Source of the DNA: a virus
Virus record (IMG/VR): IMGVR_UViG_3300023084_000003
Strand: one strand, 5' to 3'
DNA length: 64,000 nt
Part shown: piece after piece, positions 1 through 64,000 of the stretch
Numbering within the stretch: the first letter of the stretch is position 1
Layout: the number at the start of each line of letters is the position of its first letter
Notes under the pieces: model-generated
Database searches by the model: none
Told to the model about the DNA's origin: nothing
What the model saw: only the letters and a program-made list of their open reading frames with translations
Position numbers and translations under genes: made by a program

Positions 1-1722
1 TGTATTTACATATAGAGTACCGGCAGGATCTGAGTTGTCTGCAGGATCAAGGTTAACTGTGATCTCATTTAAGTTGACAGATCTTGAAAAACTTAATATA
101 TTAATCTTATCATTACCGGCATCGACAAACGTTAGGTCTGCCTGATCTGGTGAGAAGTCATCAGCTTGAATGTCGGAATCAGAAAGTGTAAATGAGTTTC
201 CTGTAATACCAGCAACTGCTACAGATTCTCTCGTAGGAATAGTCATGTCAGTAATTGACTTAAGACTAAACTGCCCTGTGTCAAAAATAAACGGAGCATT
301 TTTAACGTCTTGAAGTATTGAGTTGTTTGCAATAAAGATTGTGCCTGAATCGCCATTAATTCTATCCACATCTTTAAACGTGAAGTTTGAATTAGTCATC
401 TTAATATTGCTTAGATATAGACGATTTTCTGTAATATTTCTTGCATATGCAGAACCAATAGGAGTACCAGCAGAGTTTTGCAATTGCATTGTATTCATAC
501 CAAGATCTACTGTACCGCTTAGATCTGTAATGTTAACATATCCACCATAATTGATTGAGATGCTTTGATTCTCATGAACAACAGTATTTGCAATCTGATC
601 AATAGTAAGCTCTTGGTCGCCTCTATGATCGATTCTAAATCCTTTTACGTAAGCAGAACCTTTTCCTATGATAGCTTTTAGATCATCGCCGCGTTTGTCT
701 ACAACAACATCCATTCTATCTACGATGTAGTTACCTGACTCTTCATATGTTCTACGAGCCAGTTCATCTCCCAAAGCATTGAATTGAGAAACGTCACGAA
801 TAGTAACAGCGTTACCGTTCTTATAGCGAACCAATGTAAAGAATGTTGCGTCTAGATCAGCAGATGAAGTTGTTTTAGTAACAAGCTTTGGAACAAGTTT
901 AAGTCTATCTGCACCAGGAGCATTCTCGTTTGTAGATCCAGAAGCATTGTCATAAAGAGTGTTGTCTTGTTCTGGGCGAATAATACTTTCTTCAACTTCA
1001 AAACCAACTGAAACACCATCTGGATTATTGTCATATTTTGAAATAATCAGAGTTTGTTCGTCAGCAAAGAGGAAGTGACCTTTCTGGAAGATAACACCAG
1101 AAGCCGATTGCAAACCAAATGATTGTCCAACCGGAGTAGGCTTGTTCGTAACACTCAAACCAGTTACGTTTGTTAGAACTGTCGTGTCAACAAGAACAGA
1201 ACCATTATATCTTTTCTTTGTAATTGTTAAAACTTCACCGGCAATGAATGTTTTAATCGGAGTATTTGTAGTTGTATCTACAGCGTTGTTATATGAGATA
1301 AAGAACGTGTTTAGGTTAGGAGGTCTTGTTTCAAAGCCTCTTTCTGACCAAATAATGTTTGCTGTAAGGCCGTTAGTTTGGCCTTCAATTTCATACACAA
1401 CGTCTACTGTAGGATCACCAGCGAGGTCATCAGCCACCTCCTGGCTTGGTCTGTAAGTCTGGATATCAAAATTATCTGGGTTATTTACTTTTACGAACTT
1501 TAGATCGCTAAGTTCTGTAAAGTTACAACCTTTAATAATGCTACCTTCTTTGTAAACATTATCGCCAAACTGCTCCACCTGATTTTGAAGGATTGTTTGA
1601 AGTTGCGTCAACTCACGAGCCTGAACTGCGTAAGCAGGTTTAAACAAGATCTTATAAAATTGTTTTTCTAAATCAAAATCATCAAAATATGGTGATATAT
1701 TTAGATCTGTATTAATAGGCAT
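1..1722 (-). CDS. Large virion structural protein (VrlC/DUF4815-like), runs off the window edge
   Basis: Not in the ORF track. ATG at 1722 gives MPINTDLNISPYFDDFDLEKQFYKILFKPAYAVQARELTQLQTILQNQVEQFG, the typical N-terminus of this T4-like tail/baseplate protein. Confidence 0.8.
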   Translation of the reverse strand, partial: MPINTDLNISPYFDDFDLEKQFYKILFKPAYAVQARELTQLQTILQNQVEQFGDNVYKEGSIIKGCNFTELSDLKFVKVNNPDNFDIQTYRPSQEVADDLAGDPTVDVVYEIEGQTNGLTANIIWSERGFETRPPNLNTFFISYNNAVDTTTNTPIKTFIAGEVLTITKKRYNGSVLVDTTVLTNVTGLSVTNKPTPVGQSFGLQSASGVIFQKGHFLFADEQTLIISKYDNNPDGVSVGFEVEESIIRPEQDNTLYDNASGSTNENAPGADRLKLVPKLVTKTTSSADLDATFFTLVRYKNGNAVTIRDVSQFNALGDELARRTYEESGNYIVDRMDVVVDKRGDDLKAIIGKGSAYVKGFRIDHRGDQELTIDQIANTVVHENQSISINYGGYVNITDLSGTVDLGMNTMQLQNSAGTPIGSAYARNITENRLYLSNIKMTNSNFTFKDVDRINGDSGTIFIANNSILQDVKNAPFIFDTGQFSLKSITDMTIPTRESVAVAGITGNSFTLSDSDIQADDFSPDQADLTFVDAGNDKINILSFSRSVNLNEITVNLDPADNSDPAGTLYVNT

Positions 1723-1734
1723 CTACTGGTTTCC

Positions 1735-3408
1735 TTAAAATTCTAGAACTAGTTTGTATTCTTCTCTGGAGGCCGGTGTTCTTTCTAACGCGATAAAGTC
1801 TTCCATGAAATATACTAATCCTGATCTTTGAGTATATGAAGATTCTACGACATTGTTTGCCTCTGGTGTATTTATGGCTATTTTCTGTCCTGTTGGAATA
1901 ACAAATTTCTTAGTGTAATCTAAAGAAATATCGTTATTTACAGTGTTAATGTAAGGTCCCATGTATTCTGACAAGAAAATAGTGTTTGAATCTGCATCTA
2001 CTTCATGGACCTTTGCAGTAAATACAACTTCGTTATTCAAGTCTGTTTGAGTTATAATATCGTTTTGATTAACGAGTGCATAACCATCTGTTGTTACCGC
2101 GATTCTATTATCAAAAATTTCTGGTGTGCTGTTTGCTGGGAGTACATCGTTATTCGCGTCTCTAAACTCTGGATTTTTTACAACACCAATGTATGAGAAC
2201 GTGTTTGTTTGACCAATTTGATTGTTATCTGTCTCTGTAACATATGCATATAGCAAAATATGTCTGCAGTGCATCTCGTCAATCAAATCGAAACCGTGTC
2301 CTCCAATAGGAGAAAGAACTGGTCTAAGTAAACAACGAACGTCAGTAGATCCAGCGGCGCCAGGATCGAACTCATAAAGAGGATCTTTGATCTCTGCTTC
2401 AATTTGGTGATAACCACTACCAAAATCTAGAATAGTAACCGAAGAAATATTTCCTCCGACAACATTTGCTTTTGCAACTGCGCCAGATCCATCTCCTCTT
2501 ATTACAACCTGAGGCTGAATAGAGAATGATGAGTTTGATGCAAAGTTATTTCCACCTACTGCAGAAAGGAAATCGCCATCACTGATTGTAACTCTACCAA
2601 CAGCTTGACCGTCCGACGATTGAGAAATATATTGATAATCAGTAATAGTATACAAGCGTGATACACCGCCTGGATCTGTACAATATAAAGACATTCCCAC
2701 GTAGTAACCGTTTGTTTGACTTAGGTTAGCTGATCTTACTCTTACCTCACTGTTATTTGGAGGAGCAGACGCAAATATACCGGATACGAAAGGATAGCCA
2801 GCATTCTCAATCGGGTTTGTTACAAAGATATCACTGATAGAAGAACCCGTAACTTCTACCTGAGTATTTGCTAAAGGATCTGAATCTGTAACACCAATAA
2901 GCGGAATATAACCAGAAGCATTGTAAGCTTCAAAATCAGATTCAGAAATCACAAACATAAACTTCCAGACATATTTATCTGCAGTTCTATAGATTTGGTT
3001 TTCTGTTTGTGAGTTGTAGTTAGGTGGATTCAATGATGGAGAATCAAAATTATTAAACAAACACTTATAAACTCTATAGTCTCCAGTGTCATTATTGTTT
3101 GGACCAACTACAGCATAAAACTTTTTATCTTCTAGATCTACTGTATCGTCATATTGCACATATACTTGATCTTTTTGCCAAGCATGGTACTTAATCATAT
3201 AGCGAATATCGTTAGGGAAGATCTTTTTACCAAACAGTGTTTTTTCTAAAAATAAATTTTTATTTTGAATAGAGTTAACAGCGCTCAGGCGTGTATTTGT
3301 CTCGGTTGTTACCGCCGAAACAAAAACATATAAATTATTATCTCTGACTTCTTTATCAAATAGACGTAAATTGTCAGCTTTTAATCTTGTGGTTACTACT
3401 TCGCCCAT
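1735..3408 (-). CDS. gp8: Baseplate wedge subunit (T4 gp8-like)
   Basis: Segments IRYMIKYHAW, YRVYKCLFNN, TADKYVWKFMF and C-terminal SGLVYFMEDFIALER...EEYKLVLEF; baseplate context. Confidence 0.8.
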   Translation of the reverse strand: MGEVVTTRLKADNLRLFDKEVRDNNLYVFVSAVTTETNTRLSAVNSIQNKNLFLEKTLFGKKIFPNDIRYMIKYHAWQKDQVYVQYDDTVDLEDKKFYAVVGPNNNDTGDYRVYKCLFNNFDSPSLNPPNYNSQTENQIYRTADKYVWKFMFVISESDFEAYNASGYIPLIGVTDSDPLANTQVEVTGSSISDIFVTNPIENAGYPFVSGIFASAPPNNSEVRVRSANLSQTNGYYVGMSLYCTDPGGVSRLYTITDYQYISQSSDGQAVGRVTISDGDFLSAVGGNNFASNSSFSIQPQVVIRGDGSGAVAKANVVGGNISSVTILDFGSGYHQIEAEIKDPLYEFDPGAAGSTDVRCLLRPVLSPIGGHGFDLIDEMHCRHILLYAYVTETDNNQIGQTNTFSYIGVVKNPEFRDANNDVLPANSTPEIFDNRIAVTTDGYALVNQNDIITQTDLNNEVVFTAKVHEVDADSNTIFLSEYMGPYINTVNNDISLDYTKKFVIPTGQKIAINTPEANNVVESSYTQRSGLVYFMEDFIALERTPASREEYKLVLEF

Positions 3409-3429
3409 ATCAATCTCGCTGTTTTACAA

Positions 3430-3437
3430 TATTTATA
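3430..3437 (-). promoter_or_regulatory. T4-type late promoter
   Basis: TATAAATA on the minus strand about 20 nt upstream of gp8. Confidence 0.7.
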
Positions 3438-3444
3438 AACATTT

Positions 3445-5106
3445 CTAGCCTCTTCTTCTGATTCTAGGACGTGGATAGACTCTTCCTGAAGAAGTTCTAG
3501 GTCTAAAATTTTTCTGTGGGAAGCTGGTGCCTGATTCTGGTCTTTGATTAAACCAACGAGCAAAAAGATTTGCACCGCCTCTTAAACTTTGCCAATCTGT
3601 TGGGTCGTCAGTTCCAGAATCAAACATTTGATTCTCATTTGCATTATCTATAATCCATGCATGGGCTTCGGCTTGAGTCATATTGGGCCATGATTCTGCT
3701 AATATAGCAAGTATACCAGCAACCTGAGGTCCTGACATGCTTGTACCCTGATACTTGGCTAATCTATAACTAGAATTTCTTGGATCAGTTGTTCCGCCAC
3801 TATGCACTGAGCTTTGAATTGCTTCACCAGCACCGTAGACATCTACTTGATCTCCACAGTTACTAAACGTTGCTTTATCTTCATTATTATCGTTGCCTGT
3901 TGCTCCAACGACAATAACAGGAGCGTATCCAGCACCCGATCCTGTTCCTCTATTATAATAGAAGGCGTAAGTAAAGCCATAATAAGTTAAGTAGCAAAGA
4001 TTATTATAGTCCTGATCTGTTGGAGTACAAATTTTCCAATATTCATTGCCAGCAGATGCTACAATAATAATTCCATCATCTATCGCATCTTGAATGTCTG
4101 CTTGTCTTGATGTAAAATAGTTTGGAAACGCATATCCTGTTAATGAGCTATTACCAAAACCACGGGTGTTTAATTCTGACAACGTCATGTCTCTGCCAGG
4201 ATTAAAATCTGTACCACGGTAAATAGTTCTAGTTACATTACCAAAGTTGTTGTCTCCGGGAGTAATTGAAGATCCGTAACTATTATTTGTGATAGTAGGA
4301 TTTTTTCTTCCAGTTGCGGCATTAATAGGCTTAGCGTTGTGCCATGCTCTAATATAATCCCAATAAGTAGATGAGCTGTAACCATTAGTATTCCAGTTTG
4401 GATTAGTAGAATATGGACTAAGATTATAAACATTAGCATCTCTAGCCCAGCCTTGAGTGTTTCCTGCTACTGTTCCGGCACAGTGACATCCATGATTGTT
4501 ATCGTCTTCATCTATTGCATTTGTATAAGATCCAGAACGGTCATAAGTATAAGTTCCAGTACCAGATCCAATATCGTTTTGGAACCAGTTATACTGTATC
4601 ACTCTTGAACCGCCGGATCCATCTGGGTTTACTGCAAACTCTGGATGAGCAGGATCAATATGTCCATCTACAATTACAACGTCAACGTGTTTCCCTGAAG
4701 CCGTAATAGTTAAATCTGAAGTGACTGTTGTTGTTCCACCATCACCCCAGTTGGCTCTATTAGATGTTTCTGATTGACGAAGTAATCCCCAGTTAAGATG
4801 GCTTGCATTCGTAGACCAAGATTTACTGAACTGCCCGTTTGTAATAGTATAGGCTGGTCTTATCGTAATGTCAACCAATTCTGCTAACTCAACATCCCAA
4901 ACTCTATCATCAGCTTTTATAAGTTCAACTTCTGATCTAGTTAGCATGTAATGAGTGTTGCGAGAAATAGTTCTACGTTTAGAAACTTCTACTTCTCTAT
5001 CGGGAATGTACAGATTTCCGCCAGGAGTTTCCATATCATTATAGAAATCCTCTAGATCCTCTTTACGATGAAGAGTAACGATCCATTCTTGTTTTGGTTC
5101 TTCCAT
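3445..5106 (-). CDS. Subtilisin-family (S8) serine protease
   Basis: Catalytic triad motifs VDVVIVDGHID (Asp), HGCHCAGTVAG (His), GTSMSGPQVAG (Ser); oxyanion ASAGN. Confidence 0.9.
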   Translation of the reverse strand: MEEPKQEWIVTLHRKEDLEDFYNDMETPGGNLYIPDREVEVSKRRTISRNTHYMLTRSEVELIKADDRVWDVELAELVDITIRPAYTITNGQFSKSWSTNASHLNWGLLRQSETSNRANWGDGGTTTVTSDLTITASGKHVDVVIVDGHIDPAHPEFAVNPDGSGGSRVIQYNWFQNDIGSGTGTYTYDRSGSYTNAIDEDDNNHGCHCAGTVAGNTQGWARDANVYNLSPYSTNPNWNTNGYSSSTYWDYIRAWHNAKPINAATGRKNPTITNNSYGSSITPGDNNFGNVTRTIYRGTDFNPGRDMTLSELNTRGFGNSSLTGYAFPNYFTSRQADIQDAIDDGIIIVASAGNEYWKICTPTDQDYNNLCYLTYYGFTYAFYYNRGTGSGAGYAPVIVVGATGNDNNEDKATFSNCGDQVDVYGAGEAIQSSVHSGGTTDPRNSSYRLAKYQGTSMSGPQVAGILAILAESWPNMTQAEAHAWIIDNANENQMFDSGTDDPTDWQSLRGGANLFARWFNQRPESGTSFPQKNFRPRTSSGRVYPRPRIRRRG

Positions 5107-6117
5107 TTATGCCTCCAGCTGGAGAACTGTTAACACAACTTGTACTGTTGATGTAGACCCAGATTTATTTGTTACTCTTACTGGAATTGTTGTATCGGGC
5201 GTACTTTCGTTACTAAATCCTATAGTACCAGGAGAGATAACTACCGTTTGTGCGCCTGTTGTAATAACTTCAGCAATTACACCCGCGTCTGGCGCAGGGT
5301 CTGATGTTTCTGCTCTCCCAGCATCTGCTGTACGAGAAGCAGCATCAGTATAAACTCTTACCCAAGCTGCTCTGTCTGTTTCGATTTTTAATAGGGCATA
5401 GCCTTTGAAGCCAGTGATTTCTACGTCTGCAGAGGCTCCATCAGCCAAAGATGTAGAAGTACCTGTAGCAGCTGAACGAGTTTGTAGAGATGAACCACCA
5501 CCTCCGCCACCGATCTCAGACTGATTAGCAATACCAACCCACGCGCCGTTATGTGCAAAATATGCTCTACCTTCTGCATGAACATGAGCAAACATACCGT
5601 GGTATGTTGTAGCATTTGGAAGTGCGTTTGTATCTGCGAAGTTGTTTGAGAAATAAATTGGACCAGTTGTTGTAATGCTGTTTGTGCCCATATCGAGATT
5701 TACTGCTTGAACTGCACTAACTGCGTCAGAATCTGTATAGCTTGCCCCAGCCTGTTGAGCAACCCAGTCGTAATCTGTACCATTCCACGAAAGTACTTCG
5801 TTCGTTGCTGCAGTACTTGTATTCAAGTGAGTGTCAATGCCAGCGTCATTGCCTGCTGACGCATCTACGAATGTAAAAGTACCCGCGCCGTCTGTTGATA
5901 GAACTTGTCCTGCAGTACCTTCACTGATACCAAGATCGAGTAATGTTGCAGGAATAGTTGGTTTGCCGGTTAAACTTGCATAGGTCCCGTCAAACATGTT
6001 TGCGACGTTGGCGTAAAGCTCAACAAAGTTATCGTTAACTTTATCCATAGCATCGCGCAACGGATCTCCTGTTCCGTCGTTCGACGTTACGCCGATGTTA
6101 ATATTTTGCCTTGCCAT
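5107..6117 (-). CDS. Tail-fibre/baseplate connector with gp9/gp10-like N-terminus
   Basis: N-terminal NIGVTSNDGTGDPLRDAMDKVNDNFVELY motif; Gly/Thr/Ala-rich fibre-like body. Confidence 0.7.
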   Translation of the reverse strand: MARQNINIGVTSNDGTGDPLRDAMDKVNDNFVELYANVANMFDGTYASLTGKPTIPATLLDLGISEGTAGQVLSTDGAGTFTFVDASAGNDAGIDTHLNTSTAATNEVLSWNGTDYDWVAQQAGASYTDSDAVSAVQAVNLDMGTNSITTTGPIYFSNNFADTNALPNATTYHGMFAHVHAEGRAYFAHNGAWVGIANQSEIGGGGGGSSLQTRSAATGTSTSLADGASADVEITGFKGYALLKIETDRAAWVRVYTDAASRTADAGRAETSDPAPDAGVIAEVITTGAQTVVISPGTIGFSNESTPDTTIPVRVTNKSGSTSTVQVVLTVLQLEA

Positions 6118-6144
6118 TTCAGCTCCTAAGTTTTTAGTTATTTA

Positions 6145-8352
6145 TTATAATGCGTCAACCTTGAGGATGGTACTATCTACTGTAATGTCTGTTTTATCAG
6201 AAGTTACTGCATAAGTATTCGCACTTTGTCCTGGTCCAACGACTGGTGGACCACCGACAACATAATCATCTTTACGTGTTAATGAGAATTTAGATCCAAT
6301 ATTTGTTTCTACTTTTGTTTTATAAACGAATTTATTAAATGCTTTAGTACCTGCAGGGTGCACTGTTCTTTTGAGAATCTCATCATATTCAATTGGATCA
6401 ACTACACCTTGAATCTCATAAGAGAATTCTTGGTAATAATCGTTATCTCTAATCTTATTTTCAGGCTTAATGTGTGAATTAAAGTTTCCATGATAACCTT
6501 CGGTCACACCCTGTTCTAGCGCGCTTAGAGTACCTTGTGCAACTACATCGTTGTTTGCATCTCTTAGATAAACAGTTTCTTGGTCAATATAACCAAAACC
6601 TGAATTAATTACTTTTACTTTATTAATGCGGCCAATTGAGAATTCAGTAAGAGTACTTACAAGAGCGTTTTCACCGAACTTTCTAGTATCATAGTTTCTT
6701 TCTGCTGTAATTACATTGTATGAGTTACTTTCATGAACAATTGTCCCGGCTGTAAAGCCATAATAAGCATATGGTCTTACTTGTAAAACTTGGTTTGTAG
6801 AATCAAATCCTATAATCTCACCCGTTACTGTTCCTTGTGTAATTATATCGCCTTTATCAAAGTTAGCACTAAATTCTGAAAGAACAAGGTTTTGATCGTG
6901 TCTTTCAAAAGCTTCCATTACTGGATCTCTCAAAATAGCAAACACGTCATTTTCATATGATGCACCCGGATTAACATTAACAAGAGTTCTAACCTTACCG
7001 ATATCAAACGGCGTAAGATCGAATGCCTCGTTGATAACAGAATCCAAGGCAGGAGTTGGATCAGCACCAGACATAGGAACTAGAGCTGGTGGCACGGTAC
7101 TATAATTTGTAGAGTTAATTGGAACATTTAAAAAGTTTCCAATAATATCTGTAATAAGCTCAACAGTTTCTATATTACTTAAAGTAACTGTTACGTCATC
7201 AGGATCTCCAGTATCTGGGAATAGATCGCCCGGCGACGAACTATTTACTTCAGACAAAGAAAAATCTGCAGGTTGAAGAGTAATATTCGGTGTTCTATCG
7301 AGTGTTGAGATTGCTGTACCATCAAACTCGTTTCCAGCATTCATTTTAACGCCAACAGCAGCAGGGTTTTGTCCAGTTACAAAACCTTCGTTTCCACTCG
7401 CATCTCTGAGTCTTTCTTCAATAACGAAGTCTTGGTCTTCATTATCTAGAATAATAACCTGATCTGAAACGTGCAATCTTGTTTCAGCAGTCGAATAACC
7501 AAAACCACCATCTTCAATTGTATATGAGATCGTTCCCGTAAATTCATCTTGCAATTCTGTAACAATTGCTCTGCCACCTTTACCAAGAGAAGATGTAAAG
7601 TCAAAAATATCACCGATATTATTATCTGTAGTTCTAGGTGCAGTCTGATCAATATCAATAGAAGAAGCAGAGCCTTGTACCTGACCAAACTTAACATCAG
7701 TGCCGTCTACCCTTGTAATAATATCATCGAACTTAATAAACGTGCCTTTAACATCGTTAATATAAATTACAGGAACAAGAGTTCTATTCAACATAATAAA
7801 GTTAATTTTATCAACAGCAGCTCGCGCACCAGAAATACTACCGATAATGTTCTTACCCGCTAGTGAATCATATTCGTATATAATAGCTGAATTTGCTGGT
7901 GATGGGAATTCAGCATTGTTTGGGAACAACTGAAGATATGTACCAGTTTTCCAAGAAGAATCAGAGGGTTTTAGAATATTAGATGCAGGATAATATATCT
8001 CTACATCTTCTTGAAAGAACATTCTAAAGAAAAGAACAATACCGCTCTCAGAACCTTTTCTTCTATAAAGGCTCATAATATTTCTTACAATAAACTTGAC
8101 CGTACCTACGTCATCAAGTGGCAGATCTGCAAGAAACTTTTTCTGAAAGAATATAATCATTTCAGATAGAGTTGTAGCAATGTCACGATATTCAAACAAA
8201 CGTCTGTTATTATACACAGACATATTAGTTTGTGTTTCTAGAAACTTATAGTATTCTTCTACAAATTTTACAAGCTCGTGACCTTCATCCCTGTAAAGTG
8301 CAGGGAACTGCAGCTGAATCTGGTGAGCAATATTTTTCTCGATTTTCGCCAT
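6145..8352 (-). CDS. gp7: Baseplate wedge initiator (gp7-like)
   Basis: QFPALY..FVEEYYKFLE, LYRRKGSESGIVLFFRMFF and DNDYYQEFSYEI..HPAGTK motifs; follows gp6. Confidence 0.75.
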   Translation of the reverse strand: MAKIEKNIAHQIQLQFPALYRDEGHELVKFVEEYYKFLETQTNMSVYNNRRLFEYRDIATTLSEMIIFFQKKFLADLPLDDVGTVKFIVRNIMSLYRRKGSESGIVLFFRMFFQEDVEIYYPASNILKPSDSSWKTGTYLQLFPNNAEFPSPANSAIIYEYDSLAGKNIIGSISGARAAVDKINFIMLNRTLVPVIYINDVKGTFIKFDDIITRVDGTDVKFGQVQGSASSIDIDQTAPRTTDNNIGDIFDFTSSLGKGGRAIVTELQDEFTGTISYTIEDGGFGYSTAETRLHVSDQVIILDNEDQDFVIEERLRDASGNEGFVTGQNPAAVGVKMNAGNEFDGTAISTLDRTPNITLQPADFSLSEVNSSSPGDLFPDTGDPDDVTVTLSNIETVELITDIIGNFLNVPINSTNYSTVPPALVPMSGADPTPALDSVINEAFDLTPFDIGKVRTLVNVNPGASYENDVFAILRDPVMEAFERHDQNLVLSEFSANFDKGDIITQGTVTGEIIGFDSTNQVLQVRPYAYYGFTAGTIVHESNSYNVITAERNYDTRKFGENALVSTLTEFSIGRINKVKVINSGFGYIDQETVYLRDANNDVVAQGTLSALEQGVTEGYHGNFNSHIKPENKIRDNDYYQEFSYEIQGVVDPIEYDEILKRTVHPAGTKAFNKFVYKTKVETNIGSKFSLTRKDDYVVGGPPVVGPGQSANTYAVTSDKTDITVDSTILKVDAL

Positions 8353-10151
8353 TATGTTATCTTAATCGGTTTAATGTTAATCGTTACATCTTCATCTTGG
8401 ATAAAGAAGATTCTTCCGTTAGGTGACTTAATGTCGTCTCGTTTAGTTGTTGCCATCACTTTAATTCCAGCACCGGTATAGTTCTGCACTGTAAGTCCTG
8501 TTAAGTTAACTTCTCCAGTAGTATAATCTACTGTACCAGTTTTTGGTAGAACAACCTTAGGATCTACAGGATCGTTTGTTACGATTTGAATATTTCCTTT
8601 ACCGTCGTCCTGCATGTAAACTTGAGTATTGTCATATGTGAAAGAGCCTGTTTTAATTGCAGGCTTATAATCTATAAATCCAATTGTATCATCAAAAGGA
8701 TATGGCTTAACTAACTCAGCAAAGAATTTAAATGATGGGTTTGCCGATACGCCTTTTGCTGGTGAATACAAGATATATGGACACGCGTCAATCTCGTTAG
8801 ATTGAATTGATACGTCTACATCATCTATATCACCCGAAAGTTTTGATACGCGAAGTGTTTTATTAAAGTCATCGAGATTATTATTACTATAAGTTGTAAT
8901 AGCAGATCTGATCTCTGTTTCTATTTGATCTGGAGATTTGCTTGTAATATTTGAATCGTAATACACGTCGATAGACAAACAAGCATATAGGAATTCAGAT
9001 TCAATAAAGATCGGTTCAATAGCAACAGGAGATCTTTCTCGTAGGAACTCAATGTATCTTGCAGACAATGTTTGCGATAGACTGTCTTCTCTTTCACCAA
9101 GATAAACTGAAATAGCAACTCGTCCAAACTTTGGAGGTGTAAGATCTTCACCACCGTAAGCAGAAACGGCTTTAATTTCTGGGAAGTTTTGCTTCAATAG
9201 AATCTCATAGTCTGATGTTGTAATTGCTCGCTCTTGAATCTGCAGTGCTTTTGGCGCAAAGTAACGAATGCTTTCAAGAGATTCTCTTTCAGCACCACCT
9301 GACGCAGCACTAATTGTTTCAACAACAGCAGTACCACTATTCAATTCAAGACTAAATACATCAGCGCCATTTGGCTCTTCACCAGAACAGATTCTGTATC
9401 TTACTCGAACATCCTCAAATTCTAGAGGCTGCAGACCGAATCTATTATTACCGAAGTAGATAGTGTATCTTCCATCAAAATATGGTTCTACATAGAATAC
9501 TTTATCTGTTGGACCAACACCAAAGATATCATTCTTTCTTACAAATATGTTTTGGTTTTCTGTTTCTTCAGCGTCAACAAATACGACGATTGAATCTGTA
9601 TCAGCATTCTCGTTTGAGAGGATAACACGAAGAATACCGTCAGCATCAACAAAATAACCTTCGCGTTCAAAGCTCGCAAGCATTTGACCTTCGAAGATCT
9701 CTACATTATCTGCAACAAATGTATTGACTGCAACCTTTTTAGCAACATAAGCTTTATCTGTAACAAACTCAAAGTTCTGACCTTGATATACACATTGGAA
9801 CTGAGTATATTCTGGAATTGGAATAGTTTGGATTCCTGGCGTGTCGTTTGTGATTGTGATTTTAATAACAGCTTTTGCAGATCTTCTACTTCTTGGCAGA
9901 TAGTTCAGTTCTTTAGCATGAGAAACAACCGAGTTCATAAGTACGGCTGAGTCGAGGAACATCTCGTTCAATGCCATATTAGAATAAAAGTTATTATGAT
10001 AAGTGTTATATGCTAATACGTCAAGAAGAACACTCATGTTAGAGCCTTCAAAGTTATAGTCTTTGAATTGTGTTTGACTCTTCATATATTCTTTCAGTGA
10101 CGATTTCACTGTTGCGAAATCTAATTCATTAATTTTGAGTTTAGATGCCAT
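8352..10151 (-). CDS. gp6: Baseplate wedge subunit gp6
   Basis: ELDFATVKSSLKEYMKSQTQFKDYNFEGSNMSVLLDVLAYNTY; ESLESIRYFAP; QERAITTSDY. Confidence 0.92.
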   Translation of the reverse strand: MASKLKINELDFATVKSSLKEYMKSQTQFKDYNFEGSNMSVLLDVLAYNTYHNNFYSNMALNEMFLDSAVLMNSVVSHAKELNYLPRSRRSAKAVIKITITNDTPGIQTIPIPEYTQFQCVYQGQNFEFVTDKAYVAKKVAVNTFVADNVEIFEGQMLASFEREGYFVDADGILRVILSNENADTDSIVVFVDAEETENQNIFVRKNDIFGVGPTDKVFYVEPYFDGRYTIYFGNNRFGLQPLEFEDVRVRYRICSGEEPNGADVFSLELNSGTAVVETISAASGGAERESLESIRYFAPKALQIQERAITTSDYEILLKQNFPEIKAVSAYGGEDLTPPKFGRVAISVYLGEREDSLSQTLSARYIEFLRERSPVAIEPIFIESEFLYACLSIDVYYDSNITSKSPDQIETEIRSAITTYSNNNLDDFNKTLRVSKLSGDIDDVDVSIQSNEIDACPYILYSPAKGVSANPSFKFFAELVKPYPFDDTIGFIDYKPAIKTGSFTYDNTQVYMQDDGKGNIQIVTNDPVDPKVVLPKTGTVDYTTGEVNLTGLTVQNYTGAGIKVMATTKRDDIKSPNGRIFFIQDEDVTINIKPIKIT

Positions 10152-10568
10152 TTATCTTGTCCTCTCTAGAAATACGTCAACTGATATTGGATTTGATTGG
10201 TTGCGTATCATAAATTCAACACGAACTCTTACAGTATTATCGTCAACTAGAGAGGATACTGTTACATCTAGTAATTCAGCTCTAGGCTCGTAAATATCTA
10301 GTGTTGTTCGTACTTGATCTTCGATTGTTTTTAAAACGCCGGGCGTTATATTTTCAAATAGCATGGCTTTGAGATGACCACCAAGATTTGGTTGCATCAA
10401 TCTTTCACCACGATCAGTAAGTAATAGATTTTTAATTGCTTCTTTTACAGACTCTTCGTCTTTGCGCACTGTCAGATCAGAAGACACAGGACTTTTCTCC
10501 ATATCCTTTTTAAAATCGGAATATATGGAGATCTTTTTAGTTCTACCTGTTAATAGTTCTATTGTCAT
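10152..10568 (-). CDS. gp25: Baseplate wedge subunit gp25
   Basis: AIKNLLLTDRGERLMQPNLG and YEPRAEL motifs. Confidence 0.9.
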   Translation of the reverse strand: MTIELLTGRTKKISIYSDFKKDMEKSPVSSDLTVRKDEESVKEAIKNLLLTDRGERLMQPNLGGHLKAMLFENITPGVLKTIEDQVRTTLDIYEPRAELLDVTVSSLVDDNTVRVRVEFMIRNQSNPISVDVFLERTR

Positions 10569-12193
10569 ACTGACGTACCTAGTTGTTTTTGTTCTAGTGC
10601 TTTAAATTCTTCAGACTTCCACATTCTTGTTGGGCCTTTATCAATATGAATAAATCCTTTATAACGGCCAAACCCTCTAAAACCTACTTCTTTTGCTAGA
10701 TCTACAAAATCATAAGCTTCTTCAGAAACTGGTGTGCTTTCTCTATTCCAACCAGCCCATGTAATATCAAAAGCCATTCCCTTAGTGTGCTGACCATTAA
10801 GTGTAGTAGTTTTACCAGCGTCATAAAGTTTTTTCTGATACTGCATACTTCTCCAACAGCTGTTTACGATAAGACGCTTACCGACTTTAGCCTGAAGTTT
10901 CATGAGCATAGCTTTTACTTCAGGATCAGTTTGTGTCCATCCAGCACTTCCAAGAGCCGCTACCCAACCACCTTGAATACCAATCTTAGGATGTTTATTA
11001 TCTTTAATTTCTTCCCAAGTTGGCACTCCTTCATACTCTTGAGTTGTTGGAGGCGGTACATTACCTTTTTGTTCAAATTTCTCTCTTGATTTATTTATTC
11101 TTTCTTTGCGTACCTCATCTTCTAATCTGATAGCTCCAGCTCTAATAGCCTCACCTTTTACTCGATCTGACACATTTTTTAGTGTATAAAACACTTCTTC
11201 GTAACGATTTGAAAAGTCGTTGAGTGGATCTTTTAGTTTATTAATCACACCTTCAATACCAGTAATCAAACCACAGATTTTTGCAATTAAAAGTTGTACC
11301 TCTTCAAGAGATGGGTTTTCGAAAACACTCATAGCATAATCAATTTGAGCTCTAAGTTTCTTACCAAGATTCTTAATATTTTCTTCATCAAAGAATTCTA
11401 ATATTTCGTGTTTAAGCTGAGTAATTCTTTTTACAATTTTGTCGTTGACAAATGTTTCGATTTGTCCCATAATATTCTCAACACTAAAGTTTTTAATAGC
11501 ATTCTCTACACGCTTTACGATTTTTTCAAATGCTTTTTCTACCTTTTCTTTAATAGCTTCAATAAGAGCTTTTACTTTAATTTTTTCAAATAATGCTTTA
11601 AGCTCATCTTCAACATTACGTATCTTTGCAAGGAATGTAAAGGCATCCTGAATCAAACCATCGATATCATCAAGTAGATCAAAAAAAGCATCGATAGCCG
11701 CAAATATATTCGGCATAAGTGCACAAAACTTTCCTAGAATACTATTCGAAGAAGACCCAGTATAATAATAGTTAAGCTCAGATACAATCTGCGCAGGCTT
11801 TGTATTATAAAGGTTTTCAATAGAGGTGGGTGTATGATTAAACTCTCTTAAATACTCAGCATATTCTAAAGGAGTAATAGGACCACGATTTAATCTATAT
11901 TCTAATACTTCATTATCATCTGCACCAATGTAAGTCTGCGCGATATCTCTTTTTAAGAAGTCAGTATTAAATTTAGAAAGAGAATCGTAAAAGTTTGGAA
12001 ATCTTTTTACAGATTGAATTAAAACATTTTCAGAAGTGTCCTCGATCATGCTTGCTCTGAAATTAGCTTCAATTTGATCAAGAGCGCTAATCGTAAGCTC
12101 ACCTCTACCGTTTACACCAGAAAGCTTCGTGGTTGTATCTACCTGTTGGCCAGGATTTAAACACTGTTCCATGCCACAACATTTACACGTCAT
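10565..12193 (-). CDS. Coiled-coil protein with C-terminal M15 (D-Ala-D-Ala/peptidoglycan) Zn peptidase domain
   Basis: C-terminal NSCWRS...QHTKGMAFDI...GFGRYKGFIHID matches the M15 H/D/H Zn ligands; long helical N-terminal region. Confidence 0.75.
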   Translation of the reverse strand: MTCKCCGMEQCLNPGQQVDTTTKLSGVNGRGELTISALDQIEANFRASMIEDTSENVLIQSVKRFPNFYDSLSKFNTDFLKRDIAQTYIGADDNEVLEYRLNRGPITPLEYAEYLREFNHTPTSIENLYNTKPAQIVSELNYYYTGSSSNSILGKFCALMPNIFAAIDAFFDLLDDIDGLIQDAFTFLAKIRNVEDELKALFEKIKVKALIEAIKEKVEKAFEKIVKRVENAIKNFSVENIMGQIETFVNDKIVKRITQLKHEILEFFDEENIKNLGKKLRAQIDYAMSVFENPSLEEVQLLIAKICGLITGIEGVINKLKDPLNDFSNRYEEVFYTLKNVSDRVKGEAIRAGAIRLEDEVRKERINKSREKFEQKGNVPPPTTQEYEGVPTWEEIKDNKHPKIGIQGGWVAALGSAGWTQTDPEVKAMLMKLQAKVGKRLIVNSCWRSMQYQKKLYDAGKTTTLNGQHTKGMAFDITWAGWNRESTPVSEEAYDFVDLAKEVGFRGFGRYKGFIHIDKGPTRMWKSEEFKALEQKQLGTSV

Positions 12194-14252
12194 AGGAACC
12201 TCCAGTTTCAGGTTTAGAAGTTACGGTAGTAGATGCTTTCTCATAGTTACTTTTAATCTCATCAAGCACTTTCTCAAATTCTCCAACAGTAATCTTAGCA
12301 TTATTCTTCACCAGTTTACCATCAGCATAAATTGGCTTAGAGTATCTGCTTTGACCAGCCTTTGGACCGTTTACAATTGGAAGTGAAGCCCACTCTGCAG
12401 CAAGATTATTTGCAAAGGTTGTTCTAGATATCTTACCGCTGAGATATCCGTCAAGACCGCGGAATCTAAGTAATTCTACAGCCATCTTATCTTGGTTAAT
12501 CGGACTAAATTTATCACCCAATCCTAGACCTGCTTTTGCATATAGTGGATCGCCCGGAGGTGGCGGATCATTGTCATCGTTGTCATATCCACGGAGAGTA
12601 TCTTCCATGATTTGATATCTGCCCATAGCCTCTGAACCTGAAGCGTTATCAACAGATTCTTGATATTGAAGAACCTGTCCAATAGTCATAGTTGTGATTG
12701 GTCTAGATGGGCGCAATGCTCGATCAATTAGTCCTGATACAGCATTATATCCACCATCCTGATCTCCTTCAAATCTTGCAATAAGATTTAGAAGAGGAGT
12801 CAAACTACTTTGCATTGCTGCCGTTGCAGGAGTAGTTGATGCAAGAGTTTCTGTGGTGGATACTGTTTCACCAGAATGGTCAGGTGAAGATGCACCGGCA
12901 CTACCACGAGATCCGGTGTCTTTATTTGTTTGTAGGTTAACGCCTTTCTCAGGAGGCTCTGGAGCTTTAACGGGCTGTGCCTTGGTATCCATACCACCAG
13001 GTCTCGTGACATCCTGCGCGTCTCTAGCAGGATCTGCACTGCCCTCAGCCATGCGAACAAAGTCGTCAATAAATGTTGTAGTACCACGAACCATCACATA
13101 ACCATCAGAACTGACTCTTAACTCAGCATCTCCTTTGAGATCAAATGAGTCTGTACCTTGGAATCTTACGTCAGCACCTTTGATCTTAAAGTCTTCTGCT
13201 GAATCCATAGCAAATAATTTATCAGAATGCCAAAGCATTTCTTCTGACGCAGTACCAAATATTTTTGGTGCCTGAATACCGATACCTTGTCCGGCTTCTA
13301 TCTGGGTTTCTTTCTTCGAAAGAAAAGACATGTAGCCAGCATTAGCTTCTACCTTTACCTGTCCTGCTCTCATCTGTAGGTTTTCAGATCCATTGATAAT
13401 TGTTTCAGGTCCGCCTACACCGAGATAATAATTACCATGTACAATTTGTTTTAGATCTCCTTGGATCTCTTCTACTTTATGGCCTTTTACGTAGACATGT
13501 GCATCACCATTAATTGTAACAGTACTTGCATTACCAACTAATACGTGCTGTTTTCTATCAATGACTTCATATTTGTCTGATCTTGATTTTTCTGTAACAG
13601 TACCACGAGAATCGATCTGTACATAAGAACCTTCCTTATGCCAGACAGTAATTCTTTCTGAGCCGGGAGTATCATCAAGCTCAATAGTATGCACACCACT
13701 TTCGATTACTTTATTATGTGGATATTCAGTATCATATGCTGGTGCGGGTTCATCCCATGTTTCGTCTGAATCTGCTACCTTAACATTTAAGGCTCTACCC
13801 ATCTCCCATTCAACAAGATTTGTTTCGTGTAAATATTCACCACGGGCTAGTTTAGAAACGTCGTGTTGCCCGATACTTTCTGGCTCAGATCCTTTAGCAA
13901 GAAGGTGGGCGTCTTTTGGTGGAATAGTTCCCCAGCCATTTTTTTCTGGATCAATACCATCAAGATTCTGAGTTGGAATTGTACCAATAATCATAGGTTG
14001 CTGAGCATGTCTTCCGTCTAGGAATAAACCAAACACCCATTTATTTGTCTTTGCGCCGTGGAAAACGTTTGCGTCATAAGCACCTGAAACAAGAACAGCC
14101 CAAGGCAACTCATCGTCAGGTATATCTTTATTTGTTCCATGTATACCGAACGCACGTACCTGCACACGCCCTTCTTTACGAGGGTCGACTGTGTTTGCAA
14201 TAACACCCACAAACCACAATGGGTCGCGTATTCCTATACCGTAATCAGGCAT
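12183..14252 (-). CDS. gp5: Baseplate hub spike gp5 with C-terminal lysozyme-like domain
   Basis: N-terminal OB fold (WFVGVIANTVDPRKEGRVQVRAFGIH), EYPHNKVIESGVHTIELDDTPGSER, beta-helix repeats, then ARFEG..GYN..AMGRYQI..QDKMA muramidase-like domain; likely start MPDYG at 14252. Confidence 0.88.
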   Translation of the reverse strand: MPDYGIGIRDPLWFVGVIANTVDPRKEGRVQVRAFGIHGTNKDIPDDELPWAVLVSGAYDANVFHGAKTNKWVFGLFLDGRHAQQPMIIGTIPTQNLDGIDPEKNGWGTIPPKDAHLLAKGSEPESIGQHDVSKLARGEYLHETNLVEWEMGRALNVKVADSDETWDEPAPAYDTEYPHNKVIESGVHTIELDDTPGSERITVWHKEGSYVQIDSRGTVTEKSRSDKYEVIDRKQHVLVGNASTVTINGDAHVYVKGHKVEEIQGDLKQIVHGNYYLGVGGPETIINGSENLQMRAGQVKVEANAGYMSFLSKKETQIEAGQGIGIQAPKIFGTASEEMLWHSDKLFAMDSAEDFKIKGADVRFQGTDSFDLKGDAELRVSSDGYVMVRGTTTFIDDFVRMAEGSADPARDAQDVTRPGGMDTKAQPVKAPEPPEKGVNLQTNKDTGSRGSAGASSPDHSGETVSTTETLASTTPATAAMQSSLTPLLNLIARFEGDQDGGYNAVSGLIDRALRPSRPITTMTIGQVLQYQESVDNASGSEAMGRYQIMEDTLRGYDNDDNDPPPPGDPLYAKAGLGLGDKFSPINQDKMAVELLRFRGLDGYLSGKISRTTFANNLAAEWASLPIVNGPKAGQSRYSKPIYADGKLVKNNAKITVGEFEKVLDEIKSNYEKASTTVTSKPETGGSYDV

Positions 14253-15657
14253 TTCCTTGATCCGTTCTACTATCAGTTGCAGACCAATCAAACTTTACCA
14301 GAAGAAGAGAAGTTGTAAGTTCTCCATGTTTCATCTGATGACTTGTGGTCTTAATCATATATTTACCACCAAGAGTATCATTTCTTTTTGAGTCAACATT
14401 CAACTGAGCAATATCTAATTGAATGATTTCACCAGGACGTAAATCCAATCTACCCTTAAGTGCAGCTTTTACTTGTACATTATTTAAGTGGTGATAATAA
14501 GAAACTCTGTTCTGCGTAATCGTAGGAACAAATCTTTCTGCTCTAATATTAGATTTAATATCACCAACGCTTTGGTAATCTTTATATACTACAAAATGTC
14601 TTGCATTTTCTTCAGTAAAAGTTTCATCTCTAAAAGCTTGTGTATGTGGCTGAGCATCAGGGCGGCTTTGACGGGCTTGGTTACCGCTGAAGTCCATATA
14701 ATCGGCGTCTTCATCATAATTAAAATTATAGTCTGTAACTTGTTTTCTTACAATGTCAATCTCTGTTACTCTGCTTCTATAAGCTCCTGAAAAAATATCG
14801 GTGGCCGTATCCAAACCTTTATTTACAACTTGTAGTTGCTCAATTCTTTCGAGTTGAGCTAAAGGTCTATTTGGATCCATACTACCAACAGGACCGTAAT
14901 ATAAATGCTTAATTTTCCCAGCATTATGTTTATGAATAAAGAACTCGTCTGTTACCCAATAATAAGATTCGAGAGTCTCAAAGAATCTATATGTACATGA
15001 AGGAACATTTGTATTGAATCCCATGCTTGCAAGTAAATTCATTGTGTAAGCTGGTGTATAACGTGGTATAGTTAAACCAGTTGCCGAAAAAGTATCCTGA
15101 AGATAAAACTTTCTTTGTCCAAAATCTTCTTCAACAATGGTAGATTCTGTAAGGTCGTATCTCTTCGCAGATCTCATTGTAAAATCTTGGCCATACAGTT
15201 GATCTATTTCAGTTTCACCGCCTACCTTTGCGTAATAAGTTTGAAATACTCTTTTTGCAATCTCGTGTATTTGCCCATTGTAGGCTTTGATTACTTTTCT
15301 TTTGTTGGCATTAAAAGTTTCTTTAGAAACAAAGTGCATTTTATATACAGCACCGTCTGTATTTTCCATAGGTGTAATGTCACTTATACGGATCACTCTT
15401 GTTTCTAAAACAACCTTATACGGCATATCAGAAGAAATAATTGTCATAAGCAATGTTTCTTCTGCGCGCAACGGCAAATTCTCAAGAAGACCAACCGTCT
15501 CCTCGATCTCTAAAAATCCCTGATACTGATGAGCTTCCATGCTCTGCGAAATCTCAAAGCCGGTAATAAACTGAGCAATATCCTCTACGCGTTTGGGATC
15601 AAACTCGTTTACAATCTGGCAGGATACGACTTCGCATTGGGATAGATTACGTGACAT
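14245..15657 (-). CDS. Baseplate hub protein (gp27-like)
   Basis: N-terminal EIS.SM...GFLEIEETVGLLENLPLRAEE and C-terminal LKGRLDLRPGEII..GGKYMIK; lies between gp53 and gp5. Confidence 0.6.
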   Translation of the reverse strand: MSRNLSQCEVVSCQIVNEFDPKRVEDIAQFITGFEISQSMEAHQYQGFLEIEETVGLLENLPLRAEETLLMTIISSDMPYKVVLETRVIRISDITPMENTDGAVYKMHFVSKETFNANKRKVIKAYNGQIHEIAKRVFQTYYAKVGGETEIDQLYGQDFTMRSAKRYDLTESTIVEEDFGQRKFYLQDTFSATGLTIPRYTPAYTMNLLASMGFNTNVPSCTYRFFETLESYYWVTDEFFIHKHNAGKIKHLYYGPVGSMDPNRPLAQLERIEQLQVVNKGLDTATDIFSGAYRSRVTEIDIVRKQVTDYNFNYDEDADYMDFSGNQARQSRPDAQPHTQAFRDETFTEENARHFVVYKDYQSVGDIKSNIRAERFVPTITQNRVSYYHHLNNVQVKAALKGRLDLRPGEIIQLDIAQLNVDSKRNDTLGGKYMIKTTSHQMKHGELTTSLLLVKFDWSATDSRTDQGNA

Positions 15658-15914
15658 CAGTTATTTCTTAGTTTTCTAATAAATTCTTGTTCTATACGTG
15701 GCAAATATTCTCTATCAATTAAGAATATCTCTTTCTTATTTTCATTCAACGCATATTCTTCGTCATAAATCTTCCAAGGTTTCCACTCGTCTGGAATAAT
15801 TCGTTTGATAATAATCTTACGACCTGTTTCAGTACGCAAGATAACGCGATCTTCTTTACGAAGATAAATCGTTCGGAAAGATTCTGGCGCTAGTTTGACA
15901 ATTTCTACTGCCAT
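15657..15914 (-). CDS. gp53 C-terminal half, separately encoded
   Basis: YDEEYALNENKKEIFLIDREYLPRIEQEF resembles the gp53 C-terminus; same frame as the upstream ORF after TAG TAG; own GAGGT Shine-Dalgarno. Confidence 0.65.
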   Translation of the reverse strand: MAVEIVKLAPESFRTIYLRKEDRVILRTETGRKIIIKRIIPDEWKPWKIYDEEYALNENKKEIFLIDREYLPRIEQEFIRKLRNN

Positions 15915-15917
15915 CTA

Positions 15918-16292
15918 CTATACCTCTTTGTAATAATATATAATATTCTCGTCATTATCGTCTTTAGTCCAGTCGATAATGTCCTCACCTGTGAGTCCCG
16001 ATGCTTCACCGTATTTGTCAATTAAAAATAAATTGAACTCGTGATTTGATTTAGGCCATTCGTGATATGGATCTGTAATATTGTTAGCCATATAAACTAG
16101 CCATTCATAATCTACAGAGCCATAATACCACTCTGCGATATCCTGTGCTCTTTCACCTTCCTTAACAGTGTAAGGCATATAAAGAAGTGGATTGTTTGTA
16201 ACTTCTTTTGTAAACGTATTGCGGCGAGTGATGTCTTTAACTTTAACACCTTGGTACTCAATTTCTGGAAATTTTTCAAAATATCTTGTCAT
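15918..16292 (-). CDS. gp53: Baseplate wedge gp53, N-terminal half (LysM-like)
   Basis: YFEKFPEIEY..YTVKEGERAQDIAEWYYGSVDYEWLVYMANNITDPYHEWP. Confidence 0.85.
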   Translation of the reverse strand: MTRYFEKFPEIEYQGVKVKDITRRNTFTKEVTNNPLLYMPYTVKEGERAQDIAEWYYGSVDYEWLVYMANNITDPYHEWPKSNHEFNLFLIDKYGEASGLTGEDIIDWTKDDNDENIIYYYKEV

Positions 16293-17380
16293 GCCACCGT
16301 CGTCCCATTATTGTTACCCTGATTTGTTTCAGCAGGAGGGGGTACTGACTTTGCAGTCTTAGGTGGAGGAGTAGCAATACCATAATCGTGTGCTGTCTCA
16401 ACCTCAAGCTCTGATAACTGTATACCAAGTCCTACCGCTGCTGGTTTACCACCTCTCATAATCGATACGCCACCTGTAGGTCCGTAATCAACTGTAATGT
16501 TTTGAATCATAGCTGGTTTAAATTTCATAAAATGTTCACCATTTACACCAAGCAAATAAATGTTTACTGTAGATGGATATCTTAAAAATGCTGAATTGAT
16601 TCCAAATAGATTTGCTGTTTGTGGTAAAGAGTGCTGTTTCAGGTGATAAACAATATTCTTAATTATCTCTGAATCTCTTGTGTTATTTGGAAATAGCTCC
16701 CAGTTAAACTGGTGCTGTCTTAGATTTACACCTTCAAATGTAAGGGTTTCACGAGGGTTCAGAACCTGTCCAGTAGCATTGTTTACTGCACGAGCATAGT
16801 CACCCGGCAATGCTTTTCTTAATAGGTATTGAGCACCAGTTACGACGTCAGCAATATCTGTACCCATAGCATTTTTAAGTGCACCTTGAAGCTGAGCCAT
16901 TGCGCCACCGCCACCCGACGTGCCACCACCTCCAAGCATACTTCCAACCGCAGCGCCCATACCTTGTAGAATTTTTGGAAGATCTCCAATAGTTTGGCCA
17001 TTACCACCAGACTGAATATAGTTGTTTACTCTTGTAGCAATTTGTTCTACAAAAGGATCTCTCTCAAAGTTATTTACTCTGAGGCTCGTTTGGTCTGTAA
17101 GCTGCTTTGGAAAAGGTAACTCGATTGATGTTGTAGTTTTAAGTGTTGCTGCAACAGTTCTACCAAACTGATCTTCCGGTGCTTCAAGAAGTCCACGCGC
17201 GGTTCCCACAGAATCTCCGTCTCCAAATAAAGATTTGAAGTCGTATTGTTTGAACACCATAAGAATCTTATGCGGTTGGCCGTCTGAAGGAAAGCTAAAA
17301 AATTTTGGAGCTTTATCTTCTTCTTTTTTAGTTCTTAGTATTTCCGGTGGGGTAAATTTTTTACCGATTGAGCCGATCAT
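16289..17380 (-). CDS. gp48: Baseplate tail-tube cap gp48
   Basis: GQVLNPRETLTFEGVNLRQHQFNWELFPNN..FLRYPS..IQNITVDYGP. Confidence 0.85.
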   Translation of the reverse strand: MIGSIGKKFTPPEILRTKKEEDKAPKFFSFPSDGQPHKILMVFKQYDFKSLFGDGDSVGTARGLLEAPEDQFGRTVAATLKTTTSIELPFPKQLTDQTSLRVNNFERDPFVEQIATRVNNYIQSGGNGQTIGDLPKILQGMGAAVGSMLGGGGTSGGGGAMAQLQGALKNAMGTDIADVVTGAQYLLRKALPGDYARAVNNATGQVLNPRETLTFEGVNLRQHQFNWELFPNNTRDSEIIKNIVYHLKQHSLPQTANLFGINSAFLRYPSTVNIYLLGVNGEHFMKFKPAMIQNITVDYGPTGGVSIMRGGKPAAVGLGIQLSELEVETAHDYGIATPPPKTAKSVPPPAETNQGNNNGTTVA

Positions 17381-17398
17381 TAAACTGCCGCCTTTTTA

Positions 17399-17406
17399 TA
17401 TAAATA
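17399..17406 (+). promoter_or_regulatory. T4-type late promoter (gp4 operon)
   Basis: TATAAATA upstream of the ATG at 17435. Confidence 0.7.
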
Positions 17407-17419
17407 GGTTATTATGATC

Positions 17420-17427
17420 TATTTATA
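17420..17427 (-). promoter_or_regulatory. T4-type late promoter (gp48 operon)
   Basis: TATAAATA on the minus strand upstream of gp48. Confidence 0.7.
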
Positions 17428-17434
17428 CTGAGAA

Positions 17435-17902
17435 ATGAGGCGGCACGTGGCGTATGGTGGAAGGTTTAGACCAAAGAACCCCGTAAAATATAAAGGTGAT
17501 CCAACAAAAATTTATTATAGATCTATGTGGGAGTTCAAATTCTTTCGTTATGTTGATGAACACCCGCATGTTTTATGGTGGGCTAGTGAGGAATATGTAA
17601 TTCCATACTATTCACCAATTGACGGTAAGAGGCATCGGTATTTTCCTGATGTTGTTGTTTGTAAAAAAGGACCGGATGGAACTAAATCTACTATGATGAT
17701 TGAGATCAAACCAAAAGGACAAACAAGACCGCCGGATAGATCTAAAATGAAAACGGCTAAGGGCAACTTATCAAGGCGATATATTAACGAGGTGAAAACG
17801 TACGGTATCAATGAAGCAAAGTGGAAAGCAGCTCGAGCGTGGTGTGCACAACGTGGATGGACATTCCACATATATACTGAGGACCAATTAGGAATCAAAT
17901 AA
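17435..17902 (+). CDS. gp4: Head completion nuclease gp4
   Basis: FRPKNPVKYKGDPTKIYYRSMWE..WASEE..HRYFPD..IEIKP..NEAKWKAA. Confidence 0.92.
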   Translation: MRRHVAYGGRFRPKNPVKYKGDPTKIYYRSMWEFKFFRYVDEHPHVLWWASEEYVIPYYSPIDGKRHRYFPDVVVCKKGPDGTKSTMMIEIKPKGQTRPPDRSKMKTAKGNLSRRYINEVKTYGINEAKWKAARAWCAQRGWTFHIYTEDQLGIK

Positions 17903-18528
17903 TGGCTGAGATATTTAGCAATATTCTATCACAAGGTATTAGAGCGGGTCAGATGCCTGCTCGTACAGCACAGGCTCGTGAATGGTATAGAGACCAAGCA
18001 AAAGAAGTTACTCGGTCATCTCGTAACAGAACTCGTGCCGATCAATTAATAAGAGAGATTCGTAGAGATGGCGATAGACCACAGCGCAGTCAATTTAGAC
18101 TAGGCGACATGTATCTTTTTACCTATGATCCAAAGCATAAAGACAAGCTTCCGTACTACGATAGGTTTCCTCTTATTTTTCCAATAAATAAAGCTAAGGG
18201 TGGATTTCTAGGTATTAATATGCACTACCTACCGCCAGTATTAAGAGCAAAGTTAATGGATCAGTTGTATACTGTTACGACAAATAAACGTTTTGATGAG
18301 ACTACAAGATTGAGATTGTCATATGATATTTTGAACGGTGCGGCTAAGTTTAGAGAGTTTAAGCCGACAATCAAACATTATCTCAATGCTCATGTGAGAA
18401 CAAAGCCAGCTTACATTTATCCAAGTGAGTGGGATGTTGCATTGTTCTTACCAACACAGAAATTTGTCGGTGCAAATGCTACTCAAGTTTATGCCGACTC
18501 TAGAAGAATTATAAGGGCATCACGATAA
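17902..18528 (+). CDS. gp2: DNA end protector gp2
   Basis: MYLFTYDPKHKDKLPYYDRFPLIF..GFLGINMHYLPP..KHYL..ALFLP. Confidence 0.92.
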   Translation: MAEIFSNILSQGIRAGQMPARTAQAREWYRDQAKEVTRSSRNRTRADQLIREIRRDGDRPQRSQFRLGDMYLFTYDPKHKDKLPYYDRFPLIFPINKAKGGFLGINMHYLPPVLRAKLMDQLYTVTTNKRFDETTRLRLSYDILNGAAKFREFKPTIKHYLNAHVRTKPAYIYPSEWDVALFLPTQKFVGANATQVYADSRRIIRASR

Positions 18529-19319
18529 TGGCATTTAACTTATCACAATTCAAATCCCAGATGGACTGGTTCGGTGGACCAGATCGTGCCTCTTTATTTG
18601 AAGTTGAGCTCAGTGGCTTACCTTTAACTAAATCGAGAGCGGGTTCATATGACCTTAAATTTTTCTGTAAAAACGTAGCCATACCGGGCATGATCTTTAA
18701 CCCTGCTCAGTATGAAGCCGTGGGTCAGATGCGTAAGGTCTATCCTATGGGATTCAACCCAGAACCAGTACAAGCAATCTTTTTACTTGATGCTGATAAA
18801 CAAGTACTTACATTCTTTCATGGCTGGGCTCAGAGTATGGTAAACTTTAGTACCGCGGGTGGAGCATTCTCTGCGGTTGACGGTACAAAACCATTTGAAA
18901 TTAATTATCGTGATGATTACGCATGTCGAATGGTTATCAAACATTATAGTGCAAACTATTTGCAAACCGGACAATACTATGAGGTAATTCTAGATAAAGC
19001 GTTCCCAATTCAAATGGGTGATGTGGATCTTGCATGGGAGAATGGTGACAGTTTTGTTGTTCTACCAGTAAGTATTCAATATGATAGAATCGAGTTCTCA
19101 GGTGAAAGATATGGTTATCCTATAGGCGGGGATGGAAACAGCCTACTTAAATTACTTACAGCAGCCGGTAGAATCAACGACATTATGGGCGGTGGTATTC
19201 TTCCAACTGATGTACAAGATGCAGTTAATAAACTCACTGGAATTAACAGCGAATTTGATAATATTTCTAGCAAAGGTCGAAGTCTCGCAAACCAGGTGGG
19301 TAGATTCTTAGGTGGATGA
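18528..19319 (+). CDS. gp54: Tail tube initiator (gp54/gp19-like)
   Basis: LFEVEL..FFCKNVAIPG..FFHGW..AFPIQMGDVDLAWE tube-protein pattern. Confidence 0.7.
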   Translation: MAFNLSQFKSQMDWFGGPDRASLFEVELSGLPLTKSRAGSYDLKFFCKNVAIPGMIFNPAQYEAVGQMRKVYPMGFNPEPVQAIFLLDADKQVLTFFHGWAQSMVNFSTAGGAFSAVDGTKPFEINYRDDYACRMVIKHYSANYLQTGQYYEVILDKAFPIQMGDVDLAWENGDSFVVLPVSIQYDRIEFSGERYGYPIGGDGNSLLKLLTAAGRINDIMGGGILPTDVQDAVNKLTGINSEFDNISSKGRSLANQVGRFLGG

Positions 19320-19336
19320 ACAGGAGAAATTAAATT

Positions 19337-20035
19337 ATGCTACCAAAAATTGATCTTCCTATTTTTGAAACAACCTTGCCATCAACAGGTGAGAAAGTCA
19401 AATATAGAGTGTTTACAGTAAAAGAAGAAAAAATTCTTCTTGTTGCTTCTGAAAGCGAAGACCCAGAACAAAACGTCTTAGCAATCAAGCAAGTTTTAAA
19501 TAATTGTTTAATTGATACAGATGCTAGCAAACTAGCTATGTTTGATATGGAATATATGCTTCTACTTATCAGAGCAAGATCAGTAGAAAACGGTGTTAAG
19601 TTTAGCATAGTAGATCCAGACACAAACGAGCAAGTAGATTTGGAATTAGATTTAGATGAGGTAAAGGTTACCAAAGATCCTAATCATACTAATCAAGTTC
19701 CTATTAACGATGACTATGTTCTATTTCTAAGATACCCTACAATAGATGAGTTCATTAAAATCGCTAGTATCGATCCTTCAGATCCTTTAGCGAACTATGT
19801 AATTATGATTTCTTGTTTAGATAAAGTCGCTTCTGAGGACGAAGTCTTTGAATTCCATAAGTATACTCAAAAAGAAATTGATGAGTTTATGGAGGGAATA
19901 TCGGCACCGGTTGTAAAAGGAATTCAAAATTTCTTCGACACCATGCCAAAGCTACGTCATGAAGTATCTTATAAGAATAGTAACGGAGATGAGAAAACTT
20001 TTGTTATTGAAGGAATTAACTCTTTTTTTTCCTAG
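19337..20035 (+). CDS. gp26: Baseplate hub assembly chaperone gp26
   Basis: MLPKIDLPIFETTLPSTGEKVKYRVFTVKEEKILL..LAMFDMEYMLLLIRARSV..FFDTMPKL. Confidence 0.9.
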   Translation: MLPKIDLPIFETTLPSTGEKVKYRVFTVKEEKILLVASESEDPEQNVLAIKQVLNNCLIDTDASKLAMFDMEYMLLLIRARSVENGVKFSIVDPDTNEQVDLELDLDEVKVTKDPNHTNQVPINDDYVLFLRYPTIDEFIKIASIDPSDPLANYVIMISCLDKVASEDEVFEFHKYTQKEIDEFMEGISAPVVKGIQNFFDTMPKLRHEVSYKNSNGDEKTFVIEGINSFFS

Positions 20036-20205
20036 TGCTGAGTCATATTAGCCTCAAGGACTATTACAGAATTAATTTCTCGATGGCTCAGCACCATAAA
20101 TACTCTATAAGTGATATTGAAAATTTGATACCATACGAAAGAGATTTGTATTTTAGTATGCTGATTAGTCATATTCAAGAACAACAACAGGCACAGCAAG
20201 GTTAA
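20023..20205 (+). CDS. gp51: Baseplate hub assembly catalyst gp51, in the -1 frame of gp26
   Basis: Not in the ORF track. The frame reads FFLVLSHISLKDYYRINFSMAQHHKYSISDIENLIPYERDLYFSML, matching the gp51 pattern of marine T4-like phages; start ambiguous (frameshift, GTG 20035 or ATG 20083). Confidence 0.8.
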   Translation, partial: FFFLVLSHISLKDYYRINFSMAQHHKYSISDIENLIPYERDLYFSMLISHIQEQQQAQQG

Positions 20206-20209
20206 TTAA

Positions 20210-22270
20210 ATGGCAGTATCAGAAGAAACACAAGCTATCATAGATAGACTTAAAGCAGAAGGTGATTTAATTCGCAATAGCGGAACTAATTCTCTGCGCA
20301 CGATGACTATCAAATTAGATAAGTTTGAAGGTTTGTTTACAAGTATTAATAGACAACTTGTTGCTCAGACCGATCTTTTGAGAGCTCAGGCCGGATTAGC
20401 AGCTCAAGCCCGTAGAAACGAAGAAACAAGAAGACAATACGAAGAACTTACTCCTCCAACAGTAGAAAACGATTCGTCACCGGCTACCTCAGGCCCAGGA
20501 CGAAGTGGAACTGAAAGAAGAATAGACGACGTAGCTAGAAAGCTTTCATCTGCTTTGAGTCTTAAGAATCTAGCAGTAGGCGCTGCTGGAATGTTTGTCG
20601 GATATAATTTCCTTAAAGGTTTCATTAATCAAAAGTATGATGGAGCTTGGGACAAGATGGAAACCGGGATTGGTAGCCTCGGTAGAAGTCTTGCTAATAT
20701 TGACACAACAAAACTAACTGAAAATATTACAAACTTTGTTGATTCTCTACCCAAGCTTACAAATATGATTAATGACATTACTAAAGCATTTCAAGACTTT
20801 AAAACAAAATGGGAAGAATATGGATGGACAGATCTGATCAGTGGCATATGGAATGCTTTAAGCAACGTTACTCTTACCATACTTGGACTGAAAGCAACCA
20901 TAGCTGGTTTTAGAGCCTCTACTGCAATTGCCAATTGGAGAGCTTCTAGAAATGCTATAAAATTGTCAGGTGGTGATCCAACAAAAGTTCCAAAGCCAGA
21001 TTTACCAGTTGCGTCATCAAAAACACCAATTGGTGTGTCAAAAGATGGCAGACCAATCTATGACGATCCTTTAAAACCGGGAAGATATCTAGACGAAACT
21101 GGTAAAATAATTCCTGATTCTAAATTACCAGACGGAATGTCTAGTAATCCAAGCGGTAAGGTTACTACAAATCTTGGAAACATTGATCTGAGTGGAAGAA
21201 ACTTCGTAGTAAAAGATGGAGAATTCTATTCTAGATCTAAACCTGATACTCCACTTAGAGGTGCGGCAAGAGACGCTGCACAACGAGCATTGAGTGCTGA
21301 CATTATTGGTGGCAGAGTCCATATACCTGGCATTAGTACATCACCTCCTATAAGAGCAACTATTTCTGATATTGGAAAGCAAGCTGGGCAAAAGCTGAGA
21401 CCTAAAATTGTTTCTCTTGCCAAAGATAAAGTTTGGAAAGTTTTCGGAACCGCTCTTCCAATTATTGGCATGGGCGTTGGAGCTTGGCTTGCTCTTAATA
21501 ACTTATTTAAAGGAGATTATACATCTGCGGCAGCCAACGGCGTATCCTTGTTTTTGCCTACAATATCTGGTACCGCTGTAGATATTGGAAGTGTTGCTAC
21601 AGAAATTTTCTTTGAAATGTCTGAAGAAGCCTTTGGAGAAAAGACTACCTTTAATCCTGCTAATGAAGCTCACGTAGACTTCATGGTGATTATTGGACAA
21701 GAAGTAGAAAAAGCAATTGAACAATATCAAAAAGAGCAATCAGACAAAAAAAGAAGAGAATTTGACGCTTTACCAGCAGATGAAAGAGCTCGCATTTTGG
21801 GACAACAAGAAAGCAAATTAGGTGAATACTATCGCGGGCAAGATCCGAACTATAGTGTTCTAGAAGATATGTACGCTGTTCCAAACTTTAGAGGACAAAC
21901 AAGAGATAACTACACCGGTCCTTCGTCTTTCTATGGATATGGAACAGGCCCAAACTCTAATACGCAATATCGTTACACACCAAATTTTGGATCTGACGGT
22001 AAGTTTAGATATTTTGATAGAGAAGAACTCGGAACCATCCAAAAAATGTCTTTTAATGGAGGAAGATTTAACAACAGTATGATTGGTCTAGCATCATACG
22101 GAGGAGTTGGCGGTGCTCCTGTTGTAATTAATGCACCTCAAATAAGTGCGCCTGTTGTGAATAATGTAGAAGGTGGGAAGTCGGCCAACTATATTCAGAT
22201 GGCCTCCTTCGGTGGTGGCGGGGGCGGCTTTGGAAGCGACGACCCCTACAACCTATCATTTATTTCGTAG
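20210..22270 (+). CDS. Tape measure / gp29-like hub protein
   Basis: Long helical Ala/Gly-rich protein directly after gp26/gp51; ends APVVINAP..VVNN as in T4-like gp29 homologues. Confidence 0.65.
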   Translation: MAVSEETQAIIDRLKAEGDLIRNSGTNSLRTMTIKLDKFEGLFTSINRQLVAQTDLLRAQAGLAAQARRNEETRRQYEELTPPTVENDSSPATSGPGRSGTERRIDDVARKLSSALSLKNLAVGAAGMFVGYNFLKGFINQKYDGAWDKMETGIGSLGRSLANIDTTKLTENITNFVDSLPKLTNMINDITKAFQDFKTKWEEYGWTDLISGIWNALSNVTLTILGLKATIAGFRASTAIANWRASRNAIKLSGGDPTKVPKPDLPVASSKTPIGVSKDGRPIYDDPLKPGRYLDETGKIIPDSKLPDGMSSNPSGKVTTNLGNIDLSGRNFVVKDGEFYSRSKPDTPLRGAARDAAQRALSADIIGGRVHIPGISTSPPIRATISDIGKQAGQKLRPKIVSLAKDKVWKVFGTALPIIGMGVGAWLALNNLFKGDYTSAAANGVSLFLPTISGTAVDIGSVATEIFFEMSEEAFGEKTTFNPANEAHVDFMVIIGQEVEKAIEQYQKEQSDKKRREFDALPADERARILGQQESKLGEYYRGQDPNYSVLEDMYAVPNFRGQTRDNYTGPSSFYGYGTGPNSNTQYRYTPNFGSDGKFRYFDREELGTIQKMSFNGGRFNNSMIGLASYGGVGGAPVVINAPQISAPVVNNVEGGKSANYIQMASFGGGGGGFGSDDPYNLSFIS

Positions 22271-22493
22271 AATCACCTTTGTCAGAAACGAAGGAATACA
22301 TTTCTTTCGCTTTAGACATAAGCTCTTCTACAGAATACATTTCGATGTGCTTTTGAAATTCTTCCATCTGCATCTTACCTGCATCCATCATTTTTTCAGC
22401 AAATGACACGTTCATGTGATACTGCTGATCCATATAATCTTTTGCAAGTGTTAGCATTTCTGAACGAATTTCAAATGGGTTTTTATTAGCCAT
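22260..22493 (-). CDS. Conserved small phage protein
   Basis: MANKNPFEIRSEMLTLAKDY..KAKEMYSFV; AGGAGA Shine-Dalgarno before ATG 22493. Confidence 0.65.
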   Translation of the reverse strand: MANKNPFEIRSEMLTLAKDYMDQQYHMNVSFAEKMMDAGKMQMEEFQKHIEMYSVEELMSKAKEMYSFVSDKGDSTK

Positions 22494-22590
22494 AACTGTC
22501 TCCTTTGTGTATGTATGTGTTAGCCAATTTGGGTGAATATCATAATAACCTGGATTACATATATTCATTTTGTTTTCCTTTTAAAGAAAT

Positions 22591-22612
22591 GGGGAGCTAA
22601 CCGTGGCTCCCC
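22591..22612 (-). terminator. Intrinsic terminator after hsp20
   Basis: GGGGAGC-8nt-GCTCCCC stem followed by ATTTCTTT on the minus strand. Confidence 0.7.
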
Positions 22613-22629
22613 GCGGATTCGTTACGGAA

Positions 22630-23073
22630 TCACCCGTTTAGAAGTTCTGGAGCTCGGCCGATTTCAATCTTACGAGGCTTCTTCTCTTCCGGAATCACAT
22701 TCTCCAATTTAACTGTCAAAATGCCATCTGCGAAATGTGCACCACGTACGACAATTGTATCTGAGAGTGTAAAGCTACGACGGAAGTGACGCGCTGAGAT
22801 ACCTTTATGTAGGTATGTACGTTCTTCTTCGTCGTCGTTTTTTGTCCCTTCAATATATAGAACACCGTCTTTTAGTTCGATGTCTAGTTCATCTTCGCCA
22901 AAGCCCGCGACCGCCAATTCAATGGCATAGTTATCGTCGTCGATCTTTGCGATATTATATGGGGGATAATTAGTTTGACCCGGTGTTTGTTCTCTCATTC
23001 TTTCGATCATGCGATCAAAACCGATGAAAAGTGGGTCATTGAGCATATCTGCTCTAAAGCTACGTGTATTCAT
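22630..23073 (-). CDS. hsp20: Small heat-shock protein Hsp20/IbpA
   Basis: NYPPYNI..AIELAVAGF..YLHKGISARHFRRSF..GILTVKL; AAGGAG Shine-Dalgarno before ATG 23073. Confidence 0.95.
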   Translation of the reverse strand: MNTRSFRADMLNDPLFIGFDRMIERMREQTPGQTNYPPYNIAKIDDDNYAIELAVAGFGEDELDIELKDGVLYIEGTKNDDEEERTYLHKGISARHFRRSFTLSDTIVVRGAHFADGILTVKLENVIPEEKKPRKIEIGRAPELLNG

Positions 23074-23133
23074 TGCTATCTCCTTTATTAAGCAAGATTT
23101 ATAATAAGGGAACCCATTAGGCATTCCCTATAT

Positions 23134-23164
23134 TATTTATATCACATTATTTAGGAGATGTCAA
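23134..23164 (-). promoter_or_regulatory. Overlapping early (TTGACA-17-TATAAA) and late (TATAAATA) promoter for hsp20
   Basis: TTGACA at 23159-23164 and TATAAATA at 23134-23141 on the minus strand. Confidence 0.65.
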
Positions 23165-23525
23165 CTTTTTTTTCAAGAATTGCGTGTGCAATAATGTCCC
23201 CGTTCTTAAGGGCAACTAAACTGTCACATGTATTCTTGACTATCAATTTAATTTCAGAAGTCTCTTCTACAATCTGAACACACGAAGCGAGAACAAGCGA
23301 TTTCTTAAGTGCCCAATCCTCTTTAATATAAATCTTTGCAATGTATCCTTCCGGCACTTCAAGAGTCTGCCCTGTTGGAATAATTGCTCTTACATCTGGA
23401 ATCAACTGTAATGCATCCGCATCTGGACCGAATCCTTTTACATGCATTTTTTGTAGTTTATTCCAATTATTATAAGTATCAACAAAGTCTCCATGCTTTA
23501 AGGAGACGGCAATATCAATCATCAT
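23151..23525 (-). CDS. Degenerate dUTPase-fold protein
   Basis: RAIIPTG..VPEGY..ALKKSLVL..IVKN..LKNGDIIAH follows the trimeric dUTPase pattern, but the RSG and DxDYRG motifs are lost. Confidence 0.55.
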   Translation of the reverse strand: MMIDIAVSLKHGDFVDTYNNWNKLQKMHVKGFGPDADALQLIPDVRAIIPTGQTLEVPEGYIAKIYIKEDWALKKSLVLASCVQIVEETSEIKLIVKNTCDSLVALKNGDIIAHAILEKKVDIS

Positions 23526-23923
23526 TTTTTTCCTATATTGTACTTAGCCTCTAAGTTCCATTCATTTTTCTCTTTATGAGATAGAATCTTAATTTGATTA
23601 AGCTGAGCAACTGGATCTTGAGCTTTCTCCGTATTTACAACTGAGATGAGATCCCATTCCTCAAGCAAATTTACGATAGTATTTCTTCTAGCCTTATCTT
23701 CTTCTGAGAAGGTGTCTTTCTTTCCGTCTAGGATAAACAACTCTTTAAAATGTAGAATTGCATAACGACCTTGTTTGTGAAGAATATGGCAAGTTTGATA
23801 TAAAGTCTTATCTTTACGAGATGAAATACCGATTCGTGTTAGTGTTTCTTTGACTTTTAAAAAGCTATCTGGCGAGGGAAGAGAGATCTCAATTCCCACC
23901 CCTTTAAAAATATCTTCTTGCAT
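23522..23923 (-). CDS. regA: Translational repressor RegA
   Basis: FLKVKETLTRIGISSRKDKTLYQTCHILHKQGRYAILHFKELF; likely start MQEDIF. Confidence 0.95.
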   Translation of the reverse strand: MQEDIFKGVGIEISLPSPDSFLKVKETLTRIGISSRKDKTLYQTCHILHKQGRYAILHFKELFILDGKKDTFSEEDKARRNTIVNLLEEWDLISVVNTEKAQDPVAQLNQIKILSHKEKNEWNLEAKYNIGKK

Positions 23924-23996
23924 AACCACAGCATCCTTATTATTATTGTTATTATCACGATGCTCACCATGACCATCCAAACAATATTTATATTTT

Positions 23997-24407
23997 TCAC
24001 ACTCCCCCTGTGACAAGTTTGCTATGTACATATTTCATATCTTCTTTACTCAAAGCTTTCTGGTACATCTTGGCTACGGTACGGTTACACTGATAGACCT
24101 GCTGGATTGCATCTAAGTCTGCATCTTTATCGGCCTTTGGCCACTTTGAGAAACGTTTACGCTTGCGTAGTGCTCCACGATAATATTGAAACTGAGCGGC
24201 ATGGAACATATGAGCTCGTTGATTCATTTCATTCGCATGTAAGATAGTATCCTCGAAGTTTGCGAAACCACGATTTACCATATAAGGAATGTACTGCTTT
24301 TCAATCAGTTCTGGATTTTCGTTATTGTTAATCAGATCTTCCTTCGAGAAAGAAGCTGCTGTCATAAAATCAAATGGGTTATAGTCCTTCGCCACGAGCT
24401 TCCTCAA
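23997..24407 (-). CDS. gp62: Clamp loader small subunit gp62
   Basis: NPFDF..KQYIPYMVNRGF..DTILHANEMN..RKRKRFSKW. Confidence 0.9.
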   Translation of the reverse strand: MRKLVAKDYNPFDFMTAASFSKEDLINNNENPELIEKQYIPYMVNRGFANFEDTILHANEMNQRAHMFHAAQFQYYRGALRKRKRFSKWPKADKDADLDAIQQVYQCNRTVAKMYQKALSKEDMKYVHSKLVTGGV

Positions 24408-24576
24408 TCTTTTTCAAAATATCATTTAAATCATCTGCACAAGTGGGGCAGGCTTTTAATTCAAGAGGCCCTTCACTTGTATCTAATTTTATACTAAACA
24501 AGTCAGCTTTGTCAACTGTTTTTTCACAATAAAAGCAAGTATGCTTTTTAATAAGACGTTTCATCCATTCGCTCAT
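24379..24576 (-). CDS. Small Zn-finger protein
   Basis: CFYC...CPTC pairs. Confidence 0.55.
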   Translation of the reverse strand: MSEWMKRLIKKHTCFYCEKTVDKADLFSIKLDTSEGPLELKACPTCADDLNDILKKIEEARGEGL

Positions 24577-24801
24577 TTACCACTCCGGCGCTGAATAATC
24601 TTTGTGCAATTTATATGAAGCTATTCCATCTAATCCATAAGATGGGCAAACGTGAATGTATTCAGGCAAACCTAAATCGTCTTTCTCACCCGCTTCACCA
24701 CAAATGAAGTATGCACCAGTTTTTTCAGGTGAGCTATGCTTCCAAATTTTTAAGAGCTTTTGGTAAAGCTGATATTCATTATCACTAATTTCAACCATCA
24801 T
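24577..24801 (-). CDS. Hypothetical protein
   Basis: Likely start MMVEISD overlapping the upstream stop; ends YSAPEW. Confidence 0.5.
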   Translation of the reverse strand: MMVEISDNEYQLYQKLLKIWKHSSPEKTGAYFICGEAGEKDDLGLPEYIHVCPSYGLDGIASYKLHKDYSAPEW

Positions 24802-24979
24802 CTTCTTCCCAATATCTAACATAAAAGTATTTGCCGCAGTTGTCAATCTCTTTCTGCGGATAACCTTCGCTCAACAGCCAAGGAAGGATACTTTCATCTT
24901 CGCCTAAGTCTGCGGGTAAAGGTTTAGGAAAACCATACTTCCAACCGCTGGGCGGATCGCACATCATCACTTTAGCCAT
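24791..24979 (-). CDS. Conserved small phage protein
   Basis: CDPPSGWKYGFPKPLP..WLLSEGYP pattern; tight operon packing. Confidence 0.6.
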   Translation of the reverse strand: MAKVMMCDPPSGWKYGFPKPLPADLGEDESILPWLLSEGYPQKEIDNCGKYFYVRYWEEDDG

Positions 24980-24980
24980 T

Positions 24981-25202
24981 TCATACTACAATATCAACGA
25001 ATTGTCCCTGTGGTTTCTCATCAATCACTCGACCAGCATGGTCGTAACGGGTCCATTGAACGGTTTCAACCCATGTCACTCCAGTCGGTGTTTCAAGATG
25101 TTTCGTTTGTGTTACCTTAACACCATGAACAGTAGTATTAGTGGTGTAGTAATTACTTGTTGTAATCTGTGGCATGATGCCATATACTTCTACGTTATTC
25201 AT
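24981..25202 (-). CDS. Hypothetical protein
   Basis: ORF coupled to the gp44 stop codon. Confidence 0.5.
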   Translation of the reverse strand: MNNVEVYGIMPQITTSNYYTTNTTVHGVKVTQTKHLETPTGVTWVETVQWTRYDHAGRVIDEKPQGQFVDIVV

Positions 25203-26152
25203 TTAAAGGATGTCTCCATCATGATTTCAGTGAGGCATGCAACCATATTTATCTCAAGATCAGCGACAAAGTTTGCTTTGTACATATAGTCTGCAAGAGT
25301 TACGATAAAGCCTGGCTGAGATCTGAGTTCGACCTTATCATTGGCCATATCATAGATACGACGGAACATCTCGTTCATATCTTGATCTGAGTTCTTTGCA
25401 ACCCACTTACGCATGTTTGTGAAGTCTTTACTCTTTAGAAGTTTAAAGAGTTCATCAAGGGATTCTTGTTTGAGATTAACAAAGATACCTTCATCAATAG
25501 CGCCAGAAGCGGAGTAAGATTGCAACTCTGTAAGTACACGTCGAAAATCAGGGAAGTGTTTTTGGATTACTTTTGCAACAACTGCTTTATCATACGCAAC
25601 GTTTTCTTGTTCAAGAATAGCTTCAACACGGCGTAGGAATTGCATCGCGAGCTTTGGCCGATCGGATTGCTCGATGGTAAAGTCAACCTCTGACAAACGA
25701 GAACGAAGTGGAGAGATTATACGATTTTTAAAGTTACAAGTAAAGATGAACCCGCAATTGCTTGAATATTCTTCAATAAAGTTGCGTAGCGCGGGTTGAA
25801 CATTTGCTGCGTTGAGATAGTCCGCCTCGTCAAAGATGACGTATTTTCTACCACCTGTGAAGGAAACCGCTGAGGCAAACGTGGAGATGTCATATCGGAG
25901 GGTATCGATATTGACGTTAAGTGAGCCGTTTTTAATAATATAATCGCAGCCAAGTTCATCGAGCATAGCTTTTGCGATTGTAGTTTTGCCAACACCTGGA
26001 CCGCCAGTGAGTAGTAAGTTAGGAATAGATTCATCTGCTACAAATTTTTTGAAAGCAGATTTAGTTTTGTCTGGTAGAATTGTGTCGCCAATTACCATTG
26101 GCCTGTACTTCTCTACCCAAAGTACTTCATTTGCTTTTGCATCAATAGACAT
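25199..26152 (-). CDS. gp44: Clamp loader large subunit gp44 (AAA+)
   Basis: LWVEKYRP, Walker A GGPGVGKTT, Walker B DEAD, SRL sensor. Confidence 0.96.
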   Translation of the reverse strand: MSIDAKANEVLWVEKYRPMVIGDTILPDKTKSAFKKFVADESIPNLLLTGGPGVGKTTIAKAMLDELGCDYIIKNGSLNVNIDTLRYDISTFASAVSFTGGRKYVIFDEADYLNAANVQPALRNFIEEYSSNCGFIFTCNFKNRIISPLRSRLSEVDFTIEQSDRPKLAMQFLRRVEAILEQENVAYDKAVVAKVIQKHFPDFRRVLTELQSYSASGAIDEGIFVNLKQESLDELFKLLKSKDFTNMRKWVAKNSDQDMNEMFRRIYDMANDKVELRSQPGFIVTLADYMYKANFVADLEINMVACLTEIMMETSFK

Positions 26153-26171
26153 TCAATCACCATCATCATAT

Positions 26172-26203
26172 AAAAAGAAATGAGGGGGCCGAAGCCCCAC
26201 TCA
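26172..26203 (-). terminator. Intrinsic terminator with UUCG tetraloop
   Basis: GGGGC-TTCG-GCCCC followed by TTTCTTTTT on the minus strand. Confidence 0.8.
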
Positions 26204-26491
26204 TTATTGTACCACTTTGTCAGCGAGTGGTGCGTCCTCAGGTACATCCGGAGCTGGAGCATCGGCTGCCGGCATGTTACCATCGGGAGCTCCTTGCGGA
26301 GCATTCTGTTGTAGGAACATTTCGATTTTGTTACGAAGCATTCCAATAATTGCCATCTCGTTGCCGGCTACTGCGCCGCGGCGAGACGCAACGTCTACGA
26401 ACTGTACAACAGTTGCTAGATCCTGAAGAGAAAGTTGGATCGGTTGAGGTGCTTGTCCCTCGGGTGCTTGAGCTGCTTGAGCTTCATTCAT
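26204..26491 (-). CDS. Hypothetical Q/P/A-rich protein
   Basis: ORF between gp45 and the terminator; LSLQDL..VDVASRRGA core. Confidence 0.55.
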   Translation of the reverse strand: MNEAQAAQAPEGQAPQPIQLSLQDLATVVQFVDVASRRGAVAGNEMAIIGMLRNKIEMFLQQNAPQGAPDGNMPAADAPAPDVPEDAPLADKVVQ

Positions 26492-26497
26492 AATTTG

Positions 26498-27160
26498 TTA
26501 TCCTTTCTGATAAGTCGACTTAGTATCAATTGCCACGAAGTACGTGACGTCCGTACCCTTGAACTCAGAGATTCCCTTTGCGCAAAGAGAAACTTTGTAA
26601 TCCTGAGGCAAGAGCTTAAGATTATCGGTTTTAATGATAATCTTAAATTCATCAGATGTAGTGCCGATTTCAACACCATAATCATCAGAATTTTGATTGT
26701 TGCTATCAATAGCTTTCAACCAGATTTTCCCTTCGGTCCCTACAAAGGCTACCTCAGAGAATTGTAACACACCTGCAGCCTTAAGAACAGACTGTAGGTC
26801 TTCCCAAGAAACATCAACAACTACATCCAGAGATGGCAGTTGAATCTCTTTTTCGGGAGCTGCATGAATCATTGATATGTCAGCGTAAACATATTTCGTC
26901 TTACGACGACCATCGTTGATCATAAAGTATTTATCATGAAACTCTACGTCGGGATCCTTGTAAAGTGATAAAATTGACAAAAATCTTGACAAATCATAGA
27001 TACATGCTTGAGATGGAATCTGATCTGGAATAGTTGCAGACGCAACCAATGTCTTTTCTGGTGTTACTGTTTTAAGTACACCGCCGGGTTTCATAAGAAT
27101 CGACTTGTTGATAGTCGAAAAACTCTTAAGAATGGTAAGAGTACGTTCACTAAACTTCAT
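26498..27160 (-). CDS. gp45: Sliding clamp gp45
   Basis: MKFSERTLTILKSFSTINKSI..IYDLSRFLSILSL..ENLKLLP-like DNLKLLPQDYKV. Confidence 0.95.
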   Translation of the reverse strand: MKFSERTLTILKSFSTINKSILMKPGGVLKTVTPEKTLVASATIPDQIPSQACIYDLSRFLSILSLYKDPDVEFHDKYFMINDGRRKTKYVYADISMIHAAPEKEIQLPSLDVVVDVSWEDLQSVLKAAGVLQFSEVAFVGTEGKIWLKAIDSNNQNSDDYGVEIGTTSDEFKIIIKTDNLKLLPQDYKVSLCAKGISEFKGTDVTYFVAIDTKSTYQKG

Positions 27161-27186
27161 TATATAAGCTCCTTACAAATTTCACA

Positions 27187-28086
27187 TTATGTATTAATTT
27201 TACTACGTTTTTTGGATTTTGTCAACTGTTTTTTATTGGCATAAGTTTTACGATTGCTTTTACTGTCTGCGGTGGCTGACACACCGAGAGAACCAATAGC
27301 AGCCATATTACCTTTAAAGATATAAGTGCCAATGTGATTGAGGTGCATCCAAGGGCACATAATCACTTTCATACCGATGTCACGGGCTTTCCTACAGAAG
27401 AAGTAATCCTCTGATAGATAACGACGCGATTCCGGATCAATTACACAGTCAAAGAACGCTGTGATATCTCGCGAACCATCAAACTTGTCCGTACGAACAT
27501 GATCTGGTTTGTACTGAAGTTCAGGATAGGCATCGCGATATTTCTCAAGTGTTTCTCGTGGAATACACATAAAGCCTGTACCACCCTCACCAATCTCAAG
27601 TGGTTCACCAACATTAAATGTATCTAATTTCTTAACAGGATTAAATACATAGTCTGCTGTATAGTTATCAAGCTCGAATGGATTTTCGTCACCTTTACCA
27701 AGCTCTGCAGCCTTAGCAACCTTTTCCCACGCGATTGTTTTCTTAGGATAAGGTCCTACAACAATATTATGATTCTCGGTGTCTGCTAGATTTACAGCAA
27801 TTAATCCTAGAACATCTTTAGCATTAAATGCGATGTCTGAATCGATGAATACAAGGTGAGTACAATCAGATCTGAGGAACTCATCTACAACATAATTACG
27901 TGCCCTCTGGATAAGGCTCTCGTTAAAGAGATAATAAAAACGGATAGGAATACCATTTGCTGCACACATCATAGCCAGGTCGTTACAGGACTTAGCATAT
28001 GAGCCTGAGCAGTTACCACCGTACATCGGAGTACCGATAAAGAGCTTCTGCTCTTTGAGTTTGTCTAAAGAGATTTCAATTTTCAT
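27187..28086 (-). CDS. GT-A-fold glycosyltransferase-like protein
   Basis: IGTPMYGG..NESLIQRARN..THLVFIDSDIAF (DxD)..GTGFM..YLSEDYFFC. Confidence 0.7.
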   Translation of the reverse strand: MKIEISLDKLKEQKLFIGTPMYGGNCSGSYAKSCNDLAMMCAANGIPIRFYYLFNESLIQRARNYVVDEFLRSDCTHLVFIDSDIAFNAKDVLGLIAVNLADTENHNIVVGPYPKKTIAWEKVAKAAELGKGDENPFELDNYTADYVFNPVKKLDTFNVGEPLEIGEGGTGFMCIPRETLEKYRDAYPELQYKPDHVRTDKFDGSRDITAFFDCVIDPESRRYLSEDYFFCRKARDIGMKVIMCPWMHLNHIGTYIFKGNMAAIGSLGVSATADSKSNRKTYANKKQLTKSKKRSKINT

Positions 28087-28718
28087 ATTTCTACTTGCTC
28101 CATATCATTTTCTGCTCTATGAATAGCCTGAATCCGAAGGATGTCTGCTGCGACATCATGTCTGCTATCATGAGCACTAAATACTTTTTCCCATTGCTCA
28201 GTATCTGCAACGGGCACGAATCCATTCTTTGTTGTAAAGTTAAACTTCGCATCAATAAATGTACGAGTATCACGTATACGCCAGTAAGGAATGTACTCGT
28301 TTAGAAACTTGTCCTTGCCTACGGCCATTGCCATATGATCTAGAATAACTGGGTCAAAACCGTTTGAACGGCTCCACCAGTAATCAACTTTATCTTGAGT
28401 ACGAAGATATCCGATCATCTGCTCAATAAACTGTGGTAGCTTAAGATCATCTGGCTTTGGTTTTAAAAGCTTACGAACTTCTGGTGCTTGCTGTAGCCAC
28501 CAATCAAGATCTGACTTTTGATATTCAAAGTCATAGTTCTTTATTTGATCTTGCAAATCAAGTTTTGCTTTTTGAATGATACCTAAAAGTTCTTGAAAAG
28601 AATAAGGCTCATCAAGAAAGCGATCCCATACAAATGTTGCATAAGAACACTCAATGCCAGGCGCCTTACGAGCACACTGGCCAATTGTTTCAAAGTCTAG
28701 GATAAAGTCAGTTCTCAT
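28083..28718 (-). CDS. DEDDh 3'-5' exonuclease (DexA-like)
   Basis: ILDFET..WSRSNGFD..IRDTRT..HDSRHD. Confidence 0.8.
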   Translation of the reverse strand: MRTDFILDFETIGQCARKAPGIECSYATFVWDRFLDEPYSFQELLGIIQKAKLDLQDQIKNYDFEYQKSDLDWWLQQAPEVRKLLKPKPDDLKLPQFIEQMIGYLRTQDKVDYWWSRSNGFDPVILDHMAMAVGKDKFLNEYIPYWRIRDTRTFIDAKFNFTTKNGFVPVADTEQWEKVFSAHDSRHDVAADILRIQAIHRAENDMEQVEI

Positions 28719-29923
28719 AGAAAAGCCTCAAGTGTAGTAATGTTTTCTTGGTATTCAAGCTTCTGAGTACCATTATACTGCAAAATGTAATCGGTGTCAA
28801 CCATTTTTCTTAGACCTTTAAGTGTTGCTAGAACCTCTGTGGCCATGTCTGTGGCTGTTTGCACAGGGACATTTTGGCAAATATGATTTGCTACCTTAGG
28901 GCCCGCATCGACCAATTCAAAGTCTTCGGGCAAGCCCATGATTGACATAGCTTCTCGGTAATTAATAAATCGATCTTCATCAGGATGAGTAAGCATAGTA
29001 GGATAGTGGCCAACGAAAGCGCCGATACGATCTTTTGGAACAATGACACCTCTTCTCATAATCGACCCACCCTTAGCAAGTTTCTCATGTTTATAGTGGC
29101 ACTTATCAACTTCTTTCTCAAAACCGTTTGCAGCCATCCAGTCAGCAACTTCATTATAAGTTTTACCTGCTCTTTCGATATAAGAGAAAGAATCCACACC
29201 ACGAGCTGACGTTGGATCTACATCGCGAGAATGCTCTGTATGAGTTTTGCCTCCTTCAATCTCTTCAAGAATGTACTTATAGTACGGGTTGTCGGAAGGC
29301 TTTTTAGTATTGATAGGTTCAGTTTGAAAGTTTGATTTTACATTACGAATTAATTCTTCGATTGGTGTGTACTCACGATTGTAGTATTCAAAGATTGGTA
29401 CGCCGTTATCTCGTTTCCAGAAGAAATAAAATGAGCGTTCTCGTACCTGTGGAACACCATGAAGTAGAGATCTAGTCCGGTATACACTCATCGTATATCC
29501 ATTGTCCTTACCAATCTGTTTCAATTGATTACGAACATTAGTTCCAATCTTACCAGCAAATCCTGGAGCGTTCTCGCCCCAGAAACAGTCTGGTCTATAT
29601 TCACCAAGAATATACTTTGCAGTCTCAATCATCCATTTGTTGTTTTCGTTGTCGTCACCGTATCCATGTGACATCATTGATAAACCAGCGCATGGACACA
29701 CTGATGATACAACATTTGCTCTTTCGCCTGGCGGTGGCCTATGTCCTTTATCTAGAACATAATATGGAATCTTGTTGTCGTAATAATTTAGAATATGTTT
29801 GTCATTACCAGCAAAAGGTTCATATGACATAAAATGAATTGGAGGTGCACCAAAGGCTCGATGGGAACCAATAGTTTCACCTCCAATTAGTGGTACGATA
29901 CTTGCGTGGGTAATATCACTCAT
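28715..29923 (-). CDS. C5-cytosine methyltransferase-like protein with atypical motif I
   Basis: Motif IV PCAGLS, VI GENAPG, VIII PQVRER, IX/X HP..RFINYREAMSIMGLP..QNVPV; motif I reads PLIGGE instead of FxGxG. Confidence 0.75.
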   Translation of the reverse strand: MSDITHASIVPLIGGETIGSHRAFGAPPIHFMSYEPFAGNDKHILNYYDNKIPYYVLDKGHRPPPGERANVVSSVCPCAGLSMMSHGYGDDNENNKWMIETAKYILGEYRPDCFWGENAPGFAGKIGTNVRNQLKQIGKDNGYTMSVYRTRSLLHGVPQVRERSFYFFWKRDNGVPIFEYYNREYTPIEELIRNVKSNFQTEPINTKKPSDNPYYKYILEEIEGGKTHTEHSRDVDPTSARGVDSFSYIERAGKTYNEVADWMAANGFEKEVDKCHYKHEKLAKGGSIMRRGVIVPKDRIGAFVGHYPTMLTHPDEDRFINYREAMSIMGLPEDFELVDAGPKVANHICQNVPVQTATDMATEVLATLKGLRKMVDTDYILQYNGTQKLEYQENITTLEAFL

Positions 29924-30921
29924 GCTAAAAACTTTCTCACTGTTGAGAGCGCTGTGCTCACAGCCTGATGCATATCAAGATAGGCATACAAACCGCAGCG
30001 ACCGATAAAGGTCATATGCTCTGGTATTTCGGCTTTATATTTTTTGTATAGCTCTCGGTTCTTACCATCGCGATCTTTTACTGGATAATAACGTTCATAG
30101 TTATTCTCAGAGTAATCGCATGGTTCCTCGAACGTTAGCGTTGTGATATATTTATTATCGCCGTGACAGGGAATATTCTTCCATTCAGTAACACGAGTCT
30201 TTGGGCCGTGATGAGTAAAGTTTACAGTAGCGGTTGGTAATGCCCGTGGAATCGGCAGGCTTACAGTCTCAAACTTGATTGAACGATATGGAAGCTTATC
30301 ATATTTCCATTCAAACCATTCATCAATTGGCATAGAATTAAACACATGATCGTATTCTTTATCCATATGATAATTATATTCAGTATTTAAAGATACAGTT
30401 ATATTGTGGTGAGTGAGAATGTTCTCAACCATTTTAGTATAGCCATGCCGTGGCATGAATTGTATCTTATCATTTGGAAAGTATTCTTCGTTGTAATCAT
30501 CACGAATAGGAACTCGATTGATAATATCAGGATTCAACTGATCAAGTTCGACACCCCACATCTTCTTGGTATAAGGTCTGAAGAATACGTCGAGAACATT
30601 CTCCTCACCGACAATATCTTTTGTTTCACGATTTACTGGTAATGTGACGTATTGTCCATCCGAGAGTTGAGCTTTAACTTTGTGCCGATACTCAACCCAC
30701 TCAGTAAACTGTGAAAGCCATTCAAATACTTCTTCATTATTAGTATGAAATAGATGAGGACCATACTTATGAACTCGAATGCCATGTTCATTCTCATAAT
30801 CATATGCATTACCGGCTACGTGATCTCGTTTATCAATTACATCTACATTATGTCCTGCTCTTGCAAGCTCACGAGCAACCACACAACCTGATAGACCCGC
30901 ACCTACTACTAAATACTTCAT
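29920..30921 (-). CDS. glf: UDP-galactopyranose mutase
   Basis: VVGAGLSG, HVAGNAYD, VHKYGPHLFHT, RVTEWK, RYYP, GRCGLYAYLDMHQAV. Confidence 0.93.
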   Translation of the reverse strand: MKYLVVGAGLSGCVVARELARAGHNVDVIDKRDHVAGNAYDYENEHGIRVHKYGPHLFHTNNEEVFEWLSQFTEWVEYRHKVKAQLSDGQYVTLPVNRETKDIVGEENVLDVFFRPYTKKMWGVELDQLNPDIINRVPIRDDYNEEYFPNDKIQFMPRHGYTKMVENILTHHNITVSLNTEYNYHMDKEYDHVFNSMPIDEWFEWKYDKLPYRSIKFETVSLPIPRALPTATVNFTHHGPKTRVTEWKNIPCHGDNKYITTLTFEEPCDYSENNYERYYPVKDRDGKNRELYKKYKAEIPEHMTFIGRCGLYAYLDMHQAVSTALSTVRKFLA

Positions 30922-32015
30922 GCTGCTAATACTCTCTCAAGCTCGTTTCTTTGAATGCTCTGATCCAAAGGATGGTTATCATATAGAGCATCTCGCTGAG
31001 CTTTGGCAGTAGCTTGCAATTGAGTAAGATCCATTGCTTCTACGTCTTGTACTCGAAGTCCAGCAAGACCCTCATCTTTATAATACACCATCATTTCTGG
31101 TTTGTCACCAATAATAATAGAACCGGCGTCAGCAACCTGCAGTGGGCGTGCTCGCCACCACCCAGATCCGGCATGGAAGTATCCGGGCATTAGACAGCCC
31201 CATTGTTGTTCGAATACTTTTACCATTTCCGGTTCGGTTTTACGCTCTGACTTATATTTACCACGCTTTGCGCCATAGTAAACAATCTCCCACTTCCAAT
31301 CGTCAGGTTGCTGCGCCTTGAGCCATTTTCGCGTTTTCTCTTGAACAAGAGACGCAAAATTCCATTTCATTTCTTTTTCTGGTGTATCACCAAAGAAACT
31401 ATCCAAACCAACACTACCTGTTCCATAACCGTTGTCTGCACGACGATTTAGATGATAAGGATTTGGATTATATGTGTAAACGTTTTCTTCTTTCCAGCCA
31501 AGTTCTAGTGTTGACATATCACCACCTGCAAAGGCGCTTACAAGCAAACGATTCTCTTTACTGGTGATAATGTTACAAGCATCGATATATTGTTCTTTAT
31601 ATGACGCTACAGTTTCTTTATCTTCTACACCTTGCCATAGATCAAAGAGATACTGGCGGAATACACCTTCATCGTTTGCTTCGAGCTTCTCTTTATATGT
31701 TTCAATAGTGCTGTAGATCTGTTTAAACTGCCAATCGTCAAAAGCTAAGATGCAGTTTGGGCGAGCATGTACGGCATACAGTCCGGACCATAGGAATTGA
31801 CAGAAGGCCTGGATGCTGTGAATGTATACCACTACCTCATCATAGTGATCTAGGTTCTCGCCTAGTCTGACAGGCCGCTGTTCAACCTCATATCCCATAT
31901 CTTCAAGGCAACGAATGAGTGAATAGTGAGATGGCACAACCTGAAGTTGTTGCTGCAGAAAGAAGTCTTTCGTACACTGCAGCTTATTCATACCTGTTAC
32001 AAGGATTTTTTTCAT
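30918..32015 (-). CDS. GT-B-fold glycosyltransferase, candidate DNA (hmC) glycosyltransferase
   Basis: Rossmann-like start MKKILVTGM; C-terminal WWRARPLQVADAGSIIIGD resembles the GT-B/T4 beta-glucosyltransferase C-terminal motif; location between glf and the hydroxymethylase. Confidence 0.6.
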   Translation of the reverse strand: MKKILVTGMNKLQCTKDFFLQQQLQVVPSHYSLIRCLEDMGYEVEQRPVRLGENLDHYDEVVVYIHSIQAFCQFLWSGLYAVHARPNCILAFDDWQFKQIYSTIETYKEKLEANDEGVFRQYLFDLWQGVEDKETVASYKEQYIDACNIITSKENRLLVSAFAGGDMSTLELGWKEENVYTYNPNPYHLNRRADNGYGTGSVGLDSFFGDTPEKEMKWNFASLVQEKTRKWLKAQQPDDWKWEIVYYGAKRGKYKSERKTEPEMVKVFEQQWGCLMPGYFHAGSGWWRARPLQVADAGSIIIGDKPEMMVYYKDEGLAGLRVQDVEAMDLTQLQATAKAQRDALYDNHPLDQSIQRNELERVLAA

Positions 32016-32377
32016 TTCGACTCCATATATCTTTTACATTCTTTAAGTTTCATCTCTTCATATTCAATATCATTCAATAGTCTATTTAGTGGTGAAGGAT
32101 GAGGCATAACAAAGTGTTCAATACCTAGTCTATTTAGCGTTTCTGACACGAAGTTGCCGAGAGCAATAACTCTTTTATAACCATTAATATAACATAGTAG
32201 AGTCTCTTTGTCAACCATAGATTGATTGTAAGGTCCGGTTTCGTGAATAACATTGGTAAATGCATAGTACCTTATACCGAGGTGATCCATCCACCGATTC
32301 AATCTTTTAATAGTAGGACTCTGCTGATGTGCAGGGCCGTTTGAAGGATTTATACCAACTACAATCATATCAATCAT
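32012..32377 (-). CDS. Minimal uracil-DNA-glycosylase-superfamily protein
   Basis: VVGINPS (motif A), FTNV, VIALG, PHPSPLN (motif B). Confidence 0.65.
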   Translation of the reverse strand: MIDMIVVGINPSNGPAHQQSPTIKRLNRWMDHLGIRYYAFTNVIHETGPYNQSMVDKETLLCYINGYKRVIALGNFVSETLNRLGIEHFVMPHPSPLNRLLNDIEYEEMKLKECKRYMESK

Positions 32378-32894
32378 CTAATGTTGTTACTACCACACCT
32401 GCTACTTTATACATGGGAAGTGATTCTTTATACCATACCTCTTCCCAATTACCCTTGTCTGTCTTTGCAGTAGGCATTACAACTCGTTTAATACCAGCTT
32501 GGATAACGCACTTTGTGCATGCTGGGCAAACTGGCAGGCCATAAACATATAGTGTGGCATCCTTTACAGTAACGCCATTATACAAAGCATTCATAAGAGC
32601 ATTCATTTCAGCATGAATTATACGAGGATACTTTTCATCTCGATTGTTGAGTCGTTCATCGCTATCTTCAATACCTCGAGGAAAACCATTGTAACCGGTG
32701 GCAAGGATCCGCCTTTCAGCATTAACAACAACAGCACCTATCTTACTCGACGGATCCTTACTCCAGCCAGAGATGATCTCAGCCATCTCCATGAAACGAC
32801 GATCCCATTTTATATCCTTGGCATCTTCCTCACGCATACGCCGTCTCATGTAATCGTGGTAACTTTCTCGATAATATTCCATTCTACTCATCAT
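32370..32894 (-). CDS. dCMP deaminase
   Basis: SKDPSSKIGAV, GYNGFPRG, HAEMNA, PCPAC-like VCPACTK Zn motif. Confidence 0.92.
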   Translation of the reverse strand: MMSRMEYYRESYHDYMRRRMREEDAKDIKWDRRFMEMAEIISGWSKDPSSKIGAVVVNAERRILATGYNGFPRGIEDSDERLNNRDEKYPRIIHAEMNALMNALYNGVTVKDATLYVYGLPVCPACTKCVIQAGIKRVVMPTAKTDKGNWEEVWYKESLPMYKVAGVVVTTLDD

Positions 32895-33123
32895 CTTTTT
32901 TGTTTAGAAGCTTTTGCTCCATTTGTTCCTTAATATCATGAACTCGTTCTTTTTCAATTAAGTCGATAATCAGATTTGTAAGATCTAGATCTTTCTTGAG
33001 AAAAAACATTCTTTGCTGTATCTTCTCAAGTTGCTTTTGATAGTACTCTAATTCCTTTTCTTTACGCAATCTAGTCTCAATGATATCAGAAATCATTATA
33101 AGTTTGCCGGGCTCATGATCCAT
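32884..33123 (-). CDS. Small coiled-coil protein
   Basis: RKEKELEYY..LTNLIIDLIEKE; operon-coupled. Confidence 0.55.
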   Translation of the reverse strand: MDHEPGKLIMISDIIETRLRKEKELEYYQKQLEKIQQRMFFLKKDLDLTNLIIDLIEKERVHDIKEQMEQKLLNKKDDE

Positions 33124-33818
33124 TATTTCACCAAATTAAAATGTCTTTCATACACGTGCAAATTCATGACTTGCCAGATGAGCATACCTTTTTCAATCTC
33201 ACCGTGTTCACCTGTAACTGCAGCCATTTCATTCCAATTAGAAACAAACTTGTCCATAAGGTATTGTGCCCAAGCATAATCATTCTTATAGCCAAAAACA
33301 ACATCATTAGAACGCATTTGAGATACCATCATCAAGACACCATCACGAATATAGAATGTTTGTGCATTTGTACAGATGAAGTCAGACTTGCCGCCTTCAT
33401 TGAATTCAACCCAGATTGATGGACGGTTGTAAACCATTTGAGCACGGCGGCTGTCTGGATTACACCATAATTCATCAAAGGCCATATAAAATTGTTTGAA
33501 GTACTTATCCGAGAAAACAAGATGGCCATAGTTAGAGTTGATATTGCCATGCTTGTCTGCTGAATATTTCCAAGCTGCGGGTGGATCTTGGTTCTTGCCA
33601 TGAATATCATAGATATTTGTACTTTGGCTTTCATACCAATCCAACTCAGCTTCAATATAAGCTTGATTTGGTATGCCAAAGATAGATGGTTCAGATGCAA
33701 CGAAGTTTGCACCAATCATCTCGATGGTTTTCTGGCCAGTTTTATCGATTGTAAATGCTTCATCCGCGAGCTCACCAATAAAGAACTCACGGATGTCTTT
33801 TACACTATTCATCAACAT
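33123..33818 (-). CDS. gp42: dCMP hydroxymethylase (T4 gp42-like, thymidylate synthase family)
   Basis: NSNYG, SRRA, catalytic DFICT, MRSNDVVFGYKND (Asp at the dCMP-specificity position, as in T4 gp42), NLHVYERHF. Confidence 0.88.
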   Translation of the reverse strand: MLMNSVKDIREFFIGELADEAFTIDKTGQKTIEMIGANFVASEPSIFGIPNQAYIEAELDWYESQSTNIYDIHGKNQDPPAAWKYSADKHGNINSNYGHLVFSDKYFKQFYMAFDELWCNPDSRRAQMVYNRPSIWVEFNEGGKSDFICTNAQTFYIRDGVLMMVSQMRSNDVVFGYKNDYAWAQYLMDKFVSNWNEMAAVTGEHGEIEKGMLIWQVMNLHVYERHFNLVK

Positions 33819-34164
33819 TCGTCACCTGTCGGTTAATTGGACGATTGAAAATATCACGGGAACCGTCTTGGCCCTCGATCTTTTGTCGACAATATGCAAC
33901 AAAGAATGATGCATAGTTGATTAGATCTTTAGCACTATCTTCGAGCGATTCGAAGTTTGGTTCATAGTCTTCGCCACGCATAGCTTCCATAACAGATTTC
34001 ATACGAAGCATTTTGCCATGCATGACATCATGGATCGATTGCACGCCGTTTGGATAGTAATCGGCTTGTTGTACAGTCGAGTTCGGATTTTGATAATCAC
34101 GAGACTTTTTGACTTGGATCTCAGCACACTCGGCTAAGACTTTTGCGGATTCAGGTGTTGACAT
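33805..34164 (-). CDS. Nucleotide-modification-associated domain 1 (Nmad1/DUF1599)-like protein
   Basis: KKSRDYQN..K.LR..ESLEDSAKDLINYASF helical pattern; next to the hydroxymethylase. Confidence 0.65.
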   Translation of the reverse strand: MSTPESAKVLAECAEIQVKKSRDYQNPNSTVQQADYYPNGVQSIHDVMHGKMLRMKSVMEAMRGEDYEPNFESLEDSAKDLINYASFFVAYCRQKIEGQDGSRDIFNRPINRQVTNVDE

Positions 34165-34173
34165 ATTACCTCC

Positions 34174-34902
34174 TTAGATTTTTTCACAACGGGGAAACAG
34201 TTTATGGCCACGCTCTGGCACGTGGAAGTAACCCATAATTGGAATTATACCACGGGAATCATTTTTTGTAAAGGAAAGACTTGAGCGTGCGCCTTTACCA
34301 GATTTTGGCTTTTTCCAATACTGAGTAGTATCATCAAGATTAACCAAAGAAACATGAGCGCCCACGATTTGATATTTATCGTCAAGTTGAAAACGCTTAA
34401 GAAGATGCATAGATACTTTTTCACCAGCGTTAGCGTTACCGGTCCACATGTTAAATTTTTCAAAAGCTTGAGACATGCAGTTTTTGTCTTCGATTTCCGT
34501 ACGGCGCGTATTAGTGTATACCCAATCATAGCCATCTGAAAGATCAACTCGTAAGTCAATACCAGTATTTTTAAGAAGACGGCCGAACAAATTATTGATT
34601 GGCGAGCTGTAAAGTTTAGAAATCTCAGCTGAACGCTGGGACATTGGCAGTGCGTCAAGCTCATCTTTGATAGGATTGTCGTACCAATTAGAAGCAGAAT
34701 CCAATTTTTCGGTATTGAAAATGCGTTGGAATTCTGGAATTATAGAACGAATACCTTCGATAAGAGGAGTGTATTCGCCGTCGGCATTGAATGTTTCTTG
34801 ACCAGATGTTTCTGCGATGTTGTCATCAGCATAATGTAATTGTGATTTTTGTGAAGCCAAGAAGTCGCCAGCAGTAGTAAATTTCATATCGCCCATAAAC
34901 AT
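34174..34902 (-). CDS. Hypothetical protein, possible PD-(D/E)xK nuclease
   Basis: GYDWVY..TEIEDK spacing resembles a restriction-type active site; own early promoter. Confidence 0.4.
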   Translation of the reverse strand: MFMGDMKFTTAGDFLASQKSQLHYADDNIAETSGQETFNADGEYTPLIEGIRSIIPEFQRIFNTEKLDSASNWYDNPIKDELDALPMSQRSAEISKLYSSPINNLFGRLLKNTGIDLRVDLSDGYDWVYTNTRRTEIEDKNCMSQAFEKFNMWTGNANAGEKVSMHLLKRFQLDDKYQIVGAHVSLVNLDDTTQYWKKPKSGKGARSSLSFTKNDSRGIIPIMGYFHVPERGHKLFPRCEKI

Positions 34903-34935
34903 TGTGTGTGTTCCTTTCTGTGTAACGATAATTCT

Positions 34936-34963
34936 ATTATATCAGGATTAGAGAGAATGTCAA
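34936..34963 (-). promoter_or_regulatory. Sigma70-type early promoter
   Basis: TTGACA-16-TATAAT with TG extension. Confidence 0.7.
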
Positions 34964-35241
34964 CTATAATTGCGCACATAAACGTCAAAATGTGTCGCAT
35001 TTTCTGCAGGAGTGTCGTGGGCCCAAGAATTCTCACGAGGACCACGAGGACGAATACGAAGACCTTGCGTATTCTGTTTACCATAGTAACTCAAAGTGCC
35101 ATATAGTTTACGAGCACGAGTGATGTATCCATTACGCTCAACAAGCAAAGCTTTCAATTCAGCGATCGCAGGATCGTCAAGAGACTTTACCGTGAAACGA
35201 TAATCAAGAGAAGAACGGTTTTTGTAAGTTACGTATGCCAT
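34960..35241 (-). CDS. Hypothetical early protein
   Basis: ORF with IRPRGPR..ATHFDVY; early region. Confidence 0.55.
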   Translation of the reverse strand: MAYVTYKNRSSLDYRFTVKSLDDPAIAELKALLVERNGYITRARKLYGTLSYYGKQNTQGLRIRPRGPRENSWAHDTPAENATHFDVYVRNYS

Positions 35242-35374
35242 TATTTTGTTTCCTTATTCACGATGATGTAAACTGTTGGCTCGTCGAGCTTAGAGCCGAT
35301 AAAAGCTTTTGCATCTTCTAAGCGAGAGCACATAGCGATGATCTGGTTGTTTGCTGCATTTTGAATATAGTACA

Positions 35375-35689
35375 TTAGAGTACCTCCTGTGGAGATACTC
35401 GCTTAGCACTAGAGACGAGGAAGTCACGATAATCATCGTCCAACTCTGCGAGTTCATCTTCCCAATCGTCGTGAGTGCGAAATGTGACGGGAAACTCTTT
35501 GTAGTACAGATTGTTCTGCATGCATAGAGCACCAACGAAAGCAACGGCATCTTGAATACGCTCAAGACCGCTGACGATGTAGTCAGCTCCGCCCTTCATC
35601 TTCCAGTAGGCGTTACCATCGGAAAACTTACCAGACTCGCAGTGAGCACCATAGTTTTCAAGACACTGAGTAGAGATTACATATTTCAT
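35375..35689 (-). CDS. Conserved hypothetical early protein
   Basis: ISTQCLENYGAH..YWKMKGG pattern; promoter and GGAGG Shine-Dalgarno upstream. Confidence 0.65.
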   Translation of the reverse strand: MKYVISTQCLENYGAHCESGKFSDGNAYWKMKGGADYIVSGLERIQDAVAFVGALCMQNNLYYKEFPVTFRTHDDWEDELAELDDDYRDFLVSSAKRVSPQEVL

Positions 35690-35717
35690 AGGTGGTTCCT
35701 CCTGTTCCTATAATAGT

Positions 35718-35746
35718 AATATAGTACATTTGCTAGTGAATGTCAA
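35718..35746 (-). promoter_or_regulatory. Sigma70-type early promoter
   Basis: GGGTTGACA-17-TATATT; near-identical flanks to the copies at 36630 and 53671. Confidence 0.75.
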
Positions 35747-35760
35747 CCCTTTTTTTCATT

Positions 35761-35961
35761 TTATTTGAAAAAAGTTTCAACTACTTGATTTTCTTTCATC
35801 AAGGTAACGACCCTAGAATTGCTATGCCTACCTCTAACATGAACTTGAAACCATTCCCTAGCTTCTTTTTCAGTTTCGCATATGACAGCACAGCACTCAG
35901 GCAATTCACTCTCGACTGCTTGGCACATAGTGCTAAATTGTGTTGTTACTGTCCAAGTCAT
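35761..35961 (-). CDS. Hypothetical early protein
   Basis: ORF in the early operon. Confidence 0.45.
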   Translation of the reverse strand: MTWTVTTQFSTMCQAVESELPECCAVICETEKEAREWFQVHVRGRHSNSRVVTLMKENQVVETFFK

Positions 35962-35965
35962 AATA

Positions 35966-36271
35966 TTACTCCACGGTTACGTGTACATCATGACGGCTAT
36001 GGCCATCAACGACAAATCCTGGAGAACAAGGGCAAGAGCAGCCTGCATATTGGCTCCAACGAACCTTGGTATCAGCAGGTAAACCCATTGCTTCCAAGAC
36101 GCCAGGAATAACTTCTTTTTTGTAAACAGTATGTTCACGTTGCTTACGGTTCATCAAGTTTTCCATGATGGTCTCACCCTGTGGCCAAACATAGATGCGA
36201 GTTTGCTTAGAGTACTCTCTCCAAGATACCATTGGACCACGTTCACGGATATCGATATCAGTCGTTTTCAT
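35966..36271 (-). CDS. Conserved hypothetical early protein
   Basis: KVRWSQYAGCSCPCSPGF motif. Confidence 0.6.
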   Translation of the reverse strand: MKTTDIDIRERGPMVSWREYSKQTRIYVWPQGETIMENLMNRKQREHTVYKKEVIPGVLEAMGLPADTKVRWSQYAGCSCPCSPGFVVDGHSRHDVHVTVE

Positions 36272-36600
36272 TACACCGCTTCCTTTTCAATAAAGCCAAA
36301 ACCTAAAACTTCATATTCAACACCGTCAACTTCCATACGATCAAACATTGAAGTTGAACGAAGACCGTAACCACCCTCATGAAGAGGAGCTAGACGAGTA
36401 ACGTTTGGATTGTAGTCACCGTTATCTTCGATGTCTGTACGGCTCCAAGAACCCATTACGTTGTTAGTCCAACGGTAAGCATACTCAAGAGCATCCATTA
36501 CATTGTCGAAACCTTCAGCAAGAACTTCTGCTACTGGAGTGAAACCTTCAACGTCACCAGAGATTTCGTTGCGGTCCATGTGCTTAACGATGATTTTCAT
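36271..36600 (-). CDS. Conserved hypothetical early protein
   Basis: LEYAYRWTNNVMGSWS..GLRSTSMFD; promoter directly upstream. Confidence 0.6.
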   Translation of the reverse strand: MKIIVKHMDRNEISGDVEGFTPVAEVLAEGFDNVMDALEYAYRWTNNVMGSWSRTDIEDNGDYNPNVTRLAPLHEGGYGLRSTSMFDRMEVDGVEYEVLGFGFIEKEAV

Positions 36601-36629
36601 GTTGTTTCCTTTTCATTCCTTATAATAGT

Positions 36630-36658
36630 AATATAGTACTTTGGAAGGTAAATGTCAA
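36630..36658 (-). promoter_or_regulatory. Sigma70-type early promoter
   Basis: GGTTGACA-17-TATATT. Confidence 0.75.
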
Positions 36659-36758
36659 CCCTTTTTCGCACTTTTTTTCAAATAAAATGAAAAAAGATTT
36701 GCAAGGAAATCAATGGCTTATAAAATAAATAGTAAATAATTTGCAATAGGGGTTAAAA

Positions 36759-37253
36759 TTGCGCAGTCCTTTGATACATTTAGACTATGAAATCGATAAA
36801 AAAAGATGGAGAGATATCTTTTATGATAACATACAAGAGTATGGTCAGTGGCACAGATCTGTTCCGAAAGCTCAAAACTTGTATTGGTATCAATTGTTCA
36901 TATCAGATGACCATCCACTCAAGAAATTAACTATAGACGTGGAAAGAGATCTAAACATCTATGGGATGAACAATTTTCCTAGGTTTTCTTATCAATTCAA
37001 ATATTCAAAATTAGAACACCACCAAGACGAAGACAAGATGGTGTCTATAAACATCAATCTGTTTGACACACAACCAGTCATACACATAGAACATAAGCCT
37101 TATCCTTATGAATGTGCATTTGTGGATGTCGGCCATGTTATGCATGGTGTTGAGCCAGACCCAAACGATAGACTTATATTAAAGTTTGCTCTGCGACATC
37201 CTTGGGATGAAGTTTATGAAAGACTTGATAAATTTGGTTTACTCAATGAATAA
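36759..37253 (+). CDS. 2OG-Fe(II) dioxygenase-like protein
   Basis: HQD (HxD)...MHGV...RLILKF facial triad plus Arg. Confidence 0.7.
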   Translation: MRSPLIHLDYEIDKKRWRDIFYDNIQEYGQWHRSVPKAQNLYWYQLFISDDHPLKKLTIDVERDLNIYGMNNFPRFSYQFKYSKLEHHQDEDKMVSININLFDTQPVIHIEHKPYPYECAFVDVGHVMHGVEPDPNDRLILKFALRHPWDEVYERLDKFGLLNE

Positions 37254-37701
37254 CACTATTTTAAAGTTTAAATCTCCTTGGGATACATCAATTCTTCTAT
37301 CAGAATGGAATAGAGATACTGCCAATACGTTTAGTAAGTTAAACGAAAAGTGGGAAAAAACGTGGTCTATAGGTAGTTACGGCAAATCTATAGCGGATCA
37401 ATTTAAAGGTGAAATAAAGATTGGTTATTATTTCCAACCAAAAGGCACAGATATAAAGCCGCATAGAGATACTGGATGCAAAACCAGAATAAATGTAGTG
37501 CTATTAGGCGGCGAACAAACACTATACATTAACAATCAAGAACACGTATATGATTGTGCATTAATTAATGTTAATAAGTATGAGCATTACTTGAAAGAAG
37601 CCGAAGAAGATAGATTGTTATTTTCTATTATATTTTTAGATAGTTCTTTTGAAACTGTTTACGACATCATTAAAAGTAATATCGAATATAGAAAACTTTA
37701 G
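37246..37701 (+). CDS. 2OG-Fe(II) dioxygenase-like protein
   Basis: PHRD...YEHY...RLLFSI; likely start MNNTILKF. Confidence 0.7.
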   Translation: MNNTILKFKSPWDTSILLSEWNRDTANTFSKLNEKWEKTWSIGSYGKSIADQFKGEIKIGYYFQPKGTDIKPHRDTGCKTRINVVLLGGEQTLYINNQEHVYDCALINVNKYEHYLKEAEEDRLLFSIIFLDSSFETVYDIIKSNIEYRKL

Positions 37702-38136
37702 TAGCAATCTTTCTTCATCGTATGGCGGTACCCAATGTTCTTTAGAAGTGTCTAGAACAGCGCACTTATAAAAAGCTGGTTCTTGCCCTGTAAATTGAAT
37801 AGGACCGTAATTATCAGAAAGAACTATATTAATAGAACACTTTGTGTTATGATCTATGTGTGGTGGTACCTCAGTATTTTCTTGTTGTTTGTAAAATCTT
37901 GGCCTTACATCTTTGGAAGAAGTTACTTCCTGTATTAAGTCAGTAAGTCTTTTTACTTCCTTAAACATAAAGTTTGATAGATCCGTGACTTTTGCTTGTT
38001 CCCACGTTGGAGCATAATCAAACCAACTGCCTTTATTCCCTCCCGTTGAGAAAGGGTTGTAGTCTAAAGATTCTGCTTCTAGTAATAAGAGATCTTCGTT
38101 GTATTGTAAATTTAAGTGATATAGCATTGTACTCAT
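37636..38136 (-). CDS. 2OG-Fe(II) dioxygenase-like protein
   Basis: PPHID..CSINIVL..KEHWV..ERLLLKF; paralogous to the two preceding genes. Confidence 0.7.
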   Translation of the reverse strand: MSTMLYHLNLQYNEDLLLLEAESLDYNPFSTGGNKGSWFDYAPTWEQAKVTDLSNFMFKEVKRLTDLIQEVTSSKDVRPRFYKQQENTEVPPHIDHNTKCSINIVLSDNYGPIQFTGQEPAFYKCAVLDTSKEHWVPPYDEERLLLKFSIFDITFNDVVNSFKRTI

Positions 38137-38143
38137 ATAAATA
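38136..38143 (+). promoter_or_regulatory. T4-type late promoter
   Basis: TATAAATA upstream of the ORF at 38169. Confidence 0.6.
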
Positions 38144-38168
38144 AATAGAAATAAAAAAGAGGCGGTCT

Positions 38169-38489
38169 ATGAAAAGAGTATATTATAAGGTTAGTTTTGT
38201 TTCAGCACTAGATAGTCCTGAAGCTGGAAGAACAATAATGAATGATGCAGTGTCAAATTCTGACGCGGCAATGTGGACTAGACTATCTAATTCAGGCCTC
38301 TACTCGCACCGTACTGCAGTTAGTTTTTTCGAAGGATCAGATAGCATCATCGAAAATCAATATGACATAGAAGACTCAGTGTATGATAATCTAACAAATG
38401 GATTAGATGATGTAATCACTGATCTAAGAAATATTTTAGAAGCAAGCCCACAGATTTCTGCAGCAGAGATCACCATTACTAATCTTTAG
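38169..38489 (+). CDS. Hypothetical late protein
   Basis: ORF with late promoter and GAGG Shine-Dalgarno. Confidence 0.55.
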   Translation: MKRVYYKVSFVSALDSPEAGRTIMNDAVSNSDAAMWTRLSNSGLYSHRTAVSFFEGSDSIIENQYDIEDSVYDNLTNGLDDVITDLRNILEASPQISAAEITITNL

Positions 38490-39112
38490 CGTATATACGC
38501 CCTTCTTAATATCCTATGGCCGTCAGCATTAAAGTATGGCTTACGTCTATGGATAGTAGAATGGTTTGCATACACTGCCAACTTCTTAGGTTTCCAATAT
38601 ACTTCTTTTGGTTCTCGTGTTAAGAAGATCTGACTTAGTTCCTCATTAATTTCTTCTGGCAAAATTGTAAAAGGGCACCACCTCGCATAATATCCTTTTT
38701 CATCTTTTTGAATAAGAGGAGTTTTTCCTCTATAAGCTTTCATTCTATATAAACGTTCTTGAGCCTTTGTTTCAAAAATAAAGAATTTGCCAGCGTTCAT
38801 AGGTTTGGAAAAATCTAATCCAGTTTCGATGTCAATGTATTTTTTAGCAACATCTTCATCCAATCGAGTAGAAATATATTGTGTTGCAGGGCATGCCTCT
38901 TCAGCTTCCTCGCACCACAGAGCTGCATATTTTGGAAAATCAACTACGTGAGATCCGTCTTGATGCCACTCTTGATCTGGAACAGTAGCAGTCTCGTGAG
39001 ATGTTACAGTTCCTAGATTGAGATCCGTTTGAACATTTCCAAATTGCTTGCAAATTTCTATAGCTTCGTCAAACGAGTTTACGTTTTCGTATTCATATAA
39101 TTCAATTGTCAT
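38486..39112 (-). CDS. TauD/TfdA-family dioxygenase
   Basis: EWHQDG, ATQYIS, WKPKKLAVYANHSTIHRR. Confidence 0.75.
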   Translation of the reverse strand: MTIELYEYENVNSFDEAIEICKQFGNVQTDLNLGTVTSHETATVPDQEWHQDGSHVVDFPKYAALWCEEAEEACPATQYISTRLDEDVAKKYIDIETGLDFSKPMNAGKFFIFETKAQERLYRMKAYRGKTPLIQKDEKGYYARWCPFTILPEEINEELSQIFLTREPKEVYWKPKKLAVYANHSTIHRRKPYFNADGHRILRRAYIR

Positions 39113-39926
39113 AGTAAAACGCCGTCCTATATAGTTCTCTTTCTTCGGGTCCTAAAAGCGCATTTTCTCTTTTATGGATAGTCGTAATTTGATCCATAAA
39201 CATGATATCGCCTTCTTCCCATTCATGACGATAGATATACTTTGGTTGCATTAATCTATCGATCAATTCTTGTTTATGTTTAAAATCATCCATCAACGGA
39301 TATGGAAAGTACAAAACTTTTTGTTTAGTGATGGGATGAATTTGTACAATTTTCTTTTTAACACTAATTAGCCATCTGCCGTTCTTTAATTGTTTAGCTC
39401 TCATTTTAGGATGTTTTTGCATTGTCATAAGACCATCACGAGATCTAAAGTTGTATTCATCTAATCTTCTATGATCTTCTACATCGTGACCATCTTTACC
39501 CGTATAGATGCCACCATTACCAGAAACATTCTTGTAGTTTGTAATAGTAACTTCTACGTCGTCCAATTCATCTTTTAAAGTCTGCGGTAAATCGTTATAC
39601 ATTTTTGTAGAATACGCTACGATTGTAGGAGCATCTTTAATAACCTTTTTACCATAAAGAGCAACGACCTCTTCTGGATCTAGGCAGCAAGCGCTATTAC
39701 AGTGCCACTCTAGTTCTCCTTGGCTAAACAATCCTCTCTTACCATTTTCTAATGTTTTATTTGTAATTCTAAACAACGCTGGAAATTTTGGATGACGTAC
39801 AAACCAGTTGTCGGTTAGATGTTTTCCTAGACCAAGAACATAATCGTTGAATTCTTGATCTGACATAGTCTGATTTTTAAGTACTGCAGTACCATTTTCA
39901 GCTAATTCTTTTATTACGTCATGCAT
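39102..39926 (-). CDS. TauD/TfdA-family dioxygenase (HxN variant)
   Basis: EWHCN, HEWEEGDIMFMDQITTIHKR, RELYR. Confidence 0.75.
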   Translation of the reverse strand: MHDVIKELAENGTAVLKNQTMSDQEFNDYVLGLGKHLTDNWFVRHPKFPALFRITNKTLENGKRGLFSQGELEWHCNSACCLDPEEVVALYGKKVIKDAPTIVAYSTKMYNDLPQTLKDELDDVEVTITNYKNVSGNGGIYTGKDGHDVEDHRRLDEYNFRSRDGLMTMQKHPKMRAKQLKNGRWLISVKKKIVQIHPITKQKVLYFPYPLMDDFKHKQELIDRLMQPKYIYRHEWEEGDIMFMDQITTIHKRENALLGPEERELYRTAFYYDN

Positions 39927-40737
39927 TTACAATCTCCTCAATTGCCGGTATATAAAGCCTCTTAGCAACTATTTCATGAGCTTCTTCTGTAAAGTGTGCC
40001 CATTCATCTTCGAACATTGTGCTGTAGTCTTCAAAGTTATTCAAGACCCAGTGAAACGGGTTTTCTGTTAAAAAATTATCTTCATTCACATAAAAAGGAA
40101 AAGGTCCTATAGTATGAATATACTTATACGGACACTTTACCGCTGATTCGAACAGTAATAAATCTTTAGCAGCTTTCTTTCTATAATAACTAGACAATCT
40201 GACATCATTAGAAAAATTTACAACAGTATCAAAATCTTTTCTATTTTCAGCTCTTCTCTTGAAGGCATCGTATAAGGTAAGATTTGAATTTGGTATTTGC
40301 TGAGCCTGCAACCATTTAGCATAATCTATTTTTTGTTTCTTATCTATCAACATTACAGCTTCTGCTGGCATGGTAGACGGCAATTCGAAAATTTCAGGAG
40401 GAATATAGCCTCCGATTGGAACAACACCCTTGAAAGATTTATAAATCACTTCTGAGTAATTATCTCGCTCTATGATAGAATCAATTTCTATCTCTCGCGT
40501 CTCTGTAGCCACTGGTATAGAAAATCTATACCAAGGAGGCAGGTCTGCTATAACAAGGTCCGGATTCCAATCTTCATTGACTTTGTATTCGTCATAGATA
40601 TGATCGGGCGTAATTCCTCTTAGCGCAGCATTTCTTACTTGAATGTTTGGAAAATGTTCTGCAACCCACTCTGGCCAGCATTTTAGTGGGGGTCTACAGC
40701 TATTGGACGTACCCAATATCAGTATTTTCTTCATCAT
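39919..40737 (-). CDS. SGNH/GDSL hydrolase-like protein
   Basis: ILGTSNS (block I), NAALRG (block II), C-terminal AHF..EAH. Confidence 0.55.
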   Translation of the reverse strand: MMKKILILGTSNSCRPPLKCWPEWVAEHFPNIQVRNAALRGITPDHIYDEYKVNEDWNPDLVIADLPPWYRFSIPVATETREIEIDSIIERDNYSEVIYKSFKGVVPIGGYIPPEIFELPSTMPAEAVMLIDKKQKIDYAKWLQAQQIPNSNLTLYDAFKRRAENRKDFDTVVNFSNDVRLSSYYRKKAAKDLLLFESAVKCPYKYIHTIGPFPFYVNEDNFLTENPFHWVLNNFEDYSTMFEDEWAHFTEEAHEIVAKRLYIPAIEEIVNA

Positions 40738-41746
40738 TTAAAACTCCATAAGGTATCAATACATCAAATGTAGTACCCTCTACACTATGAGTATATCGTT
40801 CATTGTCAAACTGCATAATGTTATATTTATTATTGCAGCTCGTGGTAGTAGAAAAAACGTTTTCTTTTATCTTAAATCCAGACCAATCGCCTTTTAACTT
40901 TATTTTCATATGTACTGGAAAGGCCTTTGCTTCTACACTTGCATCCCGATGCTCAGGAACATCGGCATAGACTCTAGCAAGCATCACCTTGTACAATTTT
41001 TTATAATACTTTCTTTCTATATATTTGATAACCGTGTGGTCAGGTATCATCTCAGTTAAATTTATAACGTTAATGATGGACTCATCTGACAACCACGTGT
41101 GATCGTTGACATCTAATCCCTTATTATCTAGCAACTTAGACAAACCGAGTTCATACTTTTTAAACTCTGGATCATAACCTTGCTTAATCATTGGAGGCAG
41201 ATTCAACGCGTAATCACTTTTCTCATTTAGTATCACTTGACAAACTCTTTGCTTAGTGTCATTGATGTTGTAATATCCATCCAAAGTTTTACTAGAACAG
41301 TTGTGTGGTTTTAGATATGGTAAGGAATATTCCGAAATCTGCTGAAAGAATATATCGCGTGATATATTCTCCATAGACCAGAACAAACCAGACAATCCGT
41401 GTTCCCTTGCTACTCTAATTTGATTTGGTATCAAATAATCCCAGTTCGGTCTAAATCTTTTTTTCCTATGCCATCTGTCTGAATACTTAGGTGGAACATA
41501 ATATCTAGAGCTTACTCGTCCAATGTCGTCTGTTATACGTTGAAGTCCAGACATACATACAATCTCTAGATTTTCCATGTTTATTAAGACATCGTATGTT
41601 AACATTTGATCCAGTCTTAATCTTTCCATAGTATAATTATATTTCAACGCCATTTTAGATTTAGCTATGGCTTCTAGCTCTTCTTCTAGAATATCCCAAA
41701 CAAAACTAGGGCAGCTGTCTTTTAAATCGTATAGTTTAAACTCCAT
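40700..41746 (-). CDS. Fusion of GNAT-like domain and 2OG-Fe(II)-like domain
   Basis: N-terminal CMSGL..IGRVSSRYY; C-terminal PEHRD...YTHSV; likely start MEFKL. Confidence 0.5.
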   Translation of the reverse strand: MEFKLYDLKDSCPSFVWDILEEELEAIAKSKMALKYNYTMERLRLDQMLTYDVLINMENLEIVCMSGLQRITDDIGRVSSRYYVPPKYSDRWHRKKRFRPNWDYLIPNQIRVAREHGLSGLFWSMENISRDIFFQQISEYSLPYLKPHNCSSKTLDGYYNINDTKQRVCQVILNEKSDYALNLPPMIKQGYDPEFKKYELGLSKLLDNKGLDVNDHTWLSDESIINVINLTEMIPDHTVIKYIERKYYKKLYKVMLARVYADVPEHRDASVEAKAFPVHMKIKLKGDWSGFKIKENVFSTTTSCNNKYNIMQFDNERYTHSVEGTTFDVLIPYGVLNDEENTDIGYVQ

Positions 41747-42251
41747 GATGATCTGCGTGCGCTCCTTCAAACGGTGCAAATAAATTAATCCACCATCTGT
41801 TTACGGCAGATCCATCACTATGACCGAAGTAATTTAAAACACCCATTCCAATATAGCCCATAATCACAGTAGGCAAAGATATGATTACTATAGGAACAAA
41901 CATGTAAATTCCATATTTTTGAAAAAACATTATACGCGGATTTTTTAAAAGATCTTTTACTATTCTTGGAGGAATCTTGGTATCAGACCAATCAGAGATC
42001 AAGACCTTATATCCTTTGTGCTTAGGAGAATGCGGGTCTTTTTCTGTGTCATGATACTTATGATGCAACCTATGAATACCTATCCATCCCAATGGTTTAT
42101 ATACACCAATGAAAAGAGCGCAGGTGAGACTTAGCCATTCCCACCAGACTCTTCTTTTCCCTCTTCTATGAGCCCAGTATTCATGTAATCCAAACGAAGC
42201 GCCTATAGAAGCAACAACAATGTAAAACGCATACCAATATAATAGTATCAT
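41736..42251 (-). CDS. Membrane fatty-acid desaturase (short Delta9-like)
   Basis: His boxes HEYWAH, HRLHH, HADHH; DPHSP; hydrophobic segments. Confidence 0.85.
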   Translation of the reverse strand: MILLYWYAFYIVVASIGASFGLHEYWAHRRGKRRVWWEWLSLTCALFIGVYKPLGWIGIHRLHHKYHDTEKDPHSPKHKGYKVLISDWSDTKIPPRIVKDLLKNPRIMFFQKYGIYMFVPIVIISLPTVIMGYIGMGVLNYFGHSDGSAVNRWWINLFAPFEGAHADHHGV

Positions 42252-42277
42252 TTCTGTTTCCTCGCTTATGTCAATTA

Positions 42278-43987
42278 TTATTTATCAAAGACTAACCCAA
42301 AATTCTTACTGATAAAATGAGTCATTACTGTGTTTTCTCTTTTCACGATGTCCCACAGTCTTGTACTAGAAACGTCCCATTGTGCGGTACCCTTCTTAAA
42401 CGATCTAGGATCATTGACATCATGCTTGTTATGCCACATCTCGCATAGACTTTCAACAGGCACCTGATTCTTTTCTACCTTATAGGACATAATTGTTTCA
42501 TTATCATATCCAAATGCAGCTTGAATCTGCGGTGGATAGATTGAAAACTCTTTAAGCTCTTTCATCTTTGCAATCACTTCTTCTATATCACTAAAATAAT
42601 CAAGCTGCGCCATGATAGGCCTAGAAGCCATCATAATTCCCGTATTAAAAATATCGTTACCTGGTTCTAGATCTTCATCTTGTAATAAAGCGTGCGCATT
42701 CCAATATTTGCTTTGAGGGGATCTAAAATCATAGTGGTAATTTTTAAAATAGTTTGGTTTGTTTGGAAATACTTCAGCCTCTTCTTTTGTTGTTTTGTTA
42801 CAACAAAGAGCCACCTCTGCTTTCAAATAATTAAACGCGTCTACATGACTATGGAAGTATACGTCGTAATCAATATATAGAACTAGATCGTAATCGTGTG
42901 TAAGCTTGTCAAGCAACCAAACTTTGTATAGATTAATTATATCATATACTGAAAGATCTGTAAACCTTTTTGCGAACTCAATATACTGATCATCATGCCC
43001 AAACTCGATGTAATCCGCGCCAATGGCCTTTGCATACTCTGCGTGATTTTGATGCAACTGTTCTTTGTATTGGGCTAAACGCTCTTTTGTTCTTTTACTT
43101 TTATTTACAGGATCATCTTCATGTCCTCTTGGATTATCAAGCTTGTCGTCTGGTATTTCAATATAGATTGAATACACGCATTTTGTTTTATCGTTAAAAT
43201 AAGCATTAAACTTTTTGTTTACAAAATGAGCTATCTTGATCTTATTCCAATCTGGTATGACAGGATCTCGGCTTAAAATCCAATTCCATTCTTTATCCAT
43301 TATAACATAAGGTACCTTATATTTTTCCATAATATAAGAAAAGATGCTCTCATTGTTTGGATAATAGTAAGCTCTTAGAAAATGAGCGTCGTCTCTATAT
43401 ACGTTGCCATCCTTAATATTTTTAATAAGCTCTGCGGCTTCAATCATACGCTCTGAATATTTTATTTCTTTAATATGCTCTGATTTAGCAATCATGATTC
43501 CAGTATTCATCACGTGATTATCTTGACCATCTAACATGTCTTTTGTAATATGGTACTTAATCGTAGGACTGCGTTGACCAACCATCTCAAATAAAATACT
43601 CTCGAGCTCTTTATTCTTAATATCCTCATCTTGATCTATTATATGAATGCCTTTGCTTAGATCTAATTCTTCAAACACATTTTCATTCGTATTGAAGATT
43701 ACATCCATATCTACATACATCACCTCGTCATATTTTTCTGCAAGCTGAGCAAACAATACATGCTTATATAGATTCGCCTTCGTGAATTCATTATCGCCGA
43801 TATCCATATCATCCATCTGATTGTGATAGAATATCCAATCCACTCCAATCTTTTCGGCATAATCCTTTTTATTTTGGATCAACCTGTCAAAGTATTCAGA
43901 AATCATATGCTGAGCATGATCCGCCACTTGCCATCTATCTTTTGGTATGTCAATATTGTCGTATGTTGTAAAGATTACTCTCTTCAT
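42278..43987 (-). CDS. Tandem GT-A glycosyltransferase (two duplicated domains)
   Basis: YVDMDVIF/NTGIM/NNESIFSY is repeated as YIDYDVYF/NTGIM/DNETIMSY; both halves end in HF(V/I)xK. Confidence 0.75.
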   Translation of the reverse strand: MKRVIFTTYDNIDIPKDRWQVADHAQHMISEYFDRLIQNKKDYAEKIGVDWIFYHNQMDDMDIGDNEFTKANLYKHVLFAQLAEKYDEVMYVDMDVIFNTNENVFEELDLSKGIHIIDQDEDIKNKELESILFEMVGQRSPTIKYHITKDMLDGQDNHVMNTGIMIAKSEHIKEIKYSERMIEAAELIKNIKDGNVYRDDAHFLRAYYYPNNESIFSYIMEKYKVPYVIMDKEWNWILSRDPVIPDWNKIKIAHFVNKKFNAYFNDKTKCVYSIYIEIPDDKLDNPRGHEDDPVNKSKRTKERLAQYKEQLHQNHAEYAKAIGADYIEFGHDDQYIEFAKRFTDLSVYDIINLYKVWLLDKLTHDYDLVLYIDYDVYFHSHVDAFNYLKAEVALCCNKTTKEEAEVFPNKPNYFKNYHYDFRSPQSKYWNAHALLQDEDLEPGNDIFNTGIMMASRPIMAQLDYFSDIEEVIAKMKELKEFSIYPPQIQAAFGYDNETIMSYKVEKNQVPVESLCEMWHNKHDVNDPRSFKKGTAQWDVSSTRLWDIVKRENTVMTHFISKNFGLVFDK

Positions 43988-44649
43988 ATTCCAATCACCA
44001 TATATCTTGTATATTCTTCGGAGGGGCTCATTTCACCCTTATAAAATACTCTTACTAAATCTAAAGACTCTACAAAAGAATCTAGACTATCGTGAGTATT
44101 AATGTGTTCTGGTTCTGCGTGATAGTTGTTTGATTGAAAGCAAACCATCGTATTATGATCTTTAGAATTTGTGATGAGCTTAATATCGTCGGGCTCCATG
44201 TGTTCACAGCTTGTATTAATAATCAGCTGAAAAGCATCTTTTCTTTCTAAGAAATAATTAATAGCATCATCAGTTATGCCAAGATTGTTTCTACACTCGG
44301 GAATATTTTGTTTTAATTCCCAGTGAATGCGTTCACACATAGGATCTGAATCAACATTCCAGATCTTTACTTCTTCATTAATGTGTTCTCTTAGTAAAAT
44401 TCCAGTAAGACCGTACCAACTTCCCATTACCAGAATATCTTTCAAAGGTGCATATGGATAATAGTCATCAGTAAGATATTTTGAGAGCTCAGATACTAGC
44501 CATTCTTTACTGGCCATTTGTGCATCGTTAATGCTGTTTATAATATCGAACGATCTATATAAATCTTCGTCTTGGTTATATTGTGAATCTTTATAAATTC
44601 TTTCGATTTCTTGAATAGCATTCTTATAGATCAGTTCTTTGTAGTTCAT
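43984..44649 (-). CDS. Class I SAM-dependent methyltransferase-like protein
   Basis: ILVMGSWYG glycine loop, NVDSD, INTSCEHM, VCFQSNNY. Confidence 0.65.
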   Translation of the reverse strand: MNYKELIYKNAIQEIERIYKDSQYNQDEDLYRSFDIINSINDAQMASKEWLVSELSKYLTDDYYPYAPLKDILVMGSWYGLTGILLREHINEEVKIWNVDSDPMCERIHWELKQNIPECRNNLGITDDAINYFLERKDAFQLIINTSCEHMEPDDIKLITNSKDHNTMVCFQSNNYHAEPEHINTHDSLDSFVESLDLVRVFYKGEMSPSEEYTRYMVIGI

Positions 44650-45238
44650 ATTTTAATCCATTATACATATCAATTGGCGCATCCCATTCAGCAGGGTTTG
44701 CTATACTGTTTACTATTCCATTTTTAAATGTGTTGTGTGGAATCTTTTCGTGTACAAGAAACCTATCAATGCCTGGATACTTTCTCATGAAGTAATCCTT
44801 ATTAGATAGAAAGTGTTCCCATACATCATGTTGCTGTCCTGCCGTCCATGTAATTACAGAACTATTTATGTGCACGTCATAGGCATGCGGAGCCATGTAC
44901 AGATCATCTTTCCAATAATCTTTAAGTATTGTTAGACCATCCCATGTAATAAACTCAGACGGATCTCTTTTAATATCCATATCTAAATCAAAGTAAAGAC
45001 ACTTACCTTCTACAGGAAAGTCTTTACTGAACATAGCAAGCTTATTCCACCAGTATTTTAGTTTTGGTTTTTCAAATACTGGAATACATGGAATAGCTAC
45101 ACCGTAAGTATCGTCTGTATAACAATAGAATTTTGCTAATGGAAAATACTTTACTAATTGTTCTGTTAATCTGTTTACGTGTTCATAGTTATACTTATCA
45201 CCGTGTTTTACGAATATAATGTTTAACAATCCTGCCAT
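44624..45238 (-). CDS. GT-A glycosyltransferase
   Basis: VKHGDKY, YWWNKLAMF, LYFDLD (DxD), INSSV. Confidence 0.7.
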   Translation of the reverse strand: MAGLLNIIFVKHGDKYNYEHVNRLTEQLVKYFPLAKFYCYTDDTYGVAIPCIPVFEKPKLKYWWNKLAMFSKDFPVEGKCLYFDLDMDIKRDPSEFITWDGLTILKDYWKDDLYMAPHAYDVHINSSVITWTAGQQHDVWEHFLSNKDYFMRKYPGIDRFLVHEKIPHNTFKNGIVNSIANPAEWDAPIDMYNGLKYELQRTDL

Positions 45239-46299
45239 CTGAATCCTCGTATGCCATTCATAATTTCAATTTTACGATATAACTCATCGTACATAGACTG
45301 ATCAAATTCAGACACTAATCCTTGATTGACTGTATCTAATTCTTCTTGTGTTCGAGTAGTTAAATAGTTCATTTCAGGCGGATTAAATAATAGATTATAA
45401 CTTCTAAGTTCATTGTCTCCTATAAACACATGAGGATTATCAGCATAAAAATCATTGATTTCTTGCATATCAAGTATATTAAAATAAGATACAGTAGGAA
45501 CTACTTTCGGGACAATACCAGCTTCTTCGTTGAGCTTTTTAATTGTTTCTAGTGTATTGTTAAAATTAGTTCCACGTATCCATTCATATTTTCTGCCAAT
45601 ATGATCTAGACTCGCTACCATTTCTACTTTTTTAAATTTTTTTAAAGTGTTCATAAATCGTTTTGAAATTAAAGAACAATTTGATGTAAGCCACACAGTA
45701 CAATCAGGATTTACTTCTGCTAACTCTTCAAGTATTTTAGCATTTCGTAGATCAGAAAAAGGTTCACCACCTTTAATATGCAATACATGCAGATCAGGCA
45801 ATAAGCTTATAATCTTTTCAATATCAGACTCAGTCAAATTAACATGAGGCTGTTGATGATTACCAAATAAATGATCGATTGTGGCCCATTTAGTACTGAA
45901 ATAACTACTACACATTATACAAGTTTGGTTGCAAATATTGCTTGTAGTAAATTCTAAATAACTAATCTTTCCCGGCTCATATTTTCTCCATTCTGGATTC
46001 AGCCAATAGAATGCTCCAGCGTGGGTGCCATCTTTTTGTTTTATTCTTGAAGCACAATTATCGCATGCAACAGTTCCCATAATACCTTTTTCTTCAAGCT
46101 CTCGTCTTATATGCATATTCAAATCAGAGTAGGGAAAGTCTTCATATTCAGTTGCCGTAGCAATTTTGTATTCTTCTATACTATCAGTTGCAATAATTTC
46201 ATTTATGTGTCTAGTGAATACCATGCAACAAGGCTTGAGCCAACCTTGTGGATCAATTACTAGCGCATGATCTGGCCATCTACATGCGGGTATATTCAT
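45223..46299 (-). CDS. Radical SAM enzyme with N-terminal SPASM/Twitch-like domain
   Basis: CRWP..KPCC..CDNC, then CNQTCIMC and KGGEPF. Confidence 0.88.
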   Translation of the reverse strand: MNIPACRWPDHALVIDPQGWLKPCCMVFTRHINEIIATDSIEEYKIATATEYEDFPYSDLNMHIRRELEEKGIMGTVACDNCASRIKQKDGTHAGAFYWLNPEWRKYEPGKISYLEFTTSNICNQTCIMCSSYFSTKWATIDHLFGNHQQPHVNLTESDIEKIISLLPDLHVLHIKGGEPFSDLRNAKILEELAEVNPDCTVWLTSNCSLISKRFMNTLKKFKKVEMVASLDHIGRKYEWIRGTNFNNTLETIKKLNEEAGIVPKVVPTVSYFNILDMQEINDFYADNPHVFIGDNELRSYNLLFNPPEMNYLTTRTQEELDTVNQGLVSEFDQSMYDELYRKIEIMNGIRGFRWQDC

Positions 46300-47462
46300 T
46301 TCAGTCGCTCAATATATTGACGATACATTTCAATATTTTTAATGCAAATTTGTTCATCAGTACCAAACTCAATCAGAGCATTGTTTAAATAGTTTCTAAG
46401 CTTATCTAAATACTCTGGAGTCTCTTCTTCTACTGCCCAAGGTGCGATATCTTGCGGGGATGTTGTTCCACCCATAGGAGCCAAGACATGATAGGCAAAA
46501 GAAAGATTTTTTCTATTACAAAATGATACTATTTTAGGCAAAGTCCACACGTTATCTTTACTAATCACAAATGAACAACCGACATCAGCAACACCATATG
46601 ATTGAAGTTCATCTATATGTTTTAAAACCGTTTCTAAATTACCATTTCTTCTTAAATCTTGATATATCTCAGGATCAATTGAATCTAATGAAATCGTAAA
46701 TTCAGTGTTTGGCCTTTGAGCAAATTTTCTTGCGTATCCATTTAAGATACTACCGTTTGTTGTAAATTGAATGCGAAGATTTTCTGGGTTTTCCTCCTCT
46801 ACCATCTTAAGAATTTTATGTACTATTCTTTGAGCAAATGGCTCCCCGCCTGTAAAGTTTAATTTATAAACTTCATGTATAATTTCACGTAAAGATTCTA
46901 CGAAAGCATCACCAACTTCTGGATCATCATATATACTTGTAAATCTATGCGCAGTTTCTGGATTCTTCTTTACAAAATCTTCCATATGTTGAGAAGAATG
47001 ATATGGACTGCAGAATTTGCATTTATAATTACAAGTATTTGAAAGTTCTAATTCTATATCCCTTGGAACAGGATGATTTAAGTCTCTCTCACCACCTACC
47101 CAGTCTGCATCTAAACTGCTTGGAGGTTTATCTGCATCGCATTGCTCTTTGCAATACCTGCACCATTCATGCAAATCACCCATCATAGAAGCTTGACGAA
47201 TTTCTTCAAAGCCTTCATCATTTTGCCATAGATCTCTTAAGCTGTCTCCTGGTTTCCATCGTGCCTGATTGGTAAAAGGATCTTTTTCGTAAGGTGTAGT
47301 ATCTTTATGCTCTCTTACATGGCGCATAACAAAAGGGCAGACCTTTAAATTGCCTTTCTTATTAATATGAATAGCTTGAAAAGGCGCCCAACAACTTACT
47401 GTTTTATATAAAGCTGGTAGTTCGGGTCTTCTATACTTGTTAATTTTATCGACGTATTTCAT
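46296..47462 (-). CDS. Radical SAM enzyme with N-terminal SPASM/Twitch-like domain
   Basis: CWAP..KVCP..CRYC, then CNYKCKFC and TGGEPF. Confidence 0.88.
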   Translation of the reverse strand: MKYVDKINKYRRPELPALYKTVSCWAPFQAIHINKKGNLKVCPFVMRHVREHKDTTPYEKDPFTNQARWKPGDSLRDLWQNDEGFEEIRQASMMGDLHEWCRYCKEQCDADKPPSSLDADWVGGERDLNHPVPRDIELELSNTCNYKCKFCSPYHSSQHMEDFVKKNPETAHRFTSIYDDPEVGDAFVESLREIIHEVYKLNFTGGEPFAQRIVHKILKMVEEENPENLRIQFTTNGSILNGYARKFAQRPNTEFTISLDSIDPEIYQDLRRNGNLETVLKHIDELQSYGVADVGCSFVISKDNVWTLPKIVSFCNRKNLSFAYHVLAPMGGTTSPQDIAPWAVEEETPEYLDKLRNYLNNALIEFGTDEQICIKNIEMYRQYIERLK

Positions 47463-48658
47463 TTATATTCCTTTAAATATGGAGCCAACTCATATATGTC
47501 TTCGTTATTTTCTCGTGCTACTAAACAAAAATCAATCCATTCAATCATTCTTTTTCTTATTTCCGCAGGAGTTTTAAACGGATCTATTGTTGTTTCAACA
47601 CTCATTACATTGTTTAAATTACTTACATGCAGTTTATCACTTACCCAATATGTGTCTGATCTTTTAGTAAACTTAGATTCTAAATAATCAAATAGATTTT
47701 TCTTTCCTTCTTCCTGATGTTGTATTGTTAAGAAGTTAGGTGAACAATACTTTGGAAACGTTACAAGGTTCGCCATACTGATACGAGGAACACCTGGCAC
47801 ATCAATAAAATAATCAATGAGTTCTGGAAGATGCATCCAGTTATAAACCGAAACAGTGGATACTACGATAACATGCCTGCCTGCATATTTATGATATCGT
47901 TTAATGTTGTTTATTGTTTTTTGAAAATTGCCTCCTCGGATCCAATCATACATTTCATGCACACCGTCAATGCTTGCTTGGACATGAACTTCATCGATGC
48001 GATGTAGCAACTCAATTACATAATCAGTAACTAACTGAAAATTAGTGCAAATCTCAACACGGCACTTCGGATTCGTTTCAGCAAGCTTTTTAAGGATAAG
48101 AATATTATTTGGATCGGCAAACGGCTCGCCACCTTTAATCGTAAGATGCTGTAGATGTGGTACTAGATCTAATACCTTATCCACATCTTCTTTCGTCATC
48201 TTATACATTTCAGTATGAAACTTGTGGTTCTCATCTCGCCAAGTAAGGCCAGATTCTACAGCCATTTTCTCATATGGCGCCCATTTAGAACTATACTTAC
48301 CAGAGCAAGTAACACACATCTGGTTACAAATATTGCTCGTAGTAATTTCCAAAAATCGAATCGGAGTAATTGGCGCGTCTTTATCTTCTTCATATGTTGG
48401 AAAAATAAAGCGATTATAAGAATCGAAACGGGCTATACGACCAGCTTCCCAGTGTACCTTACACACGTTACATTGTTTTGGAAAGTTACCTTCTTTAAAA
48501 TCTTTACGAAGCTTATCATAAACTTCACCATTAAAGAACTCAGTAAGATCAGGAACGTCTTTAATATGAGATATAGCTGTGTTGTCCCCAGCACAACATA
48601 GAACTATTTCGCCAATAGGATTAATTGTTATTCCTGTTTCAGGCACCATGCATTTCAT
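47459..48658 (-). CDS. Radical SAM enzyme with N-terminal SPASM/Twitch-like domain
   Basis: CMVP..LCC..CNVC, then CNQMCVTC and KGGEPF. Confidence 0.88.
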   Translation of the reverse strand: MKCMVPETGITINPIGEIVLCCAGDNTAISHIKDVPDLTEFFNGEVYDKLRKDFKEGNFPKQCNVCKVHWEAGRIARFDSYNRFIFPTYEEDKDAPITPIRFLEITTSNICNQMCVTCSGKYSSKWAPYEKMAVESGLTWRDENHKFHTEMYKMTKEDVDKVLDLVPHLQHLTIKGGEPFADPNNILILKKLAETNPKCRVEICTNFQLVTDYVIELLHRIDEVHVQASIDGVHEMYDWIRGGNFQKTINNIKRYHKYAGRHVIVVSTVSVYNWMHLPELIDYFIDVPGVPRISMANLVTFPKYCSPNFLTIQHQEEGKKNLFDYLESKFTKRSDTYWVSDKLHVSNLNNVMSVETTIDPFKTPAEIRKRMIEWIDFCLVARENNEDIYELAPYLKEYK

Positions 48659-48675
48659 AATATAACTCTATAAGA

Positions 48676-49236
48676 TTATTTAATTAAACTGTCGATTATC
48701 GCCAAGCCTTCGGTAATTCTAGTTGATTTTCTAATTTTTGATTTAATGTCTTTATCAGCTTCTTTTACTACATCAAGTTCTAAAGCCCATAACTTAAACT
48801 TAAACAGCTCTTCTTTACTTTCATTATCTTGCCAAAGAATTTGAAAGAACCCAGTGTCAATCTCATTCTTTTTGATCTTAACTTGTTTGTCTAAATTGAG
48901 TAGAGTTGACTCTTTATCAGAAACTTTCTTTTCAAGTTCTTCTTTTTGATCTTGAAGAACCTTCAGACCTAGCATTTCACGAGCAAGTTCTTTCGCTGCG
49001 AGATTGATTTGTATGTTATGTGCTTTTGATTCTGCTTTTAATCTATCAACAGTATCATTCAAAATTTTATCGTGATCCCAACCTTCTTCCATCAATGCTT
49101 GATAGTCTGGATTGTTTTCATCATTTGGAAACGAATAAGGAAAAAGCTTTTCATCTTCCTCATATAGTACTTTAATAATAGTGCGCTCTGTGTTAGCATA
49201 CTGAGCACTCACTATTCTTCCGCTAAAATCTGCCAT
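48676..49236 (-). CDS. Hypothetical coiled-coil protein
   Basis: ORF in the late operon; EELFKFKLWALELDVVK. Confidence 0.55.
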   Translation of the reverse strand: MADFSGRIVSAQYANTERTIIKVLYEEDEKLFPYSFPNDENNPDYQALMEEGWDHDKILNDTVDRLKAESKAHNIQINLAAKELAREMLGLKVLQDQKEELEKKVSDKESTLLNLDKQVKIKKNEIDTGFFQILWQDNESKEELFKFKLWALELDVVKEADKDIKSKIRKSTRITEGLAIIDSLIK

Positions 49237-49247
49237 TTATTTACTCC

Positions 49248-51221
49248 TTATGCTGTGCCGGCGTATTGGAATTTATAATAACCGGTATCAATAATATTTG
49301 ATCCTGCAGCATCACTTGCAATTTCAATTTTATATGTTAGATACTGCCCAGTACCATATGATGTAAGGGTTCGAGAATCAGCAAACAAAAACTCAACAGA
49401 ATTGGCTGCTGTAGCACCTGGCTGTAATATATGCCACGTATTCATTGCATCGCCTTGTTGTGTTATGGTGCCAGTGCTTGTTCCACTATCAACTGTTCCA
49501 CGAACATAATAAGTACCAGCAAAATAGTTTGAGAAATTGATATCACTATTGGTTGCCGAATTCCTATAGTCTGACCAGTTTTGCATTGTTGTAGCAGACC
49601 AAGTCGTGCCGCCGCCATAGTCATTTCCGTGTTCAACTTTACCGGATATGTTAACCCCTGTAGCTAGTCTAAATCCATGTTTAGTTCCATGCGTTTGTTC
49701 GGCTGGGTTTGTTTTTGGAGTTCCTTGTGTACCTTCTAATCTTATATTATCGCCTTCTAATTGATTATGGTAGTAACCTGTTGAAACAATATTACTACCT
49801 CCGCTATCAGTTGCAATTTCAATTTTCCATCTATGGAATTTTGTATTATAAACGGGTGGGTTTGCAGTATCTGTAATATTCCAAGAACGTGATGTTGTAT
49901 TATCTAAAGTTAACCAAGTATTTAAGCTATCTCCTGAAGTTGTCAGACCGCTATTAGAGTCAATGGTTGCTCTAATATACCATGTTTGTGTTGGTCCAGA
50001 ATTAACCCAATCGGCGTGGTTATTAGCGCTATATTCAGGAGTTCTAGTAGAATCCCGATCTTCAACAGTAGCATCGCTGTTAAATCTCCATCCAAGTGTA
50101 ATGTTGTTAGTATCTTTTTGTGCATAACCATTAACGTGTTCAGTTGTTTCAGGCACTGATTGAGTCCCTTCAAGAGATGTGGTTTCAGCAGCTGAAGGTA
50201 TACCTTGATAAATCTTAAATGATTGGCTTTGTACAACCGTTGTGGTACCAGTTGGAAATTCTTGTGTACGATAATCGTTAGTGTTAACATAAAGCTGTTG
50301 ATAGTTACCACCGCCTCCAGCACTTCCGTCTGGAGTACGACGTTCGTCTATATACAGTGCACCATTTAGAACACCATCAGATCCGTCTACATTATATGAG
50401 AGTTGATACTGACCAGCAGAGTTTGAAGACAGATAGTATCTCAAAAATTTATTCATAAGAGTTGACCAAGACCCTGGAGTATGGGCATTGATTCTATTGT
50501 TTGCAAAATCCCAATATATTGGAAGTTGGTCATAAATTTCTGGATAGGAAGCTGCAGGATAATCTACTTTTGCTAGATAATAATTCGTATCGATAGTTTG
50601 TTCTACTGCTTCCGGAATACCTGAGGCTGTATAAGCTGCCGTATCTGATACTTTGTTTATTGCTATGGGTGTAGTACTGACAAGTGAAGCATTAGCTGGC
50701 GATGCTGACGTGGTAATGAAATACGTTCCGCCTTTTGCAGCAGTCTGTCCACCGCCACCAAACTGAGTTAAAACCGGAGCCACAAAAGTATCATAGAAGT
50801 CTGAAATTGTCATAGCTCGCAAGTGAGTATTGATATCTTCACCTTCTTCACCGTCTGGATTATACAAGTATAAAGGATACTCGTGATTATTTGCATCTCC
50901 AGAAGGCGCTGATACGGCATCTGTTACTTGACGAATACGTGAATAGTTCTCAGTAGTGAGTACAATATCTGCTGTTTCTGCTTCAGTTGCAAATCTATCA
51001 ACACGAGTACTATAAGCACCGGCTACATAAAATGTATCTACGAAAGGCTGTCCTGAAATGACTGAGCCGTTTGAGCCTTGTACTTCTAGTGATGGATTAG
51101 GATCTTGAGCAAAGGCATATCCTGCAAACTCATGAAGAGCTGTCATATATGTTGAATCGCCTTCTGCAATTTGGTTCGTACCTGATGCGTCTGATAAGAA
51201 AAGTGGTGATCTTACTGCCAT
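49248..51221 (-). CDS. Virion structural/fibre-like protein with duplicated C-terminal domain
   Basis: T/S/G-rich; WYIRATIDS..GDSLNTWL..KIEIATDSGGSNIVSTGYY repeats as YYVRGTVDS..GDAMNTWH..KIEIASDAAGSNIIDTGYY. Confidence 0.6.
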   Translation of the reverse strand: MAVRSPLFLSDASGTNQIAEGDSTYMTALHEFAGYAFAQDPNPSLEVQGSNGSVISGQPFVDTFYVAGAYSTRVDRFATEAETADIVLTTENYSRIRQVTDAVSAPSGDANNHEYPLYLYNPDGEEGEDINTHLRAMTISDFYDTFVAPVLTQFGGGGQTAAKGGTYFITTSASPANASLVSTTPIAINKVSDTAAYTASGIPEAVEQTIDTNYYLAKVDYPAASYPEIYDQLPIYWDFANNRINAHTPGSWSTLMNKFLRYYLSSNSAGQYQLSYNVDGSDGVLNGALYIDERRTPDGSAGGGGNYQQLYVNTNDYRTQEFPTGTTTVVQSQSFKIYQGIPSAAETTSLEGTQSVPETTEHVNGYAQKDTNNITLGWRFNSDATVEDRDSTRTPEYSANNHADWVNSGPTQTWYIRATIDSNSGLTTSGDSLNTWLTLDNTTSRSWNITDTANPPVYNTKFHRWKIEIATDSGGSNIVSTGYYHNQLEGDNIRLEGTQGTPKTNPAEQTHGTKHGFRLATGVNISGKVEHGNDYGGGTTWSATTMQNWSDYRNSATNSDINFSNYFAGTYYVRGTVDSGTSTGTITQQGDAMNTWHILQPGATAANSVEFLFADSRTLTSYGTGQYLTYKIEIASDAAGSNIIDTGYYKFQYAGTA

Positions 51222-51231
51222 AACAAAACTC

Positions 51232-51450
51232 CTATACTATTGCCTGGATACCAGGCGTAACAGCAAAGTACCAAGTTTTAGTTACACTACCAGAAGAATC
51301 ATAAATTTTAAGGGTATGATTCTGCATACGAATTCCCATTGCTATGGAAGATGCAGATGTTGCATCAGTGTTTGCAATATTTAATAAATGTCGGCTATCA
51401 TTAATAACCTCACCACTGAATGTGGTGTTCGCAGAAACTCTAAGTACCAT
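51232..51450 (-). CDS. Small fibre-associated protein (paralogue A)
   Basis: LLNIANTD..LKIYDSSG shared with the adjacent gene. Confidence 0.55.
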   Translation of the reverse strand: MVLRVSANTTFSGEVINDSRHLLNIANTDATSASSIAMGIRMQNHTLKIYDSSGSVTKTWYFAVTPGIQAIV

Positions 51451-51459
51451 GATCTACTC

Positions 51460-51651
51460 CTATGTTACAGCAGCAGCGTATAGCGTACGTACTTCTGTCC
51501 CGGTAGAATCATATATTCTTAGAACGTTATCTTGAATTGCCACCGCATAATTGATAGATCCGCGTGTTGTGAGATCTGTATTGGCGATGTTTTGTAGGAC
51601 AAGTGAATTTGTTATCACTGTCGTTGTGCTTACTTTAATTGCCATCTTCAA
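51460..51651 (-). CDS. Small fibre-associated protein (paralogue B)
   Basis: MAIKVSTTTVI..LQNIANTD..LRIYDSTG. Confidence 0.55.
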   Translation of the reverse strand: MKMAIKVSTTTVITNSLVLQNIANTDLTTRGSINYAVAIQDNVLRIYDSTGTEVRTLYAAAVT

Positions 51652-51671
51652 CTCCTTTGGGTTTCAGGCTA

Positions 51672-51869
51672 CTATCCACGGTCGTATCGGCGTAATCTCT
51701 CCTCTCGACCTATTCTCTTACCATAACCAAGATCTTTCATAATTCTCATACGCTCTTCTTCAGCGTAATTAGACCATTCAGAGATCTGTTCTTTCGTTCT
51801 ACCACAGCCTATGCAATAACCCTTAGAAGGATCAATATAACAGATAGACATGCATGGTGTTACGTACAT
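51672..51869 (-). CDS. DUF1289-family Fe-S/Zn-binding protein
   Basis: TPCMSICYID..YCIGCGRT..EW pattern. Confidence 0.8.
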   Translation of the reverse strand: MYVTPCMSICYIDPSKGYCIGCGRTKEQISEWSNYAEEERMRIMKDLGYGKRIGREERLRRYDRG

Positions 51870-51888
51870 TATCGACCTCTTTATTTTC

Positions 51889-51900
51889 TATTTATAAATA
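51889..51900. promoter_or_regulatory. Palindromic bidirectional late promoter
   Basis: TATTTATAAATA contains TATAAATA on both strands between divergent genes. Confidence 0.7.
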
Positions 51901-51952
51901 GTATTGTGAACTCTTCGGCATGAATTTGAACTTAATTATATAGGAGATTAAG

Positions 51953-52264
51953 ATGGCTGAAGACAACGGTTACCATCCAGCGGATACAAACGGCGACGGT
52001 GTTGTAGATGATATCGAACGCGAAATGTATCTTGAATTTAAAAGAAAAGAATTAGAAGACAAGGACGCACAGCGTGATGCAATGCGTGGGATGACTTGGT
52101 TTGCTTTATTCGGCATGCTACTTTATCCATTTGCAATTGTCTTAACATCATATTTTGGACTAGATACTGCAGCAGGAATCGTTGGTGATATTGCACCGAC
52201 ATATTTTGTTGCTATTTCTGCTTTGGTTGCAGCATTCTTTGGTGCTGACGCTATCCGTAAGTAG
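51953..52264 (+). CDS. Small two-TM membrane protein with N-terminal EF-hand loop
   Basis: DTNGDGVVDDIE fits the 12-residue EF-hand consensus; two hydrophobic helices follow. Confidence 0.7.
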   Translation: MAEDNGYHPADTNGDGVVDDIEREMYLEFKRKELEDKDAQRDAMRGMTWFALFGMLLYPFAIVLTSYFGLDTAAGIVGDIAPTYFVAISALVAAFFGADAIRK

Positions 52265-52272
52265 ATAAATCA

Positions 52273-52302
52273 AAAGGGAGGCCTTCCTAGGTGCCTCCCT
52301 TT
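52273..52302. terminator. Bidirectional intrinsic terminator
   Basis: AAAGGGAGGC/GCCTCCCTTT stem with T-rich tails on both strands. Confidence 0.8.
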
Positions 52303-52668
52303 CTATCTGTTTGTTTCGATGTACAGCACCCGGCTAGCTTTCCATTCGGTACTAGCGACTCACCGACCATCCAAAAGCTGCAGACTTATGGATGGATTTT
52401 TTTGGGTACGTTCGCGTAATTGCAGGCTTTCCCCGTGCGCCATAAGTAACGAGGACTGAGTTCTTACTGCCTGGTCGAGTTTTCCTCAGTCCTCGCTAAT
52501 TCTGGTTTTCACGTCACCGGTATTTCACGGGCGGTATATTCACCAGAATGTTCTTGCCCGACCTTGTTTACTCACGACGCGCAGGCTACGTCAGGCAATA
52601 TATCTCTTTAATCCATTTTTGCCACTTTAGCGGCTGAGGGTTTGGAACCTCTCAATATTGCCTTGATA
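52275..52668 (-). ncRNA. Putative ~390-nt structured non-coding RNA (unassigned family)
   Basis: No ORF of 60 aa or more; GC-richer than flanks; own promoter (52674-52701) and terminator; several perfect stems and pseudoknot-type pairings. Confidence 0.7.
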
Positions 52669-52673
52669 CTATT

Positions 52674-52701
52674 AATATATACTTTTTCTAGTAAATGTCA
52701 A
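52674..52701 (-). promoter_or_regulatory. Sigma70-type promoter driving the putative ncRNA
   Basis: GGGTTGACA-16-TATATT, same family as the other early promoters. Confidence 0.7.
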
Positions 52702-52721
52702 CCCTTTTATTGAATTTTTTT

Positions 52722-52922
52722 TCAAATTTCTTCTACCGTTACCTTATACAACTTACCGTTGAAGTCTTCCATAGTAATGGTTTTCTTCGTTGACAGCATG
52801 TAACCATCGATAGGATGCAAATCCATTTTTACTCTACCAACCTGAGTAATCTTATTTTCTGGTTTATCATTGTTGAAAGCGGTACTGATCACGTGTGCGA
52901 TATAGTCGCAATAAGCCAACAT
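52722..52922 (-). CDS. Conserved hypothetical protein
   Basis: MLAYCDYIA..VGRVKMDLHP..GKLYKVTVEEI. Confidence 0.6.
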   Translation of the reverse strand: MLAYCDYIAHVISTAFNNDKPENKITQVGRVKMDLHPIDGYMLSTKKTITMEDFNGKLYKVTVEEI

Positions 52923-52936
52923 AACAAAAATTCCTC

Positions 52937-53149
52937 TTAACGCATTGTAGCGTTATCTACATAGACTCCATCGTCGTTTTCGCCGACATAAACGCGGTTG
53001 ATATTTGAACCATATGCTATCTTATAAACCCACTCGCCACTGGCATTGCGGATATCGTCGGTAACACATACAGTAACGGGATCTCCATCCCAGCCTTGAT
53101 CTGCTAGGAGGGTGTTCATTTGTTCAACTGTAATATTTGCAGGATCCAT
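52937..53149 (-). CDS. Hypothetical early protein
   Basis: ORF coupled to the upstream gene. Confidence 0.5.
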   Translation of the reverse strand: MDPANITVEQMNTLLADQGWDGDPVTVCVTDDIRNASGEWVYKIAYGSNINRVYVGENDDGVYVDNATMR

Positions 53150-53362
53150 TTAAGCCTCTTTCATATATTCTACGATAAGTTGCAGATCTTCTTTGGAAAA
53201 ATCTGATTTACGAGTACCCCAAGTAGCGCCGAAGCGAGTAAGCTTGTCACCGACAACTGCAAGATGATTAGATTTTGCATCATCTTTTTCTGTGGCTGCA
53301 CAGTTCATCATGTAACGACCGATAACACCAAGCTTTTTCTGGTTAGGAGTAGTTTCCATCAT
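53150..53362 (-). CDS. Hypothetical early protein
   Basis: Likely start MMETTP after a GAGGA Shine-Dalgarno and the promoter at 53391-53419. Confidence 0.55.
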   Translation of the reverse strand: MMETTPNQKKLGVIGRYMMNCAATEKDDAKSNHLAVVGDKLTRFGATWGTRKSDFSKEDLQLIVEYMKEA

Positions 53363-53390
53363 ATTTATATTCCTCATTGATTGTAGAACT

Positions 53391-53419
53391 ATTATATCAA
53401 AGTTTGAAAGAGCTGTCAA
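53391..53419 (-). promoter_or_regulatory. Sigma70-type early promoter (perfect consensus)
   Basis: TTGACA-17-TATAAT. Confidence 0.8.
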
Positions 53420-53643
53420 CCCTTTTTTTGAAAAAACTTTACGAAATCTAAAAATAATTCGTAAGCTACTTCCTCAACATAGTCGATTGGAGTATGGCAC
53501 AACAAAGGCTCAGCTGCATATGCATCCAAAACGATTTGTTTGTAAGCAGGGAATGATGTAACGTTCTCATTCTCAGCTTGTTCATCGATCACACCTACGA
53601 TGCGTTCTTCCATTTCCATTACTAATTCTTTCATTTGACCCAT
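53416..53643 (-). CDS. Hypothetical early protein
   Basis: MGQMKELVMEMEE; AAGGAGA Shine-Dalgarno; promoter upstream. Confidence 0.55.
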   Translation of the reverse strand: MGQMKELVMEMEERIVGVIDEQAENENVTSFPAYKQIVLDAYAAEPLLCHTPIDYVEEVAYELFLDFVKFFQKKG

Positions 53644-53670
53644 ATTGGTCTCCTTTCATCTTATATTAAT

Positions 53671-53699
53671 AATATAGTACTTTCAGAATGCAATGTCAA
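53671..53699 (-). promoter_or_regulatory. Sigma70-type early promoter
   Basis: GTTGACA-17-TATATT. Confidence 0.75.
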
Positions 53700-53702
53700 C
53701 CC

Positions 53703-54134
53703 CTAAAGTGAAAAATTTAGTGTTTTTATGCATTTTAATGCAAGTTTTTCTTCCATTCTGAATGCTTGTAACTCCCAAGGTGCCTTAGAGTAAGGCGTTT
53801 TGCTGTGATCTTTGGTTTTCCACTTAGTTTTACCGTTAACGTCACGTAATTCTTTCTTAGCATACTGTTTTACGTGAATCATCTCATGAACGATAGTGGA
53901 TACTAGATCGTAAAATGGCAAACCTTTTTTGATTGTAAGCGTAAACTCACGACCTTTGAAGTCTTCATTCATACAATACCCATAAGCCTCGATTTTTCCA
54001 TCGAATTCTAAGGATATGTCAAGTGTACGAATACGAGGCATCATTTCTTTGATGCACCAGTCAACAACAAGGGCGGCAAGCTCGCGTTCCTTAGCTTTAC
54101 CGCCCCTAAAGTATACTTCGTTTGCCATATGCAT
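53703..54134 (-). CDS. SprT-like/zincin metalloprotease-domain protein
   Basis: HEMIHVKQY (HExxH)..PWELQA. Confidence 0.75.
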   Translation of the reverse strand: MHMANEVYFRGGKAKERELAALVVDWCIKEMMPRIRTLDISLEFDGKIEAYGYCMNEDFKGREFTLTIKKGLPFYDLVSTIVHEMIHVKQYAKKELRDVNGKTKWKTKDHSKTPYSKAPWELQAFRMEEKLALKCIKTLNFSL

Positions 54135-54155
54135 TTCCTTTCATTTGATATATCT

Positions 54156-54183
54156 ATTATATCACAGTGGAAAGTAATGTCAA
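54156..54183 (-). promoter_or_regulatory. Sigma70-type early promoter
   Basis: TTGACA-16-TATAAT with TG extension. Confidence 0.7.
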
Positions 54184-54218
54184 CAAGAACGTTTCTTTTG
54201 AAATCAATGGCTTAGAAA

Positions 54219-54701
54219 TTATTTTTTCTCGTTTGCCTCTTCAATGACCATTTTTTCGTACTCGGCACGATCTACAACACCTTCAGCAAGTAAACGTTCG
54301 CGGTTTGCCATATGCTGTGCTTGAACGTCTTCTTTAGATCCGCCAAAGTAAGCCACACAATGACCTTCTTCGATCATAATGTCAGTCACCAAACGACCAT
54401 CCGCTGCACGGAAATCACCAAGGATACGACCAAACTTACCCTTCATATCTTCGCCTGATTTATCTTCTGTGGTAATGAGTTTTGCGTCTTTTTCTAGCAG
54501 AGAATAGAGTCTATCCTTTGCTGCAAGACCAAAGAGTTTTTCTACTCTGTCTGAAGTTCTACTTTCAGGAGTGTCAATACCCATGATTCGAACTCTTTCG
54601 TCTTTAAGGCAGATACCGAAACCTAGATCAATGTCTACATCTACAGTATCACCATCAACTACTTTAATGACGTGAACGTCGTATTCATTTTGCGTTGCCA
54701 T
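54219..54701 (-). CDS. Staphylococcal nuclease (thermonuclease)-family protein
   Basis: KVVDGDTVDVDIDLGF..RIMGIDTPESRT..GKFGRILG; late promoter TATAAATA at 54753-54760. Confidence 0.9.
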   Translation of the reverse strand: MATQNEYDVHVIKVVDGDTVDVDIDLGFGICLKDERVRIMGIDTPESRTSDRVEKLFGLAAKDRLYSLLEKDAKLITTEDKSGEDMKGKFGRILGDFRAADGRLVTDIMIEEGHCVAYFGGSKEDVQAQHMANRERLLAEGVVDRAEYEKMVIEEANEKK

Positions 54702-54755
54702 GTGTTCCTCCACCTGAGCGTTATTGTTATCATGGTAAAGAAATCACAATAATAT

Positions 54756-55946
54756 TTATAGTTCTTTTAGTTGTGGATGCAGTTCATATATGTTTATGTT
54801 TCTTTTTAAATTCATAAACGAAGCAAACATGTGCATTCGACTGCGCCAATTGTTATAATCTTCTATGGTCGGTATGATCGGATCGTTACTCATAAATTCT
54901 TCATTTTTAATAAACATGTGCCTATGCAAATTATCTGGCCATTTCTTATAGTTATTTCGCCAATCTTCTAGTTCTTTAAAAGTTAGAATTCTTTGAGGTG
55001 CAGCGTATTTTGGTTCGTGAACCCATCCCATCTGTGTAAAGCTTACTTGAGTGTCGTTTACTCTTTGATTCCAGTAATCAAGCACTTCATTGTAGTTCCA
55101 CATATTAAAAATATTTAAGCGATGATTGATATTAATCCATCCAGTAATTCCAGATGATTTCCATCTTTCAATATTTTCTATTGTTTGCTCAAAAGGAGTA
55201 GATCTTACCCATTCGTATGTTTTACCAATACCATCCATTGAAACGGATATCTTTACTGGATTTGAAGCTTTAGATAGTAAGTCGATATATCGCTGTGGAA
55301 CCTTTGACATGTTTGTTGTCATATCAATCAAGCACTTATCATTTACTTTTACGAGTTCTTCTAAGATGTAATAGTTGTTATTGTCAGCGAAAGGCTCACC
55401 GCCTTTTACAACGATCTGTTCTAAGTTAGGAAGTATAGGTAAGATCTTTTCAATGTCTGAATCCGACATTCTGTATAACGAAGCACCAAAGTCATTGAAG
55501 CCTGGTTCACCGGGATTCTTCCAGGATTCTAAGTCAAGTGACATTTCAGTTGCTTCCTGCTCTAACCCAATCCATTTAGAACTATAATAACTTGAACATG
55601 TCACGCAGGTTTGATTGCATAGATTTGAAGTTGTAAATTCTAGAAAGCGTATCGTCTTATCTGTTGGAATACTCGCTCTACGAGATTCACCTTTTACATT
55701 TGCGTGAAACCATGAATTCTTCATGCCAAGTTTAGCGTTGTTTAAACAGTATCCACAAACTTTACTCACCAAAGGCTCTTTATCTTGACGCAGAGATTCA
55801 AGATCTGAATGGTTGCCCCATAATTCAGCAATATTATCTACATTACTAATATGGTTGAAAGACCAAGTTCTTTCTGCTGCACAGCATATAGAAAGATTAC
55901 CGTCTGGTTGAATTGTTAGTGAATTGTGAGGAGCAGTACAATACAT
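54756..55946 (-). CDS. Radical SAM enzyme with N-terminal SPASM/Twitch-like domain
   Basis: CTAP..ICC..CGYC, then CNQTCVTC and KGGEPF; paralogue of 45223-48658 genes. Confidence 0.88.
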   Translation of the reverse strand: MYCTAPHNSLTIQPDGNLSICCAAERTWSFNHISNVDNIAELWGNHSDLESLRQDKEPLVSKVCGYCLNNAKLGMKNSWFHANVKGESRRASIPTDKTIRFLEFTTSNLCNQTCVTCSSYYSSKWIGLEQEATEMSLDLESWKNPGEPGFNDFGASLYRMSDSDIEKILPILPNLEQIVVKGGEPFADNNNYYILEELVKVNDKCLIDMTTNMSKVPQRYIDLLSKASNPVKISVSMDGIGKTYEWVRSTPFEQTIENIERWKSSGITGWININHRLNIFNMWNYNEVLDYWNQRVNDTQVSFTQMGWVHEPKYAAPQRILTFKELEDWRNNYKKWPDNLHRHMFIKNEEFMSNDPIIPTIEDYNNWRSRMHMFASFMNLKRNINIYELHPQLKEL

Positions 55947-55966
55947 AGTAACCTTTTATTATCCTT

Positions 55967-56025
55967 TGTTACATTGTCAAAACTTTGACACTTTTTAACA
56001 TATGTCAAAATATGTTACATGTCAA
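55967..56025. repeat. Cluster of TGTCAA/TTGACA direct and inverted repeats
   Basis: TGTTACA(T)TGTCAA twice, TGTCAAA-AC-TTTGACA and AACATAT-6-ATATGTT inverted repeats. Confidence 0.55.
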
Positions 56026-56050
56026 TTCTATATTTATGGAGTTTAGTTTG

Positions 56051-56058
56051 TATAAATA
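56051..56058 (+). promoter_or_regulatory. T4-type late promoter for the exported-protein operon
   Basis: TATAAATA upstream of ATG 56105. Confidence 0.7.
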
Positions 56059-56104
56059 AGAATGAATAGAAGTGACTTCACATAATGAATTCTTGGAGGA
56101 TACA

Positions 56105-56668
56105 ATGAGAATTTTAATATTACTTTGCGTGTTATTTCTTGGGTCTGCTGCAGCGGCTCAGGAAGCGCCTGAATGTCCGGAAGGCTACGTTTGTACTCAA
56201 TCGGGCACAGACAGTACTATTAGGTCTGAAGGCAATATGACGACTACGATCGTTCAACCGCCGCCGTCTGCAGTTTCACCACAATTTAGCGCCGGCAGTA
56301 ACAGCGATCTGTGTACAATTGGTGTTGCCGCTGCGGTGCAAACTCAGATATTAGGTATTTCTGGTGGCGCAACATTTACTGAAGAAAATTGTAAGCGATT
56401 GAAGAACGCTAAAGTATTGTATGATATGGGAATGAAAGTTGCGGCTGTATCTGTAATGTGTCAAGATGAGAATGTTTTTGACGCGATGATGCAAGCTGGA
56501 ACGCCTTGCCCTTATGACGGACAAATCGGCGATGCTGCAAAGCTTGGCTGGGAAACGCACAAAGAAAAAATAAGAGAGGAAACAGGTGGCGGAAATCTTA
56601 AAGAAAATGCTAAGAACGCAGCTCCTTTTGCTGGCCTTGGTATTTTGGCCTTCTTACTCTTCCTCTGA
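56105..56668 (+). CDS. Exported Cys-containing protein with C-terminal membrane anchor
   Basis: Signal peptide MRILILLCVLFLGSAAAA; DLC..AVQTQILG..ENC..CQD..GTPCP; hydrophobic C-terminus; GGAGG Shine-Dalgarno. Confidence 0.7.
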   Translation: MRILILLCVLFLGSAAAAQEAPECPEGYVCTQSGTDSTIRSEGNMTTTIVQPPPSAVSPQFSAGSNSDLCTIGVAAAVQTQILGISGGATFTEENCKRLKNAKVLYDMGMKVAAVSVMCQDENVFDAMMQAGTPCPYDGQIGDAAKLGWETHKEKIREETGGGNLKENAKNAAPFAGLGILAFLLFL

Positions 56669-57515
56669 GAGTATTAAGCCTTACTACGGAGCTACTCCGA
56701 ACGCTGCTGCAAACGGACTTTCTTGGTCTATGGGCAATGTATTGCCGACTCCTCCAGGATTAGATATTCAGAACGTGTTGTATAGTTATACCATTATTAA
56801 AGAAAACGGTGAAGCTGTTACAGTATACGTTCAAAACAAATTAGCTGGCTCAGATAATGAGTACATTTTTAGAGATCGCGAAGACTGGTCTCCTACATCG
56901 CCATCAGGACAAGAAGTGCGTAAAGTAATTCCTGTTGGTAACTTACATAGAGATCTATGGGGTGATGGGGAGATAGATGTACAAGGAAACGGATCTGTGG
57001 AAAATCCTAGTGTGATTTATACATATCGTGTAGATCCATGTTATAATCCGCAGTTCGATCCTAACTGCCCCGGCTATGAGGTTCCATACGTAGAGCCTCC
57101 AGAAATTGATTACGAAATTTACGACGCTTATGCAGAAGGCGACGCTCAACGTGATCAATACCGTTATGAAGATGATGATGAACTGCAAGAAGAGGAAGAT
57201 GAAGAGAAAAGACTGGCAGAACTTGAAGACGAAGAACGTGAGAGGGAAGACCGTTTAGAAAAGGCAATGTTTGAAGCAAGCAGAGCAGAGCTTTTTGCAT
57301 TGGCTTTTGCGAGAGGTCAAATGAAAGACTCAATTAATCTTAATATGAACTCTTATTATGATGCAAACATTCCAGGTGGTACTTATAATGACTCGCTTGT
57401 TTTATTAGATACCAAACTTCCTGAAAACCAAAGTGGTTTACGCAATGGACTTGCACAACAATTACTACACCAACAAATGGTTGATATGCAATATAATTTA
57501 AGTACAGGACAATAA
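56586..57515 (+). CDS. Exported protein with beta-rich domain and acidic coiled-coil
   Basis: Signal-like LLLLALVFWPSYSSS; DPCYNPQFDPNCPGY; E/D-rich tract. Confidence 0.6.
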   Translation: MAEILKKMLRTQLLLLALVFWPSYSSSESIKPYYGATPNAAANGLSWSMGNVLPTPPGLDIQNVLYSYTIIKENGEAVTVYVQNKLAGSDNEYIFRDREDWSPTSPSGQEVRKVIPVGNLHRDLWGDGEIDVQGNGSVENPSVIYTYRVDPCYNPQFDPNCPGYEVPYVEPPEIDYEIYDAYAEGDAQRDQYRYEDDDELQEEEDEEKRLAELEDEEREREDRLEKAMFEASRAELFALAFARGQMKDSINLNMNSYYDANIPGGTYNDSLVLLDTKLPENQSGLRNGLAQQLLHQQMVDMQYNLSTGQ

Positions 57516-57526
57516 GGAGGACTTCA

Positions 57527-58036
57527 ATGTTCAAATCAACTATCATAGGTGCCACTATCGCTCTTATCGCTTCATGCGGAGTTGCGGTTGCTGCTGACAC
57601 TCCTATAAACGGCTCAGTACAGTCGCGTTGTATTATTCAAACAGATACATCAGGTACTTATGCTAACCCCAATGCTTACACACTTACAACATCGTCAACT
57701 GATGGCGGCGAGAAAGCACGCATTCGTGTAGATATTTCTCTGGCAAATGCTTATTATGTTGAGATTACAGCGCCTACGGAATTCTCATCTTCACCTAACC
57801 TCCCTGATGTGGTAAGCTGGACTGGAGATACTACAGTAGATGCTGTTTCAGATGCTACCAATATGGGTGATTATGAAACAAATAAAGTAGAACTTGGAAT
57901 GATGGACCGTTACGACATGACAGCGACTGGATCAACGTGGTTTGTAACCTCGTCGGTTGCTACTATGGGAGGCAATAAAGCATTTCCAGGCGGTAACTAT
58001 ACTGCTGTAGTGCAAGCGGAATGCATCGCTCAATAA
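57527..58036 (+). CDS. Exported pilin/fimbrial-subunit-like protein
   Basis: Signal peptide ending VAVAA; early Cys (GSVQSRC); T/S-rich beta pattern; C-terminal FPGGNYTAVVQAEC similar to pilin last strand. Confidence 0.5.
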   Translation: MFKSTIIGATIALIASCGVAVAADTPINGSVQSRCIIQTDTSGTYANPNAYTLTTSSTDGGEKARIRVDISLANAYYVEITAPTEFSSSPNLPDVVSWTGDTTVDAVSDATNMGDYETNKVELGMMDRYDMTATGSTWFVTSSVATMGGNKAFPGGNYTAVVQAECIAQ

Positions 58037-58052
58037 AAAAGGTTTATACATC

Positions 58053-58442
58053 ATGAAGTATTTGTTTATGCTGGTTTTTCTCGTATTTACGAGTAAAGCT
58101 TATGCACATGAGATGGTACCTACCTATCCTGTGTTAAAGCAATCTTATATGGATGGGCTCCTCGTTACTACAATGACGATGTTTAATAAACGGCCGGAAG
58201 TAGATTATTATGAGATCGGCGTTTATGACGACAACTGGGAGCCCATTCGTTTTGTTTCCAATTATAAGATATGGAAAATTCCGTATTTAAGTACGGTATC
58301 TTTTGATATCTATATACGCTCTGATGATAAATATAAGGTTAGATATATATGCTCAAAATCTAAACTTCGTAAGAGCAACATGACAAGGACCGCAGTTTCA
58401 TCTAGAATTTGTTCTAAAGTGAAAAAGCCGGGTGAAGAGTGA
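58053..58442 (+). CDS. Exported Ig-like (pilus chaperone-like) protein
   Basis: Signal peptide ending AYA; HEMVPTY..MFNKR..YICSKSK..SSRICSK with two Cys. Confidence 0.45.
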   Translation: MKYLFMLVFLVFTSKAYAHEMVPTYPVLKQSYMDGLLVTTMTMFNKRPEVDYYEIGVYDDNWEPIRFVSNYKIWKIPYLSTVSFDIYIRSDDKYKVRYICSKSKLRKSNMTRTAVSSRICSKVKKPGEE

Positions 58443-58864
58443 TGAAAAGATATATAATATTAGCAGCTTTGCTTTTTAGCTCGCCAGGACTGGCAGATAA
58501 TATTGGCCTACAGCTACCCAATATGGGGCAGGCTTATGGCCAAGATAGCATTCGCTCAGGTGAGATTGATTGTAAGAATTCAATCGGTGGTTCAACAAAT
58601 CTTGAGTTTGGAGTAACCGGTATAATTGATAATTATAATAGCCCGTTTAGTGGTGGCAATAATATGGATACGAGTCGAGATATAGGTGTTTATGCTCGTA
58701 TTATTATTCCACTAGATGGACCTAAAGAAAGAATTAATTGTAACGATTTGTATGAACTTGAATTGAGAAAGAAGAGACTTGAGGTCTTAAAGCTACAACA
58801 AGAACTTGAGCAACTTCGTCGTTTGAATGAGAATAGTGAGGGAGAAATCTCATTTGAAAACTAA
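58439..58864 (+). CDS. Exported protein with C-terminal coiled coil
   Basis: Signal peptide; two Cys (IDCKN, INCND); LELRKKRLEVLKLQQELEQL. Confidence 0.6.
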   Translation: MMKRYIILAALLFSSPGLADNIGLQLPNMGQAYGQDSIRSGEIDCKNSIGGSTNLEFGVTGIIDNYNSPFSGGNNMDTSRDIGVYARIIIPLDGPKERINCNDLYELELRKKRLEVLKLQQELEQLRRLNENSEGEISFEN

Positions 58865-58876
58865 ATAGGAGTTTCT

Positions 58877-59518
58877 ATGGCCGATAAAGACCTAGGGGAT
58901 GGCCTTGAACAACTTGACGAAGAAGTAGAAAAGTTAAAGAATACCAAGTTTAAGTTATTTGGTATTTCTATGACACCAACTACTATTGGTGCAGCTTTTG
59001 CCTTGCTTGGGGCAATCGGCGGATCCTTATATGGATCCTTTGAAGTCTATAAAGACTATATGGACATGAAAGAAATTGTTCAAAATATTGATGTTGACTC
59101 AATAACAACACGCAATAATGAAATTGAAGTATCGGTCGAGAATGCAAAGGCTGAACTGATAATTCAAATAGCTTCCATCCAAAAACAAATAGACGACTTA
59201 GAAAAACGCACACGAGAAAATAAAGTTGATACGAGAGATCAAATAAACACTATGGACTCGCAAGTTCGCCGTGTCGAAAAGCTCGTGCGTGATACTGAAT
59301 CAGACGTAAGACAAATAATTCAAAATGCTGAGGAGCGTTTTGATAATAAAAGGGATGCGCTACAGAATCAGTATGATACAAAAGCTTCTCAATTAAGAGA
59401 ATCTAGTGACACTCGGATGACTGATTTAGAAAACAAAGTTGAACGAGACATGCGTAATCTAGAAACAGAACTCATGAATAAACTACAAAAGGCCTTAGAC
59501 AACCCACTAGCAAACTAG
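58877..59518 (+). CDS. Single-TM coiled-coil protein
   Basis: TM segment IGAAFALLGAIGGSLYGSF followed by ~150 aa of heptad-like sequence; ends ALDNPLAN. Confidence 0.65.
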   Translation: MADKDLGDGLEQLDEEVEKLKNTKFKLFGISMTPTTIGAAFALLGAIGGSLYGSFEVYKDYMDMKEIVQNIDVDSITTRNNEIEVSVENAKAELIIQIASIQKQIDDLEKRTRENKVDTRDQINTMDSQVRRVEKLVRDTESDVRQIIQNAEERFDNKRDALQNQYDTKASQLRESSDTRMTDLENKVERDMRNLETELMNKLQKALDNPLAN

Positions 59519-59527
59519 GAGTGATAC

Positions 59528-59695
59528 ATGATCGGACCAAAACGTACTTGTAAAAATTGCGGACATAAGTGTCACTGTTATCAACCGGATTGCGATGATT
59601 GTCATAACGACGTTTGCATTAAATGCGATTGCAAAACACCAGACGAAAAACAAACAAATACGGATGCACGATCATGGGATGGCTATTTAAAGTAG
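59528..59695 (+). CDS. Cys-rich metallothionein-like peptide (55 aa)
   Basis: Not in the ORF track. MIGPKRTCKNCGHKCHCYQPDCDDCHNDVCIKCDC..; 9 Cys and 3 His; AGGAG Shine-Dalgarno. Confidence 0.7.
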   Translation: MIGPKRTCKNCGHKCHCYQPDCDDCHNDVCIKCDCKTPDEKQTNTDARSWDGYLK

Positions 59696-59925
59696 AGAAA
59701 GAAGACGACGATGCAGAACTTGCCAAACGGTTGGAATTTGATATTAAAATTCGAGACATCCGCAGAAGAATTGAAAAGCTCAGGGAGAATTTTCATACCC
59801 CACGACGAGTACGAGTGGAAGAGCCACATGAAGTGGATGAACAGGCACAAAAAAATAGACAACAACGCGACAAAGATAATGAAATTAATGAGATCAAGGC
59901 AAAACTCTTAGGGAGGAAAAAATGA
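59674..59925 (+). CDS. Hypothetical charged protein
   Basis: Likely start MGWLF; stop overlaps the lipase start. Confidence 0.5.
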   Translation: MGWLFKVEKEDDDAELAKRLEFDIKIRDIRRRIEKLRENFHTPRRVRVEEPHEVDEQAQKNRQQRDKDNEINEIKAKLLGRKK

Positions 59926-60632
59926 TTTGTAACAAAATGGCTAGGCTAGCTGAATTGGCTTACTTAGATGGTAAAGAAGCTAAGAGCAAAATGAAAGCTC
60001 TCGGTTACACCGGACACAAGTTCTTTGAGAACGATGGAGCTCAGTGTCACGCGGTATGGAATAAAGAAGAATATGTTCTTGCATTTCGTGGTACAGAACC
60101 AACCGAGATCTCAGATGTTCTTGCAGATCTAAATGCTATTCCACGTGGAGCAATGACACATGGTTTAGTTCATTCAGGTTTTAGAGGTGAATGTGATAAA
60201 ATATGGGATGAGATTGTAGCACATCACGGTAAAGGACACCAAGATAAAAAGCTTTGGATCACAGGGCACTCTCTTGGCGCTGCTATGGCTACTATTGCAA
60301 CTTCAAGATTCGAAGAAACTCAGAAGGTTGAGCAACTTACAACGTTTGGCTCACCTAGAGTTGGTACTCGTAGTTTTGTGAAACATATTGAAACAAAACA
60401 TATGCGGTTTGTTAACAATAACGATATCGTCACAAAGGTTCCACTTATGCTGATGGGTTACAAACACCACGGCGAATTAAAGTATATTAACTTTTATGGT
60501 AATGTCCGCAAAATGACTCCTTGGCAGATGCTCAAGGATCGTTGGCGCGGTTGGAAATCAGGTTTACTAGATGGTGCAAAAGATCATGGTATGGATAACT
60601 ATGTTCGTTGCACTGATAAATTGGAGTACTAA
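59922..60632 (+). CDS. Class 3 lipase (alpha/beta hydrolase)
   Basis: LAFRGTE, VHSGF, nucleophile GHSLGAA, TFGSPRVG, NDIVTKVP, DH. Confidence 0.92.
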   Translation: MICNKMARLAELAYLDGKEAKSKMKALGYTGHKFFENDGAQCHAVWNKEEYVLAFRGTEPTEISDVLADLNAIPRGAMTHGLVHSGFRGECDKIWDEIVAHHGKGHQDKKLWITGHSLGAAMATIATSRFEETQKVEQLTTFGSPRVGTRSFVKHIETKHMRFVNNNDIVTKVPLMLMGYKHHGELKYINFYGNVRKMTPWQMLKDRWRGWKSGLLDGAKDHGMDNYVRCTDKLEY

Positions 60633-60635
60633 ACT

Positions 60636-60947
60636 ATGTGGGAAATGATAACAAGAATGTTCGGCGATACGCTATGGATTTATACGGCTATCGCTGGCTC
60701 TTTGGTTGGTGCAGCATTTTTAGCATGGTTTCGTAATACACACGCAGCACTTTATTTGATGGGAAAATTTGATGGTTTCTTAGATTATTTGGTCGATAGA
60801 TTCGGTTGGGATTGGCTGCAAGATGATCCCGAAGCATGGCGTAAACGTTATCCAAAGGTCACGAAAAAAATCGACGATCTGGAGCTTCGTATAAAAAATC
60901 TAGAAGCTCAAGCTAAAACTAAAGTCATTAGACAAAAGGAGAAATAG
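60636..60947 (+). CDS. Small membrane protein
   Basis: One TM helix WIYTAIAGSLVGAAFLAWF; coiled-coil C-terminus. Confidence 0.6.
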   Translation: MWEMITRMFGDTLWIYTAIAGSLVGAAFLAWFRNTHAALYLMGKFDGFLDYLVDRFGWDWLQDDPEAWRKRYPKVTKKIDDLELRIKNLEAQAKTKVIRQKEK

Positions 60948-60948
60948 G

Positions 60949-61014
60949 ATGTCTTGTAACAATCCTAATTGCAAATGTGGTCCTACGTGTGACTGTCAGG
61001 ATTGCAATTGCTAA
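60949..61014 (+). CDS. Tiny metallothionein-like peptide (21 aa)
   Basis: Not in the ORF track. MSCNNPNCKCGPTCDCQDCNC, 7 Cys; AAGGAG upstream. Confidence 0.55.
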   Translation: MSCNNPNCKCGPTCDCQDCNC

Positions 61015-61214
61015 ACGTCTACTTAGAATTTATCATAGATCAAACTTTACACAACATTTCAACATACGACAAAGCTTTAGGGACTAATCTTGCTAGAGAT
61101 TATAAAAGATTTGTATGGTGGAATATGAGAGAACTTCAGAAACCTATGCTGAATTCTCTATTCAAAAACGGTAGAGTGTGGCGTCTATTAATGGACAAAC
61201 ACTTATCCCTATAG
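61002..61214 (+). CDS. Hypothetical protein
   Basis: TTG-start ORF filling the gap in the operon; start uncertain. Confidence 0.35.
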   Translation: MQLLNVYLEFIIDQTLHNISTYDKALGTNLARDYKRFVWWNMRELQKPMLNSLFKNGRVWRLLMDKHLSL

Positions 61215-61229
61215 TAAAAGGAGACTAAT

Positions 61230-61382
61230 ATGAACTGGTTAATGTCAAGACTAAAAGAGCGTACTTCATGGGATGGAGCAGCTCTTATCGGTGTTGGCCT
61301 AGTAGGCTTGCTTATGCCACTAGACCTCGTATCTTACGCGGCGATCGCGTGGGGTGTTATTACGCTACTAAAGTCTGAGTAG
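61230..61382 (+). CDS. Small two-TM membrane protein (holin-like candidate)
   Basis: Not in the ORF track. MNWLMSRLKERTSWDGAALIGVGLVGLLMPLDLVSYAAIAWGVITLLKSE; AAGGAGA Shine-Dalgarno. Confidence 0.65.
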   Translation: MNWLMSRLKERTSWDGAALIGVGLVGLLMPLDLVSYAAIAWGVITLLKSE

Positions 61383-61650
61383 CATAGTACTTTTTATATA
61401 GCTCGGCGATCTTATCAAGCTCAGGATGGTTGTGAATCCACTGACCGGTGGATGGATCAAATTCTTTCTTGAAAAAATCGTCGAGCTTTTTATTGCCGGT
61501 ATCAAGTTGAGGATCTATAGCAAGACAAAGCTTATCGAACTCTCCATCAGAAATAACTGATTCGTTCTCTTTCTCATATGCATACGCGTATATACAGAGT
61601 TTAATACGATTACGTATTTCTTTCTCCGCTACAGATCCCCAGCTCATCAC
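61360..61650 (-). CDS. Stand-alone NAD-dependent DNA ligase N-terminal (Ia)-like domain
   Basis: YAYAYE..SVISDGEFDKL resembles the ligase YY..ISD.EYD motif; no adenylation domain follows. Confidence 0.55.
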   Translation of the reverse strand: MMSWGSVAEKEIRNRIKLCIYAYAYEKENESVISDGEFDKLCLAIDPQLDTGNKKLDDFFKKEFDPSTGQWIHNHPELDKIAELYKKYYATQTLVA

Positions 61651-61787
61651 CCTCGCCCTTGTCCTCTATATTTCTTCATACTTGCTTTTTTACTTTTATT
61701 CATAGAAGATAACTTAAGGTTTCGTTTACCAATCGAAGTCTTCTTATAACTTTTTTGCTTTACAGCAACACCTACTGTTTTTGCCAT
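61647..61787 (-). CDS. Small highly basic protein (46 aa)
   Basis: Not in the ORF track. MAKTVGVAVKQKSYKKTSIGKRNLKLSSMNKSKKASMKKYRGQGRG; GAGGAG Shine-Dalgarno. Confidence 0.6.
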   Translation of the reverse strand: MAKTVGVAVKQKSYKKTSIGKRNLKLSSMNKSKKASMKKYRGQGRG

Positions 61788-61790
61788 ACT

Positions 61791-62615
61791 TTACTCCTCA
61801 ATTTTAAATAAATTACCAAATGTTTGGCCAGTATTTTTAGGACAACACCAATCGTAATCAAATAGCTGATCTAACGTTGCGTGTTCTCCCTTTAAGTTCC
61901 ACCAGTTACGAACATACTCAAAAGAAACTTGAGCAACTCTTGCTAGCTTAGCATCTGAGTGATCGTGAACTGTAGTTGGAAATCTTTCTACATTGTGATT
62001 AAACAATGGATGAATATGAGTAATACCCAAGCCATATATGATATTCTCGATGGTTGGTTTCATTCTCACGGTTTTCTCTTTATCAAGTCTTAGAAGCAAA
62101 GGCATCCTAAAACGAATATGATTATCATCTAGAAAATAATAATCTACAATTTTCTTAGCATAGCCACGCTTAATAATATAACATTGTAAGCCATGATCCC
62201 ATCCAACTCTATGCCGTGGAGCCATCACTGCCCACCCTTCGTGCATTACACAAAGCTGCAAAGCATCCCATAGAACACCATGTTTTTTTACATAGTCTTC
62301 CCATACGAATGGCCATTGGTCTATTTGATTGAAAAGGCAGTCATCCTCAAAGATAGCAACCATATCTTCATCTGTTTCTTCATACCATTTTTTGATTGTA
62401 AGTAGATGAGATGATGTCGCACCAAAAGGTAAGATTTGGCACTCAGGTGTGCCAGTGATCTTGAGATTAGAATCTTCTAATCGAGGATAAGAACATATTC
62501 TATAGTTGGTTATTCCTAGCTTCTCAAATTCACCAATCATATATTCTCGGCGGTCTTTACTCTCTTCAAGATTGACCACCCAACAGCTGGGAAACCCCTT
62601 CAATTTTGGATGCAT
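61791..62615 (-). CDS. Glycosyltransferase family 25
   Basis: VVNLEESKDRR, GATSSHL, IFEDD motifs. Confidence 0.8.
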   Translation of the reverse strand: MHPKLKGFPSCWVVNLEESKDRREYMIGEFEKLGITNYRICSYPRLEDSNLKITGTPECQILPFGATSSHLLTIKKWYEETDEDMVAIFEDDCLFNQIDQWPFVWEDYVKKHGVLWDALQLCVMHEGWAVMAPRHRVGWDHGLQCYIIKRGYAKKIVDYYFLDDNHIRFRMPLLLRLDKEKTVRMKPTIENIIYGLGITHIHPLFNHNVERFPTTVHDHSDAKLARVAQVSFEYVRNWWNLKGEHATLDQLFDYDWCCPKNTGQTFGNLFKIEE

Positions 62616-62839
62616 TATTTAATTCCGTTGTTATACTCACTAACTAGTTCTTGTACACTATCAATTGCCATATCTAATTGAATATCGGTAATTGGCGGCA
62701 ATTCTTTCTTGTACATTGCAATGATGACTTCGTCTTCAATCTTATCGCGATTTACTTTACCATTTTTAATAGGCAAATGAAAACCATTTTGCATAATGTC
62801 AATCGCGAGTTCGCATGATATCATTACATCTTTGTCCAT
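62615..62839 (-). CDS. Hypothetical protein
   Basis: Likely start MDKDVM after GGAG Shine-Dalgarno; TTGACA-16-TATATT promoter at 62866-62893. Confidence 0.5.
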   Translation of the reverse strand: MDKDVMISCELAIDIMQNGFHLPIKNGKVNRDKIEDEVIIAMYKKELPPITDIQLDMAIDSVQELVSEYNNGIK

Positions 62840-62896
62840 ACTTTTTCTCCGTGTATATATCTGTAAATATATTACATAATGAAGAAATGTCAACCC

Positions 62897-63379
62897 TTAA
62901 TCCCACAAATTTTCATAATATTTTCCAAATAATCTGAAGCCGTTGCTCATTCGTTCCTGATGCGCCTTCAAGCCGTCACGATCAATCCATTCAAAATCGC
63001 CAATGCCACTATCACTTGGAATATGTGGTCCATAATACTCATCTTCCCAATTGTCTTTTACCTTTTGTTCAAAGGCCCAGATCATTTCATCCATAATCCA
63101 ATCCCAACGATCAAAAAACTTAGGATCAGCTGTACCGTCACCTTCGTATGCACGTTTCCATTTAGCAGTAGGACGCAACTCTTTTGGTACATCACTTGGA
63201 TCTGTATTAGGAGCGCCGTGCTTTGTTTCTTTCAACTGTTTTAGCATAGGCAAGATAATCGGTGCAAGAGTATAATCCATGCTCCAAGTATCATAATCGT
63301 GTATTGCGACTTCTATCTTTTGCGGCCTATCATCTTTATAAGGCCCTATATAAACTTTCATTATATAAACAACTCCCAA
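62897..63379 (-). CDS. Conserved hypothetical phage protein
   Basis: YDTWSMDYTLAPIILPMLKQLK..KHGAP..WDWIMDEMIWAF..GFRLFGKYYENLWD. Confidence 0.7.
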   Translation of the reverse strand: MGVVYIMKVYIGPYKDDRPQKIEVAIHDYDTWSMDYTLAPIILPMLKQLKETKHGAPNTDPSDVPKELRPTAKWKRAYEGDGTADPKFFDRWDWIMDEMIWAFEQKVKDNWEDEYYGPHIPSDSGIGDFEWIDRDGLKAHQERMSNGFRLFGKYYENLWD

Positions 63380-63870
63380 CTTGGATGTTTGATTGTAAAT
63401 TCCATTTGTTTACGTTTACGAACTAATTCCCAGTAACCAGGTCTATATGGTTTATATTTAGGCTTCCAGTCCATCCTGTTTCCTTTAATAGAATTACAAG
63501 GATTGCAGGCTGCTACTATATTGGTCCACTCTGTTTTACCACCACGGCTGAGTGGAACAACGTGATCCATAGTCAAATGCGATCTACTGAACTTATATCC
63601 GCAATACAAACATTTGTACTGATCACGTAAATAAAGGTTAGATTTTGAAAACCTAACCTCTGACTTGGATTTGATATATTGTTTCATCATAATCACAGCG
63701 GGAACTTTGGTTTCCCAAGAGGGGCTCCGGACTAGCCAATCGTCATACCATTCTAACACATCACATTTATCGTGATAAATGTACCGTATGGCTTCTTTCC
63801 AATTAATAACGCTGAGAGGGAGATAGTTGACGGGTTGAGCATTTGCATTAAGAATCAAAACGTCGGACAT
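63361..63870 (-). CDS. HNH endonuclease
   Basis: RDQYKCLYCG..TMDHVVPLSRGG..NIVAACNPCNSIK. Confidence 0.9.
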   Translation of the reverse strand: MSDVLILNANAQPVNYLPLSVINWKEAIRYIYHDKCDVLEWYDDWLVRSPSWETKVPAVIMMKQYIKSKSEVRFSKSNLYLRDQYKCLYCGYKFSRSHLTMDHVVPLSRGGKTEWTNIVAACNPCNSIKGNRMDWKPKYKPYRPGYWELVRKRKQMEFTIKHPSWELFI

Positions 63871-63890
63871 CTATCTCTCCTTTGCTGCTT

Positions 63891-63998
63891 TTAACTATTT
63901 ATCTCCAATCTGTACTGATCTTCACACATTTGGTAGATATCTTTCGTGAGTACACAATATTCTGATAATTCATCAACTACTGAAGCAGTAGCATCACC
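63891..63998 (-). CDS. Partial CDS at the window edge
   Basis: Only open minus-strand frame from the edge, ending QYRLEINS-TAA. Confidence 0.35.
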   Translation of the reverse strand, partial: GDATASVVDELSEYCVLTKDIYQMCEDQYRLEINS

Positions 63999-64000
63999 TT

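Follow-up and report, generated by a model that had tools for sequence, protein, structure and literature searches.

A probable −1 frameshift joining gp26-like and gp51-like coding sequence in an uncultured marine T4-like phage

Short and long tail assembly chaperones in lambda and T4-like phages

In phage lambda, the tail assembly chaperones gpG and gpGT depend on a −1 frameshift just upstream of the tape measure gene, and this frameshift is reported to be conserved in tail assembly chaperone genes (Xu, Hendrix & Duda, Mol Cell 2004). Chaperones of this type come as two products in a fixed ratio, both required for tail assembly and neither present in the virion. The gp26 and gp51 proteins of phage T4 are hub assembly chaperones (Leiman et al. 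2010, PMC3004832). In T4 gp51 (249 aa), a full PF12322 domain spans residues 1-201 (E 3.9e-52) and precedes a part matching phrog_634, while T4 gp26 (208 aa) carries PF12322 only and ends 3 aa past an FF dipeptide; thus, T4 encodes the long and the short form as two paralogues. Their genes are found on opposite strands, and gp27 and gp28 separate gene 51 from the tape measure gene 29.

The idea of a gp26/gp51 frameshift is published in principle for T4-like phages, in a study of these chaperones (Vladimirov, Gautam & Davidson, Virology 2022; 566:9-15) considered here as described by the papers that cite it (PMC10885494 and PMC12846349). According to the PRFect paper (PMC10885494), which cites this study, some T4-like phages have, in place of frameshifting, a short gene and a long one that is a fusion; according to the paper on phage Adele (PMC12846349), which also cites it, poly-T slip signals are present in the TAC-N genes of T4-like phages. 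As far as these descriptions go, the 2022 study and the present locus have in common the protein family (gp26/gp51, PF12322), the logic of a short and a long form and the poly-T with which the short gene ends. Since the principle has been in print since 2022, the general picture of tail assembly is unchanged by the analysis presented here, which adds one more well-supported case of a recoding event missed by public annotation and, with it, an RNA stem as candidate stimulator; a clade-specific 3′ stem may be the only part that is new.

The locus lies in a stretch of 64,000 nucleotides (IMG/VR record IMGVR_UViG_3300023084_000003), hereafter the window, which covers part of a tail module (GC 38%) and comes from an uncultured marine T4-like phage. 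Judging from the sequence, its gp26-like gene very probably makes two helper proteins, a short one of 232 aa and a long one of 289 aa, and programmed −1 frameshifting by the ribosome, as for lambda G/GT, is the likely route to the latter, at the heptamer U_UUU_UUU of this tail assembly chaperone gene. Compared to T4, the short product resembles gp26 and the predicted long product resembles gp51 along its whole length; in T4 there are two paralogous genes, whereas the phage of the window has one gene with a putative frameshift, placed directly before the tape measure gene. By these comparisons, the gene of the window is the single-gene, presumably frameshifted, form of the gp26/gp51 family.

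The likeness to lambda G/GT concerns the order of the genes (chaperone, then tape measure), the X_XXY_YYZ heptamer near the 3′ end, the predicted minor long form sharing its N-terminus with the short one, and the modelled fold of the N-terminal domain (see below). In contrast, the lambda proteins have no detectable sequence similarity to those of the window. The short form of the window, at 232 aa and with extra domains past residue 88, exceeds that of lambda in size, and the 58-aa extension is the shorter of the two; the slippery sequence is G_GGA_AAG in lambda and U_UUU_UUU in the window, which also has a clear 3′ stem.

Gene order, protein families and the two coding frames

The genes of this module are on the plus strand. 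Genes for a gp4-like head completion protein (17435-17902), a gp2-like DNA end protector (17902-18528) and the tail tube (18528-19319) precede the gp26-like gene (19337-20035), whose Shine-Dalgarno sequence AGGAG (19322-19326) is located 10 nt before the ATG. In the gp4-like protein there is a match to PF08722, the N-terminal domain of TnsA-like endonucleases (E 1.3e-21). The 232-aa product of the gp26-like gene, corresponding to the short chaperone form (TAC-N), matches PF12322 (T4_baseplate) almost from end to end (profile positions 3-218 of 219, E 3.5e-53) as well as phrog_150, baseplate hub (E 1e-59); a single PF12322 match was found in the window, and a single one in the complete 194.6-kb genome of a relative.

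Searches of the PDB by sequence gave no match for the gp26-like protein or for the tape measure candidate, and a Foldseek search of the PDB with the AlphaFold2 model of the gp26-like protein (pLDDT 84.9) gave none at E <= 0.001. When residues 1-88 of the model were compared by VIA-align, the top row was 3fgx (Z 7.8). It was followed by the HK97 tail assembly chaperone 2ob9, with 82 residues aligned at an rmsd of 3.4 (Z 7.6), and by YqbN, 3klu (Z 6.3), after which an unrelated row has a Z of 4.2; these Z values are middling, and the top rows agree with one another. On the strength of this model, the N-terminal domain of the gp26-like protein is predicted to have the tail assembly chaperone fold.

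Directly downstream of the chaperone locus is a gene of 686 aa (20210-22270), preceded by the Shine-Dalgarno sequence AAGG (20198-20201) 8 nt before its ATG and starting 5 nt past the end of the −1 extension described below. Its product has a weak match to phrog_1283 (E 0.0032), and its positional orthologues match tape measure PHROGs (e.g., phrog_167, 5.7e-9); no significant similarity to T4 gp29 was detected by BLASTP or hhalign. From its position (that of gp29), its size, the phrog_1283 match and the PHROG matches of its orthologues, this is the probable tail tape measure gene, in agreement with the preliminary description of this DNA, which had placed the gp26/gp51 locus just before the tape measure. 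The tape measure candidates of the clade (L006-L081) are very divergent, with 17-36% identity to that of the window and lengths of 548-690 aa, and some of them carry lysin-type matches (phrog_10341, endolysin; phrog_1047, tail associated lysin).

The anatomy of the junction is largely as first described. On direct reading, the gp26-like gene ends with AAC TCT TTT TTT TCC TAG, the stop codon occupying positions 20033-20035; the T8 run (20023-20030) includes the slippery heptamer T_TTT_TTT (20023-20029), which has the form X_XXY_YYZ in the gp26 frame. Past the heptamer the −1 frame is open for 58 codons (20029-20205), up to the TAA at 20203-20205, and would provide the gp51-type C-terminal domain of the long form, the conceptual fusion being of 231 + 58 = 289 aa. 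The junction peptide needs to be corrected: it had been given with two phenylalanines (GINSFFLVLSH), but a −1 slip yields three (...INSFFFLVLSH...). The first ATG of the −1 frame is indeed at 20083, and the GTG at 20035, which opens an ORF of 56 aa (20035-20205) matching phrog_634, overlaps the stop codon (TAGTG); as claimed, this GTG is not preceded by a well-spaced Shine-Dalgarno sequence (none 5-13 nt upstream), and the same interval upstream of the ATG is also devoid of one. A Shine-Dalgarno-like GAAGGA, conceivably a stimulator of slipping, is found 9 nt upstream of the heptamer; since it encodes conserved E-G residues, no such role is claimed for it.

Several observations indicate that the −1 frame is coding sequence ahead of its first ATG. 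The gp51-like sequence had been proposed to begin right at the slip site, and the alignment of relatives bears this out: a conserved −1 peptide, L.L[SC]H..L..YY...F..[AV]QHHKY, starts at the codon overlapping the stop, and its variable sites are the third positions of the −1 frame. The 58-codon extension matches phrog_634, baseplate hub assembly catalyst (E 1.1e-23), covers positions 241-276 of phrog_150 and aligns unbroken to residues about 200-249 of T4 gp51; aligned together with T4 gp51, the conceptual fusions from the window and from seven relatives are collinear with it across the junction.

In public records, the second ORF is annotated as a separate small gene in 9/9 opened GenBank entries with the same layout, under the names gp51, 'baseplate hub assembly catalyst' or 'hypothetical protein', its start varying between entries; ribosomal slippage is marked in none of the annotated GenBank records opened. 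In 54/63 cyanophage-type relatives the first ATG comes 18 codons past the start of the conserved peptide, and g51 of S-RSM4 (L002:3706-3893) is annotated at 44 aa, with 18 conserved codons omitted. Annotation pipelines could correct the second ORF in hundreds of T4-like phage genomes.

Conservation of the putative slip site and predicted structure of the downstream RNA

Relatives gathered from IMG/VR and GenBank provided 128 distinct junctions from several families, among which 125 have T_TTT_TTY in the gp26 frame 0-2 codons before the stop; the U-run and its frame are conserved in these relatives. The phages that keep the heptamer include the marine clade of the window itself (gp26 61-68% identical), S-RSM4-type cyanophages, the rhizobiophage phiN3, the Methylophilales phage Melnitz, a Nitratidesulfovibrio (Desulfovibrio) phage, the Aeromonas phage phiAS5 and a KVP40-like Vibrio phage. 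At the protein level FF is itself conserved, and T4 gp26 has it as well; since this explains part of the T-run without any slip, the evidence for a slip site must rest on the silent positions. At the first Phe codon, TTT is used by 52/52 close and 63/63 cyanophage-type relatives, to be compared with 79% and 76%, respectively, elsewhere in these genes. The codon before FF varies in the amino acid it specifies (S/T/N/D, as AGT, ACT, TCT, AAT or GAT), yet its third position is T in 51/52 close and 63/63 cyanophage-type relatives, with 31-79% expected from codon usage.

The combination of a heptamer with a long open −1 frame is beyond chance. Shuffles of the window gave an expectation of 14.7 +/- 5.0 T8 runs, of which 3 are observed, so that these runs are depleted; among 75 ORFs of at least 100 aa (19,164 codons) there are four in-frame T_TTT_TTY heptamers, and the one in the gp26-like gene is alone in lying near a stop and in leading into a long open −1 frame, of 58 codons where the other three have 0-4. 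A second T8 run (23166-23173; A8 on the coding strand) is located 13-20 nt before the stop of a minus-strand ORF (23151-23525).

Ribosomal −1 frameshifting uses an RNA structure 5-8 nt downstream of the heptamer. In the window, a stem of 12 bp can be formed between 20035-20046 and 20083-20094, the 91-nt fold having an MFE of -21.9 kcal/mol (z -2.4). When 51 distinct relatives were analysed by RNAalifold, a 9-bp core of the same stem (20037-20045 with 20084-20092), 7 nt past the heptamer, was returned unprompted; taken together, the stem is of 9-12 bp and begins 5-7 nt past the heptamer. The outer pairs 20035/20094, 20036/20093 and 20046/20083 are not conserved among the relatives, and conservation is therefore claimed for the 9-bp core only. 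In this core 87.7% of the cells are paired, compared with at most 54% when the partner columns are slid, and the observed covariation was reached by 0/500 shuffles. The pair 20041/20088 is UA in 22 relatives, AU in 16, UG in 8 and broken in 5; along the gp26 tree, whose deep branches are weak, it switched about six times, mostly with compensation, while an independent-pairs test of the same position counted one pair on well-supported branches, too few for power. The codons in the arms are rare ones: CTG is used for Leu in 48/51 relatives (4% elsewhere) and CAG for Gln in 48/51 (27% elsewhere). At the level of sequence comparison, the downstream stem is supported both by covariation and by the rare codons fixed in its arms.

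In the S-RSM4-type cyanophages the hairpin is another one: CUCUUCC pairs with GGAAGGG around a loop of about 10 nt, starting 8 nt past T_TTT_TTC (L093:1605-1628 and 53 other cyanophage-type loci); its 5′ arm occupies the same place as that of the window's clade, and its codons are similarly skewed, Leu being CTC in 54/54 (8% elsewhere) and Gly being GGG in 50/54 (12% elsewhere). We consider it an evenly balanced proposition that true ribosomal −1 frameshifting depends here on clade-specific 3′ RNA structures, the long-range stem in the marine clade and the short hairpin in the cyanophages. Such frameshifting would run contrary to the hint, given by the title of Vladimirov et al. 2022, that translational frameshifting is avoided by T4-like phages, and the structures could set the ratio of short to long form in each lineage.

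The mechanism that we propose would be as follows. Most ribosomes would translate 19337-20035 and stop at the TAG, releasing the 232-aa gp26-like protein; a minority would slip back by one base, with two tRNA-Phe on U_UUU_UUU (20023-29), and would read the −1 frame to 20205, producing a 289-aa protein whose last 58 residues form the gp51-type domain. The downstream stem probably pauses the ribosome and raises the rate of slipping. By analogy with lambda, the part shared by the two products may coat the tape measure protein, whose gene is adjacent, and tube or hub subunits may be recruited by the extension. We infer all of these features, namely the production of the fusion, the proportion of long to short form, the part played by the stem and the proteins bound. 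The heptamer, the coding character of the −1 frame, the stem, the gene order, the collinearity with gp51 and the fold all support the proposal that gp26/gp26-51 is the T4-like equivalent of lambda G/GT, which agrees also with the 2022 study as its citing papers describe it.

Other routes to the gp51-type domain

An alternative route to the long protein is transcriptional slippage, in which RNA polymerase would slip on the T8 run and insert one U too many, so that ribosomes could read the altered mRNA without shifting frame. Genes that use this route are marked by a homopolymer of about 8-9 or more, conserved in length and not in frame. Bacterial RNA polymerase slips at runs of this length (as in Thermus dnaX and Shigella mxiE), and the run is T8 in the window and T9 in two relatives; however, it is only T6 in 63/63 cyanophage-type and in 8/52 close relatives. 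In the cyanophage-type relatives, moreover, the second Phe codon is fixed as TTC, though TTT is the usual one (76%). The hairpins known to stimulate slippage sit 5′ of the run, whereas the conserved structures described above are 3′ of it, at the distance of 5-8 nt that fits ribosomal pausing. The frame of the T-run is fixed in any case by the FF codons. The title of Vladimirov et al. 2022 speaks for a non-translational route in at least some phages; for the phage of the window, on the balance of these observations, we regard transcriptional slippage as unlikely.

A second alternative dispenses with the fusion: a gp51-like protein of 56 aa would be started at the GTG at 20035 by termination-reinitiation at TAGTG. 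This is in keeping with the stop/start overlap of the window, with the ATG or GTG found at that codon in 32/52 close relatives and with the separate gp51 ORF of the GenBank records. Moreover, two distant relatives have a TAATG overlap and no slippery heptamer, namely the Vibrio phage VAP7 (Ackermannviridae; GTT TTT CGC TAA, L087:3160-3185) and the Vibrio phage K369 (CTT TTC AAG TAA, L090:3140-3165); from these sequences, the small gp51-like protein of both seems to be made separately, so that a separate small protein appears workable in some lineages. On the other hand, the codon is GCG or ACG in the remaining 20/52 close relatives and a start codon at the stop overlap is absent in 63/63 cyanophage-type relatives, yet the peptide is conserved from that very point. 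Reinitiation also leaves aside the constraint on the heptamer at synonymous sites, the lack of a Shine-Dalgarno sequence before the GTG of the window, and T4 gp51, in which the two parts are naturally fused. For the window, reinitiation is thus improbable, and ribosomal frameshifting is preferred.

Finally, that a sequencing error in the homopolymer, a kind of sequence prone to errors, or a frameshift mutation has split a single 289-aa gene is hardly credible, the two-frame layout being repeated in 125 independent assemblies and isolate genomes and the stop codon standing one codon past the heptamer in 49/52 close and 63/63 cyanophage-type relatives.

Follow-up and report, generated by a model that had tools for sequence, protein, structure and literature searches.

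A ten-gene operon of a T4-like phage of salt marsh origin encodes a gp42-type dCMP hydroxymethylase, a UDP-galactopyranose mutase (Glf) and a GT-B glycosyltransferase (GT365). With moderate confidence we favor a pathway in which gp42 would make hydroxymethylcytosine (hmC), Glf would make UDP-galactofuranose (UDP-Galf) and GT365 would join them as galactofuranosyl-hmC, making the DNA nuclease resistant. No report describes galactofuranose on hmC. Cultured phages of Aeromonas and Erwinia have the same GT plus Glf gene pair.

The ten genes are on the minus strand of the analyzed window (64,000 nucleotides) and extend from 34164 to 27187. Neighbors overlap by 1–14 nt, and the gap before the sliding clamp gene is just 26 nt. 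Thus the original prediction of a tightly overlapping operon reaching the clamp was borne out, with every gene that it named present on this strand at the given coordinates. The gene order was found again in 80 IMG/VR loci in which GT365 identity was 49–99%, indicating that the arrangement is not due to chance; the order n119, thymidylate synthase (TS) homolog, GT365, Glf and MT402, with other genes between the TS homolog and GT365, was kept across these loci. The genes form an early operon for nucleotide metabolism and DNA modification in a T4-like phage. The features are as follows.

34244..34272, minus strand: predicted sigma-70-type promoter-like site, TTTACA-17-TATAAT with TG, 11/12 consensus matches, ~80 nt 5′ of the first operon gene
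33805..34164, minus strand: n119, 119-aa Nmad1/DUF1599-family protein (phrog_18404 'hydrolase', E 1e-12)
33123..33818, minus strand: predicted gp42-type dCMP hydroxymethylase (5hm-dCMP synthase), TS family (PF00303, E 2e-10; phrog_160, E 5e-41)
32884..33123, minus strand: 79-aa protein, no significant match in the family search, present in 6 loci (closest relatives only)
32370..32894, minus strand: T4 cd-like dCMP deaminase (PF00383, E 1e-21; phrog_174, E 2e-48)
32012..32377, minus strand: mini UDG-superfamily protein, 121 aa, with GINPS and HPSPL motifs (DUF1643, E 3e-4, and UDG, E 3e-3, both under Pfam cut-offs)
30918..32015, minus strand: GT365, 365-aa GT-B glycosyltransferase, predicted DNA hydroxymethylpyrimidine glycosyltransferase (no Pfam match; AlphaFold model)
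29920..30921, minus strand: Glf, short form, 333 aa, with FAD/NAD-binding N-terminus (PF03275, E 5.8e-51, 173.5 bits)
28715..29923, minus strand: MT402, 402-aa protein resembling C5-cytosine methyltransferases, variant in its cofactor region (PF00145, 71.5 bits, cut-off 22)
28083..28718, minus strand: DexA-like 3′-5′ exonuclease (phrog_255, E 7e-30; PF16473, E 1e-9)
27187..28086, minus strand: GT-A glycosyltransferase, 299 aa, with a DxD motif (AlphaFold model), a lineage-conserved neighbor of the clamp gene
26498..27160, minus strand: gp45 sliding clamp, the downstream boundary (phrog_223, E 5.8e-73)

The family matches listed for the deaminase, exonuclease, clamp and C5-MTase-like protein agreed with their earlier assignments. 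Further minus-strand promoter-like sites (11–12/12, consensus matches only) are predicted at 34963-34936, 32214-32186, 28800-28772 and 27225-27197.

In the proposed pathway, the gp42-type enzyme would convert dCMP to 5-hydroxymethyl-dCMP, the dCMP deaminase would feed dTMP synthesis and the Nmad1 protein may hydrolyze a competing nucleotide; replication would then incorporate hm-dCTP. Phage Glf would convert host UDP-galactopyranose to UDP-Galf. T4 β-glucosyltransferase (BGT) acts on hmC, and after replication the BGT-like GT365 would move galactofuranose onto the hydroxymethyl group. The resulting galactofuranosyl-hmC would probably be β-linked if GT365 inverts like BGT, and the modified DNA would resist host nucleases. 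The first two steps rest on sequence signatures; sugar transfer and nuclease resistance are drawn from fold, gene linkage and precedent.

The hydroxymethylase was identified as claimed: its DFICT and MRSNDVVFGYKND motifs are present and aligned, with the signature of gp42 and not that of enzymes producing 5-hydroxycytosine (5hoC). The TS homolog is 47–49% identical to T2/T4-type gp42 versus ~28% to RB69-type enzymes. In alignment A2 it keeps Cys146 and Asp169 and has L143D and N177D, a signature that was invariant in 71 of 71 TS homologs of related loci. Enzymes of the experimentally 5hoC-producing type (Thanatos-2, phiR1-RT) have Asn169, a diagnostic taken from PMC13326640. The gp42 identity together with these residues therefore predicts hmC rather than the 5hoC of RB69-type phages, and by its sequence the operon should replace cytosine by hmC. 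A search of the window for a dCTPase or dNMP kinase gene found none, and replacement of C may thus be less than full. The Nmad1-like label failed for n119 as a single protein (DUF1599, E 0.032, under threshold) and stood at the family level, with 17 of 19 relatives matching DUF1599 (PF07659; best E 4.8e-6). Serratia phage Muldoon has an n119 homolog (65% identity) directly 5′ of its TS homolog. XP12-like phages have theirs in the same position, annotated as nucleotide pyrophosphohydrolase; n119 is a candidate for such an activity as a partner of the hydroxymethylase.

The mutase assignment was upheld by the PF03275 match and by retention of substrate-binding residues. Glf matched the D. radiodurans UDP-galactopyranose mutase (UGM) 3hdq (E 3.6e-75) and, among other structures, 4mo2. 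The residues that bind uridine and diphosphate are conserved in the alignment, and the segments FFxxYTxKxW, RxP, TRxTExK, YYP and GRxGxYxYxDM line up with those of solved UGMs. Glf looks functional; its helical domain lacks ~32 residues, which counts against the galactofuranosyl-hmC reading.

GT365 had no significant Pfam or PDB sequence match. Its AF2 model (pLDDT 86.6) showed a high-confidence GT-B fold, so that the predicted fold was confirmed, through AlphaFold models only. The best PDB match in Foldseek was T4 BGT (E 5e-7), with Z 17.4 and rmsd 3.8 Å over 301 residues (VIA), followed by glycogen synthase (Z 16.9) and T4 AGT (Z 15.3). Because the lead of BGT over other GT-B folds is under 1 Z unit and hhalign detected no significant sequence similarity to BGT (probability 22%), the DNA glycosyltransferase call comes mainly from gene context.

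More than 690 metagenomic GT365 homologs were found, and in the loci examined GT365 was always beside gp42-type TS or TET/JBP genes. The GT365 plus Glf pair recurs in three distinct contexts, and each one has an enzyme producing 5-hydroxymethylpyrimidine. One is the lineage of the studied phage, in which the pair lies beside gp42 (IMG/VR loci). Another comprises cultured Aeromonas phages (among them 25, AS-gz and phiAS4) and Erwinia phage FBB1, T4-like phages with gp42 in which a GT365 homolog abuts glf (gp42-type TS of FBB1 and AS-gz, 46% identity). The third is phage C48C1, in which a TET/JBP dioxygenase gene (PF12851, E 3e-17) is directly 5′ of GT and glf. TET/JBP enzymes are the other known route to 5-hydroxymethylpyrimidine in DNA, which is then glycosylated, as in phage clusters and base J of kinetoplastids. 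TET/JBP was 5′ of GT and glf in 17 of 17 C48C1-like loci having upstream DNA, with a nucleotidyltransferase, an epimerase and a GT1 inserted between them in locus L101. Neither a TS-family gene nor a C5-MTase was found in C48C1, and its modified base could be hmC or hmU. Thus, co-occurrence of glf with GT365 and gp42 in relatives, which the original prediction had put forward as a check, was positive across three independent genomic contexts.

One sub-clade with intact GT365 had no Glf (33 of the 81 loci in which its presence could be scored), so a phage furanose donor is optional for the GT365 family. This qualifies the earlier claim that the phage makes its own donor for furanosyl-hmC, while the hydroxymethylase signature, Glf, the GT-B fold and gene linkage support it. 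Glf presence changes just once on the GT365 tree (0 of 500 shuffled sets gave a count as low), and GT365 of the Glf-minus clade has fixed substitutions adjoining the invariant NPNPY and GWWRxR motifs. As Glf is present in the outgroups and the group without it is nested, these data suggest secondary loss of Glf with fixed GT changes.

Two neighbors fit the pathway less well. MT402 was beside GT365 in every locus extending far enough, and CPCAGLS, WGENAP, QxRxRxF and CQNVP were invariant in 57 distinct homologs. Its PF00145 match starts only at profile position 68, and motif I is (V/I)PLIGG. MT402 is part of the same conserved block as GT365, but it fits poorly with DNA that is fully substituted at C5. 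The 299-aa GT-A also had no significant Pfam or PDB sequence match, and the predicted fold was again confirmed through AlphaFold models only (AF2, pLDDT 83.1; Foldseek matches to STIV A197, E 3e-9, the LH3 GT domain and GlfT2), with D82 and D84 invariant. The original prediction had this enzyme perhaps extending the sugar into a disaccharide on hmC. Its homologs adjoin the clamp gene gp45 in phiM12, Cr30 and DLP6 and also occur in cyanophages, and DLP6 has no TS-family gene at all. As it also occurs in phages without modified cytosine, the GT-A has no specific tie to hmC. A disaccharide is therefore unsupported, and the enzyme probably lies outside the DNA pathway. Together with a GT25-like gene of the same phage (61791-62615) it could consume UDP-Galf, which counts against galactofuranosyl-hmC.

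Retention of GT365 without phage Glf in an entire sub-clade favors an alternative that we regard as unlikely, although the least so of three: GT365 would glycosylate hmC from a common pyranose donor (such as UDP-glucose or UDP-galactopyranose), with Glf serving a second sugar, another phage GT or manipulation of the host sugar-nucleotide pool. The closest fold, T4 BGT, uses UDP-glucose, and other phage GTs exist, such as the GT25-like gene and the GT-A that resembles GlfT2 among others. However, in each of three lineages that are very distant from one another Glf abuts or overlaps a homolog of GT365, no other GT has comparable Glf linkage, the nested Glf-minus group points to secondary loss and host glf could also substitute. 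It is improbable that Glf and the GTs act instead on virion proteins, host LPS or capsule, or a small molecule, leaving plain hmC in the DNA, with the MTase-like enzyme possibly adding some 5mC. Neither GT matches a DNA glycosyltransferase family at the sequence level, both folds are generic, the GT-A is present in phages without modified cytosine and conservation of the C5-MTase-like gene suggests that cytosine is left free at C5 in some positions. Against this, the GT365 plus Glf pair always accompanies a 5-hydroxymethylpyrimidine maker (gp42 in two lineages, TET/JBP in the one without TS), it sits among the replication and nucleotide genes of early operons and not among structural genes, and the best structural match of GT365 is T4 BGT.

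The mutase could also act on a different UDP-sugar, for instance converting UDP-arabinopyranose to UDP-arabinofuranose or using a 2-acetamido sugar, such that arabinofuranosyl- or another furanosyl-hmC would be made. Some bacterial UGMs turn over UDP-arabinose weakly, C. jejuni has a GalNAc-specific homolog, RB69 and DLP3 DNA carries arabinofuranose and the helical-domain deletion in Glf is unusual. We consider this very improbable, as the top Glf matches are genuine UDP-Gal mutases whose substrate contacts are conserved, the RB69-type arabinose donor comes from a different dedicated pathway without Glf and the operon showed no genes for supplying UDP-arabinose.

Galactofuranosyl-hmC would resemble the glucosyl-hmC of T4 and T2 in several respects: the hydroxymethylase type with its identical active-site signature, the shared dCMP deaminase and DexA-like genes, a compact GT-B, and location in an early operon next to replication genes. 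In contrast, GT365 is not a BGT/AGT family member by sequence, T4 uses host UDP-glucose whereas the studied phage encodes a Glf adjoining the GT, and the Nmad1, mini-UDG and C5-MTase-like genes are extra. RB69 and DLP3 are also T4-like phages with a furanose on C5-modified cytosine and a phage-supplied donor, but the base is 5hoC, the sugar is D-Araf, the TS subfamily differs and the donor is made by an isomerase, a kinase and a nucleotidyltransferase without a mutase. The TET/JBP glycosylation clusters share the GT plus Glf pair through C48C1-like phages; the window is without TET/JBP, and the studied phage uses the nucleotide-level gp42 route. The original statement that no Galf-modified DNA base had been described has been partly overtaken by a report of galactose-glucose chains on 5hoC in Rhizobium phage RL38J1, in which UDP-Galf made by the phage Glf is proposed for galactosyl-5hoC (PMC13326640, NAR 2026). 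RL38J1 and the Pootjesviridae likewise combine a phage Glf, modified dCMP made by a TS homolog and DNA glycosyltransferases. The RL38J1 enzyme has D169N and yields 5hoC with an ether link at C5, whereas the studied enzyme has Asp169 and should make hmC, and RL38J1 glf is far from the TS and GT genes, whereas the studied glf overlaps GT365. The GT365 homolog search returned no Rhizobium phage, and thus no homology of the RL38J1 GTs to GT365 is detectable.

Contigs of four metatranscriptome libraries matched glf, GT365, MT402 and TS at a level of at least 99%, a weak line of support. The UDG-like claim was left without a Pfam match above cut-off, and stood through the conserved GINPS and HPSPL motifs of the 121-aa protein. 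N10, P11, H93, P94 and N98 were invariant across 19 homologs, and its Atlas neighbors were viral UDG-like clusters.

This DNA comes from a T4-like phage. Its genes include those for the gp45 clamp, the clamp loader gp44/62, regA, gp5 of the baseplate hub, and wedge proteins. Ten minus-strand genes with mutual overlaps of 1-14 nt form an operon running from 34164 to 27187. The genes and signals considered here are as follows.

33805-34164 (-): Nmad1, 119 aa
33123-33818 (-): thymidylate-synthase (TS) homolog, predicted gp42-type dCMP hydroxymethylase
32012-32377 (-): mini-UDG, 121 aa
30918-32015 (-): GT365, 365-aa GT-B protein
29920-30921 (-): Glf, UDP-galactopyranose mutase
28715-29923 (-): MTase-like, 402-aa C5-MTase-like protein
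27187-28086 (-): GT-A, 299 aa
26 nt after the last gene of the operon (-): clamp gene (gp45)
34963, 34272, 32214, 28800 and 27225 (-): sigma-70 promoter-like sites by consensus match, several inside upstream genes

Salt-marsh metagenomes contain this stretch. An IMG/VR record of 62 kb is 98% identical to it, and no GenBank phage matched the operon by megablast. Pfam and PHROG searches bore out six gene assignments of the original prediction: the TS homolog, dCMP deaminase, Glf, the C5-MTase-like protein, a DexA-like exonuclease and the clamp. The Nmad1 and UDG-like assignments were valid at the family level. The GT-B and GT-A assignments lacked support at the sequence level, and both folds were confirmed by structure prediction. 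Sequence and profile searches of the PDB with both glycosyltransferases, the mini-UDG and the Nmad1 family yielded nothing usable. Between 25000 and 37000, the minus (coding) strand contains sigma-70-type promoter-like sites, two matching the consensus at 12/12 positions and five at 11/12. Near-perfect sites on the operon strand are the expectation for T4-type early genes. The sites suggest that several early promoters feed the operon. Four salt-marsh metatranscriptome libraries contained contigs at least 99% identical to the TS, GT365, Glf and MTase-like genes, with DNA carry-over possible; contigs from the RNA libraries covered most of the operon, and uncovered bins carry no meaning.

The identity of the modified base depends on the TS homolog. 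In gp42-type enzymes, Asn177 is replaced by Asp, which selects dCMP over dUMP, and Leu143 by an acidic residue, which gives the water access that leads to a hydroxymethyl product (PMC13326640). The so-called hydroxymethylases of RB69, DLP3, Thanatos and RL38J1 actually produce 5-hydroxy-dCMP, the marker being Asn at the E. coli ThyA Asp169 position (PMC13326640, 2026). We aligned the TS homolog with E. coli ThyA, T2 gp42 and two 5-hydroxycytosine-type enzymes from Thanatos-2 and phiR1-RT (alignment A2). The window enzyme contains SDFICT and MRSNDVVFGYKND, and T2 gp42 contains SDFMCT and MRSNDVVFGFRND. Catalytic Cys146 was present, DFICT lying opposite APCHA of ThyA, and KND and SDF repeated the T2 gp42 pattern (N177D and L143D). 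Asp169 was kept in the window enzyme (MRSND), the corresponding residue being Asn in Thanatos-2 (MRSEN) and phiR1-RT (MRSQN). Thus, Cys146, L143D, Asp169 and N177D were all in the gp42 state, and retention of Asp169 led us to reject a 5-hydroxycytosine synthase in the manner of RB69 and RL38J1. The TS homolog was 47.3% identical to T2 gp42 over 98% of its length, 47-49% identical to T-even gp42 and about 28% identical to the RB69 type; about 1000 T4-like records matched it at 42-50%. The gp42 signature, including the catalytic Cys, was retained in 71 of 71 homologs from related loci. The residues, the 47-49% identity and the conserved signature uphold the proposal that the base is hmC, which we also predict from the sequence of the TS homolog.

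Two small proteins accompany the enzyme. Nmad1/DUF1599 directly precedes the TS homolog in the window, and does so too in Serratia phage Muldoon and XP12-like 5mC phages; in the latter, a related domain adjoins dCMP methylase and is annotated as a nucleotide pyrophosphohydrolase. The window protein is 65% identical to its Muldoon counterpart (L090:4848-5312), a gene product encoded immediately before dCMP hydroxymethylase in phages of the Muldoon and PS2 types. The linkage of Nmad1 to TS homologs is recurrent. A dCTP-clearing role for Nmad1 is plausible; a literature search on Nmad1 yielded no relevant paper. The mini-UDG combines a GINPS motif (MUG/TDG-like) with an HPSPL motif (UNG-like) in a protein roughly half as large as known glycosylases, and is conserved between the deaminase and GT genes in 38 related loci.

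GT365 had no match in Pfam or in PDB sequence searches at E values up to 10. Its predicted model was confident (pLDDT 86.6), showed the two-Rossmann-domain GT-B fold over about 350 residues and superposed on T4 beta-glucosyltransferase (BGT) over its whole length. BGT was the top solved match (Foldseek E 5e-7; VIA Z 17.4, rmsd 3.8 A, 301/344 residues aligned), and T4 alpha-glucosyltransferase and the arabinosyl-type GT of phage HY126 were also among the structural matches. Generic GT-B enzymes scored within 1 Z unit of BGT, and an hhalign comparison of the GT365 family with the BGT homolog of phage Muldoon was insignificant (22% probability over 44 columns). Judged by these sequence comparisons, GT365 is not a member of the BGT family. 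The close generic scores and the insignificant profile comparison also mean that the fold is no proof of a DNA substrate, and the genomic context carries the argument.

A test put forward with the original prediction was whether glf co-occurs with this GT and gp42 across phage genomes, and its outcome was positive in three contexts. In the first, 80 IMG/VR loci share the order Nmad1, gp42-type TS, deaminase, mini-UDG, GT365, Glf, MTase-like, exonuclease, GT-A and clamp, of which the deaminase, mini-UDG, Glf and exonuclease are variably present. In the second, glf and a GT365 homolog are immediate neighbours that follow motA, an arrangement shared by 19 Aeromonas phage records, Erwinia FBB1 and two 'Stenotrophomonas' IME13 records; gp42-type enzymes (46% identity) are located elsewhere in the FBB1 and AS-gz genomes. 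Aeromonas phage 25 is among the phages that have gene 42 but lack a known glucosyltransferase (Petrov et al. 2010, PMC2993671). The third context is that of Phage C48C1, which has both the closest cultured Glf (60%) and the closest cultured GT (36%). A TET/JBP dioxygenase gene overlaps the start of the C48C1 GT gene, and TET/JBP was upstream of GT and Glf in 17/17 C48C1-like IMG/VR loci with upstream DNA. The C48C1-like T4-type loci with TET/JBP upstream of a GT365-like gene and glf are as follows.

L001:6564-10011: Phage C48C1
L097-L115: C48C1-like loci
L101:110-8030: C48C1-like locus with the order gp46-like, TET/JBP, cytidylyltransferase, NAD-dependent epimerase, GT1, GT365-like, Glf

C48C1 has neither a TS-family nor a PF00145 gene, so the modified base there may be hmC or hmU. 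With gp42 in two contexts and TET/JBP in the third, the GT and Glf pair accompanies both known routes to 5-hydroxymethylpyrimidine for DNA. GT365 is probably a DNA hydroxymethylpyrimidine glycosyltransferase, the evidence beyond the fold for action on hydroxymethylated duplex DNA being contextual, namely that in three lineages it is linked to gp42 or TET/JBP. The small ORFs at 35.4-38.1 kb of the window, examined for TET/JBP, had no Pfam match. Two unannotated and unverified faecal fragments labelled 'Bacteriophage sp.' also contain glf and are dense in overlapping ORFs.

The nature of the sugar depends on Glf, which matched PF03275 at 173.5 bits (cut-off 26.3), with an N-terminal FAD-binding Rossmann region (NAD_binding_8, E 1e-20) and an E value of 3.6e-75 to the D. 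radiodurans UGM (3hdq). The uridine- and diphosphate-binding segments were conserved, and HMMER alignments to 3hdq and 1wam showed identical substrate residues at F151, F152, Y155, T156, W160, R174, R280, Y314 and Y349 (K. pneumoniae numbering, counted on the 1wam alignment). The five-helix domain 2 was incomplete, about 32 residues (3hdq 138-169) having no counterpart, and the protein is 333 aa long compared with 367-400 aa in solved UGMs and 329-340 aa in lineage relatives. This short form is common to the lineage relatives and C48C1.

Glf was present in 48 scorable loci and missing in 33. A quick tree of GT365 placed the Glf-minus sequences in one group nested among Glf-plus lineages (SH-aLRT 84). 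Glf status required one change on this tree, and 0/500 label shuffles were as low, a single event among related sequences that is no statistical proof of co-evolution. GT365 of the Glf-minus clade had fixed differences at positions 22, 26-28, 160, 188, 221, 289, 291 and 292, several of them next to the invariant motifs NPNPY and GWWRxR. These differences fit a change of donor after Glf loss, and fit equally well the use of a host glf. Other glycosyltransferases of the phage could also consume UDP-Galf. We lean towards galactofuranosyl-hmC as the predicted product in the window phage.

Sugar-decorated cytosines are a major escape of T4-like phages from restriction enzymes and CRISPR, and they likewise determine which type IV systems are able to attack. 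Sugars known so far are glucose, on hmC, and two that joined it in 2018-2026, both on 5-hydroxycytosine: arabinofuranose and galactose-glucose. With galactofuranosyl-hmC there would be a further, new base chemistry, along with a new DNA glycosyltransferase family of more than 690 metagenomic members. The working scheme would be that of T4 gp42 and BGT, except that the donor is phage-supplied, as it likewise is in RB69-type phages. If this is true, GT and Glf would constitute a portable two-gene module fitting either hydroxymethylpyrimidine route, gp42 or TET/JBP, and a Galf-specific DNA transferase could serve as a 5hmC labelling tool. Because the module is present in cultured phages, the prediction is directly checkable. 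It is also a candidate answer to the question raised in 2010 of how hmC DNA is protected in Aeromonas phage 25 (PMC2993671). The novelty claimed in the original prediction stands in part: a phage Glf feeding DNA glycosylation was already proposed computationally for RL38J1, on 5-hydroxycytosine (PMC13326640); we found no paper connecting Glf with hmC or with TET/JBP clusters.

It had also been proposed that the second GT may extend the sugar to a disaccharide. The GT-A model (pLDDT 83.1) matched STIV A197, LH3, GlfT2 and COLGALT1 (E 3e-9 to 5e-6), and the DxD motif, D82-x-D84, was invariant. Homologs with 48-53% identity adjoin gp45 in phiM12, Cr30 and DLP6, GT-A being a lineage-wide neighbour of the clamp gene, and others occur in cyanophages and Pelagibacter phages. 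The comparison loci with GT-A beside the sliding clamp in phiM12-, Cr30- and DLP6-type phages, and a further glycosyltransferase region of the window, are as follows.

L093:5001-5858: GT-A homolog beside the clamp gene
L094:5001-5978: GT-A homolog beside the clamp gene
61791-62615 (-): GT25-like glycosyltransferase, 274 aa (phrog_2835, E 9e-31)
63361-63870: HNH endonuclease, adjoining the GT25-like gene

DLP6 has no TS-family gene and the ThyA of phiM12 is canonical-scoring. The distribution of homologs, found by gp45 in phages such as these independently of cytosine modification, argued against a role for GT-A as a second-sugar enzyme. Since GT-A is unlinked to hmC, a disaccharide is not indicated. 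The 'glucosyltransferase' at 61791-62615 was rejected as a T2-type beta-alpha-glucosyltransferase because it is GT25-like and common to cyanophages, its homologs being found only in marine cyanophages.

The MTase-like protein contains catalytic motifs IV (PC), VI (ENV) and VIII (QxRxR) as CPCAGLS, WGENAP and PQVRERSF, invariant in 57 distinct homologs. VPLIGG and CQNV, both invariant, take the place of the SAM-binding motif I (FxGxG) and motif X (GN), and the Pfam match starts at profile position 68, omitting the N-terminal cofactor region. In the subfamily, motif I reads PL(I/V)GG and motif X CQNV, with PC, ENA and QxRxR invariant. The homolog of cyanophage S-TIM5 (L089:7001-8218) has the same variant motifs I and X; S-TIM5 lacks hmC genes yet carries this protein, indicating that the subfamily is not restricted to hmC phages. 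In every locus extending far enough, the MTase-like gene neighbours GT365, with or without Glf. A C5 enzyme would have no obvious substrate in fully hmC DNA, so that either replacement is partial, or the target is other DNA, or the chemistry is different. On the last reading the protein would be no methylase and would use C6-attack chemistry on hmC or glycosyl-hmC, a group being exchanged or added at the 5-methylene, such that the final base would be more complex than Galf-hmC. The grounds for it are that the catalytic Cys, Glu and QxRxR are kept, the cofactor pocket is rewritten and the GT stands alongside in all related loci of sufficient extent; we consider it improbable. If true, this would be a new way for enzymes to hypermodify cytosine. 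MTase-like genes that stand alone are present in cyanophages of the S-TIM5 group, and another is in Pseudoalteromonas phage XG4.

Follow-up and report, generated by a model that had tools for sequence, protein, structure and literature searches.

The minus strand of the window (the whole 64-kb stretch of viral DNA analysed here) carries, at positions 52270-52701, an interval that a first-pass annotation had described as a possible new large noncoding RNA. We asked whether this interval is a genuine RNA gene, whether it forms a single RNA or several, and what such a unit might do in a phage. The parts of the unit, in the order of transcription, are as follows.

52674..52701 (-), sigma-70-type early promoter: -35 TTGACA, 16-nt spacer, -10 TATATT; 11/12 consensus matches
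52593..52663 (-), module A: closing stem P1 (52663-55/52601-593) around hairpins P2 (52653-36) and P3 (52634-21)
52553..52592 (-), module B: 4-bp hairpin with a 9-nt loop complementary to a downstream CGGGC
52500..52548 (-), module X: 49-nt hairpin with purine-rich internal loops, nearly invariant
52449..52496 (-), module C: 12-bp hairpin with a conserved 24-nt loop
52404..52441 (-), module D: two small hairpins, then a conserved single-stranded tail
52367..52395 (-), module E: hairpin with a variable, covarying stem and the palindrome CUGCAG in its apical loop
52333..52366 (-), module F: H-type pseudoknot, stems S1 (52366-62/52350-46) and S2 (52355-51/52337-33)
52307..52326 (-), H3: small hairpin 3' of the F pseudoknot
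52270..52302 (-), hairpin T, here an intrinsic terminator: 10-bp GC-rich hairpin (52302-52273), then a U run

A folded transcription unit on the minus strand

Transcription probably starts near 52668 (-), and promoters of the same type lie upstream of related units at loci L002, L003-5, L044 and L084. The unit ends with the two hallmarks of an intrinsic terminator, a GC-rich hairpin and a U run. No minus-strand ORF of at least 30 aa overlaps 52274-52721, and the plus-strand ORFs overlapping this interval are two, both short. The promoter, the terminator and the ORF-free state read by the first-pass annotation were thus all confirmed. A plus-strand gene at 51953-52264 converges on hairpin T; its product is a predicted membrane protein of 103 aa, found in the same place with 55-59% identity at L003 and L044. 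Because this gene on the opposite strand is conserved in place and convergent, hairpin T is probably a bidirectional terminator.

The 401-nt RNA was predicted to fold with -140.5 kcal/mol, compared to -108.5 +/- 5.6 for 100 dinucleotide shuffles (z = -5.7). The minimum free energy fold includes a predicted 13-bp helix joining B with the C-D junction. This long-range B:D helix was dropped; B is found without D, and the local hairpin of B covaries. Read from its sequence, the interval is a genuine, heavily folded noncoding RNA unit of about 400 nt with an early promoter and a terminator of its own.

Searches for known families were negative. Rfam 15 at gathering scores returned zero matches in the whole 64-kb window, and at E <= 10 the RNA region gave chance-level matches only, with no riboswitch or ribozyme model among them. 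ARAGORN found neither tRNA nor tmRNA in the window, and the GOLLD and ROOL covariance models did not match at gathering score in the 64-kb window or at E <= 10 in the region. Candidates rejected for want of an Rfam or ARAGORN match were tmRNA, RNase P, 6S, the group I intron, riboswitches, ribozymes, GOLLD, ROOL, HEARO and Y RNA; the first-pass annotation, which could not match the RNA to tmRNA, RNase P, 6S, a group I intron or a riboswitch, was therefore right. The Rfam search that it had proposed gave no significant match, hence no known family. We also considered mimicry of the 16S rRNA 3' domain, which the invariant blocks resembled, and discarded it when 31/300 and 41/300 shuffles scored as well against E. 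coli 16S; SSU rRNA models had no match in the region. Pieces of the modules may lie inside a published catalogue of about 10,000 viral structured-RNA candidates (PMC10690425).

Structure of the modules

Relatives were gathered by pattern scans of IMG/VR and of metagenomes, followed by iterated nhmmer. The six helices drawn in the first-pass annotation are complementary base for base: stems of 9 bp (52655-63/52593-601), 7 bp (52542-48/52500-06), 11 bp (52485-95/52450-60) and 7 bp (52389-95/52367-73), and two pseudoknot stems, 52362-66/52346-50 and 52351-56/52333-38, the latter with five Watson-Crick pairs and one G-U. Covariation among homologues, the check suggested there beforehand, came out in their favor, with compensatory changes in relatives backing most helices.

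In module A, an alignment of five sequences has five pairs changed on both sides in P1 and two in P3. The hairpin P2 had been called T-loop-like. Its loop is not kept as a T-loop, and both that reading and a tRNA-like one were rejected in favor of a covarying pseudoknot, formed by the P2 loop with 52615-52612. The window, L003 and L005 have UCCA/UGGA there, and L001, L084 and L085 have GUCA/UGAC, giving the 4-bp pseudoknot stem two double changes between the two classes of relatives.

Module B probably forms an H-type pseudoknot, in which the third loop is rich in A. Two pairs of its hairpin stem are changed on both sides in L085, and the pairing of its loop with the downstream strand is kept in 5/5 sequences, with one G-C to G-U change. 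The loop of module C is complementary on paper to the upstream segments GGUCGGG and GCCUG, the bases of which are more probably engaged in the local pseudoknot inside B than with the C loop. Together A and B make up a predicted doubly pseudoknotted domain of about 110 nt, which is an RNA family in its own right.

A 31-nt core of module X is identical in seven viral contigs and three different contexts. In L044 and L058 its outer stem covaries, as do two inner pairs, with 96% of cells paired and six pairs double-changed; an alternative inner fold proposed by RNAalifold breaks in two sequences. Module C is present at L044 between tRNA-Pro and E, with its stem changed compensatorily and its loop kept. 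Module D gave 38 nhmmer matches, and both of its small stems occur in several compensatory forms among the relatives.

For F, H3 and T, 38 distinct sequences were aligned. They fall into an F type, to which the window belongs, and a divergent F2 type. In the alignment 98.6% of the cells are paired, compared to 88.2% with partners shuffled, and 15 pairs are double-changed, a result equalled by 0/500 shuffles. When the partners were slid out of register, pairing fell to 32-48%. All ten stem pairs of hairpin T covary, and H3 has three pairs changed on both sides among the 38 sequences. The search pattern for F2 relatives fixes the 5' strands of both pseudoknot stems, which limits the covariation visible there: stem S2 has two double-changed pairs between the F and F2 types, and S1 is invariant within the set, with a compensatory C-G to A-U variant at L030. 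G-U pairs occupy about 30 cells of the stems, far above the non-pairs, and A-C occurs almost never. Since G-U pairs so far outnumber non-pairs, it is this RNA strand that is under selection, rather than duplex DNA. The predicted pseudoknot RNA E-F-H3-T, about 125 nt long, is likewise an RNA family in its own right. A likeness of F to the HDV-type double pseudoknot was rejected, the F loops being too short for the extra helices. From this module-by-module support, the RNA is therefore predicted to contain three pseudoknots, in A, B and F.

E-F-H3-T, hereafter the 3' module, was found in more than 60 contigs, where it follows gene 32 or tRNAs or belongs to a unit of the window type. A model of it, R1, whose E-values are rough, gave a single strong match per contig in nine contigs of 25-152 kb, with a second, weak match in one of them, and one match in the window. 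In the 256-kb contig that holds L085, where A-B is present, R1 found no F-T. The loop motif of hairpin T was seen only adjoining F. By these comparisons the 3' module, with essentially one copy to a genome, is a gene and not a generic terminator. About 40% of the T hairpins (~16/38) are without a U run and still keep the loop palindrome described below; several of these have a ribosome-binding site and start codon within 10-25 nt downstream.

The nearest known cassettes are the PeSLs, promoter-terminator elements of T4-like phages with short conserved stem-loops, repeated many times per genome (PMC2839356, PMC4122927). Like the marine modules, PeSLs are regulatory stem-loops by early promoters, are linked to module shuffling in T4-like genomes and have a similar stem consensus. 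Unlike them, the 3' module is pseudoknotted over some 125 nt and does not recur in many copies within a genome. This single copy weakens a generic terminator or PeSL reading, since a generic cassette would be reused.

Hairpin T, which often follows gene 32, also resembles the T4 gene 32 terminator in its G-rich stem and CUAG-containing loop, but the T4 element is a bare hairpin, whereas T closes a conserved pseudoknot RNA as its final helix. The resemblance of loop and stem suggests that the two hairpins, the gene 32 terminator and T, are of common descent. The T4 terminator hairpin is located at L081:1850-1948 (-). R1 found nothing in the T4 tRNA and gene 32 loci (L021, L081), nor beside gp32 in phages C48C1 and Melnitz. 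A blastn search of 50,697 cultured-phage records found neither module type. As a side observation, L005:1060-1528 (-) holds a true permuted, two-piece tmRNA of alphaproteobacterial type, with the tag ANDNFAPSGFALAA and an intervening segment of ~150 nt, which is unrelated to the modules, and phages of the Melnitz type also have a tmRNA annotated near gene 32.

Architectures and genomic place of the relatives

Only two distinct full-length units of the window type were recovered, the window itself and its nearest relative G001 (locus L001), whose unit is the same at 86% identity. In a 3.4-kb alignment of the two, 65 of the 131 differing columns lie inside the RNA, which takes up 12% of the length. 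The differences fall in three spots: E is replaced by another class, 20 nt are inserted between B and X, and both A hairpins are exchanged. The module cores are identical, and the G001 unit is also tRNA-less with its own promoter. The insertion, at L001:1745-1790 (-), folds into a hairpin that is a perfect palindrome of 16 nt with CGCG in its loop, and may be a new kissing loop or the scar of a snap-back duplication.

In other relatives the modules occur in different company.

L004, L005, L029: promoter, leader, X, A-B, tRNA-like element, tRNA-Thr, tRNA-Pro, E-F-T
L016, L058, L069: tRNA-Arg, tRNA-Pro, then D-E-F or E-F-T
gp32 type: gp32 gene stop codon, then E-F-T (upstream gene in L048: Pfam gp32, 4.8e-39)
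L009 group: small-ORF stop codon, then D-E-F-T
L030:1800-2062 (+) and L036:88-370 (-): tandem 3' modules, in the order F, D, E, F2, T, tRNA-Arg

In the tandem loci L030 and L036, the first, F-type pseudoknot has no terminator and carries the compensatory S1 variant; the F2 copy has T. In several relatives D-E-F-T comes after tRNA-Arg(UCU), in some cases with tRNA-Pro as well, and altogether modules flank tRNAs at L002-5, L016, L036, L043, L044, L050, L058, L063, L069 and L074. A-B stands alone between a promoter and a terminator at L084, as a free-standing small-RNA gene, and upstream of tRNAs at L085, on the 256-kb contig, as a tRNA-operon leader. In most contigs A-B and E-F-H3-T each occur without the other. 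The order is also permuted, with X before A-B in L003-5 and after it in the window. The first-pass description of a new large noncoding RNA consequently holds in one respect, that the locus is a genuine, uncatalogued multi-pseudoknot unit, and is not supported in another, that of a single RNA, each of its parts recurring alone in other phages.

At L002, L007, L008, L044 and L058, X forms one arm of another RNA, some 170 nt long. This X-bearing RNA is itself uncatalogued and has a long closing stem; it lies at L007:5070-5240 (-), L008:6340-6540 (+), L002:520-760 (-), L044:7120-7310 (+) and L058:9850-10080 (+). At L007, L008 and L058 it stops immediately upstream of a small gene's ribosome-binding site; in L007 and L008 this gene looks MazG-like. 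At L002 it is followed by a shorter paralogue without X and then by tRNA-Pro. Another element, tRNA-like, lies between B and the first tRNA at L005:6070-6190 (-) and L003:14495-14590 (+), with a canonical T-arm and an 11-bp closing stem that covaries between L003 and L005; neither ARAGORN nor Rfam called it.

L044 is syntenic with the window: the two share an SNase gene on the upstream side and, on the downstream side, the convergent gene for the 103-aa membrane protein with the genes following it. Between these, L044 has a promoter, the X-containing RNA, tRNA-Pro, C, E, F2 and T, and Rfam matched only the tRNA in this unit. As these modules make up a tRNA-Pro operon at the syntenic locus, the window unit is best regarded as a tRNA/stable-RNA operon that is tRNA-less. 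The results favor this over the ribozyme, protein-sponge and anti-defence roles suggested in the first-pass annotation, for which no support emerged.

Palindromic loops and possible roles

The loops of the 3' module share a property that emerged from the comparison. In 23/23 distinct T hairpins the loop, of 8-11 nt, holds a 6-nt palindrome, mostly flanked by A, in one of three versions: CCUAGG (as in the window), CUGCAG or CUCGAG. Among 236 other perfect-stem hairpins from the same loci, 8% have such a palindrome. The apex of E bears a self-complementary 4- to 10-mer in 38/41 distinct hairpins, of about 11 classes; the words are CUGCAG, GGCC, GGGCCC and GCGC, with GUAC, ACGU, UCGA or UUAA inside longer palindromes. 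Within one molecule the E and T palindromes are always different, so the two words cannot pair with each other, and adjacent self-complementary bases cannot pair inside a single loop. The signal is comparative only, as the window RNA by itself has 8 palindromic hexamers against 5.3 in shuffles, not above chance. Some E palindromes could be ordinary hairpins with 4-nt loops or snap-back duplication scars, the latter origin being suggested by the L001 insertion. A CsrA-type sponge with GGA loops was also considered and rejected, the GGA motif being missing from half of the T loops.

The HIV-1 DIS kissing hairpin has a 6-nt palindrome with unpaired purine flanks in a loop of 9-10 nt, and the palindrome varies by lineage and stays self-complementary. 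The marine loops have the same palindrome-in-loop design, although the RNA and its biology are unrelated and the marine molecule has two or three such loops with different palindromes. Loops switching between palindromes have been used to support intermolecular kissing loops of OLE and GOLLD (Kretsch et al., bioRxiv 10.1101/2024.12.08.627333). On these sequence patterns and analogies, we infer that the 3' module may self-associate by kissing loops.

Taken together, we lean with guarded confidence toward a reading of window positions 52270-52701 (-) as a tRNA-less tRNA/stable-RNA operon of independent modules, which would be stable and act in trans, and of which the 3' module would pair with itself. 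Such operons would be a feature of one clade of T4-like phages, uncultured and of marine and estuarine origin. Host RNA polymerase would start at the near-consensus early promoter and stop at hairpin T, yielding a transcript of about 400 nt that would be a chain of independently folding modules (A-B, X, C, D and E-F-H3-T) with no integrated fold. E-F-H3-T would ride at the 3' end of any strongly expressed early transcript, be it gene 32 mRNA, a tRNA operon or a dedicated unit. The modules might remain as stable RNAs, whether joined or cut apart in the A-rich linkers, in the way known from the T4 tRNAs and rnaC/rnaD, and might use their invariant loops to act in trans. The 3' module would pair with its own copies through the E and T loops, and perhaps H3, to form a dimer or a higher-order assembly.

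Phage tRNA regions have long been recognised to contain stable RNAs of unknown role, among them T4 rnaC and rnaD, GOLLD and ROOL. By analogy, the window unit is a putative counterpart of T4 rnaC (species 1) and rnaD (species 2), small structured RNAs that are co-transcribed with phage tRNAs. The T4 pair directly follows tRNA-Arg(UCU) and closes the cluster, a position that several marine relatives match. They differ in that no sequence similarity is visible by eye and R1 finds nothing in T4; moreover, the 3' part of rnaC looks tRNA-like, having by eye a T-arm-like sequence, whereas the marine modules are pseudoknots and the window unit has no tRNA.

The main rival is that the locus encodes one integrated large RNA of the GOLLD/ROOL kind, in which a 5' domain (A-B and X) and a 3' domain (E-F-H3-T) would be joined across a variable linker, C-D in the window and tRNAs in relatives, to form a multimeric RNA-only particle. 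GOLLD and ROOL lie near phage tRNA islands, and tRNAs are sometimes found in the GOLLD linker (Kretsch et al., bioRxiv 10.1101/2024.12.08.627333). The marine modules likewise adjoin tRNA islands with tRNAs sometimes inside, as at L044, and L003-5 and L029 share the outer parts of the window unit with tRNAs in the middle. As in GOLLD (RF01998) and ROOL (RF03087), both phage-encoded, self-complementary loops switch palindromes, here in E and T. Between near-identical marine phages the peripheral hairpins are swapped around invariant cores. The window RNA, on the other hand, is about half their size and is not matched by their models, its modules occur separately, and its oligomerisation is predicted from sequence alone. 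No covariation links the domains in the two full-length window-type units available. Because A-B and E-F-H3-T are mostly separate and the order of X and A-B is permuted, this rival is weakened, and we consider it unlikely.

A bolder form of the self-pairing idea, which we also judge improbable, is that the 3' module, with or without the 5' modules, would be a new class of phage RNA that assembles with itself. Two or three orthogonal palindromic kissing loops would then build a symmetric GOLLD/ROOL-like multimer that organises or shields phage tRNA transcripts, and palindrome switching between near-identical phages would confer self/non-self specificity in co-infection.

The modules could instead be purely cis-acting leaders and trailers, that is, signals for the processing and stability of tRNA operons (nuclease barriers, RNase sites and a terminator), with the window unit a remnant left after tRNA loss and devoid of trans function. 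Their flanking of tRNAs in many relatives, the tRNA-Pro retained by the syntenic L044 unit, the invariable place of the 3' module at the end of a transcription unit and the resemblance of T, CUAG-containing loop included, to the T4 gene 32 terminator are all as this would have it. It accounts poorly for the invariance of the cores in the tRNA-less window and G001 copies with their own promoter, for the free-standing A-B gene at L084, for a 3' module that is essentially single copy where a terminator cassette would be reusable, and for the T hairpins (~16/38) that have lost or never had a U run yet keep the loop palindrome. We regard it as quite doubtful.

A role at the DNA level, with the palindromes and conserved blocks acting as protein-binding or recombination sites like the PeSL cassettes that shuffle modules, would be in keeping with the shuffling between contexts, with the half of all differences from the nearest relative that fall within 12% of the 3.4-kb alignment, and with the similar run-of-A, run-of-G stem consensus of the nt-1/KVP40 PeSL stem-loops (PMC4122927), but it is very improbable given a copy number of one rather than many, the covariation of pseudoknot and loop-to-strand pairings, and stems that accept G-U and almost never A-C, which the other strand or duplex DNA would equally allow. 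Scarcely any more credible is a riboswitch-like or self-cleaving element, in which the F pseudoknot would sense a ligand or cleave and so control the adjacent T: its invariant core and A-rich third loop do lie directly 5' of a terminator-like hairpin, and the F2-type ACCG strand is able to pair with either of two CGGU copies, but the second copy is not kept in the window type, no such model matches even at E <= 10, and the element ends transcription units, with downstream genes that are unrelated or convergent.

Together with the more than 60 related contigs, the locus defines no fewer than two additional RNA families, both uncatalogued, among abundant marine T4-like phages, each a well-defined module of ~110-125 nt with a covariation-supported structure. 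The locus also illustrates that a large new RNA in one genome can prove to be a mosaic of smaller RNA genes. The palindromes predict homotypic loop-loop pairing that could be rewired by a palindrome swap, and because this prediction is concrete and cheap, the role of tRNA-island RNAs becomes more tractable.

One further observation concerns protein genes of the window. Radical SAM paralogues are encoded at 46296-48658 and 54756-55946 (-) of the window, and in three of them Pfam places a SPASM iron-sulfur domain N-terminally, before the radical SAM core, the reverse of the usual order.
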